Below are positions 1 through 64,000 of a stretch of 64,000 bases of DNA, piece by piece (position 1 is the stretch's first letter; the number at the start of each line of letters is the position of its first letter). Source of the DNA: Thermoanaerobaculia bacterium. GTDB taxonomy: Bacteria; Acidobacteriota; Thermoanaerobaculia; Multivoradales; Multivoraceae. The position numbers were made by a program, and so were the translations under genes. The notes beneath the pieces were generated by a model. The model had not been told where the DNA came from, ran no database searches, and saw nothing but the letters and a program-made list of their open reading frames with translations. The stretch is taken from positions 1,248,001 through 1,312,000 of the forward strand of contig OY762911.1 in the NCBI GenBank assembly GCA_963666565.1, in the 5' to 3' direction.

Positions 1-2
1 CT

Positions 3-719
3 CGCTTCTGGCTGCCCGAGTCGCGGCCCCGAGGGGATGGCGCCCAGGCGGAGGACCCCCGCTACTCGATCCTCGCCGCCATCGGCCGGGTGGCCGTTCA
101 ACCGCTGCGTCCGCTCAACCTGCTGATCTGGATCTACGCCGCCGGCCAGATCGGCATGGCGGGCATGACCGCGATCGTCGGCCTCTACCTGGGGCGGCGC
201 TTCGGCGTGGACGAGTCGAACATCGGCCTGTTCTTCTTCTACCTGGGCGGCCTGTCCATCGCTTTCCGCGTGCTCGTTCTGGGACGGGCGGTCCGCCGCT
301 ACGGCGAGCTTGCCGTGCTGCGCGCCGGCGCCGTCAGCTTCGGCGTCGGCCTGATCGCCATCCCGTTCGCCACCGGTCTCTGGACGCTCGGAGCGGCGAT
401 CTTCCTGGTTCCGCTGGGCACATCCCTGCTCTTCCCCTGCACGACGTCCCAGGTCTCGAAGCGCGCCCCCGGAAGCGGCGTCGTCGGGCAGGTGCTCGGC
501 GTCCAGCAGGCGTACGGTAACGCCAGCAAGATCGCGGCGCCGCTGGTCGCGGGCTACCTTTTCCAGGCCGTGTCGCCGGAAGCGCCGTTCGTCGTCATCG
601 GAGCGGTGCTCCTGGTCGCAGCGGCCGCGTCCACCCGCCTTCGCGGCTTGTCGAGCCGACGCGAAGCGGAACGTCGCGCTGCGGCGAACGGATCCGCTCC
701 CCCCGCGGGAGATCGGTGA
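3..719 (+). CDS. MFS transporter, TetA/DHA1-like (5'-truncated by window edge)
   Basis: Frame is open from position 3 (RFWLPES, the typical end of TM6 in TetA-like MFS proteins); six hydrophobic segments follow, with a GQVLGVQQ...APLVAG C-terminal pattern. Confidence 0.8.
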   Translation, partial: RFWLPESRPRGDGAQAEDPRYSILAAIGRVAVQPLRPLNLLIWIYAAGQIGMAGMTAIVGLYLGRRFGVDESNIGLFFFYLGGLSIAFRVLVLGRAVRRYGELAVLRAGAVSFGVGLIAIPFATGLWTLGAAIFLVPLGTSLLFPCTTSQVSKRAPGSGVVGQVLGVQQAYGNASKIAAPLVAGYLFQAVSPEAPFVVIGAVLLVAAAASTRLRGLSSRREAERRAAANGSAPPAGDR

Positions 720-729
720 AACACGCGGG

Positions 730-838
730 CCAGGAGCTTGCGCCGCAGAACGCAGCGAAGCAAGTCTGGGGCGCAGGCGCCGCCGTGCGGACGGGATGGG
801 CCGAAGCACCGAGTCCGCGAGGGGTTTCGGGGCGCTAG
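730..838 (+). repeat. ~110-bp two-hairpin element, copy 1 (family 2)
   Basis: 739-761 is an exact 23-bp reverse-complement match to 62526-62548; similarity extends to the terminal GGCGCTAG; the stems show compensatory changes. Confidence 0.75.
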
Positions 839-864
839 GCTTCCCGTCACAGGAGGTACAGGCC

Positions 865-1953
865 ATGCCCGATTTCTCGTTGTCCGCGCTGTCGGCCGGC
901 GCCCTGCTCGAGGCGGCGGGGATGCTGCTGCTGTTCATCGGGTTTCTCTTCGCGGGCTCGAAGGTTCTGCCGGGGCAGAGGGTTGCCGGACCGGAGCTCG
1001 AGGGGGAAACGCGCGTCTACAAGCTGAACGGCCTTGCCCTGTTCCTGGTCACGGTGACTCTGGGAGTCCTCGCCCAGGGGTTCGGGTGGTTCTCCTTCTC
1101 CGTGCTGCACGCGCGCTTCGCCGCCTTGTTCGTCGTCGCGAACGTGTTCGCGCTTGCGGCGGCCGGCTGGCTTTACCTGCGGGGAGCGCGTGCCCGGAGC
1201 GCCTCGGCGGGAGACGGGCGCGGCTTCCTGATGGGCTCGGAACTCAATCCGACCCTCTTCGGGGTGGATCTGAAGATGTTCAGCTACCGCCCGTCGCTCA
1301 TCGGCCTGGCGGTGTTCAACCTCTCGTTCGGCGCGGTGCAGTACGAGGCCACCGGCCGGCTGACGCTGGCGATGGCCGTCTACCAGGCCATCACCTTCGC
1401 CTACGTGTTCAACTACTTCCAGTTCGAGCACGGCATGGTCCACACCTGGGACATCATCGCCGAGCGTTTCGGGCTCGGGCTGGTCTGGGGCGACTACGTC
1501 CTGGTGCCGTTCTTCTACTGCCTTGCCGGGTGGTGGCTGGTCGACGCGCCGGACACGCTGCCGCCGGCCGCGGCGGCCGGGATCGTCCTTCTCGCCGGCT
1601 TCGGTTTCTGGCTCTTCCGCGGCGCCAACGGGCAGAAGCACCGCTTCAAGCGGGACCCGAACGTCCGGATCTGGGGACGGCCCGCCGAGACCCTGGACGG
1701 TCGCCTGCTGGTGTCCGGCTTCTGGGGAATTGGCCGGCACCTCAACTACACCGGCGAGATCTGCGTCTACTTCGCGTTCACCCTGACCACCGGGTTCGGC
1801 TCGTTCTGGCCCTACCTGCTGCCCGCGTGGCTCACGGGGCTGCTCCTGCACCGTTCCCGGCGGGACGACCGCCGCTGCCGCGCCAAGTACGGCGAACTCT
1901 GGGAGCGCTACACGAAGCGCGTGCGCTACTCGGTGCTGCCGTTCATCCCGTAG
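865..1953 (+). CDS. ERG4/ERG24-family sterol reductase (Delta14-sterol reductase-like)
   Basis: Motifs TWDIIAERFG, GANGQKHRFK, LLVSGFWGIGRHLNYTGE and RDDRRCRAKYGELWERY; multi-TM; AGGAGG at 851-856 precedes ATG 865. Confidence 0.9.
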   Translation: MPDFSLSALSAGALLEAAGMLLLFIGFLFAGSKVLPGQRVAGPELEGETRVYKLNGLALFLVTVTLGVLAQGFGWFSFSVLHARFAALFVVANVFALAAAGWLYLRGARARSASAGDGRGFLMGSELNPTLFGVDLKMFSYRPSLIGLAVFNLSFGAVQYEATGRLTLAMAVYQAITFAYVFNYFQFEHGMVHTWDIIAERFGLGLVWGDYVLVPFFYCLAGWWLVDAPDTLPPAAAAGIVLLAGFGFWLFRGANGQKHRFKRDPNVRIWGRPAETLDGRLLVSGFWGIGRHLNYTGEICVYFAFTLTTGFGSFWPYLLPAWLTGLLLHRSRRDDRRCRAKYGELWERYTKRVRYSVLPFIP

Positions 1954-1996
1954 CCGCGGAGGCTGCCGGAAACCGCAAGTTCGACCCGGTCGGAGG

Positions 1997-2025
1997 TTGA
2001 CGCGGCGTTCTTCCTGTGAAAGGCT
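1997..2025 (+). promoter_or_regulatory. putative sigma70 promoter for the tRNA
   Basis: TTGACG (1997-2002), 17-bp spacer, TGn-AAGGCT (2020-2025). Confidence 0.4.
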
Positions 2026-2037
2026 CCTCCGTCCTGA

Positions 2038-2114
<77 letters not shown>

Positions 2115-2124
2115 AGTCTTCAGA

Positions 2125-2150
2125 GGCGCGGCCTTCGGGCCGCGCCCTTT
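2125..2150 (+). terminator. intrinsic terminator after the tRNA
   Basis: GGCGCGGCC-TTCG-GGCCGCGCC perfect 9-bp stem followed by CTTT. Confidence 0.75.
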
Positions 2151-2205
2151 CGCATGTAAGCGGGGGCTTCCCGGCGGCGGTTATCGCTCGTGTAGGCTCT
2201 CTCTC

Positions 2206-2556
2206 GTGTCGCCGACGCCGAAAGGGGGGCGCGAACGACTGCGGGAGCGCGTGGATCGTTGGCGCGAGAGGGCTCAGCGTTCGCTGCCGACGCTGATCGG
2301 CGTGGGGCTGGTCCTGGCCCTGCTGTTTCTCGCCAGGGCGGGCAGGGAAAGCTACGCGGGACTGGCCGAACTGGCGGAGCGCGAGGCGGAGCTCGAGATC
2401 GACCTGGAAGAGACGCGGGTGCGAGTGGAGCGCCTCCGGCGGACGGTGGAGCTGCTCCAGGACGATCCGGTGGTGCTGGAGCGGCTCGCGCGCGAGGAGC
2501 TGGGCCTCGTGAGGCCGGGCGACACGGTGGTCGTCCTGCCGCGGACGGACGACTGA
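2206..2556 (+). CDS. ftsB: septum formation initiator FtsB/DivIC
   Basis: One TM helix, coiled coil, LERLAREELGLVRPGDTV signature. Confidence 0.85.
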   Translation: MSPTPKGGRERLRERVDRWRERAQRSLPTLIGVGLVLALLFLARAGRESYAGLAELAEREAELEIDLEETRVRVERLRRTVELLQDDPVVLERLAREELGLVRPGDTVVVLPRTDD

Positions 2557-2571
2557 CGCCGACGCCCGCCG

Positions 2572-5500
2572 GTGTCCGCGTGGCGTGAACTGGGCCGCCG
2601 CATTCGCTGCGGCCGGGACTACCGCGAGCTGGCGGCGGCGGAGCGGGCGGCGGTCGCCGGTCTTCCGGTCCGTGCGGCGGCGCTCGTGTTCGAGCTGCTG
2701 GCGGACGACCGGGAGGGGCCGCAGCTCGTCGTCGTGCCGAGCGAGAACGAGGTCCTGGCCTGGACGGAGGCCGCGGGCCTGCTGCGCGGGCGGGACCCGG
2801 GGCGGGTCGTCCCCTTCCCGTCGCCGGCGCTGACGCCCTATCAGCAGGCGGAGGCCTCGCTGCTGGTGCGCGCCCAGGAGAGCACCGCCTACGACTCGCT
2901 GCTCAACGCGTCGCGGGTGACCGTCGTCTGCACGCCCCGCGCCCTGTTCCACCGCCTGGCCGAACCGGACGCGTTCCTCGCGTCGGTGGTCGAACTGGAG
3001 GTCGACGGCCAGGCGACGCCCGAGGACCTGTTGCCGCGCCTTCTGGCCCACGGCTACCGGCGGAGCGACCTCGTGGCGGCGGTCGGCGCGGTGGCGCAGC
3101 GCGGCGGCGTGTTCGATCTGTTCGCGCCCGGCGAACCCCGGCCGGCGCGGCTCGACCTGTTCGGCGACACGGTCGAGAGCATCCATCGGTTCGATCCGTC
3201 GACCCAGCGTTCCGAAGAACCGATCGGGTCCCTGCGCGTGCGGCCGCTGACGCCCTTCGCCGCCGGGCCGGAGCAGGCGGCCGCCCTGGCCGGCCTGCTG
3301 CTGGAGGAAGGCGGCGACGCGCTCTCGGACCGGGCCCGGGCCCAGTTGGACGACATGGCCGCGGGTGAGCCCTTCGACGGCTGGGAGAAGTACCTGCCCC
3401 TGCTGGCCCCGAGCACGAGTCTCGGCGAGGCGATGGCGGACGCTCCGGTCGTCGTGGTCGACCCCGAGCGGGTAAGCGGGGAAGTCGAACAGCACGCCGC
3501 GCTGCTCTGGGAGGAGTACGCCCGGCGGCGCGAGGACGGCGACCTCGCGGCCGAGCCCGAGCGGCTGACCGTGCCGGCGGACCAGGTGATGGAACTCGTC
3601 GAGCGGTCGGCCTTCCGGGTGGGCGGGACGTTCGATCCGGCCGCGGGCGGCCGGCGCGCCCGGGTCGACTTCGCCGCCGTCGAGACGGACGTCCTGATCG
3701 ATCAGCTTCCCCGTTTTCCGCGCGAAGTGGAGACGGCCGCCGCGCGCGGCGACGACCTCTGGCTGGTGGCCGGCGCCGAACGGCACGAGGCGCTCCGTCA
3801 GACGCTGGGCCGCCGGGAGATCGACTGGGACGGCGGCGCCGTGCGCCTGGTCGACGGCGAACTGGCCCGGGGCTTCCGCCTGCCGCGGGCGGGCGTGGTG
3901 CTGTACGGCGCCGGCCAGCTCTTCCGCCGGCGCCCCCGGGCGAGGCGCCGGCGCCGGATGGGTCCGTTCGTCTCCGGGCTGAGCGACCTGCGCGTGGGCG
4001 AGTTCGTCGTCCACGAGGACCACGGCATCGGCCAGTTCCTGGGGCTCAAGACCCTCGACGGCCCCTCCGGCGACGGCCCGCAACCCGGCGGGAACGGGCG
4101 CCGCCAGCGGCAGGCGCGCGCGGTCGAAGTGATGGAGCTTCTCTACTCGTCGGGCCGGACGCTGCTCCTGCCGCTGACCCGGCTGGACGAGATCGAGCGC
4201 TACAGCGGCATCGACGGCATCGCGCCCCGTCTCGACCGGTTGGGCGGCAGCAGTTGGGCGAAGAAGAAGAGCCGGATCCGGCGCAGTCTCAAGGCGATCG
4301 CCACCGACCTGCTGAAGCTCTACGCCGAGCGCCGGCTGGCGCAGGCGGTGCCGATGGGCGGGGACAGCGACCGCCAGCTCCAGTTCGAGAGCGCCTTTCC
4401 CTACGAGGAGACGCCCGATCAACTGCAGGCCGTGCGGGAGATCAAGGAGGACCTCGCCCGCGACCGGCCGATGGACCGCCTGCTGTGCGGCGACGTCGGC
4501 TTCGGCAAGACGGAGGTTGCGATGCGGGCGGCGTTCAAGGCGGTCGACAACGGGTTGCAGGTCGCCGTACTGGCGCCGACCACGATCCTCGCCGACCAGC
4601 ACCTGCGGACCTTCCGGCGGCGATTCCAGGGCTTCGGCGTCGAGATCGAGATGGTCTCCCGGTTTCGGTCGGCGGCCGAGATCCGGGCGATCCGGGCCCG
4701 GCTCGCCGCGGGCGAGATCCACGTCCTGATCGGCACCCACCGGTTGCTCGGCCGGGACATCGACATGCCGTGCCTGGGTCTGGTCGTGATCGACGAGGAG
4801 CAGCGCTTCGGCGTAGCCCAGAAGGAGCGGCTGCGCGAACTCCGGCGCAACGTCCACGTGCTGGCCATGTCCGCGACGCCGGTGCCGCGCACGTTGCAGC
4901 TATCTCTCGCCGGGGTGAGGGATCTCTCGCTGATCGAATCGCCGCCCCGCGACCGGATGGCGGTCGAGACCCGCATCCTGCCGTTCTCGGGCGATCTCGT
5001 CCGCGAGGCGATCGAGTTCGAGGTGGAGCGCGGCGGCCAGGTGTTCTACGTTTACAACCGGGTCGAGGACATCGAGGGGGTCCTCCGCTATCTGCGCGAG
5101 CTGGTGCCGGGGCTCAGGATCGCGGTCGGCCACGGGCAACTGGAAGAGGCGGAGCTGGGCCGGCGCATGCGCGCCTTCACGGTGGGCGACTACGACCTGC
5201 TGCTGGCGACGACGATCATCGAGAACGGGATCGACATCCCGAACGTGAACACGATGCTCGTACACCGCGCCGACCGGTTCGGCCTGGCCCAGCTCTACCA
5301 GTTGCGGGGCCGGGTGGGCCGCAGCGATCAGCTCGGCTACTGCTACCTGCTGGCGCCGCCGGACACCGTGCTCTCGGCGGAGGCGCGCAAGCGGCTCGTG
5401 GCGATCCGCGAGTTCACGGAACTCGGGGCGGGATTCCGCATCGCCGCCCGCGACCTGGAGATCCGCGGGGCGGGTAACCTGCTCGGCGCCGAGCAGAGCG

Positions 5501-6051
5501 GTCACATCGCCGAGGTCGGGATCGAGACCTACATGAAGATGCTGGAACAGGCGATCGCCGAACTGCGCGGCGAGGCGCCGTCCGAGGCGCCGTCCGCCAC
5601 GATCAGCCTGCCGTCGTCCATGTCGATCCCGGACGACTACATCGGCGAGGTATCGCTTCGGCTGGAGATCTACCGCCGTCTGGCGGACGTCGCGGAGGAT
5701 CCGGCGACGCTGCTGGCGGAGTTGCGCGACCGCTTCGGGCCGCCGCCGGAACCCGTCCACGCGCTGATTCAGGGCGCCGAACTGAAGCGGATCGCCGAGG
5801 GACTCGGCGTCCAGGCGATCGCGCACCGCAACGACCGGCTGACGATCCGGCTGCGCCGCGACGCGAAGGTCGACGTCGAGCGTCTGATCCGCTTCGTCTC
5901 GGAACGCGACGGCGCCGCCTTCGCGCCCGACGGCGTGCTGACGCTGCGCGACGTCCCGGGACGGGAGTCGATGGAGATCTCGCTCCAGTTGCTGGAACTT
6001 CTGGCGGGCGAACCGCAACGGCGCCTGGGCGGCGCGGAGACGGTCCATTGA
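2572..6051 (+). CDS. mfd: transcription-repair coupling factor
   Basis: UvrB-like N-terminus, CarD-like VVHEDHGIG, CGDVGFGKTEV, DEEQRFG, QLRGRVGR, TRCF C-terminus. Confidence 0.97.
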   Translation: MSAWRELGRRIRCGRDYRELAAAERAAVAGLPVRAAALVFELLADDREGPQLVVVPSENEVLAWTEAAGLLRGRDPGRVVPFPSPALTPYQQAEASLLVRAQESTAYDSLLNASRVTVVCTPRALFHRLAEPDAFLASVVELEVDGQATPEDLLPRLLAHGYRRSDLVAAVGAVAQRGGVFDLFAPGEPRPARLDLFGDTVESIHRFDPSTQRSEEPIGSLRVRPLTPFAAGPEQAAALAGLLLEEGGDALSDRARAQLDDMAAGEPFDGWEKYLPLLAPSTSLGEAMADAPVVVVDPERVSGEVEQHAALLWEEYARRREDGDLAAEPERLTVPADQVMELVERSAFRVGGTFDPAAGGRRARVDFAAVETDVLIDQLPRFPREVETAAARGDDLWLVAGAERHEALRQTLGRREIDWDGGAVRLVDGELARGFRLPRAGVVLYGAGQLFRRRPRARRRRRMGPFVSGLSDLRVGEFVVHEDHGIGQFLGLKTLDGPSGDGPQPGGNGRRQRQARAVEVMELLYSSGRTLLLPLTRLDEIERYSGIDGIAPRLDRLGGSSWAKKKSRIRRSLKAIATDLLKLYAERRLAQAVPMGGDSDRQLQFESAFPYEETPDQLQAVREIKEDLARDRPMDRLLCGDVGFGKTEVAMRAAFKAVDNGLQVAVLAPTTILADQHLRTFRRRFQGFGVEIEMVSRFRSAAEIRAIRARLAAGEIHVLIGTHRLLGRDIDMPCLGLVVIDEEQRFGVAQKERLRELRRNVHVLAMSATPVPRTLQLSLAGVRDLSLIESPPRDRMAVETRILPFSGDLVREAIEFEVERGGQVFYVYNRVEDIEGVLRYLRELVPGLRIAVGHGQLEEAELGRRMRAFTVGDYDLLLATTIIENGIDIPNVNTMLVHRADRFGLAQLYQLRGRVGRSDQLGYCYLLAPPDTVLSAEARKRLVAIREFTELGAGFRIAARDLEIRGAGNLLGAEQSGHIAEVGIETYMKMLEQAIAELRGEAPSEAPSATISLPSSMSIPDDYIGEVSLRLEIYRRLADVAEDPATLLAELRDRFGPPPEPVHALIQGAELKRIAEGLGVQAIAHRNDRLTIRLRRDAKVDVERLIRFVSERDGAAFAPDGVLTLRDVPGRESMEISLQLLELLAGEPQRRLGGAETVH

Positions 6052-6067
6052 ACTCGCGGCGATTCTC

Positions 6068-6111
6068 CGCTGGGTGCGCGGGTCTTCTGACCCGCTGCCG
6101 CCGCAGGCGGC
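6068..6111 (+). repeat. REP-like hairpin element (family 1)
   Basis: CGCTGGGTGC-GCGGGTC-TTCT-GACCCGC followed by a GCCGCC-GCA-GGCGGC hairpin, just after the mfd stop. Confidence 0.85.
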
Positions 6112-6131
6112 GTCAGCCCCGCGCCCCCGGC

Positions 6132-6965
6132 ATGCGGCAAGCGAAGGGGCGACTGTCCGCCTGGCTGCTGGCGGCCACTCTCCTGGCCTGTGCGGGCAGC
6201 CTGCCGGAAGGAGTCGTCGCGCGGATCGGCGGCGAGAACAAGACCTACGAGGACTTCGACCGCTACGTCCTGAGCGTTCTCGGGGTCGACGCCTCCAGGT
6301 CGAGCAGCGAGGTGCTGTCCCGGCTCTTCGAGCGGTTCGTGGACGACGAACTCCTGCTGCGCTGGACCCGGGACCGGGGGCTGGCCGGCGCGGAGGCCGG
6401 CGCCCACGAGGCCGCCGCCGCGCTGCTCGAATCGTCGCCGCCCGAGGTTTCACCGGCGGACGTCGAGCGCCACTACGCGGAGCATCGGAGCGAGTACGAG
6501 CGGCCCGCCCGGGCGCGCCTGCGCCAGATCCTGGTCGAGGACCGGGCCGGCGCCGACCGGGCGCTGGGCGAACTCGAGGCGGGAGTGGACTTCGGCGAAG
6601 TGGCGCGGATCCGTTCGATCGGCCCGAGCGCTCCCGACGGCGGCCTCCAGGGCGAACTGTCGCGGGAGGACCTGCCCGGAGCGCTGGCCGAGGCCGTGTT
6701 CGCGCTCGAGGAAGGGGAGTGGAGCGGCCTGCTGGAGGCCGAGTACGGCTTTCGGATCTTCCAGGTCGAGGGCTACCTGCCGGAGGAGACGCTGTCGCTC
6801 CAGGAGGCGGCGCCGTCCATCCGGTCCCGGCTGGTCGCGGAACGCAGCGACGCGCTGGTCCGCCGGACGGTGGAGGAGGCGAGGCGGGAATACAATCTGC
6901 GGGTAGCCGTTGCACGGTTGCCGTTCGAGTACCGCGGCCGCTACGGCCCACCCGCCGCCGATTGA
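6132..6965 (+). CDS. PpiC/parvulin-type peptidyl-prolyl isomerase, probable lipoprotein
   Basis: LLAC lipobox, ARLRQILV, FGEVARIRS...GGLQG, YGFRIF rotamase motifs. Confidence 0.8.
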   Translation: MRQAKGRLSAWLLAATLLACAGSLPEGVVARIGGENKTYEDFDRYVLSVLGVDASRSSSEVLSRLFERFVDDELLLRWTRDRGLAGAEAGAHEAAAALLESSPPEVSPADVERHYAEHRSEYERPARARLRQILVEDRAGADRALGELEAGVDFGEVARIRSIGPSAPDGGLQGELSREDLPGALAEAVFALEEGEWSGLLEAEYGFRIFQVEGYLPEETLSLQEAAPSIRSRLVAERSDALVRRTVEEARREYNLRVAVARLPFEYRGRYGPPAAD

Positions 6966-7000
6966 GGAACACGCCATGACTCCAGTTCGAGCAGCAGACT

Positions 7001-7047
7001 GTCTCCGGCCGCCAGGGCGGCGCCGGCCCGACGGCCGGCGCACCCGG
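7001..7047 (-). repeat. REP-like family 1 variant with exchanged stem
   Basis: Reverse strand reads CCGGGTGC-GCCGGCC-GTCG-GGCCGGC and then a GCCGCC..GGCGGC-type hairpin. Confidence 0.55.
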
Positions 7048-7062
7048 TGCGCGGCCAGTTCC

Positions 7063-8205
7063 ATGGGCGATAGCGCGGCCTTGCGGCGGCGATTGCTCGT
7101 GGCGTCGCTGCTGCTGGCGCTGAGCGTCGCTCCCGCCGCCGGGCAGCCGGCGCTCGACGCGGACAACCGCGTCATCCTCCGGGTCAACGACCGGATCGTG
7201 ACCCTTTACGACTACCAGCGGGCCGTCGCCGAACAGATCCGGGGCATCCGGAACACCCCCGGTCTCACCGAGCCGCAACGCCAGGAGCGGCTGGAGCAGG
7301 TCGGCCGTTTGATCATGAAGAGCATGTTCGAGGAGCAGTTGCTCCTCTCGCGGGCGGACCAGCTCGCGGTGGTCGTCGACGAGAGCGACGTCGAGCAGCA
7401 GATCCAGGCGACCTGGGAGCAGTACGGCTTCGAGAACAACGAGCAGTTCCGGGAAGCCCTCGCCCAGTCGGGCATGCGGGAGAAGGACTTCCGGGACCGG
7501 ACGCGCATCCAGTTGCGGTCCAACATCGTGCGCGGCCGCGAGGTGGCGCCCCGGATCGACCTCGCCGACGAGGACCTGCGCCGCTTCTACCGCGACAACC
7601 AGGAGCGCTTCCGCATTCCCGAGCGGGCACGGTTCGAGGAGGTGGTGATTCTCGACGCTGTCGTGCCGGCGGACCGGATGGCGCCGCTGGCGGCGCTGGC
7701 GCGGACCCGGCTGATGTCCGACGCGGTTGCCGCGGACGTGGCGGAGGGGCTTGGCGAAGGCGCGACCGCCGTCGACGTCGGCTGGGTCGCGCCGGGCGAC
7801 CTGGCGGCGGAACTGGACGCCGTCGCCTGGGACCTGCAGCCGGGCGGCGTAGCGGATCCCGTCGCCGCTCGCGGCGGCCTCCACGTGCTGAAGATGCTCG
7901 AGCGCGAACCCGCCTCGGTTGAGCCGTTCGAGGAGGTGCGCGAGGCGATCGAGCGCCAGGAGCGGGGCCGGCTCTTCGACGAGGAGTACGAGCTCTACCT
8001 GGAGGAGCTTGCCGACGCCGCCTACATCGTGGAGCGTCTGCCGGAGGAAGCGGTGGGCTACCGGCCGGTCGCGGCGCCCTCGCTCGACGCCGACGCTCTC
8101 GGACTGCTCAGCCGCTTCGGTCCGGACGCGAGCGCCGAGGCTGCGGAGGAACCCGCGGAGGAACCCGCGGCCGAAGAGACCGGCGACGGCGGCCCCGACG
8201 CCTAG
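7063..8205 (+). CDS. SurA-like periplasmic chaperone/PPIase (alternative start 6976)
   Basis: Signal peptide, NRVILRVNDRIVT SurA N-domain, DVGWV and GLHVLK parvulin motifs. Confidence 0.8.
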   Translation: MGDSAALRRRLLVASLLLALSVAPAAGQPALDADNRVILRVNDRIVTLYDYQRAVAEQIRGIRNTPGLTEPQRQERLEQVGRLIMKSMFEEQLLLSRADQLAVVVDESDVEQQIQATWEQYGFENNEQFREALAQSGMREKDFRDRTRIQLRSNIVRGREVAPRIDLADEDLRRFYRDNQERFRIPERARFEEVVILDAVVPADRMAPLAALARTRLMSDAVAADVAEGLGEGATAVDVGWVAPGDLAAELDAVAWDLQPGGVADPVAARGGLHVLKMLEREPASVEPFEEVREAIERQERGRLFDEEYELYLEELADAAYIVERLPEEAVGYRPVAAPSLDADALGLLSRFGPDASAEAAEEPAEEPAAEETGDGGPDA

Positions 8206-8221
8206 AGCTGACGAGGCAGCG

Positions 8222-8291
8222 CCTGCCTTCGGCCGGCGCTGCTTCCGGCCACCTTCGGCGGGAGCGGGTCAGAAGACCCGCGCACCCAGCG
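8222..8291 (-). repeat. REP-like family 1 element
   Basis: Reverse complement of the 28-bp core (8264-8291) plus downstream hairpins. Confidence 0.85.
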
Positions 8292-8337
8292 GAAAGCCGC
8301 CTCCGGCCGCAGCCGGTTCCATGCAGGCGTTCGGACT

Positions 8338-8388
8338 GTGGAGCAAAGTGGTCTGAAGTAGACAAATATGGCCTAACGGTGCTAGGCT
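8338..8388 (+). promoter_or_regulatory. dcw promoter with MraZ-type direct-repeat boxes
   Basis: GTGG/GTGG/GTAG/ATGG at exact 10-bp spacing (8338, 8348, 8358, 8368); -35 TAGACA 8359-8364; TGn-TAGGCT 8383-8388. Confidence 0.7.
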
Positions 8389-8448
8389 CCCGCGCCTGAG
8401 CGTCAGTTTTGGGCAATTTCGCCCACCCTGACGCTCGGTGCGCGAGCG

Positions 8449-8919
8449 ATGTTTCGAGGGCATGCAGAGGCCAAGATCGACGCCAAGGGCCGGCTCAAGG
8501 TCCCGAGCGTCTTCCTGCGCCCGCTCCAGGAGCGGTTCGGTCCGGACATCTTCACCACGTCGCTGCGCGGCGACTGCGCGTGGATCTACCCCCTGCCGGT
8601 ATGGGAGCAGGAGGAGCAGCGCCTGGGGCGGCTCCCGTCGTCGAACACCCGCCGCCGCGACTACCTCCGGCGGATCAACTACTTCGGCCAGCAGAGCCGG
8701 CTCGACTCCCAGGGCCGGCTGATGGTGCCGGGCCGGTTGCGCGAGCGGGCGGGCATCGATGGCGGCGTCGTCCTCTTCGGCAAGACGGACCACCTGGAGG
8801 TCTGGAACCTCGAGCGGATCGAGAACGAGATCGAGTCCCGGCCGTTCACGGACGAGGACCTCGACGAACTCACGCGGGACCTCGACGCGCTCGAGGCGAA
8901 CGGGAGAAGGGACGGCTAG
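8449..8919 (+). CDS. mraZ: transcriptional repressor MraZ
   Basis: MFRG...IDAKGRLKVP and LDSQGRLMVP repeats, HLEVWN; first gene of dcw. Confidence 0.95.
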   Translation: MFRGHAEAKIDAKGRLKVPSVFLRPLQERFGPDIFTTSLRGDCAWIYPLPVWEQEEQRLGRLPSSNTRRRDYLRRINYFGQQSRLDSQGRLMVPGRLRERAGIDGGVVLFGKTDHLEVWNLERIENEIESRPFTDEDLDELTRDLDALEANGRRDG

Positions 8920-8923
8920 CGAT

Positions 8924-9895
8924 GTGGCCGAGCGAAGCGCCTCCCACCAGCCCGTCCTCGTCGACGAGACGCTGCGGTTCCTCGCTCCCGAGCGGGGCGG
9001 CTGGTTCGTCGACTGCACGGTCGGCCTGGGCGGCCACGCGGCGGAGTTGCTGCGCCGCCACTCCGCGGCCTCCGTCCTCGGCATCGACCGCGACGCCGAG
9101 GCGCTCCAACGCGCGGCCGCCCGGCTGCGCGAGTTCGGCCGGCGCGCCCGCCTGGTTCACGGCAACTTCGGGTCGATCCGGGAGATCGCGGCCGACGCGG
9201 GGATCGGGAAGCCGGCGGGAGTCCTCGCCGATCTCGGCGTTTCGTCGCTCCAACTGGACCGGCCGGAACGCGGCTTCAGCTTCATGCGGTCCGGGCCGCT
9301 CGACATGCGAATGGACCAGTCGCCCGGATCGGCGGCGAGGACAGCGAGGGACATCGTGAATCTCGAACCCCGGAACGTGTTGGAAACCGTGCTGCGCGAC
9401 TACGGAGAGGAGCGGCAGGCCCGCCGGATCGCGCGCGCGATCGTCGAGCGCCGCCGCCGGCGCCCGATCGAGACGACGGACGACCTGCGCGACCTGGTTC
9501 ACGAGGCGGCCGGCACCTCCAGGGTGCGGCGGGGCCGCGCCGCGCGGCGCGGCGCCCGCTCCATCGACGCCGCGACGAGGACCTTCCAGGCGCTTCGCAT
9601 CGCGGTCAACGAGGAACTGTCGGGCCTCGGAGAGACGCTGGAACGGACGATGAAGCTGCTCGAGCGGGACGGCCGGCTGGTCGTCATCTCGTACCACAGC
9701 CTGGAAGACCGGATCGTCAAGCACCGTCTGCGCGCGGGTGCGCGGGGCGAGGTGGATCCGGTCACCGGCCGGCCCCGCGCCGAGACCCGCCTGATCGAGC
9801 TGATGACGCGGAAACCGATCCGGCCCGAGCCGAGCGAGGTGCAGTACAACCCGAGGTCGCGGTCCGCCCGGTTGCGGGCGGCGAGGCGCCTCTAG
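8924..9895 (+). CDS. rsmH: 16S rRNA m4C1402 methyltransferase
   Basis: HQPVL, DCTVGLGGH, DLGVSSLQLD, GPLDMRM, ISYHSLEDR, NPRSRSARLR. Confidence 0.97.
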   Translation: MAERSASHQPVLVDETLRFLAPERGGWFVDCTVGLGGHAAELLRRHSAASVLGIDRDAEALQRAAARLREFGRRARLVHGNFGSIREIAADAGIGKPAGVLADLGVSSLQLDRPERGFSFMRSGPLDMRMDQSPGSAARTARDIVNLEPRNVLETVLRDYGEERQARRIARAIVERRRRRPIETTDDLRDLVHEAAGTSRVRRGRAARRGARSIDAATRTFQALRIAVNEELSGLGETLERTMKLLERDGRLVVISYHSLEDRIVKHRLRAGARGEVDPVTGRPRAETRLIELMTRKPIRPEPSEVQYNPRSRSARLRAARRL

Positions 9896-9926
9896 CGGCG
9901 CGGGCGGAACATCGGGAACCGGGACG

Positions 9927-10310
9927 GTGAAGACCGGCTACAGCGTCAGCAAGGAGATCTCGAATCCCTTCCTGGTGCGCCAGCGGGACCCCGGCCGCCT
10001 GCTCGGGCTGTGGCGGGTGTTCGCGATCCTGCTGCCGTTCGCCGGCGCGGTCTTCGCCTATACCTGGGTACACGAACAGGGCATCGAGGCCGGCTACCGC
10101 ATCGAGGAACTCGAACGGAACCTCGAGGAGATGCGCCAGCAGGAGCTCCGGCTGGAGCTGGAGGCGACCCGGCTCAGCCGCCCGGAGCGGCTCTCGGCCC
10201 TCGCCCTGGAAGAGCTCGGGATGGCGCCGCCGGCGCTCGACCAGATGGTCTTTCTGAACTCCGAAAGCCTGTCCCTGGTCGAGGCCGGGGCGGCGGAGGC
10301 GGCGCCGTGA
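9927..10310 (+). CDS. ftsL: cell division protein FtsL
   Basis: One TM helix plus coiled coil ending LSRPERL...LGM; lies between rsmH and ftsI. Confidence 0.8.
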   Translation: MKTGYSVSKEISNPFLVRQRDPGRLLGLWRVFAILLPFAGAVFAYTWVHEQGIEAGYRIEELERNLEEMRQQELRLELEATRLSRPERLSALALEELGMAPPALDQMVFLNSESLSLVEAGAAEAAP

Positions 10311-12166
10311 ACTCTCTGGGGCCGCGAGCCCGGAGCGCCCGCCGGCGCTACGTCGGAAGGCTGGCGGTGCTGGTCGCGGTTTCCGGTCTGTGGATGGGCG
10401 CGATCGCCGTACGGCTCTTCGACCTGCAGGTGCGCGGCGCGGAGAAGTACCGCGAGCAGGCCGCGAGGCAGCAGCGGAGCGAGGTCGTTCTGAACCCGAA
10501 GCGCGGGACCATCTACGACGCGCGCGGCCGCCGGCTCGCGGTCTCGGTGGAGACGCGGACGCTCTACGCCGAGACCGCCAAGGTGGCCGACCCGGCGGCC
10601 GTCGCCGCCGCCATCGCTCCCCTGGTCGGCCGCTCGCGGGAGCGGATCGAGGCGCTGCTCGACAAGCGCGGCCACGTGCCGCTGGCGCGCAAGCTCGACC
10701 GCGAGGTGGCCGACCGGATCGACCTGTCCGAGTTCCCCGGCCTCTACTTCCTCGGCGAGAGCAAGCGCCAGTACCCGATGGGCAGCCTGATGGCCCACGT
10801 GCTCGGCTTCGTCGGCACGGACCGCAGCCTCGCCGGCCTGGAGTACCGCTACGACACGGAAGTGGCGGGCGAGGCGGTCCGCAGGCATGTGCTCCGCGAC
10901 GGCCAGCAGCGGGTCGTCGTGGTCGCCGGTTCGCTGGGCGAACCGAAGCCGGGCGCCGACCTCCACCTGACGGTCGACGCGACGATCCAGCACCTCGCCG
11001 AGCGGGCGCTGCGGGAGACGATCGAGTCGTTCGGCGCCAGCGCCGGCAGCGTCGTCATCCTGGCCCCCGAGGACTCGGCCGTGCTGGCGATGGCCTCCCA
11101 TCCGACCTTCGACCCGAACCGGTTCGGCGACTTCGGCCCGAACGAGCGCCGCAACCGCGCGCTCCAGGACTCGTACGAACCCGGTTCCACCTTCAAGACG
11201 ATCACCGCGGCCGGCGCCTTCGAGCGGGGCGTGGTCCATCCCGACCAGATCATGGACTGCGGCATGGGGCGGATCCGGGTCGGCAAGGCGCTGATCAAGG
11301 ACCACAAGCCGTTTCCCGAGCTGACGTTCCGCACCGCGATCGCCAAGTCCAGCAACGTCTGCGCGATCAAGGCGGGCGGCCTGACCGGATCGGAGACGAT
11401 GCAGCAGCTCGTGACGACATTCGGCTTCGGCGCGGTCACCGGCATCGACCTCGACGGCGAGCACCCCGGCATCGTGCCGCTGCGGGTCTGGGACGAGGAG
11501 ACGACGGCGTACGTCTCGTTCGGCCACGGCCTGGCGGTGACGCCTCTCCAGCTCGCGAACGCTTACGCGGCGATCGCCAACGGCGGGGTCTGGAACCGGC
11601 CCTACCTCGTGCGGTCGATGGAGCGGGAGGGCCAGGTCGTCGACATGCGGCCCGCGGACCGCGGCCATCGCGTGATCTCCAGGTCGACCGCGTACCGGGT
11701 GGTCCGGCTGCTTGAGGAGGTCGTGGTCAGCGGCACCGGCCGGAAGGCCGCGATCGCGGGCTACCGGGTGGCCGGCAAGACGGGCACGGCCGAGAAGTCG
11801 GACGCCTCGGGTTACTCGGAGACCGGCCGCGTCGCCGGCTTCGTCGGCATCGCGCCGGCGCGGGCGCCGCGCCTGGTCTGCCTCGTGATGATCGACGAGC
11901 CGACCGTCTCCACCTCCGGCGGCGAGGTGGCGGCGCCGGCCTTCCAGCGCATCATCAGCGAGGCGCTGTTCTACCTCGGCGCCACGCCGTCGCGCCAGCC
12001 GATGGGCTGGGGCCAGCCGGTCTGGCTTCAGCCGGCCCCCGAGCCGTCCGAGGCGCAGCCGGAAGTCCGGGTGGCCGCCGCGGCGGAGCAGGCGGCGGAA
12101 CAGACGGCGGAACAGGACGACGCGGAGGCGGAGGGCGAGCCGTGGACGGCGGCGGGATCGAGCTGA
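10307..12166 (+). CDS. ftsI: penicillin-binding protein 3 (class B)
   Basis: RGTIYD, EPGSTFK (SxxK), SSN, KTGT; GTGA overlap with ftsL. Confidence 0.95.
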   Translation: MNSLGPRARSARRRYVGRLAVLVAVSGLWMGAIAVRLFDLQVRGAEKYREQAARQQRSEVVLNPKRGTIYDARGRRLAVSVETRTLYAETAKVADPAAVAAAIAPLVGRSRERIEALLDKRGHVPLARKLDREVADRIDLSEFPGLYFLGESKRQYPMGSLMAHVLGFVGTDRSLAGLEYRYDTEVAGEAVRRHVLRDGQQRVVVVAGSLGEPKPGADLHLTVDATIQHLAERALRETIESFGASAGSVVILAPEDSAVLAMASHPTFDPNRFGDFGPNERRNRALQDSYEPGSTFKTITAAGAFERGVVHPDQIMDCGMGRIRVGKALIKDHKPFPELTFRTAIAKSSNVCAIKAGGLTGSETMQQLVTTFGFGAVTGIDLDGEHPGIVPLRVWDEETTAYVSFGHGLAVTPLQLANAYAAIANGGVWNRPYLVRSMEREGQVVDMRPADRGHRVISRSTAYRVVRLLEEVVVSGTGRKAAIAGYRVAGKTGTAEKSDASGYSETGRVAGFVGIAPARAPRLVCLVMIDEPTVSTSGGEVAAPAFQRIISEALFYLGATPSRQPMGWGQPVWLQPAPEPSEAQPEVRVAAAAEQAAEQTAEQDDAEAEGEPWTAAGSS

Positions 12167-13731
12167 TGCGGCTCGGCGACGCGGTCGCCGGCCTGCCCCT
12201 GCGCTCCGGGCTGGGCGCACCCGCGGCCGACACCGAGGTCACGGGAATCCAGCACGATTCCCGACGCGTCGGCGGCGGCGACCTGTTCGTGGCGTGGCGC
12301 GGCGAGGTCCACGACGGCCGCGCCTTCGCGGCCGCCGCGGTCGCCCGCGGCGCCGCCGCGGTCCTGGCGTTCGGCCCGCCGCCGGCCGCGACGGCCGCGC
12401 CCGCCGTGCCGTGGCTGGAGGTCGACGATCCGCGGCGCCGAATGGGGCCGGTGGCGGCCAGGCTCCACGGCCACCCCGAGCGGGAACTCCTGACCGTCGG
12501 CGTCACGGGCACGAACGGTAAGAGCACGACCGCGCAGTTGATTGGCGCTTGCCTGAACCGCGCCGGCCGTCCCGCCGCTGTGATCGGGACCCTCGGCCGG
12601 AGCGTGTGCCGGCCGGGCGCCGGGGCGTCCGGGACGACCGCGCTGAGTGCCGCCGCCTCCGGCCGGACGACGCCCGAGAGCAGCGACCTGTTCCGGATGC
12701 TGCGACGGGCCGTCGACCTGGGGGCGCGCTCCGCGGCTGTGGAGGTCTCGTCCCACGGCCTCGACCAGGGCCGCCTGAACGGGATGAGTTTCGACGCCGC
12801 CGTGTTCACGAACCTCACGCGCGACCACCTCGACTACCACGCCTCGATGGAGGCCTACTACGGGGCCAAGCGGCGGCTCTTTTCGCTGCTTCGCTCGGGC
12901 GGCCGCGCGGTCGTCAACGTCGACGACGAGTACGGGCGGCGGCTGGCGGGCGAAGTGGGGGAGGCGGCCGAGGTCTGGCGGTACAGCGCCGCCGGCCGGA
13001 GCGGCGCGGACGTGCGCGTCGTCCGGTCGGAACTCGATCTCCAGGGCATCCGGGCCGAGCTCGAGACGCCCGGGGGCCCTCTCCCGCTGACGAGCCGGCT
13101 GCTGGGCCGGTTCAACCTGGAAAACCTGACGGCGGCGGTGGCCGCCGCGAGCGCCCTGGGGCTGCCGGACGAGGCGGTCCGTGCCGCGGTGGCGGCGGAG
13201 AAGCCGCTGGACGGCCGGCTGGAACCGGTGGACTGTGACCAGGGGTTCCCGGTGCTCGTCGACTACGCCCACACGGACGACGGCCTGCGCGCCGCGATCG
13301 AGGCGATCCGCGAACTCTGCTCGCGCCGCATCCTGGTCGTGTTCGGCTGCGGCGGCGACCGGGACCGGGGCAAGCGGGAGCTGATGGGACGGGCCGTGGG
13401 CGAGGGGGCGGACTTCGCCATCGTCACCGACGACAATCCGCGGACCGAGGACCCGGTGCGGATCCACCGGGCGATCGTGGCCGGCATGGAGGCCGCCGGC
13501 GACTGCCGCCGCGAGGTCGTGCCGGACCGCCGGGAGGCGATCGGCCGCGCCGTGGCGCTGGCCGCGGCCGAACCGGGGTGGGCGGTGCTGATCGCTGGCA
13601 AGGGCCACGAGAGGACGCAGACGATCGGATCGCGGAAGCTGCCCTTCCGCGACCGGGACGAGGCCCGGCGGGCCCTGACCGCGCTGAGCGCCTCCGGGTT
13701 GCCCGGAGGGCGGAAGGCGCCTGCGAGGTGA
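12166..13731 (+). CDS. murE: UDP-MurNAc-tripeptide synthetase (meso-DAP type)
   Basis: GVTGTNGKST, EVSSH, TNLTRDHLDYH, DDNPR. Confidence 0.96.
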   Translation: MRLGDAVAGLPLRSGLGAPAADTEVTGIQHDSRRVGGGDLFVAWRGEVHDGRAFAAAAVARGAAAVLAFGPPPAATAAPAVPWLEVDDPRRRMGPVAARLHGHPERELLTVGVTGTNGKSTTAQLIGACLNRAGRPAAVIGTLGRSVCRPGAGASGTTALSAAASGRTTPESSDLFRMLRRAVDLGARSAAVEVSSHGLDQGRLNGMSFDAAVFTNLTRDHLDYHASMEAYYGAKRRLFSLLRSGGRAVVNVDDEYGRRLAGEVGEAAEVWRYSAAGRSGADVRVVRSELDLQGIRAELETPGGPLPLTSRLLGRFNLENLTAAVAAASALGLPDEAVRAAVAAEKPLDGRLEPVDCDQGFPVLVDYAHTDDGLRAAIEAIRELCSRRILVVFGCGGDRDRGKRELMGRAVGEGADFAIVTDDNPRTEDPVRIHRAIVAGMEAAGDCRREVVPDRREAIGRAVALAAAEPGWAVLIAGKGHERTQTIGSRKLPFRDRDEARRALTALSASGLPGGRKAPAR

Positions 13732-15242
13732 GACGGCAACTTGCCGACGCGGCCGTGGTCATGAATGGAGCGCTCATCGGAGATGTCGACGCAGGCGCCT
13801 GCTACCGCGGCGCCGCCATCGACTCGCGCCGGGTCGAGGGCGGCGAACTCTTCTTCGCGCTGCCCGGCGAGCGGACCGACGGTCACCGCTTCGTCGCCGC
13901 GGCGCTTGCCGCGGGCGCGGCGGCGGCGGTGGTCAGAACGCCGGTCGAAGACGCTGGCGGCCCGCAGGTCCGGGTCGGCGACGTGACGGAGGCGCTCCAC
14001 GAACTCACCCGCGATCACCGCCGCCTGCTCGACATCCGCGTCGCCGCGGTCACGGGTTCGGCCGGCAAGACGACGACGAAGGACCTGCTCGCCCTGCTGC
14101 TGGGCGAGCGCTGGCGGGTGCGGAAGAGCCTGGGCAACCTGAACAATCTGCTCGGCTTCCCGCTCACCCTGCTGGCCACCGGCGCCGACTGCGAGTGGCT
14201 GGTGGCCGAGATGGGGATGTCGACGCCCGGCGAGCTGGCGGCGGTGAGCCGCCTGGGACAGCCCGACGTGGCGGTGTTCACGAACGTCCGGCCCGCGCAC
14301 CTCGCCGGCTTCGAGGAACCCGGCGGCGACGCCGCGGGCGTCGAGGCGATCGCGCGGGCCAAGGCGGAACTGCTGGAAGGCCTCGCCGAGGACGGACTGA
14401 TCGTCGCCAACGCCGGCGACCCCCGGGTCGTCGGCCTGGTCGAACGCTACCTGGCCGCCCGCGGCGAAGAGCCTGGGGCCGGCGCGGCGGAAGACGGCGA
14501 ACGCCGGAGGCGAGGAGGCGTCGAAGGCGCGCCGGCCGGGGAACGCGTCGTCTGGTACGAGCTGGAACCGGCGGCCGGCGAGACGCCGCGCGCGGCGGTC
14601 GCGGCCCGCGGGGTCGAGCCGCTGGCGGAAGGGCCGGGCACACGGTTCACGCTGGAGCACCGGAGGGCGCCGGCGACGGTCGAGGCGACGGTCGAACTGC
14701 CGCTCCACGGCAGGGTGAACGTCGAGAACTTCCTCGCCGCCGCGGCGTGCGCCCTGACCCTGGGCGTGCCGATCGAAGCCGTCGCGGCGGCGGCGCGCCG
14801 GGCCCCGGCCGCTGCCGGCCGCGGCCAGGTCGTGCCGCTGCCGTCGGGCGCCACCCTGGTCGACGACTCCTACAACTCGAACCCGGAAGCGGCGCGGCTG
14901 GCGCTGGAGGCGGCGCGCCTGCTCGACGGCCGGCGCCACGTGGCGGTCCTGGGCGACATGCTGGAGCTGGGCGCCGCCGAGCGCCGCTACCACCGGGAGC
15001 TGGGCGGCGCCGCGGCGGAACTCGGTTTCGGACTGGTGGCCGGCGTCGGCGAACTCGCGACGGAGACGGTCGCGGCGGCCCGCGAGGCCGGCGTGGAGAC
15101 GGCCTGGTTCGAGGACGCGCGGGTGGCGGCCGCCGGCGTGCCGGCGCTGATCGGCGACGGCGACGTCGTCCTGGTCAAGGGCTCGCGCGGGGCGGCCCTG
15201 GAGCGAGTCGTCGAGGCGCTGGCCGGAGAGAGGCCGAACTGA
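13728..15242 (+). CDS. murF: UDP-MurNAc-pentapeptide synthetase
   Basis: VTGSAGKTTTK, EMGM, DDSYNSNP, LGDMLELG, LVKGSRG. Confidence 0.96.
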   Translation: MRRQLADAAVVMNGALIGDVDAGACYRGAAIDSRRVEGGELFFALPGERTDGHRFVAAALAAGAAAAVVRTPVEDAGGPQVRVGDVTEALHELTRDHRRLLDIRVAAVTGSAGKTTTKDLLALLLGERWRVRKSLGNLNNLLGFPLTLLATGADCEWLVAEMGMSTPGELAAVSRLGQPDVAVFTNVRPAHLAGFEEPGGDAAGVEAIARAKAELLEGLAEDGLIVANAGDPRVVGLVERYLAARGEEPGAGAAEDGERRRRGGVEGAPAGERVVWYELEPAAGETPRAAVAARGVEPLAEGPGTRFTLEHRRAPATVEATVELPLHGRVNVENFLAAAACALTLGVPIEAVAAAARRAPAAAGRGQVVPLPSGATLVDDSYNSNPEAARLALEAARLLDGRRHVAVLGDMLELGAAERRYHRELGGAAAELGFGLVAGVGELATETVAAAREAGVETAWFEDARVAAAGVPALIGDGDVVLVKGSRGAALERVVEALAGERPN

Positions 15243-16318
15243 TGCTTCTCGACCTGCTGCTGCCGCTCGGCGAGAGGATGGCGCCGTTCAACGTCGTCCA
15301 GTACATCACCTTCCGTTGCGCCTGCGCGGCGCTGACCGGGGTCGTGCTCAGCCTGCTGCTGGGCCCCAGCTTCATCCGGGCGGCGCGCCGGCTCTCGATC
15401 GGCCAGACGATCCGCGAGGAGGGGCCGGAGCGGCACAAGAGCAAGGCGGGCACGCCGACGATGGGCGGACTCCTGATCCTCACCGCCGTCATCGTGCCGA
15501 CGCTGCTGTGGTCGGACCTCTCGAACGTTTACGTCTGGCTGGCCGTCGGGACGACGGTCGCGCTCGGCGCCGTCGGCTTCGCCGACGACCTGATCAAGGT
15601 GAGGCGGCGCCACAACGGCGGGCTGAGCATGAAGGCGAAGTTCGGCCTGCAGCTCGTGGTGGGCGCCGCTCTCGGCGCCGCGCTCGTCAACTTCACGGAA
15701 CTCGACGCGACCCTGAGCTTCCCGTTCTTCAAGACCCTGATCCTCGAACTCGGGGTCTTCTACGTCCCGTTCGTGGCGATCCTGATCGCGGGGTCCTCGA
15801 ACGCGGTGAACCTGACGGACGGTCTGGACGGGCTGGCCATCGGGGCGACGCTGGTCGCCGCCGCCACCTACGCGATCTTCGCCTACATCGCGGGCAACTC
15901 GATCGCCTCCGGCTACCTGCAGGTCTCCTACGTGCCGGGCGCCGGCGAGGTCGCGATCATCTGCTCCGCCCTGGTCGGGGCCAGCCTGGGCTTCCTCTGG
16001 TTCAACGCCCATCCGGCGCAGGTGTTCATGGGCGACGTGGGATCGCTGGCGATCGGCGGCACGATCGGGGCGGTCGCGGTGCTCTCGAAGCAGGAACTGC
16101 TGCTGGTCCTGGTCGGCGGGCTGTTCGTCCTGGAGGCGCTGTCGGTCATCGTCCAGGTAGCGTCGTTCAAGACGACCGGCCGGCGGGTGCTGCGGATGGC
16201 GCCGCTTCACCACCACTTCGAACTCCGTGGCTGGAGCGAGAACCAGGTCATCGTCCGGTTCTGGATCCTCGCCGTCCTGTTCGCGTTCCTGGGTCTCTCG
16301 ACCCTGAAGCTGAGGTAG
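15242..16318 (+). CDS. mraY: phospho-MurNAc-pentapeptide transferase
   Basis: KAGTPTMGG, NAVNLTDGLDGL, FMGDVGS, MAPLHHHFE. Confidence 0.97.
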   Translation: MLLDLLLPLGERMAPFNVVQYITFRCACAALTGVVLSLLLGPSFIRAARRLSIGQTIREEGPERHKSKAGTPTMGGLLILTAVIVPTLLWSDLSNVYVWLAVGTTVALGAVGFADDLIKVRRRHNGGLSMKAKFGLQLVVGAALGAALVNFTELDATLSFPFFKTLILELGVFYVPFVAILIAGSSNAVNLTDGLDGLAIGATLVAAATYAIFAYIAGNSIASGYLQVSYVPGAGEVAIICSALVGASLGFLWFNAHPAQVFMGDVGSLAIGGTIGAVAVLSKQELLLVLVGGLFVLEALSVIVQVASFKTTGRRVLRMAPLHHHFELRGWSENQVIVRFWILAVLFAFLGLSTLKLR

Positions 16319-16321
16319 CCG

Positions 16322-17776
16322 GTGGGACTCGACGCGAGCCGTTCCGGGAATCCCGCCGCGCCGCCGGTTGCCGCGTGGCGGAACGCGCTGGTCTACGGCC
16401 TGGGCCTGTCGGGGGTCGCCGCCTCGCGGGCGCTCGCCGACCGGAACGTGCGCGTGGCGGCGGTGGACGGCCGCCCCGCCGCCGACCTGGGAGCGGCCGC
16501 CCGCGAACTGCTGCGAACCGGCCGGGTCGACGGTCTCGTCGCCGAGGAGGGGGCCGGGTTGCCGCCCGGCATCGACGCGGTCGTGCTGAGCCCCGGCGTG
16601 CCGCCGGACCGGCCGCTGCTGCGGGCCGCCCGCGCCGCCGGCGTGCCGATCCTGGCCGAGGTCGAGCTCGCCTGGCGCCTCCTGGAAGCGTCGTCGGCGC
16701 CGACCGTGGTCGGGGTGACCGGCAGCAACGGCAAGAGCACGACGACCGCGCTCGCCGGGGCGCTGCTGGAGGCGGCGGGACATCCGGTCGAGGTCTGCGG
16801 CAACATCGGCACGCCGCTCTGCGCGCGGGTCGACGGGCCGCCGGGCCGGGTCTTCGTCGTGGAGCTGTCGAGCTTCCAGTTGGAGGCGGTCGACCGGTTC
16901 CGTCCCCGCGCGGCGGCGCTTCTGAACATCAGCCCCGACCATCTCGACCGCTACGCGAACGTCGCGGACTACGCCGCCGCGAAGGCGCGCATCTTCGGCC
17001 GGCAGGCCGCCGGCGACGTCGCGGTGGTGAATGCCGACGACGGCGAGGCGCGCCGCTGGAGCGACGGGCGAGGCGGCGTGCCGGCCCCGGTCAGGCGGCG
17101 CTTCTTCTCCCGGCTGCGCCAGGTCGAGGACGGCTGCTACCTCGACCGCGACCGGGTGATCGAGGTCGGGCCGGAGTTCCGGCGCGAGCTGTTCCGGCTC
17201 GACGACCTGGCGCTCGACGGCCTGCACAGCGTCGAGAACGCGATGGCGGCCGCCCTCCTCGCCTCGGCGGTCGGCGCCGATCCGGGCCGCTTCCCGCCGG
17301 CGTTGCGCGCGTTCGAGGGCCTGCCGCACCGGATGCGGCTGACGGCGACGGTCGGCGGCGTCCGCTACTACAACGATTCGAAGGCGACGAACCCGGCGGC
17401 GGCGATGAAGGCGCTGGCCGGGTTCGAGGACGGCAGCGTCCACCTGATCCTCGGCGGCCGGGCGAAGGGCGAGAGCGCTGCCTTCGCCGGCCTGGCGTCG
17501 CTGGCCGGGGCGAAGGCGAAGGCGGTCTACCTGATCGGCGAGGCGGCGCCGGCGATCGCCTCCGTGCTTCCCGCCGCCGCCGCGCGCCGCCGGTGCGGCA
17601 CGCTCGACCGGGCGGTCGAGGAGGCGTCGGCGGCCGCGAGCCCGGGAGAGGCGGTGCTGCTCTCGCCGGCCTGCGCCAGCTTCGACCAGTTCGAGGACTT
17701 CGCGCAGCGCGGACGCCGCTTCGAGGAGCGGGTCCGGGCGCTCGCCGCGGCCGGCCGGGAGGGCGCCGATGGCTAG
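16322..17776 (+). CDS. murD: UDP-MurNAc-L-Ala-D-Glu ligase
   Basis: GLGLSG, GSNGKSTTT, ELSSFQL, NDSKATN, LLSPACASFD. Confidence 0.97.
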   Translation: MGLDASRSGNPAAPPVAAWRNALVYGLGLSGVAASRALADRNVRVAAVDGRPAADLGAAARELLRTGRVDGLVAEEGAGLPPGIDAVVLSPGVPPDRPLLRAARAAGVPILAEVELAWRLLEASSAPTVVGVTGSNGKSTTTALAGALLEAAGHPVEVCGNIGTPLCARVDGPPGRVFVVELSSFQLEAVDRFRPRAAALLNISPDHLDRYANVADYAAAKARIFGRQAAGDVAVVNADDGEARRWSDGRGGVPAPVRRRFFSRLRQVEDGCYLDRDRVIEVGPEFRRELFRLDDLALDGLHSVENAMAAALLASAVGADPGRFPPALRAFEGLPHRMRLTATVGGVRYYNDSKATNPAAAMKALAGFEDGSVHLILGGRAKGESAAFAGLASLAGAKAKAVYLIGEAAPAIASVLPAAAARRRCGTLDRAVEEASAAASPGEAVLLSPACASFDQFEDFAQRGRRFEERVRALAAAGREGADG

Positions 17777-18845
17777 GAAGCTCGCGACCGACAAGGTCCT
17801 CTTCACGGTCGTCGTGCTGCTGATGGTGGCGGGCCTCGTGATGGTCTACTCCGCCAATCCGCCGGACCCGGACGGCGGCTTCAAGCGCCAGTTCGTCACC
17901 CAGTTGCTGGCGGCGGTCGTCGGCCTCGGGGCGATGCTGGTCCTGATGAACATCGACTACCGGCGCTGGGCGAAGCCGTGGCTCGTCTACGCCGGTCTCG
18001 GCGCGTCGCTCGTGCTGCTCGTCGTCGTGCTGGCGTCGGCGCCGATCAACGGCAGCAGCCGCTGGCTGTCCGTCGGGCCGCTGACCTTCCAGCCCTCCGA
18101 GCTGGCCAAGATCGCGGTCGTCGTCTTCCTCGCCTACCAGATCCACCACTGTCCGGAGGGCGTCAGCCGGCCCCGGGTGCTCGTGCCGTGCGGCATCGCG
18201 GTGGGACTCGTGACGCTGCTCGTCCTCCAGGCGCCCGACTTCGGCAGCGCCGCGCTGATCCTCGGGATCGCCGGCGTCATGCTGTTCCTGGCGGGCCTCT
18301 CGTGGCGCTGGATCGTGCCGGCGATGCTCGTTCTGCCGGCCCTCTTCGCTCTCTTCATCTGGGCCGAGCCCTACCGCAGGGAGCGCCTGCTCGGCTTCCT
18401 CTCGCCCGAGACCGATCCCTCGGGCAACGGCTTCCAGGTGCTGCAGTCGGCGATCGCCATCGGATCGGGCGGCCTGACCGGCCAGGGCCTGGGGGAGAGC
18501 GCCCAGAAGCTCTACTTCCTGCCGCTCGCCACGTCGGACTTCATCTTCTCGATCGTCAGCGAGGAACTGGGGCTGATCGGGGCCGCGGCGGTGCTGGCCG
18601 CGTTCGCGGTGCTGGCCTGGCGTGGCTACGTCGCCGGGCACCGCGCCCCGGACGTGTTCGGCCGCTTCCTCGCCTGGGGGCTGACTTCGGCCGTCCTGAT
18701 CCAGGCCCTCGTCAACGTCAGCGTCACCGTCGGACTCGTTCCGGTGACGGGCACTCCGCTGCCGTTCCTCTCGCACGGGGGTTCGTCCCTCGTCATGACC
18801 CTGGTCGCCTGCGGCCTGCTGTTGAGCGTCTCGGAGCATGGATGA
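17769..18845 (+). CDS. ftsW: SEDS peptidoglycan polymerase FtsW
   Basis: FQPSELAK, PDFGS, TSDFIFSIVSEELG, PVTGTPLPFLSHGGSS. Confidence 0.95.
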   Translation: MARKLATDKVLFTVVVLLMVAGLVMVYSANPPDPDGGFKRQFVTQLLAAVVGLGAMLVLMNIDYRRWAKPWLVYAGLGASLVLLVVVLASAPINGSSRWLSVGPLTFQPSELAKIAVVVFLAYQIHHCPEGVSRPRVLVPCGIAVGLVTLLVLQAPDFGSAALILGIAGVMLFLAGLSWRWIVPAMLVLPALFALFIWAEPYRRERLLGFLSPETDPSGNGFQVLQSAIAIGSGGLTGQGLGESAQKLYFLPLATSDFIFSIVSEELGLIGAAAVLAAFAVLAWRGYVAGHRAPDVFGRFLAWGLTSAVLIQALVNVSVTVGLVPVTGTPLPFLSHGGSSLVMTLVACGLLLSVSEHG

Positions 18846-19948
18846 GCGCCGGCAGTCACCGCGGCACGGTCGTCTTTTCGGGCGGCGGCACGGGCGGCCA
18901 CGTGTTTCCCGGCCTGGCGGTCGCGGAGGAGCTCCGGGCGCGCGGCTGGAACGCGGCGTGGATCGGGCGGCGCGGCAGCCTCGAGGAGCGGCTGGTCGCG
19001 GCGGCCGGCGTCGACTTCAGGGCCCTGCCGGCGCGGCCGTTCGTCGACCGCGGCGGTGCCCAGCGGACGGCCGCCCTGGCGGTGCTGCTGCTGTCCACCC
19101 TGCGCGCCGCGGCGGTCCTGCGCCGGTTCCGGGCGGCGCTGGTGTTCGCGACCGGCGGCTACGTCTGCGCGCCGGCGGCGCTGGCGTCCCGGCTCCACGG
19201 CTGCGGGCTCTACCTGCTCGAACCGAACGCGGAGAGCGGCGCCGCGAACCGGCGGCTGTCCCGCATGGCGACGGAGGCGGGCGTGGCCTTCGAGTCGGCG
19301 GCCGGAGGGATGGCGTGCGAGACGCGCCTCGTCGGCGTTCCGGTGCGCCGGGCCTTCCTGGAGGTCGGGGAACCGCGCCCGGCCGGGGACCGGGTGCGGG
19401 TCCTCGTCCTGGGCGGCAGCCAGGGCGCCGAGGCGCTGAACCGGCACTTGCCGGAGCTGTTCGCCCGCGCGGCCCGGCGTCGCCGGGTCGAGGTCACGCA
19501 CCAGTCCGGTCCGGCCTGGGAGGAACGGACGCGCGACCGCTACGAGAGGCTGGCGGCGCCGGGGCTCGCGGCCACGGTGACCGGCTTCGTCGGGGACGCC
19601 GCGGGAGCGATGGCGGCGCACGACCTGATCGTGTCGCGGGCCGGAGCGGTGACGGTGGCGGAGATCGCCGCCGCCGGCCGGCCGGCGGTCTACGTGCCGC
19701 TGCCGATAGCCGCCGGGCACCAGCGGGCGAACGCCCGCGCGATGGTCGAGGCGGGCGGCGCGATCCTGGTCGAGCAGGAGGACCTGCCGGGCGAGGCCGC
19801 CGCGGAACGCTGCGCGCGGCTGTTCCGGGACGGCGGACGCCTTCTGGCCATGGCGCGGGCGGCGCGGGGCGCGAGCCGGAGCGACGCGGCGAGCGAGATC
19901 GCGGCGCGGGTCTGCGACATCGCCGGGCCTCGGGGGAGGACCCGCTGA
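18842..19948 (+). CDS. murG: lipid II GlcNAc transferase
   Basis: GGGTGGHVFP, TGGY, LGGSQGA, SRAGAVTVAE, QRANA. Confidence 0.96.
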   Translation: MSAGSHRGTVVFSGGGTGGHVFPGLAVAEELRARGWNAAWIGRRGSLEERLVAAAGVDFRALPARPFVDRGGAQRTAALAVLLLSTLRAAAVLRRFRAALVFATGGYVCAPAALASRLHGCGLYLLEPNAESGAANRRLSRMATEAGVAFESAAGGMACETRLVGVPVRRAFLEVGEPRPAGDRVRVLVLGGSQGAEALNRHLPELFARAARRRRVEVTHQSGPAWEERTRDRYERLAAPGLAATVTGFVGDAAGAMAAHDLIVSRAGAVTVAEIAAAGRPAVYVPLPIAAGHQRANARAMVEAGGAILVEQEDLPGEAAAERCARLFRDGGRLLAMARAARGASRSDAASEIAARVCDIAGPRGRTR

Positions 19949-21372
19949 TGCTCCTCTTCCTGCGAACCGCGGGGCTCGAGCGGGTCCACTTCGTCGGCAT
20001 CGGCGGCGCCGGCATGAGCGGCATCGCCGAGATCCTGCTGAACTACGAACTGGACGTCAGCGGCTCCGACCTGCAGGCGAGCGAGACGACGGAGCGGCTC
20101 GCGGCCCTCGGCGCCCGGATTGCCGTCGGCCACGGCGCGGAGAACGTCGACCGGGCCGACCTGGTCGTCGTGTCGTCGGCGGTGCCGGCCGGCAACGAGG
20201 AGGTCGCGGCGGCCCGGCGGCGCGGCGTGCCGGTCGTGCGCCGCGCCCAGATGCTGGCCGAACTGATGCGGCTCAAGTACGGCATCGCCGTCGCCGGCAC
20301 GCACGGCAAGACGACGACGACGTCGCTCATCGGCAGCGTGCTGACGGACGCCGGCCTCGATCCGACGGTGATCGTCGGCGGCCGCCTTCGCGTCTCCGGC
20401 ACGGGCGCCCGCTTCGGGAGCAGCGACTACCTGGTCGCCGAGGCGGACGAGTTCGACCGCAGCTTCCTCGATCTGGCGCCGGTGGTCGCGGTGATCACGA
20501 ACGTCGACGTCGATCACCTCGACACCTACCGCGACCTGGCCGACATCCAGGACGCCTTCGTGCAGTTCGCCGGTCGCGTGCCGTTCTTCGGCCAGGTGAT
20601 CGCCTGTGCCGACGACGCGAACGTGCGGGAACTGCTGCCGCGGCTCGCCGACCGGCGGATCGTCACCTACGGCTTCGATCCGGGGGCCGACCTGCGGGCG
20701 ATGGACGTGGCGGCGGCGGGCGCGGGCGTCCGGTTCCGGGTCGCCGATACCCAGGCCGGCCCGCTCGGCGCCCTGGAACTGCCGATGCCAGGACGGCACA
20801 ACGTCCTGAATGCCCTGGCGGCCGTGGCCGCGGCGCGCGCGGTCGGCCTCGACTTCGAGGCGGCGGCCGCCGCGCTGTCCCGGTTCCGCGGCGTCCACCG
20901 GCGCTTCGAGCGAGTCGGCGAGTGGCGCGGCGCGACGGTGATCGACGACTACGCGCACCATCCGGCGGAAGTGGAGGCGACGCTGAAGGCGGCCCGCGAG
21001 GCGATCGGCCTCGGCCGCGGCAACGGCGCCGGCGGCGGCCGGATTCACGCCGTCTTCCAGCCCCACCTGTTCAGCCGCACGCGGGACATGGCGGACGACT
21101 TCGGCCGCGCCCTGCTGCTGGCCGACAACGTCCTCGTCGCCGACGTCTACCCGTCGCGCGAGCAGCCGATCCCGGGCGTGGACGCGGGGTTGGTGGTGAC
21201 CGCCGCCGAGCGCGCCGGCCATCCCAGCGTCAGCGGCTGCGGGCCGTGGCGGACGGCGCCCGACCGGCTCCGTTCCGGCGTCGGGGCGGGCGACATGGTC
21301 CTGACCCTGGGTGCGGGCGACATCTACCGGCTGGCTCGCCGGCTGGCGGCCGGCGGGGAGGACGCCGCGTGA
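19948..21372 (+). CDS. murC: UDP-MurNAc-L-Ala ligase
   Basis: HFVGIGGAGMSG, GTHGKTTT, EADE, DDYAHHP, FQPH. Confidence 0.97.
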   Translation: MLLFLRTAGLERVHFVGIGGAGMSGIAEILLNYELDVSGSDLQASETTERLAALGARIAVGHGAENVDRADLVVVSSAVPAGNEEVAAARRRGVPVVRRAQMLAELMRLKYGIAVAGTHGKTTTTSLIGSVLTDAGLDPTVIVGGRLRVSGTGARFGSSDYLVAEADEFDRSFLDLAPVVAVITNVDVDHLDTYRDLADIQDAFVQFAGRVPFFGQVIACADDANVRELLPRLADRRIVTYGFDPGADLRAMDVAAAGAGVRFRVADTQAGPLGALELPMPGRHNVLNALAAVAAARAVGLDFEAAAAALSRFRGVHRRFERVGEWRGATVIDDYAHHPAEVEATLKAAREAIGLGRGNGAGGGRIHAVFQPHLFSRTRDMADDFGRALLLADNVLVADVYPSREQPIPGVDAGLVVTAAERAGHPSVSGCGPWRTAPDRLRSGVGAGDMVLTLGAGDIYRLARRLAAGGEDAA

Positions 21373-22274
21373 GCCGGCGAACGAAGCGGCGGCGCGGAGG
21401 CGCCCGCCGGCCCGTGCGCCGGCGCCGGCCGCGCCCGGTCCTCTGGCTGGCGCTGGGCGCCGGCAAGGTCCTGCTCGGCATCGCGCCGGTGGTGGGAGTC
21501 GGCGTGTGGCTGGCGACGGCCCCGGTGTTCGATCTCGAGCTCGACGTCCGGATCGAAGACGCGGAACGGGTGTCCGAAGAGTGGGTCAGAAGCCGGCTCG
21601 CTCCTCTGGAGGGGCGAAACCTGCCGCTTCTCTCCCTGGCGCCCGCCGCCAGACGCCTCGATCACGAGTGGATTCGCGAGGCGAAGCTGGTGAAGCGCCT
21701 GCCGAACGAGCTCGCCGTGCGGGTCGTGGAGCACGAACCGGCCGCGACGTTCGCGGCCGGGGAGCGGGCCTGGGTGATCGACCGCGACGGCCGGGCGATC
21801 GTGACCTGCGAGCGCGCGCCCGACCTCTGCAATGGGGATCTGGTCCGCGTGTCGGTCGAGGGCGCGGCGGCCGGCGAGCGCCTGGCGGACGGCCCGGCGC
21901 GGAACCCGGGCGCCGGCCAGACGCCGCCCAGGGACGTTCCCGGCGAGGTGCTGGCGCGAACGCTGAAGCGGGCGGTCGACGTGGCGACCGAGGTGAAGGC
22001 GTTCGAGTGGGGCCGGCAGGTCCGCGCGGTGGAGGTCATCAGCGACGACGACTACCTGCTCGCCTGCAGCGGCCGTCCGGCGACGGTGCTCGTGCGCGGT
22101 AACGACCTGGCCGCCAAGGCCTCGGTGTTCGAGTTGCTGCACAGCGCGATCCGGGAACACAACGACCCCGAAGTCGTGGACCTGCGGTTCAGGGACCGGA
22201 TCGTCCTGTCGATGGAGGCGCCGGGCGCGGACCGCGGCGCGGCCGTCGACGACGGAGTTCAGGCCCCTTCCTAG
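21369..22274 (+). CDS. ftsQ: cell division protein FtsQ
   Basis: TM, POTRA-like WIREAKLVKRLPNELAVRVVEHEP, C-terminal VDLRF; position in cluster. Confidence 0.85.
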   Translation: MSRRTKRRRGGARRPVRRRRPRPVLWLALGAGKVLLGIAPVVGVGVWLATAPVFDLELDVRIEDAERVSEEWVRSRLAPLEGRNLPLLSLAPAARRLDHEWIREAKLVKRLPNELAVRVVEHEPAATFAAGERAWVIDRDGRAIVTCERAPDLCNGDLVRVSVEGAAAGERLADGPARNPGAGQTPPRDVPGEVLARTLKRAVDVATEVKAFEWGRQVRAVEVISDDDYLLACSGRPATVLVRGNDLAAKASVFELLHSAIREHNDPEVVDLRFRDRIVLSMEAPGADRGAAVDDGVQAPS

Positions 22275-22293
22275 CGAGAGAGGACGAAGAAGG

Positions 22294-23544
22294 ATGCCGA
22301 AAACGGATACGCACGTGGTTGCCATCGACGTGGGCTCGGCCAAGGTTGGCGTGCTGATCGCCGATCGCGCGGAGGTCGAGGGGGAACGGTCCCTCGAGAT
22401 CGTCGGCGTCGGCCGGGCGCCCAACCGCGGCACGCTGCGGGGCCACATCGTCAACGTCGACGCGACGGTGAGCGCGCTCAAGCGCGCGACCGAGGAAGCC
22501 GAAACGATGGCCGGAGTCGAGATCTCCCGCGCCTTCGTCGGCCTCGGCGGCTCCGACGTGCGGTCGGCGAACAGCCACGGGACGGCCTACGTCGACTGCG
22601 GCGACCGCGGCATCTCGCGCGCCGACATCGACCTCGTGCTGAACGCCGCCCGGGGCGTGCCGCTGCCCCCGGATCGGGAGATCCTGCACGCGATTCCGCA
22701 GGAGTTCGCGGTCGACGATCACGGCGGCATCGCGGATCCGCACGGGATGCTGGGCAGCCGGCTGGAGGCCAGGGTCCACCTGGTGATGGGCCACGCGCCG
22801 CGGACCAGGACGCTCATCCGCTGCCTGAACCGGGCCGGCGTGGAGGCCGAGGAGGTCGTGTTCGAACCGCTCGCGACGGCCGAGGCGGTTCTGCTTCCCG
22901 ACGAGCGCGAACTGGGCGTCCTGCTGCTGGACATCGGGTCCGGCACCTGCGGCTTCGCCTTCTTCCACCAGGCGGAAGTGCAGTACAGCGGCGTCCTGCC
23001 GTTCGGCGCCAGCCACTTCACGGCCGACCTGGCCTCCGTGCTCCGCACCTCGTTCGCTGGCGCCGAGACGCTGAAGCTGCGGGACGGCTGCTGCCTGGTC
23101 GGCCTGATCGACGGCGACGACGGGGTGGCGGTGCCGAGCGTGTCGGGCGGCAGCAGCAGGACGATCGCGCGGGGGAGTCTCGCCGAGATCCTCCAGGCGC
23201 GGGCCGAGGAGATGTTCCAGCTCGTCCAGGCGGAGATCGAGAAGGCCGGCTGTGCCGACCGGCTCCGGGGCGGGGTCGTCCTCACGGGAGGCGGTTCCAA
23301 GCTGGTCGGCCTTGCCGAACTGGCCCAGCAGGTCTTCGCGTGCGACGTCCGTTACGGCGTGCCGCTCGGTCTCGTGAGCGAGATCGAGGGCCTCACCGAT
23401 CCGACCTGGGCCGCGGCCGCGGGTCTCGTCCGCTATGCCGTCGCCTCCGAGGAGGCTCGTCAGCCCATCGCTCGCCGCCGCTCTCTGGGCGGGGTGCGCT
23501 CGGTGATGGGCAATCTGCGCCAGATGTTCAGCGATCTTGTCTGA
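22294..23544 (+). CDS. ftsA: cell division protein FtsA
   Basis: AIDVGSAKV, LLDIGSGT, VVLTGGGS, C-terminal amphipathic helix. Confidence 0.96.
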   Translation: MPKTDTHVVAIDVGSAKVGVLIADRAEVEGERSLEIVGVGRAPNRGTLRGHIVNVDATVSALKRATEEAETMAGVEISRAFVGLGGSDVRSANSHGTAYVDCGDRGISRADIDLVLNAARGVPLPPDREILHAIPQEFAVDDHGGIADPHGMLGSRLEARVHLVMGHAPRTRTLIRCLNRAGVEAEEVVFEPLATAEAVLLPDERELGVLLLDIGSGTCGFAFFHQAEVQYSGVLPFGASHFTADLASVLRTSFAGAETLKLRDGCCLVGLIDGDDGVAVPSVSGGSSRTIARGSLAEILQARAEEMFQLVQAEIEKAGCADRLRGGVVLTGGGSKLVGLAELAQQVFACDVRYGVPLGLVSEIEGLTDPTWAAAAGLVRYAVASEEARQPIARRRSLGGVRSVMGNLRQMFSDLV

Positions 23545-23586
23545 TTCCGGGTATCGAACGACCAAAGGGTCCGAAAGGGAGAAACC

Positions 23587-24870
23587 ATGATTCTGATGGA
23601 AGGACAGCAGCCGACCGAGATGAAGCCGACCGGGATCGAACCGGCGATCGACGAACCGACGATCGACGAGGGGGTCTCTTCCGAGGAGAACTTCGGACCG
23701 GCGAAGATCGTCGTGGTGGGGGTCGGCGGGGGCGGCGGCAACGCCGTCAACCGGATGATCGCCGCCAATCTGAGCGGCATCGAGTTCATTGCCGCCAACA
23801 CCGACCTGCAGGCCCTGCGGCGTTGCGAGGCGCCGACGAAGCTGCAGCTCGGACGCAAGATCACCCGCGGCCTGGGCGCCGGCGCCGACCCGGAGGTCGG
23901 CCGCAACTCGGCGCTCGAGGACACGGACAAGATCCTGGACCTGCTGAGCGGAGCGGACATGGTGTTCCTGGCGGCCGGCCTGGGCGGCGGCACGGGCACC
24001 GGCGCGGCGCCGATCATCGGTTCCCTGTCGGCCGAGGTCGGCGCCCTGACCGTCGCCGTCGTCACGAAGCCCTTCGCGTTCGAGGGCCGGCGCCGGATGC
24101 GGCTCGCGGAACGCGGACTCGAGGAACTGCACAAGGCCGTCGACACGGTCATCGCCATCCCGAACGAGCGGCTCCTCAGCTTCGTCGACCGGGGCACCTC
24201 GCTCTCCGAGGCGTTCACGACGGCCGACGACGTGCTGCGGCAGTCGGTCCAGGGCATCAGCGACCTGATCACGATGCCGGGCGAGGTGAACGCCGACTTC
24301 GCCGACGTGCGGGCGATCATGTGCGGCCAGGGCATCGCGGTGATGGGCACGGGCGTGGCGTCGGGCGACAGCCGGGCGCTCGAGGCGGCGCAGCGGGCGG
24401 TGTCCTCGCCGCTGCTCGAGGACGCCTCGATCGAGGGCGCCAAGGGGTGTCTCATCAACATCACCGGCGGCAGTTCGCTGACCCTCCACGAGGTGGCGGA
24501 AGCCGCCGGCACGATCTCCGACGCGGTCGACCCGGACGGGACGATCATCTCCGGCCTGGTGGTCGACGAGTCGATGGGAGACGAGGTGAAGGTGACGGTG
24601 ATTGCTACCGGCTTCTCCGAGGACCGGCAGCCGCGCGAAGGCGCCGCGGCCAGCTCCGCCGAGGCCGGAGCGGCGGTCCCCGGCGATCCGGCCATGGCCG
24701 ATGCGGACGCCGCGGAGCAGGAGGCCGGCACGGAAGAGGCCGGCCAGCCCGGCTTCCGCGACCGCATGCTGGCCGAGCACCACAAGATCGACCCGGGCGG
24801 CTACGGACCCAACTGGAGGAACGTCGACGACTACGACATCCCGACCGTCCTCCGCAAGCAGATGGACTGA
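23587..24870 (+). CDS. ftsZ: cell division GTPase FtsZ
   Basis: [24 protein letters not shown]-terminal DIPTVLRK. Confidence 0.98.
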
Positions 24871-24888
24871 GCCGTCCAAGGTCGTCCA

Positions 24889-25029
24889 CCGGGTGCGCGG
24901 GTCCTCTGACCCGCTGCCGGCGTAGCCGGCCGGAAAGACGCGCCGGCCTCGGGCCGGCGTCCGTTCTCCCCGGTCTCCGCCGCTTCGCGGCTGCGGCCGG
25001 AACGCGGGTCAGAAGACCCGCGCACCCGG
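24889..25029. repeat. REPIN-like inverted doublet (family 1) between convergent ftsZ and argS
   Basis: Cores at 24889-24914 and 25004-25029 in inverted orientation with internal hairpins. Confidence 0.85.
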
Positions 25030-25032
25030 CCG

Positions 25033-27066
25033 CTACATCCGCTCGGGCAGCGGCACGCCGAGCAGTTCCGCCAGCGCCTCGAGCGACCGCTCGAAGATCC
25101 GCGTAACCGCAAGCCGCGCGTCCCGGAGATCCTCGTCCGCCTCGTGCAGGATGGGGTGCCGGTGGTAGATCGCGTGGAACTTCTGCGCCAGGTCCGCCGC
25201 GTGCCGGGCGATGAGCGACAGTTCGAGCGTCGCCGCCGCCCGCTCGACGACTTCCTGGCACTGCGAAGCGAGCAGCACCAGGTCCCATAGATCGTCCGGC
25301 CAGACCTCCGGCGGCAGGCCGGCGATCCGGCTCGCCGGCACCTCCCGGGGCAGACCCTCCTCCCGCAGGCGGCGGCGGATGTTCCGGGCGCGCACGGCGG
25401 AGTACTGGAGATACGGACCCGACTCGCCCTCAAACGAGGTCGCGTCGTCGATGTCGAAGGCGATCACCCGCGTCGTCGTGGCCCGCGCCATGAAGAAACG
25501 CAGCGCGGCGACGGCGATCTGGCGCGCGAGGAGGTCGACGTCCCCCGCGTCGGCGTCCGCGTCGTCGCCGGCGCGGCCGCCCGCCGCGCGCCGCTCCAGG
25601 ATCTCGGCCCGGCTCTTCGCCTCGAGCTGATCGAGCAGGTCGTCCGCCTTCACGCCGATGCCCTTGCGGCCGGACATCTCCAGCCTCGCGTCGCCGGAGA
25701 AGCCCAGGCGTTCGGCGGTCTTCGCCGACAGGGCGACCATCTCGTACGCGAAGTGGATGCTCTCCCTCGCTTCGTCGTGGTGGCCGAGCGCCTCCAGGCC
25801 GGCGCGGACGATCCGCTGCAGGTAGGCCTGCCGCGCGTCGATCACGTTGATTACGCGGCCGCCGGCGCCGAAGTCGGGAACGCGGCCGCCGTCGCCGTCG
25901 TCTTCGCGTGGACTCGCGCCCTCGCGGCCGCTCTCGCCGTCGCGTTCGTCCTCGCCGCCGCCGGCGGTCGCCGCCGCCTGGGCGGTTTCCCATGGCTGGC
26001 CGCCATCGAAGCGGGCGTACTCGAAATCGCGACCCAGCAGGCCGAACTTCCAGAGCTGGTAGGCGATGTCCTTGCCCACATAGGTCACCGTGCCGTCGGA
26101 GCGGACGATCACCTTGTCCGGGTCCTCCAGGCCCTGGAACTCCTCGCTGTCGGCGAGCGGCATGACCCAGCAGCCGGCGTTCTTGCCCGTCTCCTCGAAC
26201 CGCACGGCGCCGGTCGCCTTCAACTGCTCGAAGGCGGCGACGAAGAAGTCGAGGCGGAGGATCTCGCTCTCGCGGGTCAGCAGGTCGTAGTCGATGTCGA
26301 TGCGGGCCATCGTGGCGAGATGCCGCGCGACGATCCGCCGGGCGACCAGCCGGCCGGCCTCGGCGCGGCGGCCCTCGCCCGCTTCCAGGGCGTGGAGCGT
26401 TCGGCGGCGGAGTTCGAGCCGCGCCGCGTCGCCCTCGTACCAGCGGCCGACCTCGGCGTAGACGTCCCAGCAGACGTAGTCGAAGGGCTCGGGCAGCGCC
26501 TCGATGTCGGCGACCGAGCAGCCGCGCAGGTCGACGAAGCCGACGACCACGTCGGCGACCTGGACGCCGGTGTCGTCGATGTAGTTCTGGACCTCCGTCG
26601 CCTGCCCGAGCTGGCGGAGCGAGCGCGCCAGGACGTCGCCAAGCACCGCGTTGCGCAGGTGGCCGATGTGCGCGGCCTTGTTCGGGTTGATGTTCGTGTG
26701 CTCGACGATCACCTTGGCCGGCGAGCCGGCGCCCGCGCCGGCCGCCGCGGACGGCGCCACCGGAACGGCGTCGATCATGGCCGCCGCGAAACGGCTGCGA
26801 GCGAGCCGGAAGTTCACGTAGCCCGGGCCTTCCACCGTCACCCGCTCGAAGCCCTCCGGCAGCTCCAGGCACTCGACGACCCGCTCGGCGATCGCCCGCG
26901 GCGCCTGGCGCAGTTCGCGCGCGAGGTGCAGGGCGCAGGGACTCGCGAGGTCGCCCAGACTTCGCTGTGGCGGCACTTCGACCACCGGATCGTGGTCGAT
27001 GCCGAAGGCTCGCGAGAGGGCGCTTCGCAGCGCGCCTGCAACGGTGGTTCGTTCGCGCTGCAGCAT
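25033..27066 (-). CDS. argS: arginine--tRNA ligase
   Basis: EHTNINPNKAAHIGHLRN, MSGRKG, FEGESGPYLQY, C-terminal GVPLPERM. Confidence 0.96.
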   Translation of the reverse strand: MLQRERTTVAGALRSALSRAFGIDHDPVVEVPPQRSLGDLASPCALHLARELRQAPRAIAERVVECLELPEGFERVTVEGPGYVNFRLARSRFAAAMIDAVPVAPSAAAGAGAGSPAKVIVEHTNINPNKAAHIGHLRNAVLGDVLARSLRQLGQATEVQNYIDDTGVQVADVVVGFVDLRGCSVADIEALPEPFDYVCWDVYAEVGRWYEGDAARLELRRRTLHALEAGEGRRAEAGRLVARRIVARHLATMARIDIDYDLLTRESEILRLDFFVAAFEQLKATGAVRFEETGKNAGCWVMPLADSEEFQGLEDPDKVIVRSDGTVTYVGKDIAYQLWKFGLLGRDFEYARFDGGQPWETAQAAATAGGGEDERDGESGREGASPREDDGDGGRVPDFGAGGRVINVIDARQAYLQRIVRAGLEALGHHDEARESIHFAYEMVALSAKTAERLGFSGDARLEMSGRKGIGVKADDLLDQLEAKSRAEILERRAAGGRAGDDADADAGDVDLLARQIAVAALRFFMARATTTRVIAFDIDDATSFEGESGPYLQYSAVRARNIRRRLREEGLPREVPASRIAGLPPEVWPDDLWDLVLLASQCQEVVERAAATLELSLIARHAADLAQKFHAIYHRHPILHEADEDLRDARLAVTRIFERSLEALAELLGVPLPERM

Positions 27067-27111
27067 CGGGGGCGCAGCCTATCCGGTACGGCAGCAAGGC
27101 CGCCCATGCGC

Positions 27112-27166
27112 GGCGCGTCTTCCGGTCGCCTTCGGCGGCAGCCGGCGGGGACGCCGGCGCATCCGG
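27112..27166 (-). repeat. REP-like family 1 variant with exchanged stem
   Basis: Reverse strand reads CCGGATGC-GCCGGCG-TCCC-CGCCGGC-TGCCGCCGAAGGCGACCGGAAGACGCGCC. Confidence 0.7.
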
Positions 27167-27241
27167 TACGCCGCCCTGCCGCAAAGCTGGCGCCGCTCTG
27201 GCGCGGTTGGGTCAGAATACGGACGTGCAAGGAACGGCGCC

Positions 27242-29053
27242 ATGACCGGACGCGAACGGCCGCTGCCGCCGACCGTGCCGGGTTCGGTCGTCGCCCGGCG
27301 GGTTCTCGTCCTGGCGCCCCACTACGACGACGAGGTGCTCGGCTGCGGCGGCCTGCTCCTGCAACTCGCCGCGGGCGGCGCGGAGATCGCGTGCGCCTTC
27401 CTGAGCGACGGATCGGGAGGCGGCGAGGGACCGCCGGAGGGGATGAGCGGCCGCGACTACTCGGCGCTGCGGCGCGCCGAATCGGAGGCGGCGACGGCCG
27501 CGCTCGGCATCGCCCGGGTGGAGCACGTCGGCCACCGCCACGGCTTCCCGGACGGCGGCCTGGCGCTCGCGCTCGGCGAACTGACCGGCCGGATCGAGGC
27601 GTTGCTCGAGGCCTGCGACCCCGACCTCGTCCTCGTTCCCTCGCCGCTCGAGGTGACGAAGGACCACCGGGCCACGTTCCGCGCCCTGCACGAAGCCCTG
27701 ATCGCCCGCCGCCGGGGCGGAGCGGACGGCAGCGAGCCGCCGGGCGCCCAGGACGACTCCTCGCCCGGCGACCTGCTGCTCCGGGTCCTCTGCTACGAAG
27801 TGAACCACCCCTTCTACCCGGATCTGCTCGTGGACGTGACGGCGGAGATCGACGGGATCGCCGCCGCGATGGCCCACTACCGGAGCCAGCAGGAACGGCA
27901 CGACTACCTCGACTCCTGCCTGGGTCTCCGCCGCTTCCGCGCCCACAGCCTGCCGCGGGAGTGCGGGTCCGCCGAGGGCTACCGCCGGTTGAAGGCGAGC
28001 GACTTCACCACCCGGAGCCCGGCTCAGCTCGTCGCCCACCTGGGAGGCGTGCCGGCGCTGGTCGAGGTGGAGTCGCCGCGCCGGGTGTCGATCGTCGTGA
28101 GAACGTACAACCGGCCGCGGCGGCTGGCCGAGGCGCTCGACAGCCTGGCCCGGAGCACCTGTCGGAACGTCGAGGTCGTGCTGGTGAACGACGGCGGCCG
28201 CACGCCCGAAACGCCGGACGACTTTCCCTTCCCGTTGCGCCGCGTCGAGCACGAGACGAACCGGGGGCGCGCCGCGGCCGCCCAGGCCGGCGTCGACTCC
28301 GCGACCGGCGACTGCATCGGCTTCCTGGACGACGACGACCTGCTGGCGCCGGAGCATCTCGAGTGCCTGACCGCGATGCTCCGCGGCGACGTCGAGGTCG
28401 CCTACAGCGACGCGGCCGTGGTCGTCTACGAGCCGACCGCGAACGGCTACAGGGAGTCGAGCCGCGGCCTTCCCTACAGCCGCGACTTCGACCGCGGGAT
28501 CCTGCTGCTGGACAACTACATTCCGTTCCATACGGTGCTGATGGCCAGGGAGGCCCTGGAACGCGCCGGCCCGTTCGATCTCGACCTGCCGGCCTTCGAG
28601 GACTGGGACCTGCTGATCCGGCTGTCGCGCTCGACGCCTTTCGTCCACCTGGCGCGGACGACCTGCGAGTACCGCCACTTCCTGGGCGGCGCCGCCGGCG
28701 CGTCGGCCGGCGGGCACGCTCTCGGCGGAGCGGCGTCCGGGCGGCACGACTTCGAGGCGCTGAAGGCGCGGGTGATGGCCAGGTACGCGGACGAACTCGA
28801 CGCGGAATCGCTGGCGGGCGCGGTGACCCGGATGCGGCGGGACGCGGTGCTGGCCGCCGGAGCGGCGCGGGCGCTGCTGCGGAAGACGCGGGCGGAGCTC
28901 GAACTCGTCCAGGCGTCGAACCGGGCGCGCGGCGCGGAGGTCGAGCGGCTCCACGTCCGCGAAGGCGAACTGGCGGCCGAGATCGAGAAGATGAAGGCCA
29001 CCCGCGCCTGGCGGCTGCACGAAACCCTGCAATCCTGGCGCGGCTCGGGGTGA
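27242..29053 (+). CDS. PIG-L family deacetylase fused to GT2 glycosyltransferase with C-terminal coiled coil
   Basis: LAPHYDDEVLGCGG, DH; VSIVVRTYNR, VNDGG, FLDDDD, FEDWD; C-terminal KATRAWRL. Confidence 0.85.
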   Translation: MTGRERPLPPTVPGSVVARRVLVLAPHYDDEVLGCGGLLLQLAAGGAEIACAFLSDGSGGGEGPPEGMSGRDYSALRRAESEAATAALGIARVEHVGHRHGFPDGGLALALGELTGRIEALLEACDPDLVLVPSPLEVTKDHRATFRALHEALIARRRGGADGSEPPGAQDDSSPGDLLLRVLCYEVNHPFYPDLLVDVTAEIDGIAAAMAHYRSQQERHDYLDSCLGLRRFRAHSLPRECGSAEGYRRLKASDFTTRSPAQLVAHLGGVPALVEVESPRRVSIVVRTYNRPRRLAEALDSLARSTCRNVEVVLVNDGGRTPETPDDFPFPLRRVEHETNRGRAAAAQAGVDSATGDCIGFLDDDDLLAPEHLECLTAMLRGDVEVAYSDAAVVVYEPTANGYRESSRGLPYSRDFDRGILLLDNYIPFHTVLMAREALERAGPFDLDLPAFEDWDLLIRLSRSTPFVHLARTTCEYRHFLGGAAGASAGGHALGGAASGRHDFEALKARVMARYADELDAESLAGAVTRMRRDAVLAAGAARALLRKTRAELELVQASNRARGAEVERLHVREGELAAEIEKMKATRAWRLHETLQSWRGSG

Positions 29054-29075
29054 GGGCGGGGGCGGGAGGCCGCCG

Positions 29076-30353
29076 GTGACCCGCGTCGGCCTGGTGTGCA
29101 GCGAGGCGCTCGGGGAACGGGCGGCCGGCATCGGCATCCGCTACCTGGAGATGGCGCGGCGGCTGCCGGGGTTCGGGTTCGAGGTCGTCCTCGTCTCGCC
29201 CTGGCGTTCCGGCGAACCGCCGGACGTGCCGGCCGGTTCCGTCGAGGCGCGCCGGTTCGACTCCGCGCCGCTGCCGGAGCTGCTGGGGGACTGCGGCGCC
29301 GCCGTCGCCCAGGGACAACTGGCGAACGACGCGCTTCACGAGTTGCCCGAACTGCCTACCGCGATCGACCTCTACGACCCCTTCCTCGTCGAGAACCTCA
29401 CGCATCTCGAGACGCTGGGGCTCGACCCTTACCGGAACGACCACCGGAGCTTCGTCCACCAATTGTCTCGCGGCGATTTCTTCCTCTGTTCCTCGCCCGA
29501 GCAGCGCGCCTGGTACCTCGGCTTCCTGACCGCCCTCGGACGCGTGAACCCGCATCGCTACCGGGACGACCCGACGCTCTCCGGGTTGATCGCCGAAGCG
29601 CCGTTCGGCGTGCCCGATCCGCTCCCCGCGTACCGGCCGCTGCTGCCGCCGCGCGTTCCCGGCGAGCGCCGCGTTCTGTTCGGCGGGCTGTACGACTGGT
29701 ACGACCCGGCGCCCCTGCTTGAGGCGTTCGCCGGCCTGCCCGACCCGAACGCGAGGCTCCTCTTCGTGCGGCAGCCGCCCGGCGCCCAGGCGCCGCAGCG
29801 GCTGCTGGCGGAGGTGGAGGCGCGCAGCCGGAAGGAGGATCCGCTCCGCATCGGTTTCCTCGACTGGGCGCCCTTCGAGCGCCGCTACGACCTGCTGCGC
29901 GACGTCGACGCCCTCGCCGCCTGCCACCGGCCCGGACTGGAGACCGACCTGTCCCTGCGCACGCGGTTCCTCGACGCGCTCGCCGCCGGCTGTCCGGTGC
30001 TGACGACGGAGGGCGGCACAGTGCCGCGGCTGCTGCGGGAGTGGGACGCCGGGCTCGTTGTCCCCTGCGGCGACGTCGAGGCGCTGCGGGCCGGCCTCGC
30101 CGAGCTGGTCGCCGGCGGCCCGGAGGTCGAGGCGCGCGCGCGGCGGGGACGCGAGCGGACGCTGCTCGCCTACTCCTGGGAGCGCGCGCTGGCCCCGCTG
30201 GCTGCTTTCCTGTCTTCTCCGCGCACGGATCCGACGAAGGCCGAGTTCGCCTTCCGGCCGGACACGGCGGCGCCGGCCGACGATCTGGCGTTTCGCCTGC
30301 GGCGCTGGCTGCGGACGCGGCTGGCGGGCGCGCGCCCGGCGGGCATGTCGTGA
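29076..30353 (+). CDS. GT4-like glycosyltransferase
   Basis: FGGLYDWYD, RTRFLDALAAGCPVL, YSWE GT-B C-terminal pattern. Confidence 0.75.
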   Translation: MTRVGLVCSEALGERAAGIGIRYLEMARRLPGFGFEVVLVSPWRSGEPPDVPAGSVEARRFDSAPLPELLGDCGAAVAQGQLANDALHELPELPTAIDLYDPFLVENLTHLETLGLDPYRNDHRSFVHQLSRGDFFLCSSPEQRAWYLGFLTALGRVNPHRYRDDPTLSGLIAEAPFGVPDPLPAYRPLLPPRVPGERRVLFGGLYDWYDPAPLLEAFAGLPDPNARLLFVRQPPGAQAPQRLLAEVEARSRKEDPLRIGFLDWAPFERRYDLLRDVDALAACHRPGLETDLSLRTRFLDALAAGCPVLTTEGGTVPRLLREWDAGLVVPCGDVEALRAGLAELVAGGPEVEARARRGRERTLLAYSWERALAPLAAFLSSPRTDPTKAEFAFRPDTAAPADDLAFRLRRWLRTRLAGARPAGMS

Positions 30354-30417
30354 GCGGGCGAGACGGCGTCGTCGCGGAGTCGCCGCGACGATCAGGGACC
30401 TGCGGCGGGAAGGGCTG

Positions 30418-31815
30418 ATGGCGGGCGCGCGAGGAAGCGGCGGCAACCGCGTCGGCAGCGTCGACGTCCTGGTCGTGAGCTGGAACGGCCGCCGCCACCT
30501 GGAGACGCTGCTGCCGGCGCTCGAGGCGCAGCGCGACCCAGGGGCCGCGGTGGGGATCCGGCTGTTCGACAACGGGTCGACCGACGGCACGGCGGCCTGG
30601 GTGCGGTCGGCGCATCCGCGGGTGGAGGTCGTCGAGCATCCGGCGAACCTCGGGTTCTCCGCCGCGAACAACCGGCTCGCCGAGCGCAGTTCGGCCGACG
30701 CTCTCGCGCTGGTCAACAACGACACCCGGCCCCGGACCGACTGGCTCGCCGAACTCGTCGGCGCGTTGCGGGCGGCGCCACCGGACGCGGCGGCGCTGTC
30801 CGGCTGCATCGTCGACTGGGAAGGGGAGCGCCTGGACTTCGGGCGCGGCGTCATGGCCTTCGACGGCCACGCGTTCCAGCTCGACTACCGCCGGCCCCTG
30901 ACAGAGGCGGACATGCCGGCCGAGGGCGCGGAACTGCTCTTCCCCTGCGGCGGCAACATGATCGTGCGGCGGGAGGCGTTCCTCGCTGCCGGCGGATTCG
31001 ACGAGAGCTACTTCGCCTACCTCGAGGACGTCGACCTCGGCTGGCGTTTCTGGTCGGGCGGCGAACGCGTGCTGTCGGCGCCGCGGGCCGTCGTCCGCCA
31101 TCGCTCGAAGGCGACAAGCGACCTGCTGGGCAACGCGAATCGCGGCCTCCTGTTCGAGCGCAACGCCTACTTCACCGCGTTCAAGAACTACGACGCCGAA
31201 CTTTGGCCGCTGCTCATGCCGGCGGTCCAGTTGACGTTGCTCGCCCGCACGCAGCAGTTGCTGGTGCGCCGCAACCCCGGCGGTGAGGCCTTGGCCCTGG
31301 ACCCGTTCGACATGGTCTCGGGCGGGAGCGCGACGGCTGCCGCCGGAGACGCGATGGCCGCCGCCGGAGGCGCGATGGCCGCCGCCGGGGCCGCGATGGC
31401 TGCCGGCGGTCGCCGCGGACGGCCGGGGGCCGACGGCGGGGCGGCGCCGCGGGGCCTCTGGCAGCGGACGCGGGATGTCGTGGCCTTGCGGACCCGGCTG
31501 AGAAGGCTTGCCCGCCGACTGGGCGGCCTGCCTGCCGGTGCGCCGGCCATCGTCGACGACCAGACCGTCGCCCAGGTGCGGGCGCTTTCGGCGATCGTGC
31601 GGGGCCTGGACGCCGCCGCCGCACGGCGACGCCTCGTCCAGGCCAGGCGGCGGCGGCCGGACCGCGAGATCCTGGAGCGCTTCCCTCTGTACCTGGTGCC
31701 GACCTATCCCGGCGACGAGGATCTGTTCGCCAGCGAGGGCTTCCGGTCCCTGTGGCCGGAGAGCGTCGTGCCGGTCCATCGTCGCCTGGAGGACGTGATG
31801 GAGGTGGAGCGGTGA
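30418..31815 (+). CDS. GT2 glycosyltransferase
   Basis: VLVVSWNG, DNGSTDGT, NLGFSAANN, LVNNDT, GGFDESYFAYLEDVDLGWR. Confidence 0.88.
   Translation: MAGARGSGGNRVGSVDVLVVSWNGRRHLETLLPALEAQRDPGAAVGIRLFDNGSTDGTAAWVRSAHPRVEVVEHPANLGFSAANNRLAERSSADALALVNNDTRPRTDWLAELVGALRAAPPDAAALSGCIVDWEGERLDFGRGVMAFDGHAFQLDYRRPLTEADMPAEGAELLFPCGGNMIVRREAFLAAGGFDESYFAYLEDVDLGWRFWSGGERVLSAPRAVVRHRSKATSDLLGNANRGLLFERNAYFTAFKNYDAELWPLLMPAVQLTLLARTQQLLVRRNPGGEALALDPFDMVSGGSATAAAGDAMAAAGGAMAAAGAAMAAGGRRGRPGADGGAAPRGLWQRTRDVVALRTRLRRLARRLGGLPAGAPAIVDDQTVAQVRALSAIVRGLDAAAARRRLVQARRRRPDREILERFPLYLVPTYPGDEDLFASEGFRSLWPESVVPVHRRLEDVMEVER
31330..31410 (+). repeat. in-frame 21-bp tandem repeat (about 4 units, AMAAAG-like)
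   Basis: GCGATGGCCGCCGCCGGAGGC-like units encoding ATAAAGD/AMAAAGG/AMAAAGA/AMAAGG. Confidence 0.75.
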
Positions 31816-32801
31816 ACGGCTCGCCGGAGTGGAGCGTCGTCATTCCGACCTTCGACCGCCTGCCGGCACTCCGGGAAGTGCTGGAGGCGGTGGACGCCCA
31901 GGAGGGACCGGCCTTCGAGGTCGTCGTGGTCAACGACGGCAGCGCGGACGGGACGGCCGCCTGGCTCGACGAACGGGCCGCCGGCGCCGGCGGCGGGGAG
32001 CGCGGCCGGCCGGAGCTGCGTGTCCTGCACCAGGAGAACCGGGGGCCGGCGGTGGCCAGGAATCGCGGCGTCGCGGCGGCCCGAGGCCGCTGGGTGGCCT
32101 TTCTTGGGGACGACACCGTCCCCGCGCCGGGATGGCTGGCCGCGCACGGCCGGGCCCAGGACGAGACGCTGGCGCGGTCGGTTCGCGCAGAGGGCGGTTG
32201 CGTCGGCGTCATCGGCCGCACCGACTGGCACCAGCGGATGCGGCGCACGCCGTTTCTCGACTACATCAACGAGAACGGCCTGCAGTTCGGGTTCTCCCTG
32301 ATCGAGGACGAGAACGACGTGCCCTTCAACTTCTTCTACACCTCGAACCTCTCCATCGACCGCGAGGCGATGGCGGCGGCGCCGTTCGATCCGGCGTTCC
32401 CGTTCGCTGCCTGGGAGGACATCGAGGCCGCGTATCGCCTTGCTGGACGGGGTTTGCGCCTGCTCTACCGGCCCGAGGCCCGCGTCGCGCACGACCATCC
32501 GACCGATCTGCGGCGCTTCGCGAAGCGCCAGTACCGGGCCGGATACTCGGCGGTCGTTTTCTTCCGGCGGCACGAGCGGCTCGGCCCCTTCCTGGGATTC
32601 CAGGACGGCGAGCCGCCTCCGGTCGGCGGCGCGCGAGCCCGGGCGACGCACTGGCTGCGGGAGCGGTTGGCGCGCTCGTTGCAGGGAATGCCGGTCAGAC
32701 TGCCCCGAACCTGGGAGAGGACGATGCGACATCACTACCTGGAAGGTCTCAGAAACGGCTGGTCCGACGGCGTGGGCCTGGACCGGGGAGGCGTCTCATG
32801 A
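31812..32801 (+). CDS. GT2 glycosyltransferase
   Basis: SVVIPTFDR, VNDGSADGT, GPAVARNRG, FLGDD, WEDIE. Confidence 0.88.
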   Translation: MNGSPEWSVVIPTFDRLPALREVLEAVDAQEGPAFEVVVVNDGSADGTAAWLDERAAGAGGGERGRPELRVLHQENRGPAVARNRGVAAARGRWVAFLGDDTVPAPGWLAAHGRAQDETLARSVRAEGGCVGVIGRTDWHQRMRRTPFLDYINENGLQFGFSLIEDENDVPFNFFYTSNLSIDREAMAAAPFDPAFPFAAWEDIEAAYRLAGRGLRLLYRPEARVAHDHPTDLRRFAKRQYRAGYSAVVFFRRHERLGPFLGFQDGEPPPVGGARARATHWLRERLARSLQGMPVRLPRTWERTMRHHYLEGLRNGWSDGVGLDRGGVS

Positions 32802-33823
32802 CGACGACGAACCCACTCGCGACAGCGGCCGGGCGGCGGCTGGCGTTGCCGCTTGCCGGTCTGCTCGGCTTCGGCTTCGGTCTCGGCGTGGCAGGCGGCG
32901 CGGAAGCTGCCGCCGGCGGCAAGGGCCTGCCTGCCTCGGTCGCCGCCACTCTCGCCGTCCAGGCGCCGGTCGGGGTCGCCGCCGGCCGCGCGGCTCGGAC
33001 GCCAGTCGCGGTCGCCGCCGGCCTCGCCGTTCAGGCGCCGGTCGCGGTCGAAGCCCGCGAGCGCGGCGGACGCCGGGGCGGCGACGGCAAGGGGCGCCGT
33101 GCGCGCACCCGCGTCGTGCGTCCCTACTACGGTTCCTTCGGCTGGTACGGCGGCTTCGGCCCCTTCTGGCCGTACGCCTGGTCGCTCTACGACTACGGTT
33201 ACGGTTCCTACGGCTGGAGCGCCGGTCCCGCCGGCTACGGGGCCGTGGACGCGGGCGCGCTCGACCTGAACACCCGGCCGAAGAAGGCCTCCGTCTACAT
33301 CGACGGCGAACTGGTCGGCCGGGTGGATGCCTTCGACGGCTTCCCCCGCTACCTCTGGCTGCGCGGCGGGAGCTATCGCATCGCGATCTACAAGGAGGGG
33401 TACGAGACGCTGGAACGCCGGATCCGGGTTCGGCCGGGAGTGGTCGTCCGGATCGACGATGACCTCGTCCCGGGGACCGCGGCGTTGCCGCAGCCGCCGC
33501 CTCCGAAGCCGGCAGCGGCGCCGGCGGCGCCGGAAGGCGAGTCCTGGCGGCTGGAGAACCGCGGCCGCCCCATCCACCAGGATCAGCGGGCTGACCCGGC
33601 CCGCTTGGAACTCGATGTCGAGCCGGCAGACGCCGTCGTCTACCTGGACGGCCGCCTGCTGGGGAGCGGCGCCGAACTGGCGAGCCTCCACTCGGCCCTC
33701 ATCGTGGACCCCGGCGTCCACCGGCTGGAGGTGATGCGGCCCGGCTACGCGGCCGAGGTGCGGGCGTTCGAGGCCGGGCAGGGAGAGGACGTCTCCCTGC
33801 GGATCGTGCTCCGGGAGGAGTGA
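32798..33823 (+). CDS. exported PEGA-domain protein
   Basis: Signal-like N-terminus, Y/G/W-rich segment, two PEGA-like repeats (P.KASVYIDG...GY; P.DAVVYLDG...PGY). Confidence 0.75.
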   Translation: MTTTNPLATAAGRRLALPLAGLLGFGFGLGVAGGAEAAAGGKGLPASVAATLAVQAPVGVAAGRAARTPVAVAAGLAVQAPVAVEARERGGRRGGDGKGRRARTRVVRPYYGSFGWYGGFGPFWPYAWSLYDYGYGSYGWSAGPAGYGAVDAGALDLNTRPKKASVYIDGELVGRVDAFDGFPRYLWLRGGSYRIAIYKEGYETLERRIRVRPGVVVRIDDDLVPGTAALPQPPPPKPAAAPAAPEGESWRLENRGRPIHQDQRADPARLELDVEPADAVVYLDGRLLGSGAELASLHSALIVDPGVHRLEVMRPGYAAEVRAFEAGQGEDVSLRIVLREE

Positions 33824-33835
33824 CCGCCGCCCGCT

Positions 33836-33864
33836 TAGACATAGAAAAGTAGCCATGCTACCAT
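33836..33864 (+). promoter_or_regulatory. sigma70 promoter of ogt
   Basis: TAGACA (33836-41), 17 bp, TGn-TACCAT (33859-64) in an AT-rich patch. Confidence 0.7.
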
Positions 33865-33871
33865 GATTGGC

Positions 33872-34441
33872 GTGGTGCATGAATCCGCGACCCGCGCCGA
33901 CGGCCCGGCCGGTGCTCCGGCTTGGCCCGCGCCGCGCGGCGCCGAACCGATCCGGGTGCTGGTCGCCTCGCCTCTCGGTTCGCTGGGGCTCGAGTTCGCC
34001 GGCCGATCGATCACCCGGCTGGTGATCGAGCCGAAGGGCGGCGAAGAGGCGCTGTTCACCTCCCTCGGTTCGGTGGATACGACGGACTTCGTCGACGAGG
34101 CCCTCGGCAGGCTGTCGGAGTACTTCGCGGGCGCCCGGCGGAACCTCGATCTGCCCTACGACCTGGAGCGGACCGGGATCGACGCCCTCTCCTACCGCAT
34201 CTTCCAGGAGACAGCCCGGATTCCGTACGGCCGCACGCGCACCTACCGCAACGTGGCGACCTCGTCGGGCAAGGCGGGCGCCTACCGGCTGATTCGTTCC
34301 CGACTGATGACGAACCCGTTGCCGATTCTCGTTCCCTGCCATCGGGTCGTGCCGCGCCGGAGCGGTCCCGGCTCCTACATCGGCGGCGAGAAGCGCAAGG
34401 CCCAGTTGCTCGCCCTCGAACGCAAGCACGCCGAAGACTAG
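33872..34441 (+). CDS. ogt: methylated-DNA--protein-cysteine methyltransferase
   Basis: IPYGRTRTY, NPLPILVPCHRVV active-site motif; start moved to GTG 33872 because of promoter position. Confidence 0.88.
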   Translation: MVHESATRADGPAGAPAWPAPRGAEPIRVLVASPLGSLGLEFAGRSITRLVIEPKGGEEALFTSLGSVDTTDFVDEALGRLSEYFAGARRNLDLPYDLERTGIDALSYRIFQETARIPYGRTRTYRNVATSSGKAGAYRLIRSRLMTNPLPILVPCHRVVPRRSGPGSYIGGEKRKAQLLALERKHAED

Positions 34442-34456
34442 CGCCGGCGCCGCACG

Positions 34457-34521
34457 CCGGGTGCGCGGGTCTTCCGACCCGCTGCCGCCGGAGGCGGCCA
34501 GGAACGCGCCGCGAAGCGGCG
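34457..34521 (+). repeat. REP-like family 1 element between convergent genes
   Basis: CCGGGTGC-GCGGGTC-TTCC-GACCCGC-TGCCGCCGGAGGCGGCC. Confidence 0.85.
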
Positions 34522-34533
34522 ACCGCTCGGGCC

Positions 34534-35478
34534 TCACCCAAGTCGCCGCCGGGCGTCCTCCCAGATCGCCTCCAGCGCCCGGTCGAAGCCGCGCCCGGGC
34601 CGCCAGCCCAGGGCGCGCAGCCGGCCGGCGTCGCCGCACAGGACGGGCACGTCCGCCGGTCTCATGCGGTCCGGATCCCGCCGGACCTCGACCTCCACGC
34701 CGCTGATCCGGATCAGCCGCCGAAGCGCCGCGTCGAGCTCCACCGCCTCGCCGCGGGCGACGTTGTAGACGCCGCCCGGCTCGCCGCGCTCGACGAGGAG
34801 CGCGTAGGCGTCCGCGCCGTCGTCGACATGGACGAAGTCCCGGCGCGAGGTCAGGTTGCCGACGCGCAGCACGGGTTCTTCGCGCCCGGCGGCGATCGCC
34901 GCAAGCTGGGCCGCGAACGAAGGCAGCGCGAACTTCGCGCTCTGCCCGGGTCCGATCAGGTTGAAGGAACGGACCGCGACGGCGCCGAGGGGAAGGCAGA
35001 TCCGTTCGATCGCGGCCTTGGCCAGGGCATACGGGGAGCCGGGCCGCAGCTCGCGGTCTTCGCGCGCCGGCAGCTCCGCTTCCGGGACCGCGCCGTACAC
35101 CTCCGCGCTCGAGGCGACGACGAGCCGGCAGCCATCGGACAGGGCGCGCGCCGCGGCGGCGACGTTCTCCGAGCCTTCGACGTTCACCCGGTAGTGGTCG
35201 TCGATCCGCCGCCAGGAGGCCGCCACGTCCGACAGGCCGGCCAGGTGGACGACCGCGTCCGGCGCCGCCTCCCGGAACACGCGCTCGACGGCGCCGCGGT
35301 CGCGGATGTCCAGGGCGACGCGCTCGATCGAGGATGGAGCGCCGCCCGCGGCGTCTTCCTCGACCGGGATCGTCCCCGGAGCATGGCAGGCGACGACGGC
35401 GGCCCCCCGCTCGACCAGCCGCGGCACGAGGCGCCCGCCGACGAACCCCTCGGCGCCGGTGACGAGGACGCGCCTCAC
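34534..35478 (-). CDS. NDP-sugar SDR, GDP-4-keto-6-deoxymannose reductase (Rmd)/GDP-mannose dehydratase-like
   Basis: VTGAEGFVG, SSAEVYG, SPYALAK, RSFNLIGPGQ, GNLTSRRDF. Confidence 0.8.
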   Translation of the reverse strand: MRRVLVTGAEGFVGGRLVPRLVERGAAVVACHAPGTIPVEEDAAGGAPSSIERVALDIRDRGAVERVFREAAPDAVVHLAGLSDVAASWRRIDDHYRVNVEGSENVAAAARALSDGCRLVVASSAEVYGAVPEAELPAREDRELRPGSPYALAKAAIERICLPLGAVAVRSFNLIGPGQSAKFALPSFAAQLAAIAAGREEPVLRVGNLTSRRDFVHVDDGADAYALLVERGEPGGVYNVARGEAVELDAALRRLIRISGVEVEVRRDPDRMRPADVPVLCGDAGRLRALGWRPGRGFDRALEAIWEDARRRLG

Positions 35479-36392
35479 GTCTCCGCCTTGCCCTGTCCCA
35501 GCCGGCCGAAGTAATCGTCGAGACCTGGCCGCCATTCTTCGACCCGCCGGCCGGCGATGGACTCGAAACGCCCGGTGTCCAGCACCGACCAGGCCGGCCG
35601 GATCGCCGGACGCGGCAGGTCGGCGGTCGCGATCGGTTGCACCTCGGCGCGGAGGCCCAGAGCCTCGACGATGGCGACCGCGAAACCGTGCCAGGAGACG
35701 GCGGGCGCGTTGCAGTAGTGGACGATGCCGGCCGCACCGGCCGCCTGGAGGTCGACGAGGGCCCGGGCCAGGAAGGGCGCGTAGGTGGGGCAGCCGACTT
35801 GGTCGGCGACGACCCGCAGGGGTTCCCCGCGGCCTAGACGGGCCGCGATCGCGGAGACGAAGCTCCTACCTTCCGGCCCGAACACCCAGCTCGGGCGCAC
35901 CACCAGACCTCCGGCGTCGACGACGGCCTGCTCGGCGGCGAGCTTCGAGCGGCCGTAGGCGGTTCCGGGCGCCGTCGCGTCCTCCTCCCGGTACGGGCGC
36001 CGGCCCTTGCCGTCGAACACGTAGTCGGTCGAGACGTGGATCAGCCGGCAGTCCCGCGGCAGGGCGGCCGCCAGCCGCGCGGGCGCCCGGCCGTTGACTT
36101 CCATTGCCGTCTCGGGCTCGCTCTCGCAGCCGTCGACGTCGGTGCGGGCGGCGCAGTTGTAGACGGCCCCGGCGCCGAACCGGGCGGCCAGCGCCGCGGT
36201 CGCCTCCGTGTCGGTGAGGTCCGCGCGCCGGCGGTCGGCGGCGAGCACCTCGGCGCCGCGCCGGCGCAGTTCGTCAGCCACTTCCCGGCCGAGCTGGCCG
36301 GCCGCGCCGAGCACCACGGCCTTGGCGGTTCTGGCGTGGGTCCGGGCAACGCCGCCGGGCGGCCTCGAAACGCCGCCGGCCGTGCCGGTCAC
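35475..36392 (-). CDS. rmlD: dTDP-4-dehydrorhamnose reductase
   Basis: GAAGQLG, HVSTDYVFDG, YGRSK, VVADQVGCPT, RPAWSVLD. Confidence 0.92.
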   Translation of the reverse strand: MTGTAGGVSRPPGGVARTHARTAKAVVLGAAGQLGREVADELRRRGAEVLAADRRRADLTDTEATAALAARFGAGAVYNCAARTDVDGCESEPETAMEVNGRAPARLAAALPRDCRLIHVSTDYVFDGKGRRPYREEDATAPGTAYGRSKLAAEQAVVDAGGLVVRPSWVFGPEGRSFVSAIAARLGRGEPLRVVADQVGCPTYAPFLARALVDLQAAGAAGIVHYCNAPAVSWHGFAVAIVEALGLRAEVQPIATADLPRPAIRPAWSVLDTGRFESIAGRRVEEWRPGLDDYFGRLGQGKAET

Positions 36393-38794
36393 AGCGCCTC
36401 GCTCTGGCCGCCGGTGATGTCGAAGAAGGCGCCGACGCTCTTCAGCGTGACCAGCAGCCGGTACTGGGTGTCGCGCCGGAGCGCGGTCCGGAAGTCGGCG
36501 ATCTCGAACTGCAGGCCGTAGCAGCAGGCCCTGAAGTCGACGATGTGGCGCTGGATCTGGAGGATCTTCCGCTCGACGTCGTAGCTCACCATGCTGTTCA
36601 CCCGGAGCTTGCCGGGGATCAGGTCGAGCCCGGCCGAGACCTGGGCGTGGTGACGGCGGGTGCTGTCGAGTTCCGGGTTGCGCCGGACCGCCCACCGCAG
36701 GCCGATCGAACTCGTCCGGCCCAGGCCGAGGCTGCCCGAGACGGCGGTCGAGGAGAACTGGGAGAACAGGGTGTCGTAGAGCGCGTCGAAGCGGACGCCC
36801 GTGCGCCGCGACGGGTTGAACCGCAGCAGCGCGCCGACCGGACCGTTCTGGCTGGTCAGCGTCCGGTCGGCCGAGCGCAGCAGCGGCCGGTCGTCGTCGA
36901 GCGACAGGTCCCGGAAGAACTGGACGGAGAGGATCTCGAAGGCGCCGCCGGCGGCCGGGTCGGCGGGTTTGGCCAGGACCCGGTTGTACAGGCTGAAACG
37001 GGCGACGTTGCGGCCGCGGAGATTGTCGATCTCGTCGAACAGCGGGATCCGCAGGCGGTCGTCGAAGTCGCGGAAGTAGCCGTAGACGATGCGCGGCTCG
37101 ATGACGTGCTTGAGCCTGGAGAAGCGGCCCCCCTCGCCCAGGTCGAAGATGCGCGAGAAACCGGGGCCGACGATCTCGGCGCCGGCGGTGGGAACCACCC
37201 GCATCAGGTCCTCGCCCCGGAAGTCCGAGTCGCCGGGCGCCATGCGCCGTTCCTCGGCGGTCGTCAGGCTGTCGCCGTACCACGTCAGGTGACCGCCGGC
37301 CGTGAGCGAGAGCGACAGCCAGCTCGTGAGCGGCACCGGGATGCTGATCTCGGGCTGGAGATTGGCGCGCGCGTACTGGCCCTGGCGGCGCGCCGAGCGG
37401 TTGACGTCCAGGTAGTGCAGCGCGCTCCGCAGTTGCAGGTAGAGCGGTGACTTGCCGAGGCGGGTGGAGCGCAGCTTGTACTCGATCTCCGGCAGTTGGC
37501 GAAGCTGGATCTCGCGGTTGGCCGAGATGAAGGTCTTGCGCCGGTCGAGCTGGACGTTGAGTGACTGGTTGCCCCAGTTGCCGCTCACGAAGGCGGTCGA
37601 GTAGAGCTGGCGCAGGGTGTTGCGGTCGACCCGGCGCTCGAAGTCGCGGAAGAAGTCGAAGTCCGAGACGTCCTCGAAGCGGACGACGCCCCGGAAGCCC
37701 CCCGGCAGGTCCCGCGACTGGTGGTTCCAGCGCATGCGCCAGCGGCGCTCGCCGCGCTCCGTGTCGTCGATCAGGTAGCCGTCGAACTCTCCCGCCGTCC
37801 CTTCGCTGGGCCGGTAGCGGAACTCGGTCCCCAGGCCCCAGAAGGCCTCGTTCGAGAAGGCCTGCTGGGACGAGGACGGGGCGCCGGCGTACAGGTCCAC
37901 GTTGAAGGTCGCGTCGTAGCTCCTGTCGATCGCCCAGAAGTACGCGAGCCCGAGCGACGGTCCGCGCCGGGTGGAGAAGCCGGGCTTCGGCGTCAGGAAT
38001 CCGCTCACCCTGGAGCTCTGGGCCGGCCACAGCATGTAGGGGAGGTAGATGAGCGGTACCTTCCTGGCGCGGAACGAGACGCCGCGCGTCTTCGCGTAGC
38101 CGTTGGCGTTCACGTCGACCCGCTTCGCCCGGAAGCTCCAGTCCGGCGCCCGGTCGCCGTCATCGACCTCGCAGGCGGTGAACTGGGCGTCGAGAATCGT
38201 GTAGCGGTTCTCGCTCAGCCTGCGGATCTCGGCGCCGTTGAAGAAGAGGTCGCTGCCGATGTTGCCCTGGACGTCGAAGACCGAGGCGGTCTCGTCCGAC
38301 AGGTCGACCTCGAGGCGCGAACCCCGCAACACTTCGTTCCCGCGGATGAGAACGACCGAGCCTTCGGCCCGGAACACCTCGTTCTCGCGGTCGTAGACCG
38401 CTCGGTCGCCGGAGGCCCGGTAGTCGCGGAGACGGACCGAGAAGCCGTTCGACAGGACGTGCCGCTGCTGCTCCTCGTCGAAGATGCCCTGCATGGCGCC
38501 GGCCCAGCCCTCCACCTGTCCGCCGCCGGATTCGTCCTCGATCGCGAAGCTGAAGGTGGAGGCGCCGGGAGGAGGCGGGGGGCCGGTGTCGGCGGGTTCC
38601 TCCTCCGGGGCCTGCGCGGCGTCGGCGGCTGGTTCTTCCGCTGGAGCTTCCGAAGCGTCGGCGGCTGGTTCCTCGACCGCTGCCCGCGTTTCTTCCGTGG
38701 TCGCCGGCGCTGTCTCGGGCTCCTGGGCGGAAGTCGCGGCGGTGAGTGCGAGACCGAAGGCCAGTCCGACGATCAGGCGTTCAGCGACGGGCAC
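36389..38794 (-). CDS. lptD: LPS-assembly outer-membrane protein LptD
   Basis: Signal peptide, OstA-like N-domain, FTAC...PDW, RVSGFLTP, beta-barrel with a CC pair near the C-terminus. Confidence 0.85.
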   Translation of the reverse strand: MPVAERLIVGLAFGLALTAATSAQEPETAPATTEETRAAVEEPAADASEAPAEEPAADAAQAPEEEPADTGPPPPPGASTFSFAIEDESGGGQVEGWAGAMQGIFDEEQQRHVLSNGFSVRLRDYRASGDRAVYDRENEVFRAEGSVVLIRGNEVLRGSRLEVDLSDETASVFDVQGNIGSDLFFNGAEIRRLSENRYTILDAQFTACEVDDGDRAPDWSFRAKRVDVNANGYAKTRGVSFRARKVPLIYLPYMLWPAQSSRVSGFLTPKPGFSTRRGPSLGLAYFWAIDRSYDATFNVDLYAGAPSSSQQAFSNEAFWGLGTEFRYRPSEGTAGEFDGYLIDDTERGERRWRMRWNHQSRDLPGGFRGVVRFEDVSDFDFFRDFERRVDRNTLRQLYSTAFVSGNWGNQSLNVQLDRRKTFISANREIQLRQLPEIEYKLRSTRLGKSPLYLQLRSALHYLDVNRSARRQGQYARANLQPEISIPVPLTSWLSLSLTAGGHLTWYGDSLTTAEERRMAPGDSDFRGEDLMRVVPTAGAEIVGPGFSRIFDLGEGGRFSRLKHVIEPRIVYGYFRDFDDRLRIPLFDEIDNLRGRNVARFSLYNRVLAKPADPAAGGAFEILSVQFFRDLSLDDDRPLLRSADRTLTSQNGPVGALLRFNPSRRTGVRFDALYDTLFSQFSSTAVSGSLGLGRTSSIGLRWAVRRNPELDSTRRHHAQVSAGLDLIPGKLRVNSMVSYDVERKILQIQRHIVDFRACCYGLQFEIADFRTALRRDTQYRLLVTLKSVGAFFDITGGQSEAL

Positions 38795-38820
38795 TGATCT
38801 GGATGGCCTCCATGCCGGTC

Positions 38821-38894
38821 ATGCTAGCAATCGCCGGGCCAACTCCTGCCGCCGACCCCGGTCGGTTGACAGCCGGGTTGGCCCGTTTCAGAGT
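38821..38894. promoter_or_regulatory. divergent promoters lptD / ruvX
   Basis: Plus strand TTGACA (38866-71), 17 bp, CAGAGT (38889-94); minus strand TGn-TAGCAT at 38821-38829. Confidence 0.6.
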
Positions 38895-38903
38895 GACGGG
38901 GCT

Positions 38904-39317
38904 GTGCGGTATCTCGGCATCGACTTCGGCGAGAAGCGGGTCGGTGTGGCGACGGGAGATTCGCGGGTTGGAGTGGCGGCGCCGCACTCGACGATCCGGC
39001 GCACCGGGGACCGGCAGGTGATCGCCGAGATCAAGGCTTTGGCGGCCGAGTCCGAAGCGGGCGTGCTGATCGTCGGCGAGCCGCGGCGGCTGGACGGTTC
39101 CGTGGGACCGGCGGCCGAGCGCGCCCGGGCCTTCGCGCGGAAACTCGGCGAGGCCTGTGACCTGCCGGTACGGACGGTGAACGAGTCCCTGACGTCGGTG
39201 GAGGCGGAGCGCCGGCTGCGGGCGGCTGGGGTCGACCCGCGGCGGCACCCGGAACGGGTCGACGCCGTGGCGGCGCAGATCCTCGTGGAAGAAGCGCTGG
39301 CCCGGGAGACCGCATGA
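38904..39317 (+). CDS. ruvX: YqgF/RuvX family pre-16S rRNA nuclease
   Basis: YLGIDFGEKRVGVA, IVGEP, NESLTSVEA, VDAVAAQIL. Confidence 0.93.
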   Translation: MRYLGIDFGEKRVGVATGDSRVGVAAPHSTIRRTGDRQVIAEIKALAAESEAGVLIVGEPRRLDGSVGPAAERARAFARKLGEACDLPVRTVNESLTSVEAERRLRAAGVDPRRHPERVDAVAAQILVEEALARETA

Positions 39318-40390
39318 AGCGAAAGGGGCCGCCGCGACGTCGCCGCAAGCGGCGGCTGCGGCCGTGGTTGGTTGCGGCGGCGGCGACGGTGTCTGTCGCG
39401 CTGGTCGCGGCCGGGTGGGGCCTGTTTGCATGGGCGGAACGGGAACTAGAACGGCCTCGCGGAACCGGTACCGTCGAACTCGCCATCGAGCGCGGCGCGC
39501 CGATGACCGCGATCCTCAACCAGTTGGCGGCGGCCGGCGTGATCGGCGATCCCCTGCTGGCCCGGCTTCACCTCGACTACCGGCGGCCCGGCGAGACGCT
39601 GCAGGCCGGCGAGTTCCGCTTCGAGCAGCCGATGAGCACGGTCGACGCGCTCGACCGCGTGATCCGCGGCGAGGTGGTGACCTACCCGGTGACCGTCGTC
39701 GAGGGCCTGACTTTGCGGGAGACCGCGGAGAGCCTGGCCGGCGACGGCTTCGGCAACCTGGAAGCGTTCCTCGAAGCGATGTCGTCGCCGCGCCTGATCG
39801 CCGACTTCGACCCGGCCGCCGAGTCCCTGGAGGGCTACCTCTTCCCGGACACGTACGCCTTCCCGCGCGGGACGGACGAAGCCGAGATCGTCGAGGCCAT
39901 GGTCCGCAACTTCCGCCGCCGCGTCGAGGGCCACCTGGACGCCACCGCCAGCCACGGTCTCGATCTGCGCGGCCTGGTCACCCTCGCGAGCATCGTCGAG
40001 AAGGAAGCCGGCGCCATCGAGGAACGCCCCGTCGTCTCGGCGGTCTTCCACAACCGGCTCGACCGCGGCATCGGCCTCTACGCCGACCCGACGATCATCT
40101 ACGCGCTGAAGCTGGCCGGGACGTGGGACGGCAACCTGCGCCGTCGCGATCTCGAACTCGACTCCCCGTACAACACCTACGTCCACCCCGGCCTGCCGCC
40201 CGGCCCGATCTGCTCGCCCGGCGAGCACAGCCTGCGCGCCGCGGCGGCGCCCGCCGACGCGCCCTACCTCTACTTCGTCAGCCGCAACGACGGCACCCAC
40301 GTCTTCGCCGAGACCCTGGCCGAGCACAACCGCAACGTCGCCCGCTGGCAAGTCCGCTACTGGCGGCAACGCCGCGCCGCCCAGCCCTGA
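39314..40390 (+). CDS. mltG: endolytic transglycosylase MltG
   Basis: LEGYLFPDTY, LASIVEKE, DSPYNTY..PGLPPGPI, YLYFV. Confidence 0.95.
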   Translation: MKRKGPPRRRRKRRLRPWLVAAAATVSVALVAAGWGLFAWAERELERPRGTGTVELAIERGAPMTAILNQLAAAGVIGDPLLARLHLDYRRPGETLQAGEFRFEQPMSTVDALDRVIRGEVVTYPVTVVEGLTLRETAESLAGDGFGNLEAFLEAMSSPRLIADFDPAAESLEGYLFPDTYAFPRGTDEAEIVEAMVRNFRRRVEGHLDATASHGLDLRGLVTLASIVEKEAGAIEERPVVSAVFHNRLDRGIGLYADPTIIYALKLAGTWDGNLRRRDLELDSPYNTYVHPGLPPGPICSPGEHSLRAAAAPADAPYLYFVSRNDGTHVFAETLAEHNRNVARWQVRYWRQRRAAQP

Positions 40391-40393
40391 GCC

Positions 40394-40565
40394 CGCTGGG
40401 TGCGCGGGTCTTCCGACCCGCTGCCGCCGCAGGCGGCCAGGAGCACGTGCCGGCCTCAAGACCGGCGCCGCCATCTCGCCGGCTTTCGGCCGGCGGCCTG
40501 TCTTTCGGGCTGCGCCGCTCCGCGGCTCCGCCCGTGAGCGGGTCGGAAGACCCGCGGACCCAGCG
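40394..40565. repeat. full-length REPIN/MITE-like element (family 1), 172 bp
   Basis: 28-bp terminal inverted cores (40394-40421, 40538-40565) and several internal hairpins. Confidence 0.85.
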
Positions 40566-40596
40566 AAACGCCGGCGGTGCCGATGGCCGGTTCCAA

Positions 40597-40805
40597 CTAC
40601 TCCTCGGCGCCGTCGGATTGCGTAGCCGCTTCTTGCCTCTCGGGCTCGATACGGGTGGGCGGGTAGCTCACGTACGTGCGCCCCGAGGTTCGCTGGACCT
40701 CCCGGAGGTGCTTGAAGAGCCTTCGACCGTGCCCCCGTGCTCCGCGAAGATCTTTGCCCGTATTGCCCGGACTTCCTCCACGATGGGGTCTTTGCGGGAA
40801 GTCAT
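40597..40805 (-). pseudogene. frameshifted small protein of the DPIVEEVR type that usually follows PIN-domain toxins
   Basis: MTSRKDPIVEEVRAIRAKIFAEHGG... continues as LFKHLREVQRTSGRTYVSYPP...TAG only after a 1-nt shift near 40718-40721; span 209 nt = 70 codons minus 1. Confidence 0.6.
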
Positions 40806-40870
40806 TCTTCGATCTCCAGAAGTTCAGGTGTGCAGACTACCGTTTGGCGTAGCGCCGGCCTCCGGCAGGC
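40802..40870 (-). pseudogene. C-terminal remnant of a PIN-domain toxin-like gene
   Basis: Reads ACRRPALRQTVVCTPELLEIEE-stop, with TGA overlapping the ATG of the DPIVEEVR gene (ATGA). Confidence 0.45.
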
Positions 40871-40888
40871 GCACGGTCCCTTGCGCGC

Positions 40889-42454
40889 CTACGTCGGCCT
40901 CCACCTGGCGGCTCGCCAGCTTTCCAGTGCCTCATCGAGTTGTTCGACGAGCGGCTGAATCTCGCTCTCCGGTCGGCCCGATTCGACACGGGAGACCTCA
41001 CGGCAGATGTCGGGCGACGTCCGTCCGGTCGCCTCGGCGAGGCCGCGGAGCTTGGTCTTGGCGATCTGCGCCGGCGTGTCGGAGGCGGAGTCGTAGACGG
41101 AGTCGAGTTGGCGGGTCGTGCTCTCCAGATCGCTGCCGTGGACGCCGAGGCTTCCCGCGTAGCTGGCCCCGTCCTCCGAGAGTCGAGACCAGATCCAGAC
41201 CTCGGGGGCGAAGCGGCCCGGCAGGTAGACCACGGGGACGTCGGGACCGCCGGCTCGCTCGATCTTCCGCTCCACGTCGCTGCTCCGCTTGTCGCCGTCG
41301 AGGACGAAGACGAAGTTCCGGATCTGGCCGAACTTGCGGAATGCCGCCGCATGGGTCGGAAACTCGTCGGCGCCGGTGTCCCTGCCGACCCGGACCGACT
41401 CTCTCCGCACTCGCTTCGTGGGCAACAGGACGTCGAAGACGCCGGACAACAGACCCTCCGCTGCCTCGTCCTCGCACAGCAGGTTCAGCGTGTCCGAGGA
41501 ACGCCCATAGAGCGCATCCTGCACGACGTCGCGGTAGGGAGGGCGCACGGCGACCTGTCCCTGTTCGTTGCGCTCGAGAAAGATCCGTCCGTTGGAGGGC
41601 ACGGAGTCCAGCACGACGGGACTGTGAGACGTGACGACGACCTGTAGGTCGTTGCGCAAGGCGAGTTGCTGAAGCTGGAGCATGAGCAACTGCTGGACCC
41701 AAGGGTGCAGGCCCGCTTCGACCTCGTCGATGAGAACGAGCGCCCCCCGAAGCTGTGCGATCTCCTGAGACAGCCGGAGGATGGCTCGTTCCCCGGCAGC
41801 CATGTGGAGCTCGGAGTAGGCCGCGCCCCCTTCCTGAGCGGCGAAGAGGAGGTTCTTTCTGCCGCTCGAGAGATCGACGACTTCCTCGTAGCGGAAGGGG
41901 AGCATCTGGTGGGCGAACTCGATCTGCGAGGCCGTGAGCGGCGTCTCCTCCGGCACGGACTTCAGGCGCGACATGCTGAGGACGCCTCGCACCTCCGATG
42001 GGTTGCTCAGGTTGCTGAGGGTGCGCAGATAGACCGGCCGCTCGGGTTGGGAGGCGTTCTTCCGCCCGAGGAAGCTGCGATTCCAGCCGACCTTCCGCCG
42101 CCACTGCATCGGCTGCCGGCCGCTGGGTGTGGAGTAGTCGAACCGGAGAATGACCTCCTGCTTCTCGTCCTTCCGGGCCCCGGTTTTCGGTCGATAGTCC
42201 GGAAAGAGAGTCGACGGCACGAAGTCCTTCACCCCGGCGCCCGGAACCTTGTAGGCGCAAGCGGCGGCGAAGAGGACGGTCGACTTGCCGGTGGCGTTCC
42301 CTCCCGCCACGACGCTCACGGGATAGTCGAAGATCACCCTGAGGTCGCGGATGCCCCGCATTCCCTGAAGGCGCACTTCCGTCAGGAAGTGGGGCAGGTG
42401 AGGCTTCTTGCCCTGAAGTTGCTGCCAGACCTCTCTCAATCGCTCCTGCAGCAT
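40889..42454 (-). CDS. ABC/AAA_21-type ATPase with C-terminal TOPRIM-like domain (OLD/PARIS-like)
   Basis: Walker A GGNATGKST, signature MAAGE, Walker B LIDEVEAGLHP, H-loop TSHS; C-terminal LLCED and VLDGD; GGAG before ATG 42454. Confidence 0.8.
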   Translation of the reverse strand: MLQERLREVWQQLQGKKPHLPHFLTEVRLQGMRGIRDLRVIFDYPVSVVAGGNATGKSTVLFAAACAYKVPGAGVKDFVPSTLFPDYRPKTGARKDEKQEVILRFDYSTPSGRQPMQWRRKVGWNRSFLGRKNASQPERPVYLRTLSNLSNPSEVRGVLSMSRLKSVPEETPLTASQIEFAHQMLPFRYEEVVDLSSGRKNLLFAAQEGGAAYSELHMAAGERAILRLSQEIAQLRGALVLIDEVEAGLHPWVQQLLMLQLQQLALRNDLQVVVTSHSPVVLDSVPSNGRIFLERNEQGQVAVRPPYRDVVQDALYGRSSDTLNLLCEDEAAEGLLSGVFDVLLPTKRVRRESVRVGRDTGADEFPTHAAAFRKFGQIRNFVFVLDGDKRSSDVERKIERAGGPDVPVVYLPGRFAPEVWIWSRLSEDGASYAGSLGVHGSDLESTTRQLDSVYDSASDTPAQIAKTKLRGLAEATGRTSPDICREVSRVESGRPESEIQPLVEQLDEALESWRAARWRPT

Positions 42455-42561
42455 GGGGTTCTCCAGCAACTCGTTGGTCGACTGGTCGGATGGTGTCCGG
42501 CCCGTCCGCCTGACCGAGGGTCGCGCCGCGGGAGACAGCGTAACAAGGCATGGGGAAAGGG

Positions 42562-42667
42562 CGGGTCACGACGCGCGGCTCCGCCATTGTCGCCGGCTTC
42601 GGCAGGCGGCCTGTCGTCCGGGTGCGCCGCTCCGCGGCTCCGCCCGCGAACGGGTCGGGCACCCGGG
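42562..42667 (+). repeat. degenerate copy of the 40394-40565 element
   Basis: 42581-42658 aligns to 40468-40546 as a direct repeat with about 6 substitutions and 3 single-base gaps by eye. Confidence 0.8.
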
Positions 42668-42778
42668 TGGCGCGATCCGCGCCACCCGTGAACCAGTCCG
42701 GGCGCCCGATAGTGGGCGCACCGATGGCAGACCCTCGCGGCACGACCTGTGCATCCCACCGGGCTAAGCTCATGCTCG

Positions 42779-43189
42779 ATGCATCTGCCCACTCTCAACG
42801 CGATTCTGAACGCCACGGCGGCGACGCTGCTGGTGATCGGCTACGTCCTCATCCGCCGCGGCGACCGGGAGCGGCACAAGCGGGTCATGCTGTCGGCGCT
42901 GGGGTGCTCGGCGGCGTTCCTGATCTCCTATCTCTACTACCACTACCAGGTCGGCTCGGTTCACTTCGAGGGCGAAGGGGCCGTGCGGACCGTGTATCTC
43001 GGCATCCTGCTGACCCACACGGTGCTGGCGGCGGCGGTGCCGTTTCTGGCGATCGTCACCGTCGTCCTGGGTCTTCGGGGTCGGTACGAGCGGCACAGGA
43101 AGATCGCCCGCGTCACGTTGCCGATCTGGCTCTACGTGTCGGTGACGGGGGTCGTCGTCTACTGGATGCTGTACCGCATGTCGTGGTGA
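42779..43189 (+). CDS. DUF420 membrane protein
   Basis: LPTLNAILN, HKRVM, FLISYL, ILLTH, HRKIAR..LPIWLYVSVTGVVVY. Confidence 0.88.
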   Translation: MHLPTLNAILNATAATLLVIGYVLIRRGDRERHKRVMLSALGCSAAFLISYLYYHYQVGSVHFEGEGAVRTVYLGILLTHTVLAAAVPFLAIVTVVLGLRGRYERHRKIARVTLPIWLYVSVTGVVVYWMLYRMSW

Positions 43190-45735
43190 CGTTCGCGGCA
43201 GACCGTGTGCGCGCCGTCGGCGGGCTGCTGCTGGCGGCGTGCCTGCTGCCCGCGCTCGCGGCGGCGCGGCAGGCGGCGCCGGCGCCGGAACCGGACTGGC
43301 GGCTCGCCGAGTGGACCGCCAGTGAACGGGAGTTCTTCCTCGACGGACCGCAGTTTCTGCTCGCTCCGGCCGAACTCGAGCGGGTGCGCGAGCTCGACCC
43401 GGCGTCCCGCCTCGAGTACATCGACACCTTCCTCGACCGCGCCAAGGTGGCCGAGGCCGTCGACCGCCGCCGCCAGCGCGTGCGCCTTGCTGGCCTGCCG
43501 TTCTTCGACGTCCGCGCCCGGCTGCTCTTCCTGCACGGCGAGCCGGACGCGGTCGATCCGGTCGACTGCGACCAGACGTTCCGCCCGCTTCAGCTCTGGC
43601 GCTACGGACCGGAGGACGGCGAGCACACGATCCTCGTCCTCTACCAGCCGAAGCCGAACGAGGTCTTCCGGCTGTGGCTGCCGGAGGACACGAAGCGCGC
43701 CCTCTACATGCCGGAGATGGAGTACTTCCTCGAGCAGTACGAGGAACTCCGCGGCCTGCTGCGGGCCCGCCGCTTCGACCTGCAGGTCTGCGAGGAGGCC
43801 CGCCGGGTCGACGAGATCACCGGTATCCGCGGCCTCTTCGGCTTCCGCCGTGACCGTCGAACGGACGAGGACTTCCTGGCCTGGCTGGCGCCGCCGGCCG
43901 ATGTCGAAGCGTGGGCGGAACAGGCGGCCGTCGACGTGGTGTCCGGGCCGGCGCCGCTGGAGCTGGAGGAACCGATCCTCACCTTCCCGGAGCAGCGCGG
44001 GCAGCGGATCCTGGCGCGGATCCTCCTCTCGCTGCCTCCGGGCGCCGCGATCGAGCCCTTCGTCGACGATGCCGGCAGGCAGCAGACGCGAATCAACGTG
44101 GAGGGCATGGTCGAACTGCCGGGCCGGGTCTTCGAGACTTTCAAGATGCGCTTCGTCTCCGGCGCGCCGGAAGCGGATCGTTCCATGGCCCTGCCGATCG
44201 AAAGGCCGTTCCGGCCGGGTTCCGTCTTCCTGCTCCGGCTCTTCGTGCGCGACGAGGTCGGCGGCGCGGCGGCGTTCGCCTCGGTGCCCGTCGAGGTGCC
44301 CCTGCGCCCGCAGGCGGCGCCGGTGGAACCGGAGGACCAGCTCCGCCTGGTCATGGCTGCCGAGGACCTGCCCGAGACGGTGCTCGACGCGCGCAACGCG
44401 ATCATGCTGGTGCCGCCCGAGAGCGACGTGGTGATCGGCCTCTGGCGGGCGGAGACCCTGGTCACCGGCAACGACATCGTGGCCGTCCGGTTCCTGGTCG
44501 ACGACAGGGTCCAGGTGACCCGCCGCCGGCCGCCGTTCACCGCCGAGGTCCGGCTGGCGAAGTACCCGGAGGAGCAGGTCGTCCGGGTCGAGGGCCTGAA
44601 CGAGGAACGCGAGGTCGTGGACGCCGACGAGATCGTGCTGAACCAGCAGCGGGGCGAGCTCCGCGTGACGATCAACGAGCCGCGCCGGGGCGTCCGCGTT
44701 TCGGGCAAGGTCGAGGCCGCGGCCACGGTCATCGTGCCCGAGGAACGCCTCGTCGAGGAAGTGGAGTTCAGCGTCGGCGGGGAGGTCCAGGCCATGCTGC
44801 GCCGGCCGCCGTGGCGGGCGGAGGTCGAGGCGCCGGCCGGCATCGGCGAGCAGGACATCGTCTACCTGACCGTCGCGGCGACGCTCGACGACGGCAGCCG
44901 GGCCGAGGACGTCCGCTTCCTGAACGCGCCGGCCTTCACCGACACTCTGGAAGTCGATCTCGTGGAGCTCTACACCACGGTGGTGGACGGCCAGAACCGG
45001 CCGGTGACGAGCCTGGTGGAGAGCGACTTCACCGTCTTCGAGGACGGACGGCGCCAGGAACTCGCCAAGTTCGAACTGGTGGAGGACCTGCCGCTGACCC
45101 TGGGGGTCGTCATCGACACCTCGGGCTCGATGGAGACCTCGCTGGGCGAGGCGCGCCGGACCGCCTCGCAGTTCCTGACGAACATGATCACGCCGCGCGA
45201 CCGGTCCTTCGCGGTGGCCTTCGCCTCGCGGCCGGAACTGCTGATCGGGCGGACCTCGGACGTCAGCGCGGTGGCCTCGGTGATCGAACGGCTGCGGGCG
45301 GTGGGCAACACGGCTCTGCACGACGCGTTGATCACCAGCCTCTACTACTTCCGGGGCGTGCGCGGGCGGCGCGCGTTGGTGCTGCTCTCGGACGGCGAGG
45401 ACACGTCCAGCACCGTCGAGTTCCGGGACGCCGAGGAGTACGCGCGCCGCTCGGGCGTGTCCATCTACACGATCGGACTCGGCGTCGGCCGTACCCAGAT
45501 GATCCTCCGCAACAAGCTGAGCGACCTGGCGAAGGTCACCGGCGGCCGGTCGTTCTTCATCTCGAAGGCCGAGGACCTGGCGCCCGTCTACGGCGACATC
45601 GAGCGCGAACTGCGCTCGCAGTACCTGCTGGCCTATACCTCCGACCGCGGCGGCGAGGGCGACGAGTACCGCGAGGTGGAGGTCCGGGTGAAGGGACGCT
45701 TCAAGGCGCGCACGATCAGCGGCTACTACCCGTGA
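43186..45735 (+). CDS. exported protein: GWxTD-like domain, Ig-like domains, VWA domain
   Basis: Signal peptide; DVRARLLFLHGEPD...LQLWRY; two beta-rich (S)PPF/PPW modules; MIDAS VIDTSGSM, TALHDA, LSDGED; ELRSQYLLAY. Confidence 0.8.
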   Translation: MTFAADRVRAVGGLLLAACLLPALAAARQAAPAPEPDWRLAEWTASEREFFLDGPQFLLAPAELERVRELDPASRLEYIDTFLDRAKVAEAVDRRRQRVRLAGLPFFDVRARLLFLHGEPDAVDPVDCDQTFRPLQLWRYGPEDGEHTILVLYQPKPNEVFRLWLPEDTKRALYMPEMEYFLEQYEELRGLLRARRFDLQVCEEARRVDEITGIRGLFGFRRDRRTDEDFLAWLAPPADVEAWAEQAAVDVVSGPAPLELEEPILTFPEQRGQRILARILLSLPPGAAIEPFVDDAGRQQTRINVEGMVELPGRVFETFKMRFVSGAPEADRSMALPIERPFRPGSVFLLRLFVRDEVGGAAAFASVPVEVPLRPQAAPVEPEDQLRLVMAAEDLPETVLDARNAIMLVPPESDVVIGLWRAETLVTGNDIVAVRFLVDDRVQVTRRRPPFTAEVRLAKYPEEQVVRVEGLNEEREVVDADEIVLNQQRGELRVTINEPRRGVRVSGKVEAAATVIVPEERLVEEVEFSVGGEVQAMLRRPPWRAEVEAPAGIGEQDIVYLTVAATLDDGSRAEDVRFLNAPAFTDTLEVDLVELYTTVVDGQNRPVTSLVESDFTVFEDGRRQELAKFELVEDLPLTLGVVIDTSGSMETSLGEARRTASQFLTNMITPRDRSFAVAFASRPELLIGRTSDVSAVASVIERLRAVGNTALHDALITSLYYFRGVRGRRALVLLSDGEDTSSTVEFRDAEEYARRSGVSIYTIGLGVGRTQMILRNKLSDLAKVTGGRSFFISKAEDLAPVYGDIERELRSQYLLAYTSDRGGEGDEYREVEVRVKGRFKARTISGYYP

Positions 45736-46409
45736 CGGCTCGCGCGAGCCGCTTGCGGGCGGGCCTCCTGTCGCTCGTGCTCGCGCTGGCGGCCGCCGCG
45801 TCGGCCCCGGCCCAGGAGAACGGCGCCCGGACGTTCTCGTTCGAGCGGCTGAACCGGGTCTACGAGCAGTTGATCGACGACCTCTCCGTCATCCGGATCG
45901 GCCCGGCCGAGGTGGCCCTGCGCTCGCCCGAGCACGCCCTGACCGTCGTTCGCCACGAGGCGACGCTCGTCCCGGGCGACGACGGCGCGTTCGAGACCGA
46001 ACTCGAACTGGAGATCGAGGGCGACGGACGGATCTCGGCCGACGTCGTCATCGGCAGCCTGGAGAGCCAGTTGACCCAGGAACTCGTCGTGCCGCGCCAG
46101 ACCCTGCGCCTGGAGGGTGAGATCGCCATCCGGCGCGACGAGGAGGGCTACCGGATCCGGACGGAACGCATGCCGGCGACGACCCAGGTGCGGATCGAGA
46201 GCGAGCTCGCCACCCAGCTCTTCACCGTCTGCCGGCAGATGGCCCTGGTGCTCGTCAGCCTGGACTGCGAGGCGATCGAGCGCGCCGTCACCCTGATCGC
46301 GGTCCCGCTGCCGGAGGCGGGCGCCGAGTACCTCATCGCGCTCGCGGACACGACGCCGGAAGAAAGAAGGGAGCTCGACCGGTTCCTGCGCGCGAACCGG
46401 AGGCCCTGA
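45732..46409 (+). CDS. exported hypothetical protein
   Basis: GTGA coupling to the VWA gene, signal peptide ending APA-Q, host-like codon usage. Confidence 0.7.
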   Translation: MTARASRLRAGLLSLVLALAAAASAPAQENGARTFSFERLNRVYEQLIDDLSVIRIGPAEVALRSPEHALTVVRHEATLVPGDDGAFETELELEIEGDGRISADVVIGSLESQLTQELVVPRQTLRLEGEIAIRRDEEGYRIRTERMPATTQVRIESELATQLFTVCRQMALVLVSLDCEAIERAVTLIAVPLPEAGAEYLIALADTTPEERRELDRFLRANRRP

Positions 46410-46471
46410 CGCCGGGCATCCGGTAGGATTCGCGCCGCTCGGCCGCCACGGCCGACCCAGGAGTTGCACCC

Positions 46472-47020
46472 ATGGCTACCCGTCGGATGATCTCGCGCCT
46501 CTTCTACTTCACGATCGAAGACGAGGGCATCCTCGCCGAGTCCTTCGCCGGACTCGACTCGGAGACCTTCGCGATCGCGTACAAGGTCGAGGACACGGAC
46601 GACGTCTTCGTCATGACCAGCGAGACGCGGGACGCGCTGGACCGGGCGGACGTGCCGTACAACCTGCTCGCCGAGGAGGACGGTTCGAAGATCGCCCTCT
46701 TCCACTCCCCGCTCTCGCGCGAGGAACTCTCCGACTTCGAGGACCCGCTGAAGGCGCTCGCGCTCGCCTACCGGGCGATCGCCATGGCCTGCGTCGGCGT
46801 GAACGGCGAATCGGACCTCGGCTTCGACCTGAGCGAGGGGATGCGCAACTACACCTACTTCACCGCGCCGGCCGGCCACACCTTCATCTGGCGGCTGTTC
46901 ACCCACCGCGACGAGGCGCGCCGGTTCCTGGACAAGCTGACGATCGGCGACAAGAACGCCCTGGAGTGGGCCGAGGCGATTCCGATGGAGTCGATGATCG
47001 AACTCACCGGCTTCCACTGA
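46472..47020 (+). CDS. hypothetical acidic cytoplasmic protein
   Basis: AGGAG SD, strong GC3 bias, normal globular composition; no recognisable family. Confidence 0.8.
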   Translation: MATRRMISRLFYFTIEDEGILAESFAGLDSETFAIAYKVEDTDDVFVMTSETRDALDRADVPYNLLAEEDGSKIALFHSPLSREELSDFEDPLKALALAYRAIAMACVGVNGESDLGFDLSEGMRNYTYFTAPAGHTFIWRLFTHRDEARRFLDKLTIGDKNALEWAEAIPMESMIELTGFH

Positions 47021-47042
47021 GCCGACCCTCGGGCCGCGCGCG

Positions 47043-48611
47043 TTGAACCGCCTCGATTCCGACCTGCCGGCCGGCACCTACACCGTCTCCGAGTTCGCCT
47101 GGGAGATGAAGGGACTGCTCGCCGACGCGTACCCGGCGGTCTGGGTCGCGGGCGAGGTCCAGCGACTGCGGCCGGCGGCCAGGGGCCAGCTCTACTTCGA
47201 GATGATCGAGAAGGGCCGCGGCGACCGCATCCAGGCGAAGCTCGACTGCGTGCTCTGGTCCGACGAGCGCGCCGTCATCGAGGCGGAACTGCGCGAGGCC
47301 GGCGTCGAACTGGCCGAGGGCGCCGTGCTGCGTTGCTGCGGCCGTCCCGAGTTCTGGCCCGGCGGCGGCCGGCTCCAGTTCACGGTCCGCGAGGTCGATC
47401 CGCTCTTCTCGCTCGGCGCGCTCGAGAAGCGGCGCCGCGAGACGCTGCGGGCGCTGGAGGCCGAGGGCCTGCTGGAGCGCAACAAGAAGCTGCCGCTGCC
47501 GCCGGCGCCGCTCGAGATCGGGCTCGTCACGTCCGAGGGCAGCGCCGCCTACCACGACTTTCTCGACACCCTGCTCAACTCCGGCCTGGGCTTTCGCGTG
47601 CGTCTCGTCCATTCGGCGGTCCAGGGAGCGGCGGCCGAGGCCGAGATCGCCCGCGCCTTCGACCTGCTCGGCGCCTTCGCGGGCGGCGGCCGCCGGCTCG
47701 ATGCGATCGCGCTGATCCGGGGCGGCGGCTCGCGCTCCGACCTGGCTACCTTCGACAGTCGACGGGTGGCGCGCGCGGTGGCCCGGTCTCGCGTGCCGGT
47801 CGTCTGCGGCATCGGCCACCAGATCGACGTGTCGATCGCCGACGTCGTCGCCCACACCTCCTGCAAGACGCCCACGGAGGCGGCCGAGTTCCTGGTCGGC
47901 CGCGTCGAGGAGGCCGCCTGGCGCGTCGAGGAGGCGCAACGGGAACTCCTGGCCCGGGCGACGCGCGTCCTGGAGGGAGCGGCCCGGCGCGTGGAGATCG
48001 TGGCGCCGCGCTTCTCCTCTCCGGTGCGCGCGCTGCTGCTGCGAGGCGCCGACGCCTGCTCCGCGCTGGAGCGGGGCCTCGCCCGGGCGGGACGAGTCGC
48101 CCTGGCCGGGGCCGAGCGTTCGCTGCGGGACGTTCGGCGGTCGCTCGGCAGGCAGGCCGTCGTTCCCGCCGTCCGCGCGAGCGACCGTCTGCTGGGGGTG
48201 GCGACCCGGTTGCCCGCCGCAAGCCGGCGCCACCTGACGGATGCGAGCCGGAGGGAACGCGCCCTCCGGCCCCGGTTGCGGCCTGCCGCCGACCGGGTGC
48301 TGCGCCGGTCGGCGGAGCACGTCGCCGCGGCGGCGCGCCTCTGCGATCAACTGGCGCCGGAGCGGACGCTCGCCCGCGGCTTCAGCGTGACCCGGCGGGC
48401 CGACGGCGCCCTGGTGCGCAGCATCGGCGAGGTCGCTCCGGGCGCGGAACTGCGGACCCGCCTTGCCGACGGCCTGATCGCGAGCCGGGTCGACCGGGTG
48501 GACGGACGCGGCGGTCCCGGCGACGGGGCCGACGGCCTGGACGCCGGATCGGGGAAGATGGGCGCGCCGGGCGCGGTCGAGGACGGGGCGGCGGCGAAGG
48601 AGACGAGATGA
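47043..48611 (+). CDS. xseA: exodeoxyribonuclease VII large subunit
   Basis: VWVAGEV, IGLVTS.GSAAYHD, IRGGGSRSDL, GIGHQID, KTPTEAAE, TLARGFSV. Confidence 0.95.
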   Translation: MNRLDSDLPAGTYTVSEFAWEMKGLLADAYPAVWVAGEVQRLRPAARGQLYFEMIEKGRGDRIQAKLDCVLWSDERAVIEAELREAGVELAEGAVLRCCGRPEFWPGGGRLQFTVREVDPLFSLGALEKRRRETLRALEAEGLLERNKKLPLPPAPLEIGLVTSEGSAAYHDFLDTLLNSGLGFRVRLVHSAVQGAAAEAEIARAFDLLGAFAGGGRRLDAIALIRGGGSRSDLATFDSRRVARAVARSRVPVVCGIGHQIDVSIADVVAHTSCKTPTEAAEFLVGRVEEAAWRVEEAQRELLARATRVLEGAARRVEIVAPRFSSPVRALLLRGADACSALERGLARAGRVALAGAERSLRDVRRSLGRQAVVPAVRASDRLLGVATRLPAASRRHLTDASRRERALRPRLRPAADRVLRRSAEHVAAAARLCDQLAPERTLARGFSVTRRADGALVRSIGEVAPGAELRTRLADGLIASRVDRVDGRGGPGDGADGLDAGSGKMGAPGAVEDGAAAKETR

Positions 48612-48997
48612 GTTCGACGGAACGGGGCGCGGCCCCCGAGATGAGCTTCAGCGAGGCCATGCAAGAACTGGAGGCGGTGCTTCGCCGCATCGAGGGCGAG
48701 GAGATCGACATCGACCGGCTTGGCGCGGAGCTGGGGCGGGCCGCGAAGCTGCTGGAGATCTGCCGCGGGAAGATTCGCCGAGCCGAAGTCGAGGTCCGGC
48801 AGATCGTGGAGCAGATCGAGGAGGACGCGCCCGGCTCGACGGACGCGGCCGCTGGCGCCGGCGGGGCCGTCGGCGCTGCCGGGCCCGAGTCTTCCGCCGC
48901 GCCCGGCTCGACCGGTGCTTCCGCCGACGCCGCCGGGGCCGAGGCTCCCGCGGCGCGGCTCGCGTCCGCGGACGAGCAGGACGACATCCCCTTCTGA
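48608..48997 (+). CDS. xseB: exodeoxyribonuclease VII small subunit with long C-terminal tail
   Basis: SFSEAMQELEAVLRRIE...IDIDRL...CRGKIRRAEVEV; ATGA coupling to xseA. Confidence 0.9.
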   Translation: MSSTERGAAPEMSFSEAMQELEAVLRRIEGEEIDIDRLGAELGRAAKLLEICRGKIRRAEVEVRQIVEQIEEDAPGSTDAAAGAGGAVGAAGPESSAAPGSTGASADAAGAEAPAARLASADEQDDIPF

Positions 48998-49842
48998 TGT
49001 TCGAGCGCCAGAAAACGGGCTCCGTCGTCTGCCCCGGCTGCGGCCGGCTGGTCGGCGTGCAGGACGAGCGCTGCTGGAACTGCGGCCAGGCGCGGCCCAG
49101 CATGTTCGGGTTCGCGCGGGCCCTGCAGCGCCTGGGCAACGAGGCGGCGTTTCCGACCGTGGTGATCGGCATCTGCGTCGTGATCTACGTGCTGGAACTC
49201 CTGATGGCGCCGGGCCAGGTCAACACGCAGGTCGGATTCGGCTTCCTGGCGCCGGACCTGGAGATCGGCGTCCGCTTCGGCGCCAGCGGCGCCCTGCTCG
49301 TCTTCGACTACGGCCGCTGGTGGACGATCCTGAGCGCCGGCTGGCTGCACGGCGGCCTGCTGCACATCGCCTTCAACATGTACTGGGTGTACCAGCTCGG
49401 CCCGATCGTCGCCCGGCTCTACGGCGTGCCCCGCGCGGCGATCCTCTACCTCCTGTCCTCGGCGACGGGCTTCCTGGTGACCAGCGCGATGCCGGTGATG
49501 GCGCCGTGGATGCCGTTCGCCAACCGCAACAGCATCACCCTCGGCGCTTCGGCGGCGGTGTTCGGCTGGCTTGGGGCGCTGCTCTGCTACTCCCGGCAGA
49601 GCGGCGGGCGCATGTTCATGAGGCAGGTGCTGGGGATGGCCATCCCGCTGGTGCTGTTCGGGCTGCTGATTCCCGGCATCGACAACTGGGCGCATCTCGG
49701 CGGGCTGGCCGGGGGCTACCTGCTGGCGAGCCGGTACGGCCCCAACACGGAGGAGCGGCCCGGGCAGGTACTCGCCGCCCTCGCGCTGCTCGCCGTGTCG
49801 CTGCTGGCGGTGCCGCTGTCGATCGTCTCCTGGGCGTTCTGA
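48997..49842 (+). CDS. rhomboid intramembrane protease with N-terminal zinc ribbon
   Basis: CPGC...CWNC; WLHGGLLHIAFNM; GASAAVFG; NWAHLGG. Confidence 0.9.
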   Translation: MFERQKTGSVVCPGCGRLVGVQDERCWNCGQARPSMFGFARALQRLGNEAAFPTVVIGICVVIYVLELLMAPGQVNTQVGFGFLAPDLEIGVRFGASGALLVFDYGRWWTILSAGWLHGGLLHIAFNMYWVYQLGPIVARLYGVPRAAILYLLSSATGFLVTSAMPVMAPWMPFANRNSITLGASAAVFGWLGALLCYSRQSGGRMFMRQVLGMAIPLVLFGLLIPGIDNWAHLGGLAGGYLLASRYGPNTEERPGQVLAALALLAVSLLAVPLSIVSWAF

Positions 49843-49877
49843 CCGGCCGGGAGTACGAGCATCCTCAAGGCCGTCTG

Positions 49878-49976
49878 CCGGGTGCGCGGGGGGCTGGCCG
49901 CCTGCTGGGTGCGCGGGTCCTCTGACCCGCTCCCGCCGAGGGCGGCCGGAAGAACGCGCCGGCCACAGGCCGGCGA
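49878..49976 (+). repeat. REP-like family 1 element with a partial upstream copy
   Basis: GCTGGGTGC-GCGGGTC-CTCT-GACCCGC-TCCCGCCGAGGGCGGCCGGAAG. Confidence 0.8.
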
Positions 49977-50001
49977 CGATCTTGGCGTCGCCGCCGCGGC
50001 C

Positions 50002-50040
50002 GACGAATAACTTTTCGCCAAAGTGGTGTACTATTCGCCA
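50002..50040 (+). promoter_or_regulatory. arg operon promoter with putative tandem ARG boxes
   Basis: CGAATAACTTTTCG (50004-17) and TGGTGTACTATTCG (50024-37), 20 bp apart; -10 TACTAT 50029-34; argR is in the operon. Confidence 0.55.
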
Positions 50041-50044
50041 CCTT

Positions 50045-51088
50045 GTGATTCGAACTGCGATCGCCGGGGCGTCCGGCTACAGTGGAGCGGAACTCGTCCG
50101 GTGGCTGCACGGCCACCCGGAGGTGGAGCTTGGCGCGCTCGCGGCGGGCCGCCAGGCCGGCCGCCCCGCCAGCGACGTCTTCCCGCACCTCGGCGCCGCC
50201 GTCGCCGCCGACCTGGTGGCGGCGGACTGGGATCGCCTGGGCGACGCCGCCGACGTCGTCTTCCTGGCCCTGCCGCACGGCGAGGCGCTCGGCGCGGCGG
50301 GCCGGCTGCTGGAGGCGGGCGCGCGCGTCATCGACATCGGCGCCGACTTCCGGCTCCGCAGCCCGGCGGCCTACCGGCGCTGGTACGGCGGCGAACACAC
50401 GGCGACGGATCTCCTCGTCGAAGCGGTGTACGGCCTGACGGAGTGGCGCCGCTCCGCCGTCGCCGGCGCGCGCCTGGTCGCGAATCCGGGCTGCTATCCG
50501 ACCGCCTCGGCCCTGGCGCTCAAGCCGCTGTTCGAGCGGTTCGGCGACCGGGTTGCCGGCGCGGTGGTGATCGACGCGAAGTCCGGCGTCTCCGGCGCGG
50601 GCAGGAACCCGCGCGACGGCTACCAGTACTCGGAGCTGAACGAGAACCTGAAGCCCTACGGCTCGGGCGTCCATCGCCACCAGCCCGAGATCGAGCAGGA
50701 GCTGGCTGCCGGCGGCGGAGAAACACCGCGGGTCTTCTTCTCGCCCCACCTCGTGCCGATGACCCGCGGCATCCTCGCCGCCTGCTACGTGCCGATGACC
50801 GGGCCGCCGAGCCGCGACGAGCTCGAAGCGGCCTACCTCGATCGCTATGCCAGCGAACCCTTCGTGCGGGTGCTGACCGGTTCGGCGCTGCCCCAGACGA
50901 AGGCCACCCTGGGCGCCAACTACTGCGACCTCGCCGTCCGCGTCGATGCCGAACGCGGGCTCGCGATCGTGTTCGCGGCGCTCGACAACCTCGTCAAGGG
51001 AGCCGCCGGCCAGGCGGTGCAGAACATGAACGTGATGTTCAATCTCGAAGAAACGACAGGCCTCTCGGCCGTGCCGGTGTTCCCGTGA
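50045..51088 (+). CDS. argC: N-acetyl-gamma-glutamyl-phosphate reductase
   Basis: GASGYSG, ANPGCYPT, SGVSGAGR, HRHQPEI, DNLVKGAAGQA. Confidence 0.96.
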   Translation: MIRTAIAGASGYSGAELVRWLHGHPEVELGALAAGRQAGRPASDVFPHLGAAVAADLVAADWDRLGDAADVVFLALPHGEALGAAGRLLEAGARVIDIGADFRLRSPAAYRRWYGGEHTATDLLVEAVYGLTEWRRSAVAGARLVANPGCYPTASALALKPLFERFGDRVAGAVVIDAKSGVSGAGRNPRDGYQYSELNENLKPYGSGVHRHQPEIEQELAAGGGETPRVFFSPHLVPMTRGILAACYVPMTGPPSRDELEAAYLDRYASEPFVRVLTGSALPQTKATLGANYCDLAVRVDAERGLAIVFAALDNLVKGAAGQAVQNMNVMFNLEETTGLSAVPVFP

Positions 51089-52287
51089 GCTGCGGCGTCA
51101 CCGCCCCGCGGGGGTTCGTCGCCGCGGGCGTCCATTGCGGCCTGAAGAAGAGGCGGCTCGACCTCTCGATCGTGGCCTCGACCGCCAGCGAACCGTCGGC
51201 CATGGCGGCCGTGTTCACGCGCAACCAGGTCCAGGCGGCGCCCCTGCTGTACTGCCGCGAGGTGGCGGCCGGCGGCCGGGCGCGTGCGATCGTGGCGAAC
51301 AGCGGCAACGCGAACGCCTGCACCGGCGAGCCGGGCCTGGCCGACGCGCGCGCGATGGCGGAGCGCGCCGGCGCGGCCCTCGGCATGGACCCGGCACACG
51401 TCCTCGTGGCCTCGACCGGCGTGATCGGCGTCCCCCTGCCGATGCCGACCGTCCTCGCCGGCATCGACCGGGCGGCGGCCGAACTCGGGACCGGCGGCGG
51501 CGTGGCGGCGGCCGAGGGAATCCTGACGACGGACACCCGGCCGAAGATCAAGGTCGAGAAGGTCGTCCTCGCCGGCGGCGAGGTGACGATCGGCGGCATC
51601 GCCAAGGGCGCCGGGATGATGGCGCCGGACCTGGCGACCACGCTCGCCTTCGTCACCACGGACGCGAAGGCCTCGCCGGAGGCGCTCGACCGGGCGCTGC
51701 GGACGGCGGTGGAGCCGACCTTCAACAGCGTCACCGTCGACGGCGACACGAGCACGAACGACTGCGTCCTGATGCTCGCCAACGGCGCCGCCGGCGTCGA
51801 GGCGGAGTCCGCGGACGACCTGGACCGCTTCACCGCCGGGCTGCAGCGCGTCCTCGGCCGGCTCGCGGTCGCTCTGGTCGCCGACGCGGAGGGCGCGAAC
51901 CGCGTGATCGAGGTTCGGGTGAAGGGCGCCCGCACCGACGCGGCGGCCCGGCAGGTCGCGAACACGATCGCCAACTCGCCCCTGGTCAAGACGGCCTACC
52001 GCTCCGGCCAGCCGAACTGGGGCCGGTTCATGGGGGCGATCGGCCGCGCGGGAGTCGACATCGTCGAACAGCGGATCGGCATCTCCGTGCTGGCCGAGGG
52101 TGAGCGGGTCGAGGTGGTGCGCGGCGGCCTGGGCGCGTCCGACAACCTCGAGGGTCTGGCGCGGACGATGCTCGCGGACCACACGGTGCTCGAGGTCGAT
52201 CTCGGCCTCGGCGCCGGCCGCTGGACGGTCTGGACCTGCGACCTGTCCGAGGGCTACATCGAGATCAACGCCAGCTACATCAGTTGA
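51085..52287 (+). CDS. argJ: ornithine acetyltransferase
   Basis: NSGNANACTG, STGVIG, KGAGMMAPDLATTL, DGDTSTND, DAEGA. Confidence 0.96.
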   Translation: MSCGVTAPRGFVAAGVHCGLKKRRLDLSIVASTASEPSAMAAVFTRNQVQAAPLLYCREVAAGGRARAIVANSGNANACTGEPGLADARAMAERAGAALGMDPAHVLVASTGVIGVPLPMPTVLAGIDRAAAELGTGGGVAAAEGILTTDTRPKIKVEKVVLAGGEVTIGGIAKGAGMMAPDLATTLAFVTTDAKASPEALDRALRTAVEPTFNSVTVDGDTSTNDCVLMLANGAAGVEAESADDLDRFTAGLQRVLGRLAVALVADAEGANRVIEVRVKGARTDAAARQVANTIANSPLVKTAYRSGQPNWGRFMGAIGRAGVDIVEQRIGISVLAEGERVEVVRGGLGASDNLEGLARTMLADHTVLEVDLGLGAGRWTVWTCDLSEGYIEINASYIS

Positions 52288-52303
52288 GAGGACGAAGCGG
52301 ACG

Positions 52304-53173
52304 ATGAAGACGGACCGGGACCTCGGCCAGGAGATGGCGGCGGCGCTGCGCTACGCCTCGGCGTGGCGCGGCAAGCGCGTCGTCGTCAAGTACGGCGGCC
52401 GGGCGATGGCGGGCGACGAGTTCGGCACCCTGATCGAGGACCTGGTGCTGCTGCGGAACGCCGGCTTGCGGCCGATGCTGGTCCACGGCGGCGGCGCCGA
52501 GATCTCGACGACTCTCCAGACGATGGGGATTACGCCGCGCTTCGTCGACGGCCTGCGGGTGACCGACAGGGACACGATGCGGGTGGTCGAGATGGTCCTC
52601 GGCGGTTCCGTGAACAAGCGGCTGGTGGGAATGATCCAGCGCGCCGGCGGCCGCGCCGTCGGCCTGACCGGCAAGGACGGCGACCTGCTCCGGGTGCGGC
52701 CCCACCCGAAGGCGGACGAGCTCGGCTTCGTCGGCGAGATCGAGAAGGTCGACACGTCGCTGCTGGACCAGCTCGCGAACGCCGGCTACGTGCCGGTGAT
52801 CGGCTCGCTCGGCGTCGGCCCGGGCGGCGACACCTACAACGTCAACGCCGACACGGCCGCGGCGGCGCTGGCCGCGGAGGTGGCGGCCGAGAAGCTGCTG
52901 TTGCTGACCGACGTGCGCGGGATCAGCGACAACGGCAGGTTCCGGTCGCGGCTGACCCCGGCCGAGGCGCTGCAACTGATCGACTCCGGCGTCGTCTCCG
53001 CCGGAATGGTGCCGAAGGTGCGGGCGTGCCTCAGCGCGCTCGAAGCCGGAGTCGGCAGCGCGCACATCGTCGCCGCGGGCGAGCCGCACGGTCTGCTGGT
53101 CGAGCTCTTCACCGAGGGCGGCATCGGCACGATGATCAAGCAACCTCCAACCCAGGGAGCAACCCGGCCATGA
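52304..53173 (+). CDS. argB: acetylglutamate kinase
   Basis: VVKYGG, VHGGG, GLRVTD, NVNAD, GMVPKV. Confidence 0.96.
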   Translation: MKTDRDLGQEMAAALRYASAWRGKRVVVKYGGRAMAGDEFGTLIEDLVLLRNAGLRPMLVHGGGAEISTTLQTMGITPRFVDGLRVTDRDTMRVVEMVLGGSVNKRLVGMIQRAGGRAVGLTGKDGDLLRVRPHPKADELGFVGEIEKVDTSLLDQLANAGYVPVIGSLGVGPGGDTYNVNADTAAAALAAEVAAEKLLLLTDVRGISDNGRFRSRLTPAEALQLIDSGVVSAGMVPKVRACLSALEAGVGSAHIVAAGEPHGLLVELFTEGGIGTMIKQPPTQGATRP

Positions 53174-54348
53174 CCGAAGAGAGCCTGTTCGCGAACTACA
53201 TGCGGGCGCCGGTGGCGTTCAGCCACGGCGACGGCGCGCGCCTCTGGGACACGAAGGGCCGCGAAGTCCTGGACTTCATGGGCGGCATCGCGGTGTCGTC
53301 CCTGGGTCACAACCACCCGGCGCTGACCGACGCGATCAAGCGTCAGGCGGGCCGTTACCTGCACGTCTCGAACCTCTACCGGATTCCGGAGCAGGAACGG
53401 GCGGGCCGGCGCCTGGTGGAGGCGACGGGCGGCCTGCTCGACCGCGCCTTCTTCTGCAACAGTGGCGCGGAGGCCGTCGAGGCGGCGATCAAGTTGGCGC
53501 GCCGCCACGCGTACGACCGCGACGGCTCGGGCGAACGGCACAAGATCGTGACCGCCGAGGGCGGCTTTCACGGCCGCACGCTCGGGGCGCTCGCGGCGAC
53601 CGGCACGCCCGCCTACCAGGTCGGCTTCGAGCCGTTGCCCGGGGGTTTCGCCGCCGTTCCGTTCGGCGACCTGGAGGCTGCCGTGGCCGAGATCGACGAC
53701 GCGACCTGCGCCGTGCTCGTCGAGCCGATCCAGGGCGAGGCCGGCGTGATCGAACCGCCGGACGGCTACCTCGAGGGACTACAGGCGCTCTGCCGCGAGC
53801 GCGGCGCCCTGTTCGTGCTGGACGAAGTGCAGACCGGCATCGGCCGCCTCGGCAGCGCTTTCGGCTTCCAGCACTACGGCCTCGAACCGGACGCGATCAC
53901 CCTCGCCAAGGGCCTGGGCGGCGGCGTGCCGGTGGGCGCGGTGCTGGCGCGGGAAGAGGTCGCGGCGGCGTTCGTGCCCGGCACTCACGGCACCACCTTC
54001 GGCGGCAATCCGCTGGCCTGCGCGGCGGCGAGCGCCGTGCTCGACACGGTGCTCGACACGGGCTTCCTGGAGCGCGTGACGCGGGCGGGCGAGTACCTGC
54101 GCGCGTTGCTCGGACAGCTCGGCGCCGGCGGGCTGGTCACGGAGGTGCGCGGCCAGGGCCTGATGGTCGCGATCGAGTGTACGCCGCCGGCGGCCGATGT
54201 CGCCTCCCGCTGCCTGGAGAACGGCCTGATCGTCCAGGCGCCGCGGCCGCACAGCATCCGCATGCTGCCGCCGCTGGTGGTCCACGACCCGGAGATCGAG
54301 CGGGCGGTCGGGATCCTCGGCCACGCGCTGGAGGAGGCCGCGGCCTGA
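53170..54348 (+). CDS. argD: acetylornithine aminotransferase
   Basis: CNSGAEAVE, FHGRT, EPIQGEAG, DEVQTG, LAKGLGGG, HGTTFGGNP. Confidence 0.93.
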   Translation: MTEESLFANYMRAPVAFSHGDGARLWDTKGREVLDFMGGIAVSSLGHNHPALTDAIKRQAGRYLHVSNLYRIPEQERAGRRLVEATGGLLDRAFFCNSGAEAVEAAIKLARRHAYDRDGSGERHKIVTAEGGFHGRTLGALAATGTPAYQVGFEPLPGGFAAVPFGDLEAAVAEIDDATCAVLVEPIQGEAGVIEPPDGYLEGLQALCRERGALFVLDEVQTGIGRLGSAFGFQHYGLEPDAITLAKGLGGGVPVGAVLAREEVAAAFVPGTHGTTFGGNPLACAAASAVLDTVLDTGFLERVTRAGEYLRALLGQLGAGGLVTEVRGQGLMVAIECTPPAADVASRCLENGLIVQAPRPHSIRMLPPLVVHDPEIERAVGILGHALEEAAA

Positions 54349-54448
54349 GCCCGGCGAGGGTGCGACGGAGAACGGCGAAGGACGGCGAACGACAGCGGAG
54401 GAAGGCGGCCGGGAAGGCGACGGGCCGGACTCGCGACCAGGAGCACGG

Positions 54449-55963
54449 ATGTCGGACACGAAACACGATCGGCCGGAAGCAGGCGGGGGTTCCGCGTCGG
54501 CGGGCCGGCTCTGGGGCGGGGCGTTCGCGTCGGAGGTCGACCCGGTCGTCGACGCCTACACGCGGTCGCTGCCGTTCGACCGCCGGCTCGCGGCCGCGGA
54601 CCTCGTCGGCTCGCTGGCGCATGCCCGGATGCTGTTCGAGACCGGGGTGGTCGACCGGGAGTCGTCCGCGGCCATCCTCGCCGGCCTGAGTTCCATTCTC
54701 CGACGGGTCGAGGCGGGCGAGCTTGCGGTTGGCGGCGCGGACGAGGACGTCCACACCTGGATCGAGCGTCAACTCACCGAGGAGATCGGCGACGCCGGGC
54801 GGCGCCTGCACACCGCCCGCAGCCGCAACGACCAGACGGCGGCGGCCTTCCGGCTGTGGCAGCGGGCGGAGGCGGAGCGCGCGGTCGGCGCCGCCCTGGG
54901 GCTGGTCGAGGCCCTGCTCGCCCAGGCGCGGGAGCACGTGGAGACCGCGCTTCCGGGCTACACCCACATGCAGCGGGCGCAGCCGACGACGCTGGCGCAG
55001 CACCTGCTGGCCCATGCCTGGTCCGTCCTGGCCGACGCGGGAAGGCTGCGGCGGGCGCACCGGTCGGCGGGCCTGAGTCCGCTCGGCGCCGGGGCGATGG
55101 CCGGATCGCCGCACCGGATCGACCCGGTCCGCAGCGCCGAACTGCTCGGCATGGACGCCGCCTACCCGAACAGCATGTGGGCGGTGGCCGACCGCGACTA
55201 CGTCGCCGAGGCGCTCTTCGCCTGCGCGCTCGCGATGGTCCACCTGTCGCGCTGGGCCGAGGAGGTGGTGCTCTGGACCTCGAGCGAGTTCGGCTTCGCG
55301 CGGCTGCAGGACCGGGCCGCCAAGGGCTCGAGCATCATGCCGCAGAAGAAGAACCCGGAGCCGGCGGAGATCCTGCGCGGCAAGTCGGGCCGCGCGGTCG
55401 GCGACCTGGTGTCGCTGCTGGTGACGGTCAAGGGCCTGCCGCTGACCTACAACAGCGACCTGCAGGAGGACAAGGAGGCGCTGTTCGACGCCTTCGACAC
55501 GGCGACCGCTTCGTTCGAGGTGGCGCGGGTGCTGGGCGAGAGCCTGGAGTTCGACCGCGAGGCGATGGCGGCGGCGCTGGAGGGCGCCTACATCACCGCC
55601 ACCGACCTGGCCGATCTGCTGGCGGCCGCCGGGGTGCCGTTCCGCAGCGCCCACGAGCGGACCGGCGCGGTGGTCCGGGCGGCCGGCGAACGGGGCGTCG
55701 AGCTGTGGCAGCTTGCGGCGTCGGATCTGGAGGAACTCGTGCCGGAGATCGAGGACCGGGAGAGTCTGCTGGCCGCGCTGCGCCCGGAAGCGTCGCTGGC
55801 GGCTCACCGGAGCTACGGCGGCCCGGCGCCGGAGCGGGTCCGCGAGCAGATCGAGGAGATCGGCGAGCGGCTCGCGGCCGAACGGCGATGGCTGGAGGCG
55901 CAGGAACCGCCGCCCATCTACCGGGTCCACCTGAAGGGCGAACTGCTGCGGGACGTTCCGTGA
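54449..55963 (+). CDS. argH: argininosuccinate lyase
   Basis: LWGGAF, LHTARSRNDQ, PGYTHMQ, GSSIMPQKKNP, YNSDLQEDK. Confidence 0.96.
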   Translation: MSDTKHDRPEAGGGSASAGRLWGGAFASEVDPVVDAYTRSLPFDRRLAAADLVGSLAHARMLFETGVVDRESSAAILAGLSSILRRVEAGELAVGGADEDVHTWIERQLTEEIGDAGRRLHTARSRNDQTAAAFRLWQRAEAERAVGAALGLVEALLAQAREHVETALPGYTHMQRAQPTTLAQHLLAHAWSVLADAGRLRRAHRSAGLSPLGAGAMAGSPHRIDPVRSAELLGMDAAYPNSMWAVADRDYVAEALFACALAMVHLSRWAEEVVLWTSSEFGFARLQDRAAKGSSIMPQKKNPEPAEILRGKSGRAVGDLVSLLVTVKGLPLTYNSDLQEDKEALFDAFDTATASFEVARVLGESLEFDREAMAAALEGAYITATDLADLLAAAGVPFRSAHERTGAVVRAAGERGVELWQLAASDLEELVPEIEDRESLLAALRPEASLAAHRSYGGPAPERVREQIEEIGERLAAERRWLEAQEPPPIYRVHLKGELLRDVP

Positions 55964-56409
55964 GCACGGCGACCCGGCAGGGCGCCATCCTCGACATCAT
56001 CGGCCGGCGGCCGGTGTCGAGCCAGCAGGAGTTGGTGCGCGCCCTCGACCGGCGCGGCTTCCAGGTGTCCCAGGCCACCGTGTCGCGCGACGTGCGCCGG
56101 CTCGGCCTGTTGAAGGTGCCCCTGGCGGGCGGCGGCGCCCGTTACGCGCCGGCGGACCAGGCCTCCGGCCCGGTCCGCCACGACGTCGAGCGCGCCATGC
56201 GGCAGTTCGTCACCGGCGTCGGCGAAGGCGAGGCGCTCCTCGTCCTGAAGACCCGCAGCGGCAACGCGAACGCCCTCGCCGTCGTGATCGACCGGGCCGA
56301 CTGGCCCGAAGTCGCCGGCACCATCGCCGGCGACGACACGGTCCTCCTGGTGCTGCGGAGCGTCACCGCACGAGACCGCATCCGCGAGTCCCTCGCGGCA
56401 CTGCTCTGA
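55960..56409 (+). CDS. argR: arginine repressor
   Basis: SQQELV, VSQATVSRD, GTIAGDDT. Confidence 0.95.
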   Translation: MSTATRQGAILDIIGRRPVSSQQELVRALDRRGFQVSQATVSRDVRRLGLLKVPLAGGGARYAPADQASGPVRHDVERAMRQFVTGVGEGEALLVLKTRSGNANALAVVIDRADWPEVAGTIAGDDTVLLVLRSVTARDRIRESLAALL

Positions 56410-56423
56410 CCGGGCGCATGCGA

Positions 56424-56655
56424 TCCTCCGACCCGCCGCTGGGTGCGCGGGTCTTCCGACCCGCCGCTGGATGCGCGGGTCTTCCGACCCGCCGCTGGGT
56501 GCGCGGGTCTTCCGACCCGCCGCTGGGTGCGCGGGTCTTCTGACCCGCCGCTGGGTGCGCGGGTCTTCCGACCCGCCGCTGGGTGCGCGGGTCTTCTGAC
56601 CCGCCGCCGCCGAAGGCGGCTACCAGCAACACGCGCCGGCCGTCAGGCCGGCCCC
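56424..56655 (+). repeat. tandem array of six 28-bp REP-like cores (56437-56604) plus family 1 tail
   Basis: Unit CGCTGG(G/A)TGCGCGGGTCTTC(C/T)GACCCGC, head-to-tail with no spacers. Confidence 0.95.
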
Positions 56656-57278
56656 GCTCCCACGCCGCGCCGCACCTGCCAAGCCTGCCGCGTCTCCTGC
56701 GACGAGAACCGCTGCTCCGCCCACGGATCGCCATACGTGTGGTACCCGTTCCGCTCCCAGAACCCCCGCTCGTCCGCTTTCAGGAACTCGATCCCCGAAA
56801 CCCACTTCGCGCTCTTCCAAGCGTAGAGATGGGGCACCACCAGCCGAAGCGGCCCGCCATGGTCCGGCGCCAACGGCTCGCCCCCGTGACGGTCGGCGAA
56901 GAGCGCGTGCTCAGAGAGCAGATCGGCCATCGGCAGGTTCGTCGTGTAGCCGCCGTAGCAGTGGATCATCGCGTGCGTGGCGCCGGCTTGCGGCGCGACC
57001 GCGCCCAGCACGTCCCGCGTCGCGAACCCCGACCACGCATTGTCCAACGTCGAGAAGCGGGTGACGCAGTGGAAGTCGGCCGTCACCTCGCGCCGCGGCA
57101 GGGCCTGAAGCGCCCGCCAGTCGAACGCGTGCTCGGCCTCGACGCGGCCGAAGAGCCGGAGCTCGAACCCGGCCAGGTCGACCTTCGGCGTGTCGCCGAC
57201 GGACAACACGGGCCACTTCTTCGTGACGTACTGGCCCGGCGGCACCCGGTCGTCGCCACGGTGCGGCGCGTCGTTCAT
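56643..57278 (-). CDS. sulfite-oxidase-like molybdopterin-binding oxidoreductase
   Basis: PPGQY..KWPVL, DFHCVT, HGGPLRLVVPHLYAWKSAKW, GFWERNGYH. Confidence 0.9.
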   Translation of the reverse strand: MNDAPHRGDDRVPPGQYVTKKWPVLSVGDTPKVDLAGFELRLFGRVEAEHAFDWRALQALPRREVTADFHCVTRFSTLDNAWSGFATRDVLGAVAPQAGATHAMIHCYGGYTTNLPMADLLSEHALFADRHGGEPLAPDHGGPLRLVVPHLYAWKSAKWVSGIEFLKADERGFWERNGYHTYGDPWAEQRFSSQETRQAWQVRRGVGAGPA

Positions 57279-57474
57279 CGCGGGGGAGGATACATGCCAG
57301 GAAGTGCGGGGGCGCCGAGTCCGTCCTGCAACGCATGTGGCGCGAGTTCGCGCCGCACGCGAACCGCTCCGTGCGCCCGTTCTTTGGCGTGTGGGCGGAG
57401 CGCGGGCGTTCGGCCCGCCAGCGGCGCGCAACGCCGGCCCGGCGATGCTGGGACGCGGCCCTGCAGCGGCGCGG

Positions 57475-57504
57475 TTGTCAAATGTGAGCGTTCTGGTCAA
57501 CAAT
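57475..57504 (+). promoter_or_regulatory. cys operon promoter with possible Rrf2-family operator
   Basis: TTGTCA (57475-80), 18 bp, AACAAT; overlapping AT-rich 25-mer with a CTGGTCAACAAT half-site. Confidence 0.4.
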
Positions 57505-57554
57505 TCCCGGTCGCCGCGCCGCGGCTCGCCCGAGCCGCCTGCCGGAGTCCCCCG

Positions 57555-58562
57555 ATGATCGCCGAATCCGCTTCCACCGAGCACGCCGCGGCCGCCGTCG
57601 AGTTGGCCGGCCCGCCGATCCCGGACGGGCTCGGCGATGGCGCCCGCCGGCTGCTGTCGCGGATCGGCAACACGCCCCTGCTCGACCTCAGCCACGTCCT
57701 TGGACCGGCCGCGCGGGAACTCGGATCGGAGCTCCTCGCCAAGGCGGAGATGGCGAACCCGGGCGGCTCGGTCAAGGACCGACCGGCGCGCCACATGATG
57801 CTGGCTGCGCGAGACGCCGGCCGGCTCGACGGCGGCCGCCGCGTCCTGGACGCGACCTCGGGCAACACCGGCATCGCGCTCGCGATGATCGGCGCGGCGA
57901 TGGACGTCGGCGTGACGCTCTGCCTGCCGGAGAACGCCTCGATCGAACGGCGCCGCATCCTCGGCGCGTTCGGCGCCGAACTCGTGCTTACCGATCCGAT
58001 GGAAGGCTCCGACGGTGCCATCCGCGAGGCGCGCCGGATGATCGCGGCGGATCCGGACGCGTTCTGCTACGTCGACCAGTACGGCAACGTCGCCAACTGG
58101 CGGGCCCACTTCGAGACGACCGGCCCCGAGATCCGGATGCAGACGGAGGGCCGGCTCACTCACTTCGTCGCGGGTCTCGGCACCAGCGGCACCTTCTGCG
58201 GCACGGCGCGGTACCTGGCCGAGGGCGCGCCGGGGGTCCGGCTGGTCTCCATGCAGCCGGACGGTCCCTTCCACGGGCTGGAGGGCATGAAGCACATGCC
58301 GAGCGCCCTGGTGCCGGCCATCTACGACCCCTCGATCGCCCACGAGGAGACGGCGGTAAGCACCGAGGACGCCTACGCCGAGGTCAAGGCGCTGGCACGC
58401 CGGAGCGGCCTTCTGGTCGGCATCTCGGCGGCCGCCAACGTGGTCGCCGCGCGGCGGATCGCCGAGCGCGCCGCCGAGGCCGGTGAGCGCGCCGTGGCGG
58501 TCACCATCCTCTGCGACGGCGCCGACAAGTACCTGTCCGAACCGTTCTGGGACGAGGACTGA
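57555..58562 (+). CDS. PLP-dependent cysteine synthase (CysM-like)
   Basis: IGNTPL, NPGGSVKDR, DATSGNTG, AGLGTSGT. Confidence 0.9.
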   Translation: MIAESASTEHAAAAVELAGPPIPDGLGDGARRLLSRIGNTPLLDLSHVLGPAARELGSELLAKAEMANPGGSVKDRPARHMMLAARDAGRLDGGRRVLDATSGNTGIALAMIGAAMDVGVTLCLPENASIERRRILGAFGAELVLTDPMEGSDGAIREARRMIAADPDAFCYVDQYGNVANWRAHFETTGPEIRMQTEGRLTHFVAGLGTSGTFCGTARYLAEGAPGVRLVSMQPDGPFHGLEGMKHMPSALVPAIYDPSIAHEETAVSTEDAYAEVKALARRSGLLVGISAAANVVAARRIAERAAEAGERAVAVTILCDGADKYLSEPFWDED

Positions 58563-58568
58563 CCGGCC

Positions 58569-59027
58569 ATGATCGAACTGTCCCCAGCCGATCTGGCCCG
58601 CATCCGCGCGCATGGAGAGTCGACGTACCCGGAGGAGTGCTGCGGCATCCTGGTCGGCAGCGTCGAGCGGACTGCCGGCGAGAACGGCGCGGCACTGGCC
58701 CGGGTCGTGCGCCTGGTCGGCGCCGAGAACGAACGGGAGGACGAGAGCCGCCACAACCGCTACCTGATCCCGCCCGAGGTCATCCTGCGGACCGAGCGGG
58801 AGGCGCGCGCGGACGGCCTCGACGTGGTCGGCTACTACCACTCGCACCCGGATCACCCGTCGCGCCCCAGCGACTTCGACCGGGACCACGCCTGGCCGGG
58901 CTACAGTTACCTGATCGTCTCGGTGCGCGAGGGCCGCGCCAGGGACGAGCGGAGTTGGCGGCTCAGCAACGACCGTTCCCGCTTCGACGAGGAACCGATC
59001 CGTTGCCTGGAGAGGGTCGCCGACTGA
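58569..59027 (+). CDS. M67/JAB (Mec-like) metallopeptidase
   Basis: YPEECCGIL, GYYHSHPD..SRPS..D JAMM motif. Confidence 0.92.
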   Translation: MIELSPADLARIRAHGESTYPEECCGILVGSVERTAGENGAALARVVRLVGAENEREDESRHNRYLIPPEVILRTEREARADGLDVVGYYHSHPDHPSRPSDFDRDHAWPGYSYLIVSVREGRARDERSWRLSNDRSRFDEEPIRCLERVAD

Positions 59028-59142
59028 CCGGGATGCGGCTGCCCGTCGCGCCCGCGCTTGGGCCTCTCGGCCGGAAGCCCCCGGAACCTGCCAGAATCGC
59101 GCACGACAACGACCGAACCCAAGCGCCCCACGGAGAATCCCG

Positions 59143-60624
59143 ATGACCGTACTCATACAGATCCCCACGCCCCTGCGCGGCTTCGCCGACGAACAGGCCG
59201 AGGTGGCCGTCGCCGCCGCCACCGTCGGCGAGGCGATGGAGCAGCTCGTCACCCGCTACGAGGGCCTGCGCCCGCACCTGTTCGGCGACGACGGCAAGCT
59301 GCGCACCTTCGTCAACCTGTTCCTGAACGACGAGGACGTGCGCTACCTGGAGCGCGAGGCGACGCCGATCGACGGCGACGCCACGCTCGCGATCATCCCG
59401 TCGATCGCCGGCGGCGCCGTGGCCGAGCCGCCGGCCCGGGCCGACGCGCAGGCGCAGCCCCAGGGCCAGGCAGGCGCGACCGAACTGAGCCCGCAGGAGA
59501 TCCTCCGCTACAGCCGGCACCTGATCATGCCCGAGGTCGGCTCCGAGGGGCAGTTGAAGCTCAAGGCCGCCAAGGTGCTGATGATCGGCACCGGCGGGCT
59601 CGGCTCGCCGCTCGGCATGTACCTCGCCGCGGCCGGCGTGGGCCGCCTCGGCCTGGTCGACTTCGACATCGTCGACGAGTCCAACCTGCACCGGCAGTTG
59701 CTCTACAGCAACGCGGACGTAGGCCGTCCCAAGATCGACGCCGCGGTCGAGCGGCTGCGCGAGGTGAACCCGCACATCGAGTTGACGCCACACCCGGTGC
59801 TGCTGAACTCCAGCAACGCGCTCGAGATCTTCGAGGACTACGACCTGATCGTCGACGGCACGGACAACTTCCCGACCCGCTACCTCGTCAACGACGCCTG
59901 CGTCCTGCTCGGCAAGCCGAACGTCTACGGCTCCATCTTCCGCTTCGAAGGCCAGGTCTCCGTGTTCTGGGGCGCCGAGGGACCGTGCTACCGCTGCCTT
60001 TTCGCCGAACCGCCGCCGCCGGGACTCGTCCCCTCATGCGCCGAAGGCGGTGTCCTCGGGGTGCTTCCCGGCATCATCGGCAGCCTGCAGGCGAACGAGG
60101 TGATCAAACTCATCATCGGCCAAGGCGACCCGCTGATCGGCCGCCTGGTCCTCTTCGATGCCCTGCGCATGAGCTTCCGCGAACTGAAGCTGCGCAAGAA
60201 CCCGGACTGCCCCGTCTGCTCCGAGAACCCGACCCAGACCGAACTGATCGACTACGAGCAGTTCTGCGGCGTCCCCGCCGTCGCCGAGGAGCCGGCCCTG
60301 AACGACATGATCGACGTGACCCCGACCCAGGTCCAGTCCTGGATGAACGACGGCCGCGACTTCAGCATCCTCGACGTCCGGGGCCCCCAGGAGTACGCGA
60401 TCTGCCGGATCGACGGCTCGACCCTGATCCCCGTTGCCGAGCTGGAGGGCCGTTTGGCCGAGCTCGATCCCTCGAAGCTCTGGGTCGTCCACTGCCACCA
60501 CGGCCCGCGGTCGACGCGAGCGACGAACATCCTCCGCGACAACGGCTTCCCGCAGGCGTACAACCTGGCCGGCGGGATCGATGCGTGGGCGGAGCAGGTC
60601 GATCCGTCGTTGCCACGGTACTGA
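59143..60624 (+). CDS. fusion: MoaD/CysO-like sulfur carrier, MoeB/E1 adenylyltransferase, rhodanese (MoeZ-like)
   Basis: Ubiquitin-like domain ending IPSIAGG (59415); RYSRH, GTGGLG, CYRC, CPVC; rhodanese HCHHGPRS and NLAGGIDAW. Confidence 0.92.
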   Translation: MTVLIQIPTPLRGFADEQAEVAVAAATVGEAMEQLVTRYEGLRPHLFGDDGKLRTFVNLFLNDEDVRYLEREATPIDGDATLAIIPSIAGGAVAEPPARADAQAQPQGQAGATELSPQEILRYSRHLIMPEVGSEGQLKLKAAKVLMIGTGGLGSPLGMYLAAAGVGRLGLVDFDIVDESNLHRQLLYSNADVGRPKIDAAVERLREVNPHIELTPHPVLLNSSNALEIFEDYDLIVDGTDNFPTRYLVNDACVLLGKPNVYGSIFRFEGQVSVFWGAEGPCYRCLFAEPPPPGLVPSCAEGGVLGVLPGIIGSLQANEVIKLIIGQGDPLIGRLVLFDALRMSFRELKLRKNPDCPVCSENPTQTELIDYEQFCGVPAVAEEPALNDMIDVTPTQVQSWMNDGRDFSILDVRGPQEYAICRIDGSTLIPVAELEGRLAELDPSKLWVVHCHHGPRSTRATNILRDNGFPQAYNLAGGIDAWAEQVDPSLPRY

Positions 60625-60699
60625 GGGAGCGGGCGACCGGACGCTCGGGAGCTTCGAGGCCGAACCGGCGCTGGCCGGCGTCCGGTGGCGCCGAGCTAG

Positions 60700-62447
60700 C
60701 CCGCATGTTTCACCGATGCGGCGTTCGCGTCGGGTTTTGAGCTGAGGAAGGCGTTTTGGCGTTGGCCGGAGGCTCTCGCTGGGCTTGGGCGTCGCAGGCG
60801 GGTTCGAGTCGGCGTACGGAAGCGTCGCAGGCGGCTGCGGCGGCGCGGCTGGGCGATCTTCGGACGCACTTCGGCCGGGTGTCGATGCAAGGCGTGTTGT
60901 TGTGGGGTCCGATTCCGAGTCGGGTTTCAGGCCGGCGGGTGGTAGAGGGGTTTTCGTTGGAGGTTTGCCAAGGCCTGGGCGAAGTCGTTCTGCCAGGGGA
61001 AGGCGTCGGACAGGTGGATCCAGATGCGGCGGTGGGTGATGCGCACTCTGGCGGCGACCTTGAGCAGGTGGAGGCGCAGAGTGCCGCACTGGAGGCGGGC
61101 CTTGCCGGTATCCGCGAGAGCGAGCCGTCGCACGGCGGCGAGCAGGACGTAGGCGAAGGAGGAGAAGTAGAGGCGCAGTTGATTGGCGGCCATGGTGGCG
61201 CTCGAGGTGCGGTCGGCGAAGAGGTCGAGTTGCTGCTCCTTGATGCGGTTTTCCATGTCTCCGCGGGCGCAGTAGAGCTGCTCGTAGAGCGGCTGCTTGC
61301 CGGCGCGGCTCCTCCGCAGACTGGACACGACGAAGCGGGGATTCGCGCCCTTCGCGAGCCACTCCGCCTTGCCCACCACTCGCCTCTTGCGAGACCACGA
61401 AGTGTCGGTCCGGTAGCGGAACTCACGGAACCGGCGCGACGCCTTGCCGGTCGCATGGAAGCGCCGCCGCGACTTCTGAAGCGGTCGCCCAATCCGCCTC
61501 ACAAGACGGCGATTCCTTGCCACGCCGAACACGAAGCCGATCCCCTGCCTCTCGCACCAGGCCATGATCCGCTCCCGGCAGAAGCCCGAGTCGCCGCGCA
61601 GGACGATTCGCACCTCCGGCCAAGCCTCCCGAATCCGGGCGACGATCGGCGTCAACTCCCGGATCGTGCCCGCGCTGCCATCCTGATTCGACCGCCGCAG
61701 CCGCGCCAGCAGCAGGTGCTCGCCACAGAACGCGTACAGAGGCATGTAGCAGTACGTACCGTAGTAGCCGTGGAAGAACCGGCCCTCCTGAGCCCCGTGC
61801 AAAGGATCGTCGGTCGCATCGAGGTCCAGCACGATCTCCGCGGGCGCCTCCTCGTGAGCCTCCAGAAACAGGTCCACCAACAGACGATCCAACGCCTTCG
61901 TGTCTGCCGGGATCCGCTTGTAGCGGTCGCCCGCCGCCTTGCCCGGACGAGACAACTCCAGCCGATTCAACGCCGATGCGCTCGCCAGCGGACGACCCTT
62001 GTCCCGCGTCCGACGACGATCCGCGCCCGTGATGTCCGACTTGCCCACCAGCAACGCCATGAACGCGTCCCGGCGAAGCTGGTTGTGGTCATTCAGGTCC
62101 TCGTAGCCCAGAGCCAGACCGTAGACCCGCTGAGCCACCAGATCACGCACCGTGTGCTCGACCGCCGAGGGATTCCGGTAGTCCCGAAAACACGACGCCA
62201 TCCGCTCCAGAAGACCGAGGCGAGCCTCCGTCTCCCGAAGCAGCACGCCGCCGCCCTCAGACGTCAACTGGCCGCCGTCGAAACGAACCGTCACCCGACG
62301 GCGACCGTGGCGACCAAACTCAAGCTGCGACGGAGTACACTCTGTGATCACGGGCCTCGCTCCTGCGGATCCTCCAAATGTCTGATACCACTTGGATTAT
62401 CTGCCGGAAGAGGCCCGATCTCAAATCACCCCCGTGAGATATGCGGG
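60700..62447 (-). mobile_element. IS1380-family insertion sequence, apparently intact
   Basis: 14-bp inverted ends CCCGCATGTTTCAC / CCCGCATATCTCAC; CTAG duplicated at 60696-99 and 62448-51. Confidence 0.92.
60927..62351 (-). CDS. IS1380-family DDE transposase
   Basis: FDGGQLTSEGG, GYEDLNDH, LDLDATDD, RGDSGF, YCARGDMENRIKE. Confidence 0.95.
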   Translation of the reverse strand: MITECTPSQLEFGRHGRRRVTVRFDGGQLTSEGGGVLLRETEARLGLLERMASCFRDYRNPSAVEHTVRDLVAQRVYGLALGYEDLNDHNQLRRDAFMALLVGKSDITGADRRRTRDKGRPLASASALNRLELSRPGKAAGDRYKRIPADTKALDRLLVDLFLEAHEEAPAEIVLDLDATDDPLHGAQEGRFFHGYYGTYCYMPLYAFCGEHLLLARLRRSNQDGSAGTIRELTPIVARIREAWPEVRIVLRGDSGFCRERIMAWCERQGIGFVFGVARNRRLVRRIGRPLQKSRRRFHATGKASRRFREFRYRTDTSWSRKRRVVGKAEWLAKGANPRFVVSSLRRSRAGKQPLYEQLYCARGDMENRIKEQQLDLFADRTSSATMAANQLRLYFSSFAYVLLAAVRRLALADTGKARLQCGTLRLHLLKVAARVRITHRRIWIHLSDAFPWQNDFAQALANLQRKPLYHPPA

Positions 62448-62557
62448 CTAGCGCCGCCAAACCTGTCGCAGGCTCCATGTTTGGCCCCAGCCCCCACCTC
62501 ACCAAGAGGCCGCGTCGCAGAAACCGCTTCGCTGCGTTCTGCGGCGCAGCCTCCTAG
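62448..62557 (-). repeat. ~110-bp two-hairpin element, copy 2 (family 2)
   Basis: Homologous to 730-838; bounded by CTAG at both ends. Confidence 0.75.
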
Positions 62558-63360
62558 TCGGATGTGCGGGAGTAGGCCCCAAGGTCTTGCGAAGTCACCT
62601 CGTCGGACGGCACGAGCCGATAGTGCTTCTCGTCGACGATCTTGACCGCTTCGTCCTCCAGCCGGAGTTCGAACATTGCGATGACCTCGTCGGCCATGAA
62701 CTGGGTAGAGACAGCGCGGCAGATCAAGTCCGGGAACTTCTCCCGACAGCAGAGAATGTCCTGCTTGGTCTGCACGACACCCAGCTGGTCGGAGCCGGAT
62801 TTGGCCTGAACAGGGACCACGTACTGTCGGCCGTGGCGATCCAGGCCCGCGTAGATCTCGTCGATCTCGATCTGGCCGACGTTGGCCACGGTGGTGCGCA
62901 GGTGGCTCTGCAGGGAGTAGGCGACGATCCCCAGGAAGACGTCGATCAGGCGGTTGTAGCGCACCTTGGCGAGTAGCGCCTGCTCGTCGGAGAGCGCGTA
63001 GGCACCGACGATCTCGGGTGTGGCGTCCGGGATCTTGGTTGTGATCAGGGCCGGGTTGGGAACGACGCGGCTGATGGGTACGAGCCGGAATGCGTAGTTG
63101 GAGATTCCGGTACCCTCGATAACCCATTCTTGGCCTTCGGGCTGAGTGGCGACTATCGCGTCGGGGAGCGCCCGCCGATGACGGAAGGCGTAGACGACGT
63201 CGCCCAGGTTGCGAGGCGTGTCGACGCCGAGTCGCTCGGCAGCGGTTGCGAGGTCGTCGCGATGGAAGCTCAGCGACTTCGCGCCGGGCCGATAGCGATC
63301 TTCGAATACGCGTTCGATGATGGCGCTGTAGATCGACGCCTGAGGATCGGGGGCGCTCAC
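62554..63360 (-). CDS. type II restriction endonuclease (PD-(D/E)xK-like)
   Basis: Coupled (GTGA) to a C5 methyltransferase; DEQALL and QIEIDE...PVQAK catalytic-type motifs. Confidence 0.75.
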   Translation of the reverse strand: MSAPDPQASIYSAIIERVFEDRYRPGAKSLSFHRDDLATAAERLGVDTPRNLGDVVYAFRHRRALPDAIVATQPEGQEWVIEGTGISNYAFRLVPISRVVPNPALITTKIPDATPEIVGAYALSDEQALLAKVRYNRLIDVFLGIVAYSLQSHLRTTVANVGQIEIDEIYAGLDRHGRQYVVPVQAKSGSDQLGVVQTKQDILCCREKFPDLICRAVSTQFMADEVIAMFELRLEDEAVKIVDEKHYRLVPSDEVTSQDLGAYSRTSD

Positions 63361-64000
63361 GCGAAGAGCCTGCGCGGCGAGGGTGCAAGCGACGCCTCGA
63401 TGTCCTCTTGCTTTCGCTTCCTGGTGCCGCTCTTGCGGTCGCGTCGGCCGATGGGAACCGGCACTCCCCAATACTCGGAGGCTTTGGACATGTTCATGCG
63501 AAGGAGCTCGACATCGCCAAGGCGTATCGTAGAGCTTGGCTGCGTCGGCCGTATCTCGGCTGCCTGGAGGATGCTGGTGGCCACGGCTCGCGCAAGCGGC
63601 GGAGGGACCGAGTTGCCGATTTGGCGCGCGCCGTGCCACTTCGTTCGATGGAAGCGGAACCAGTCAGGAAACCCGTGTAGCCGAGCCATCTCGCGCACTG
63701 TCACGCACCGCGGCTTGGCGTAGTGAATGGGGCGTGGACTGGTGAAAGCGCCCCGCGCAGAGTCGGTTCCCGCACGCAGAGTGTTCGAGAGCCCACGACG
63801 CGAGAGCTTGAACAGGCGCGAGACCGGTTCCACCGTGCCGGGCGGAGTTTCGGCGAAGCGCCGGCGGGATATGGGCGTGTGGGCCGTACGAGCGCTCGCG
63901 CTGAGGAGGTTGGGATCCCACTCGCGACGGTAACCGTACTGCCAAGCGCCATCGTCGACACAGCGCATCTTCTCGGCGTAGGGACTGGGCACGCCCCAGG
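63357..64000 (-). CDS. DNA (cytosine-5)-methyltransferase, C-terminal part (truncated by window edge)
   Basis: TLRAG target-recognition motif, motif IX RCVTVREMARLHGFPD, motif X QIGNSVPP. Confidence 0.92.
   Translation of the reverse strand, partial: WGVPSPYAEKMRCVDDGAWQYGYRREWDPNLLSASARTAHTPISRRRFAETPPGTVEPVSRLFKLSRRGLSNTLRAGTDSARGAFTSPRPIHYAKPRCVTVREMARLHGFPDWFRFHRTKWHGARQIGNSVPPPLARAVATSILQAAEIRPTQPSSTIRLGDVELLRMNMSKASEYWGVPVPIGRRDRKSGTRKRKQEDIEASLAPSPRRLFA

Follow-up and report, generated by a model that had tools for sequence, protein, structure and literature searches.

The two-hairpin element of 109 nt that occurs in the window (the whole stretch of DNA that was analysed, 64,000 nt in length) is very probably a non-autonomous MITE of a CTAG-inserting insertion sequence (IS) of the IS1182 family (IS5-related, DDE). 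An IS transposase supplied in trans would bind the repeats and move the whole 109-nt unit. The element is an ordinary kind of mobile DNA and opens no new category. It accounts for intergenic sequences of a "conserved structured" class in Acidobacteriota, which might otherwise pass for riboswitch-like RNAs. Its copies appear to rebuild TAG stop codons, and they break metagenome assemblies and mark recent genome change between sister species. Since the partner family can be named (IS1182), the element is testable at the bench.

Two copies are located in the window. Copy 1 (730..838, + strand, 109 nt, subfamily A), recognized by alignment and profile, and copy 2 (62448..62557, − strand, 110 nt, subfamily B) were read and aligned end to end, and the positions, strands, and full-length homology given for them in the first-pass annotation proved correct. 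As also described there, both start with C(C/T)AGGAG, have the 23-mer TGCGCCGCAGAACGCAGCGAAGC in identical form, and end with GGCGCTAG, and their two-hairpin stretches carry compensatory changes. In copy 1, all parts of which are given on the + strand, the left flanking tetranucleotide is CCAG (730..733), a decayed CTAG that is common to the end of a neighbouring 84-nt repeat. It is followed by hairpin 1, which is composed of a 5′ arm, GAGCTTGCGCCGCAGAAC (734..751), with 17 nt identical to the terminal inverted repeat of the IS1182-family IS of genome G332, a loop (752..763) with GCGAAGC at 755-761, and a 3′ arm (764..781) that complements the 5′ arm and thus corresponds to the right inverted repeat of the IS. 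A spacer (782..800), which differs among subfamilies, leads to hairpin 2 (801..830), a 10-bp stem with an A.G mismatch and the loop GAGTCCGCGA. The right flanking CTAG (835..838) equals the single CTAG of the empty site at three relatives' loci (L123, L124, and L128), and its TAG is the stop codon of the upstream gene. In copy 2, the 5′ CTAG (62554-62557, −) gives a TAG stop codon to the ORF at 62554-63639 (−), and the 3′ CTAG harbours an IS1380-family IS (60695..62451, −; transposase ORF 60927-62351), a neighbour that lies outside the element.

The genome of the window (G000) is a single contig of 4.79 Mb with 70% G+C, and in it the element is far from being "present twice", as had been claimed. 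The 23-mer TGCGCCGCAGAACGCAGCGAAGC has 2 exact matches in G000, 24 at ≤2 mismatches, and 38 at ≤4. A profile made from 25 copies yielded 54 matches at E<1e-3, 40 of which are full length, with a median length of 109 nt. Short (<~300 bp), non-coding, and dispersed in many copies, the element has the general properties of a MITE. Two main subfamilies with many members each could be distinguished, copy 1 representing type A and copy 2 type B, and solo halves as well as a longer composite (type C) are also present. Nearest-neighbour identity of the full copies is 0.79 in the median and at most 0.99, a value reached by a tandem pair with one CTAG in common. Of the 40 full copies, 18 retain the GCGAAGC loop motif unaltered and 25 the hairpin-2 loop motif, so most copies in G000 are decaying. 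The "unusual" conservation of the loop between the two window copies arises in part because both of the copies compared are young.

Exact matches to the 22-nt core motif were detected at more than 118 loci in public Acidobacteriota genomes. Among the 80 matches listed, the titles name Vicinamibacterales, Candidatus Multivorans, Thermoanaerobaculia, Holophagales, unclassified Acidobacteria, and one Gemmatimonadaceae MAG. At ≤2 mismatches in 401 sampled Acidobacteriota genomes, the motif occurs 28 times in G000, 2-9 times in each of nine congeners, and 0-2 times in each of the other 391; five additional congeners have 3-16 matches. The distribution of the element across genomes is patchy, with bursts. 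One further genome (G024) has a single motif match with 1 mismatch, from which nothing was concluded. The viral contigs searched for the motif gave 0 matches. In metagenome contigs from four runs, positions 708-843 of the window are covered 20-30x deeper than the flanks, and contigs break at 726-732 and 838-840; this pile-up, together with the breaks, confirms the borders of the repeat. Literature listings and abstracts gave no account of the element, nor of IS1182-derived MITEs in Acidobacteriota.

Comparison with sister genomes indicates that the element moves. All 9 of the G000 copies tested (copy 1 and eight others, E1-E8) have no counterpart at the orthologous sites of sister genomes. For copy 1, the MFS and ERG4/ERG24 genes adjoin each other, with no element between them, at 8 of 8 relatives' loci that were aligned, and the empty site is a single CTAG in L123, L124, and L128 and GTAA in the other five loci. 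Sites E1-E8 were checked against five congeners by coordinates, and alignments took 1-3 relatives per site. A single CTAG was found at the empty sites of E2 (3 of 3 relatives), E3 (2 of 2), E4 (3 of 3), E5 (1 of 1), and E8 (2 of 2), and E1 has CTCTAG in 1 of 3 relatives; the empty sites of E6 and E7 read CTAC/TTAA and GTAG/GTAA, respectively. CTAG is thus present in at least one relative at 7 of the 9 empty sites. Absence at 9 of 9 sister sites together with CTAG at 7 of them shows that the element is mobile and inserts at CTAG, transposition being deduced from presence and absence. At E2, the relatives retain a 15-nt left-end fragment next to CTAG, so that this site could also be a deletion. 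An older copy was also found: locus L007 of another genome has a copy and flanks in common with the G000 copy at 1,428,311. The element has CTAG on both sides where relatives have one, a target-site duplication like that of the IS, for which 4-bp (CTAG) and 2-bp (TA) duplication are indistinguishable.

On the left, 19 of the 40 full copies are flanked by CTAG and 10 by CCAG; on the right, 15 are flanked by CTAG and 7 by CTAC. The change of CTAG to CCAG within CTAGG is presumably the one expected from very-short-patch (Vsr-type) repair, which, we assume, could also account for the scarcity of CTAG in this genome. G000 has 1299 CTAG sites against ~13,190 expected (~10x under-represented), and other palindromic tetramers of like composition have 8,447-49,429 sites. 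Of these CTAG sites, 339 are at predicted stop codons, 382 within genes, and 578 intergenic. A predicted TAG stop is supplied by 17 of the 40 full copies, 8 with the 5′ end and 10 with the 3′ end (one copy does both); the 5′ end serves a co-oriented gene and the 3′ end a convergent gene. Many copies would land on a TAG stop and rebuild it, because CTAG is so rare and a quarter of its sites are stop codons. The proportion of 17 in 40 is about the share expected from insertion into tolerated CTAG, so no separate preference for stop codons is seen.

The partner of the element was recognized in other genomes. PF01609 was searched in two element-rich genomes reached via loci L062 and L089. In a Vicinamibacterales-type genome (G422), 14 loci carry an IS of 1606-1610 bp. 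CTAG|GAGTCTGCGCCGCAG, continuing with (G/A)A, stands at both ends of each of the 13 copies whose ends were read; this end sequence is that of the left end of the element. The 440-aa protein of the IS contains the Pfam domains DUF772, DDE_Tnp_1, and DDE_Tnp_1_6 and reaches 377.7 bits on NF033551, the IS1182-family model (cut-off 270); the scores of the partner transposases are 377.7 and 354.0 bits, both above the cut-off. G332, which belongs to the same genus as the window, has one intact IS of 1583 bp with a 445-aa ORF, whose protein is 68% identical. Its ends are CTAG|GAGCTTGCGCCGCAGAA and CTAG|GAGCGTGCGCCGCAGGA, of which GAGCTTGCGCCGCAGAA is identical to copy 1 over 17 nt. In addition, genome G402 contains a fragment with the same IS end and a more distant IS1182-like IS with CTAG at both ends.

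The left 17-21 nt of the element are therefore the terminal inverted repeat of IS1182-family ISs flanked by CTAG, and it follows that hairpin 1 consists of the left repeat, a 12-nt loop, and the right repeat. Read from its sequence, hairpin 1 is a minimal IS without its gene. The first-pass annotation had proposed a recognition site, and the conserved 5′ part is indeed a recognition sequence for a DNA enzyme. It had also held that the element was not IS debris and named a match to an IS end as the outcome that would refute this; a left end identical to an IS1182-family terminal inverted repeat is what was found. Its broader claim of a functional element stands in so far as the element is structured, multi-copy, and tied to DNA mobility, and is not supported where a structured RNA was meant. 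The element resembles MITEs of IS5-superfamily ISs, being small, non-coding, and multi-copy, with an end identical to the IS inverted repeat, the same CTAG target and flanking duplication as the IS, insertion polymorphism, and persistence as an orphan without transposase. It differs from them in having the full repeat only at the left end, with an internal inverted copy, and in a true right end formed by a second hairpin with the repeat core only. It also looks modular (a hairpin-1 module, a spacer, and a hairpin-2 module), with variants that swap modules.

Several observations run counter to the MITE explanation, among them that the right end has no full inverted repeat. When reverse-complemented, the right end reads CTAG|CGCC(C/G)C..AAAC and matches only positions 7-18 of the IS repeat. 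It is without the outer GAGCTT, and the repeat core GCGCC.C..AAC stands directly against CTAG. About 9-10 of 12 nt are alike between the right end and the repeat core (by eye), in contrast to the identity over 17-21 nt at the left end. A DDE transposase normally requires both repeat tips. Half of the IS loci in G422 (7 of 14) lie directly beside an element, at its hairpin-2 end, with the CTAG in common and in both IS orientations (3 and 4), which hints that the hairpin-2 end attracts insertions. An IS1182-type DDE transposase might use the hairpin-bearing, tip-less end, or the hairpin might steer it to CTAG, although this is unlikely. If it were true, it would mean structure-guided recognition of end or target, undescribed for the superfamily of IS1182-type DDE transposases, and the burst in a genome without cognate transposase would point to cross-mobilisation. 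The odd right end otherwise poses a small question on end recognition by IS5-superfamily transposases.

It also speaks against the MITE explanation that the genome richest in copies (G000, 28 motif matches) is without an IS1182-family gene. The search of G000 for an IS1182-family transposase gave 0 matches, with a best tblastn E-value of 0.38, and PF01609 matched IS1380 copies only. A long autonomous copy was sought in G000 with half-profiles, and none with both element ends was found: of 37 left-right half pairs, 36 are separated by 6-54 nt, and the remaining pair, at 308 nt, is a composite. Truncated or atypical copies are present at 12 listed loci, and no transposase was seen in the six-frame ORFs of 9 of these (55 of 74 frames). 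Across the genus, the presence of the IS and the number of elements fail to track each other. Without an IS1182 transposase, the copies of G000 are orphans, which fits their decay; this genome would have lost, or never kept, the transposase, leaving the orphan copies to degenerate.

It is also conceivable, but decidedly improbable, that the copies of G000 were cross-mobilised by a non-cognate CTAG-targeting transposase of the IS1380 family, or by some unrecognised enzyme. The IS1380-family IS (NF033539) encodes a 474-aa transposase (PF13701), has the ends CCCGCAT(A/G)T(C/T)TCAC with CTAG on both sides, and is present in three identical copies in G000 (in the window and near 987 kb and 4.08 Mb) and in 27 copies in the sister genome G415. 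Cross-mobilisation would agree with the largest motif count occurring in a genome that has no IS1182 transposase, with an active-looking IS1380-family IS that duplicates CTAG and has one copy in the element's own CTAG, and with insertions that are specific to G000, among the relatives examined, in 9 of 9 cases tested. On the other hand, the IS1380 ends (CCCGCAT...) have nothing in common with those of the element, and G415, with its 27 copies of this IS, has only 3 motif matches. Most G000 copies are old, as judged by the nearest-neighbour median of 0.79, in agreement with an earlier burst after which the IS was lost.

The covariation that first drew attention to the element is real. The alignment (n=96) comprises the 2 window copies and 94 full-length sequences out of 126 profile matches in 118 loci; since the motif itself had served to retrieve the loci, its 22 columns are necessarily invariant. 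In this alignment, 88.4% of cells are paired and 13 of 30 pairs show double changes, with 72 double-change cells observed where shuffles give 20.4 (a count of 72 was attained in 0 of 500), although such counts are inflated by kinship of the sequences. In hairpin 2, four double compensatory changes and a single G-T to A-T change distinguish copy 1 from copy 2, and the two have an A.G mismatch in common, exactly as the first reading of the sequence had it; the mismatch position is a G-C pair in 70 of the 96 sequences. In hairpin 1, the majority subfamily has fixed mismatches at pairs 8-56, 17-45, and 21-41. With regard to the cause of the hairpin 1 changes, both arms would have to fit the same transposase rather than an RNA fold. 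IS lineages carry different repeat variants (GAGCTT, GAGTCT, GAGGCT, and others), and if both arms must fit one transposase, "covariation" of hairpin 1 is to be expected.

A structured non-coding RNA or a cis-acting mRNA element (a 3′ stabiliser or terminator) with its fold under selection could also produce compensatory changes in both stems, and both window copies lie in sense orientation between co-directional genes; the predicted fold of copy 2 is also more stable than that of its shuffles (z -2.9). Such a role is nevertheless very improbable. The fold of copy 1 is no better than shuffles (z -1.26). With a rough gene model of G000 made with our own script (3606 genes, 89.7% coding), the copies between co-directional genes number 11 sense and 17 antisense. 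Mismatches comprise 74 G.T against 86 A.C, so neither strand is favoured. Rfam gave nothing relevant at either copy at gathering and relaxed thresholds, the best sub-threshold E-values at the two window copies being 0.27 and 0.048, to unrelated eukaryotic families; the sole match in the window at gathering score is a tRNA at 2038-2111. Moreover, copies are absent at orthologous sites in sister species. The suggestion of a structured RNA made in the first-pass annotation is not supported by the sense and antisense counts, the mismatch counts, or the Rfam result.

Two hairpins, tandem arrays, and the lack of clear terminal inverted repeats for the whole unit recall a REP/BIME/REPIN-type hairpin doublet moved on single-stranded DNA by a RAYT (HUH tyrosine transposase), with CTAG in place of the GTAG head. 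Like REP/BIME/REPIN sequences of E. coli and Pseudomonas, the element is an intergenic hairpin repeat found in tandem arrays, and its TAG-containing terminal tetranucleotide often gives a neighbouring gene its stop codon; in the parts of the account consulted, termini of GTAG REPs are described as supplying TAG stops to neighbouring genes (Di Nocera et al. 2013, PMC3733652). A weak similarity of hairpins 1 and 2, in either orientation, might also be taken in favour of a RAYT: the score is 10 against shuffle means of 6.5-7.2, a value attained by 28 and 76 of 1000 shuffles for the two orientations. This likeness is weak in both orientations and was therefore not used as evidence.

The element differs from REP/BIME/REPIN sequences in its head, CTAG and not GTAG, in its 109-nt unit of two unlike hairpins, and in being without RAYT association, and mobilisation by a RAYT has only a slight chance of being correct. 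The sole PF01797 gene of G000 is flanked by a different REP family, and 5 of 13 genomes of the genus are without a PF01797 match. Four genomes without PF01797 (G402, G405, G206, and G410) still match outside the flanking genes, although many of the matches in G410 are the neighbouring 84-nt repeat. A check for proximity to a recombinase or HUH gene had been recommended at the outset, and 0 of 9 RAYT loci of the genus have the element in their flanks. The left end, furthermore, is a DDE-type IS repeat. The copies show no leading/lagging bias either: with the origin at ~0.88 Mb and the terminus at ~3.2 Mb, the given strand of the 40 best G000 copies is leading in 21 and lagging in 19. The same tally speaks against an IS200/IS605-derived element (PATE), for which the strand bias is absent; G000 has no TnpB (PF07282), and its single Y1 gene is tied to another REP.

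An IS110-family IS was also considered as a partner and rejected, since it inserts into the other REP family and not into the element. Five identical IS110-family ISs (1454 bp) are present in G000, at 347 kb, 725 kb, 740 kb, 804 kb, and 2.46 Mb, and four of the five sit within copies of the other REP family, at GGGTGCGCGGGTC|TTCTGACCCGC; that REP flanks the single RAYT gene. MITEs of the IS630/Tc1-mariner type are similar to the element in their palindromic CTAG target, the TA inside CTAG being the insertion point of IS630, and in GC-rich genomes this target leads to the same tendency to sit on TAG stops. The element is unlike them in its partner: no IS630-type DDE_3 (PF13358) was found in G000, and the matching IS is assigned to the IS1182 family by NCBIfam.

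An integron attC-like site for site-specific recombination or gene capture, to which single-strand-foldable imperfect palindromes adjoining genes might point, has practically no probability, since the genes flanking copy 1 are syntenic core neighbours without the element at 8 relatives' loci, the ends are CTAG and not attC-type core sites, the orientation of the copies is unrestricted and they lie at stop codons as well as in divergent promoter regions, and the left end is an IS repeat. The earlier idea of gene capture next to acquired genes likewise finds no support: the MFS and ERG4/ERG24 neighbours of copy 1 are adjacent at those same 8 loci, and the IS1380-family IS adjoins copy 2 solely because the element's CTAG served as the insertion site for that IS as well.

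Some copies bear on how the element, taken as an IS1182-family MITE, was put together. The junction after hairpin 1 reads NTGG in 78 of the 96 aligned sequences and CTAG in 1 of 96, with CTAG there in a few other copies, and two modules bracketed by CTAG may have fused long ago to give the unit. Type C composites occur in G000 at 595,776-596,053, 1,681,6xx, 2,820,0xx, and 686,8xx. In these, a different inverted-repeat element of ~200 bp lies between the 5′ arm plus loop of hairpin 1 on one side and hairpin 2 on the other; the nested ~200-bp element is also found beside solo hairpin-2 modules. In another genome, a variant (L066 and L116) keeps the left end and the right end GGGGCGCTAG and has a different internal hairpin pair, that is, modules have been swapped between fixed ends. 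In other genomes (L076:275-387 and L106:238-348), the hairpin 1 loop is inverted, with TTCGCTTCGCTGC instead of GCAGCGAAGCGAA, as if it had been flipped between the arms.

Genes for AAA-ATPase_like/PDDEXK_9 proteins, which lie beside two truncated copies, were tried as another candidate and rejected: the element is present in only 2 of 24 such loci (85 kb), which was judged close to background. Genomes G421 and G422 (7.6 and 8.0 Mb; L168-L191) have 19-20 AAA-ATPase_like (PF09820) matches each, and PDDEXK_9 (PF08011) is found at the end of one AAA-ATPase_like gene (L089). These genes of G421 and G422 seem to form a large family of paralogues that has no connection with the element.

Immediately upstream of copy 1, a repeat of ~84 nt occupies 650-733 (+) of the window. 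Its end, ..GGTGAAACACGCGGGCCAG, resembles that on the right of the IS1380-family IS (~20 of 22 nt alike, by eye), and the repeat appears to have replaced the original C-terminus and stop codon of the MFS gene. More copies of this repeat are located in G000 at 4,138,242 and 3,247,730, and many are present in G410.
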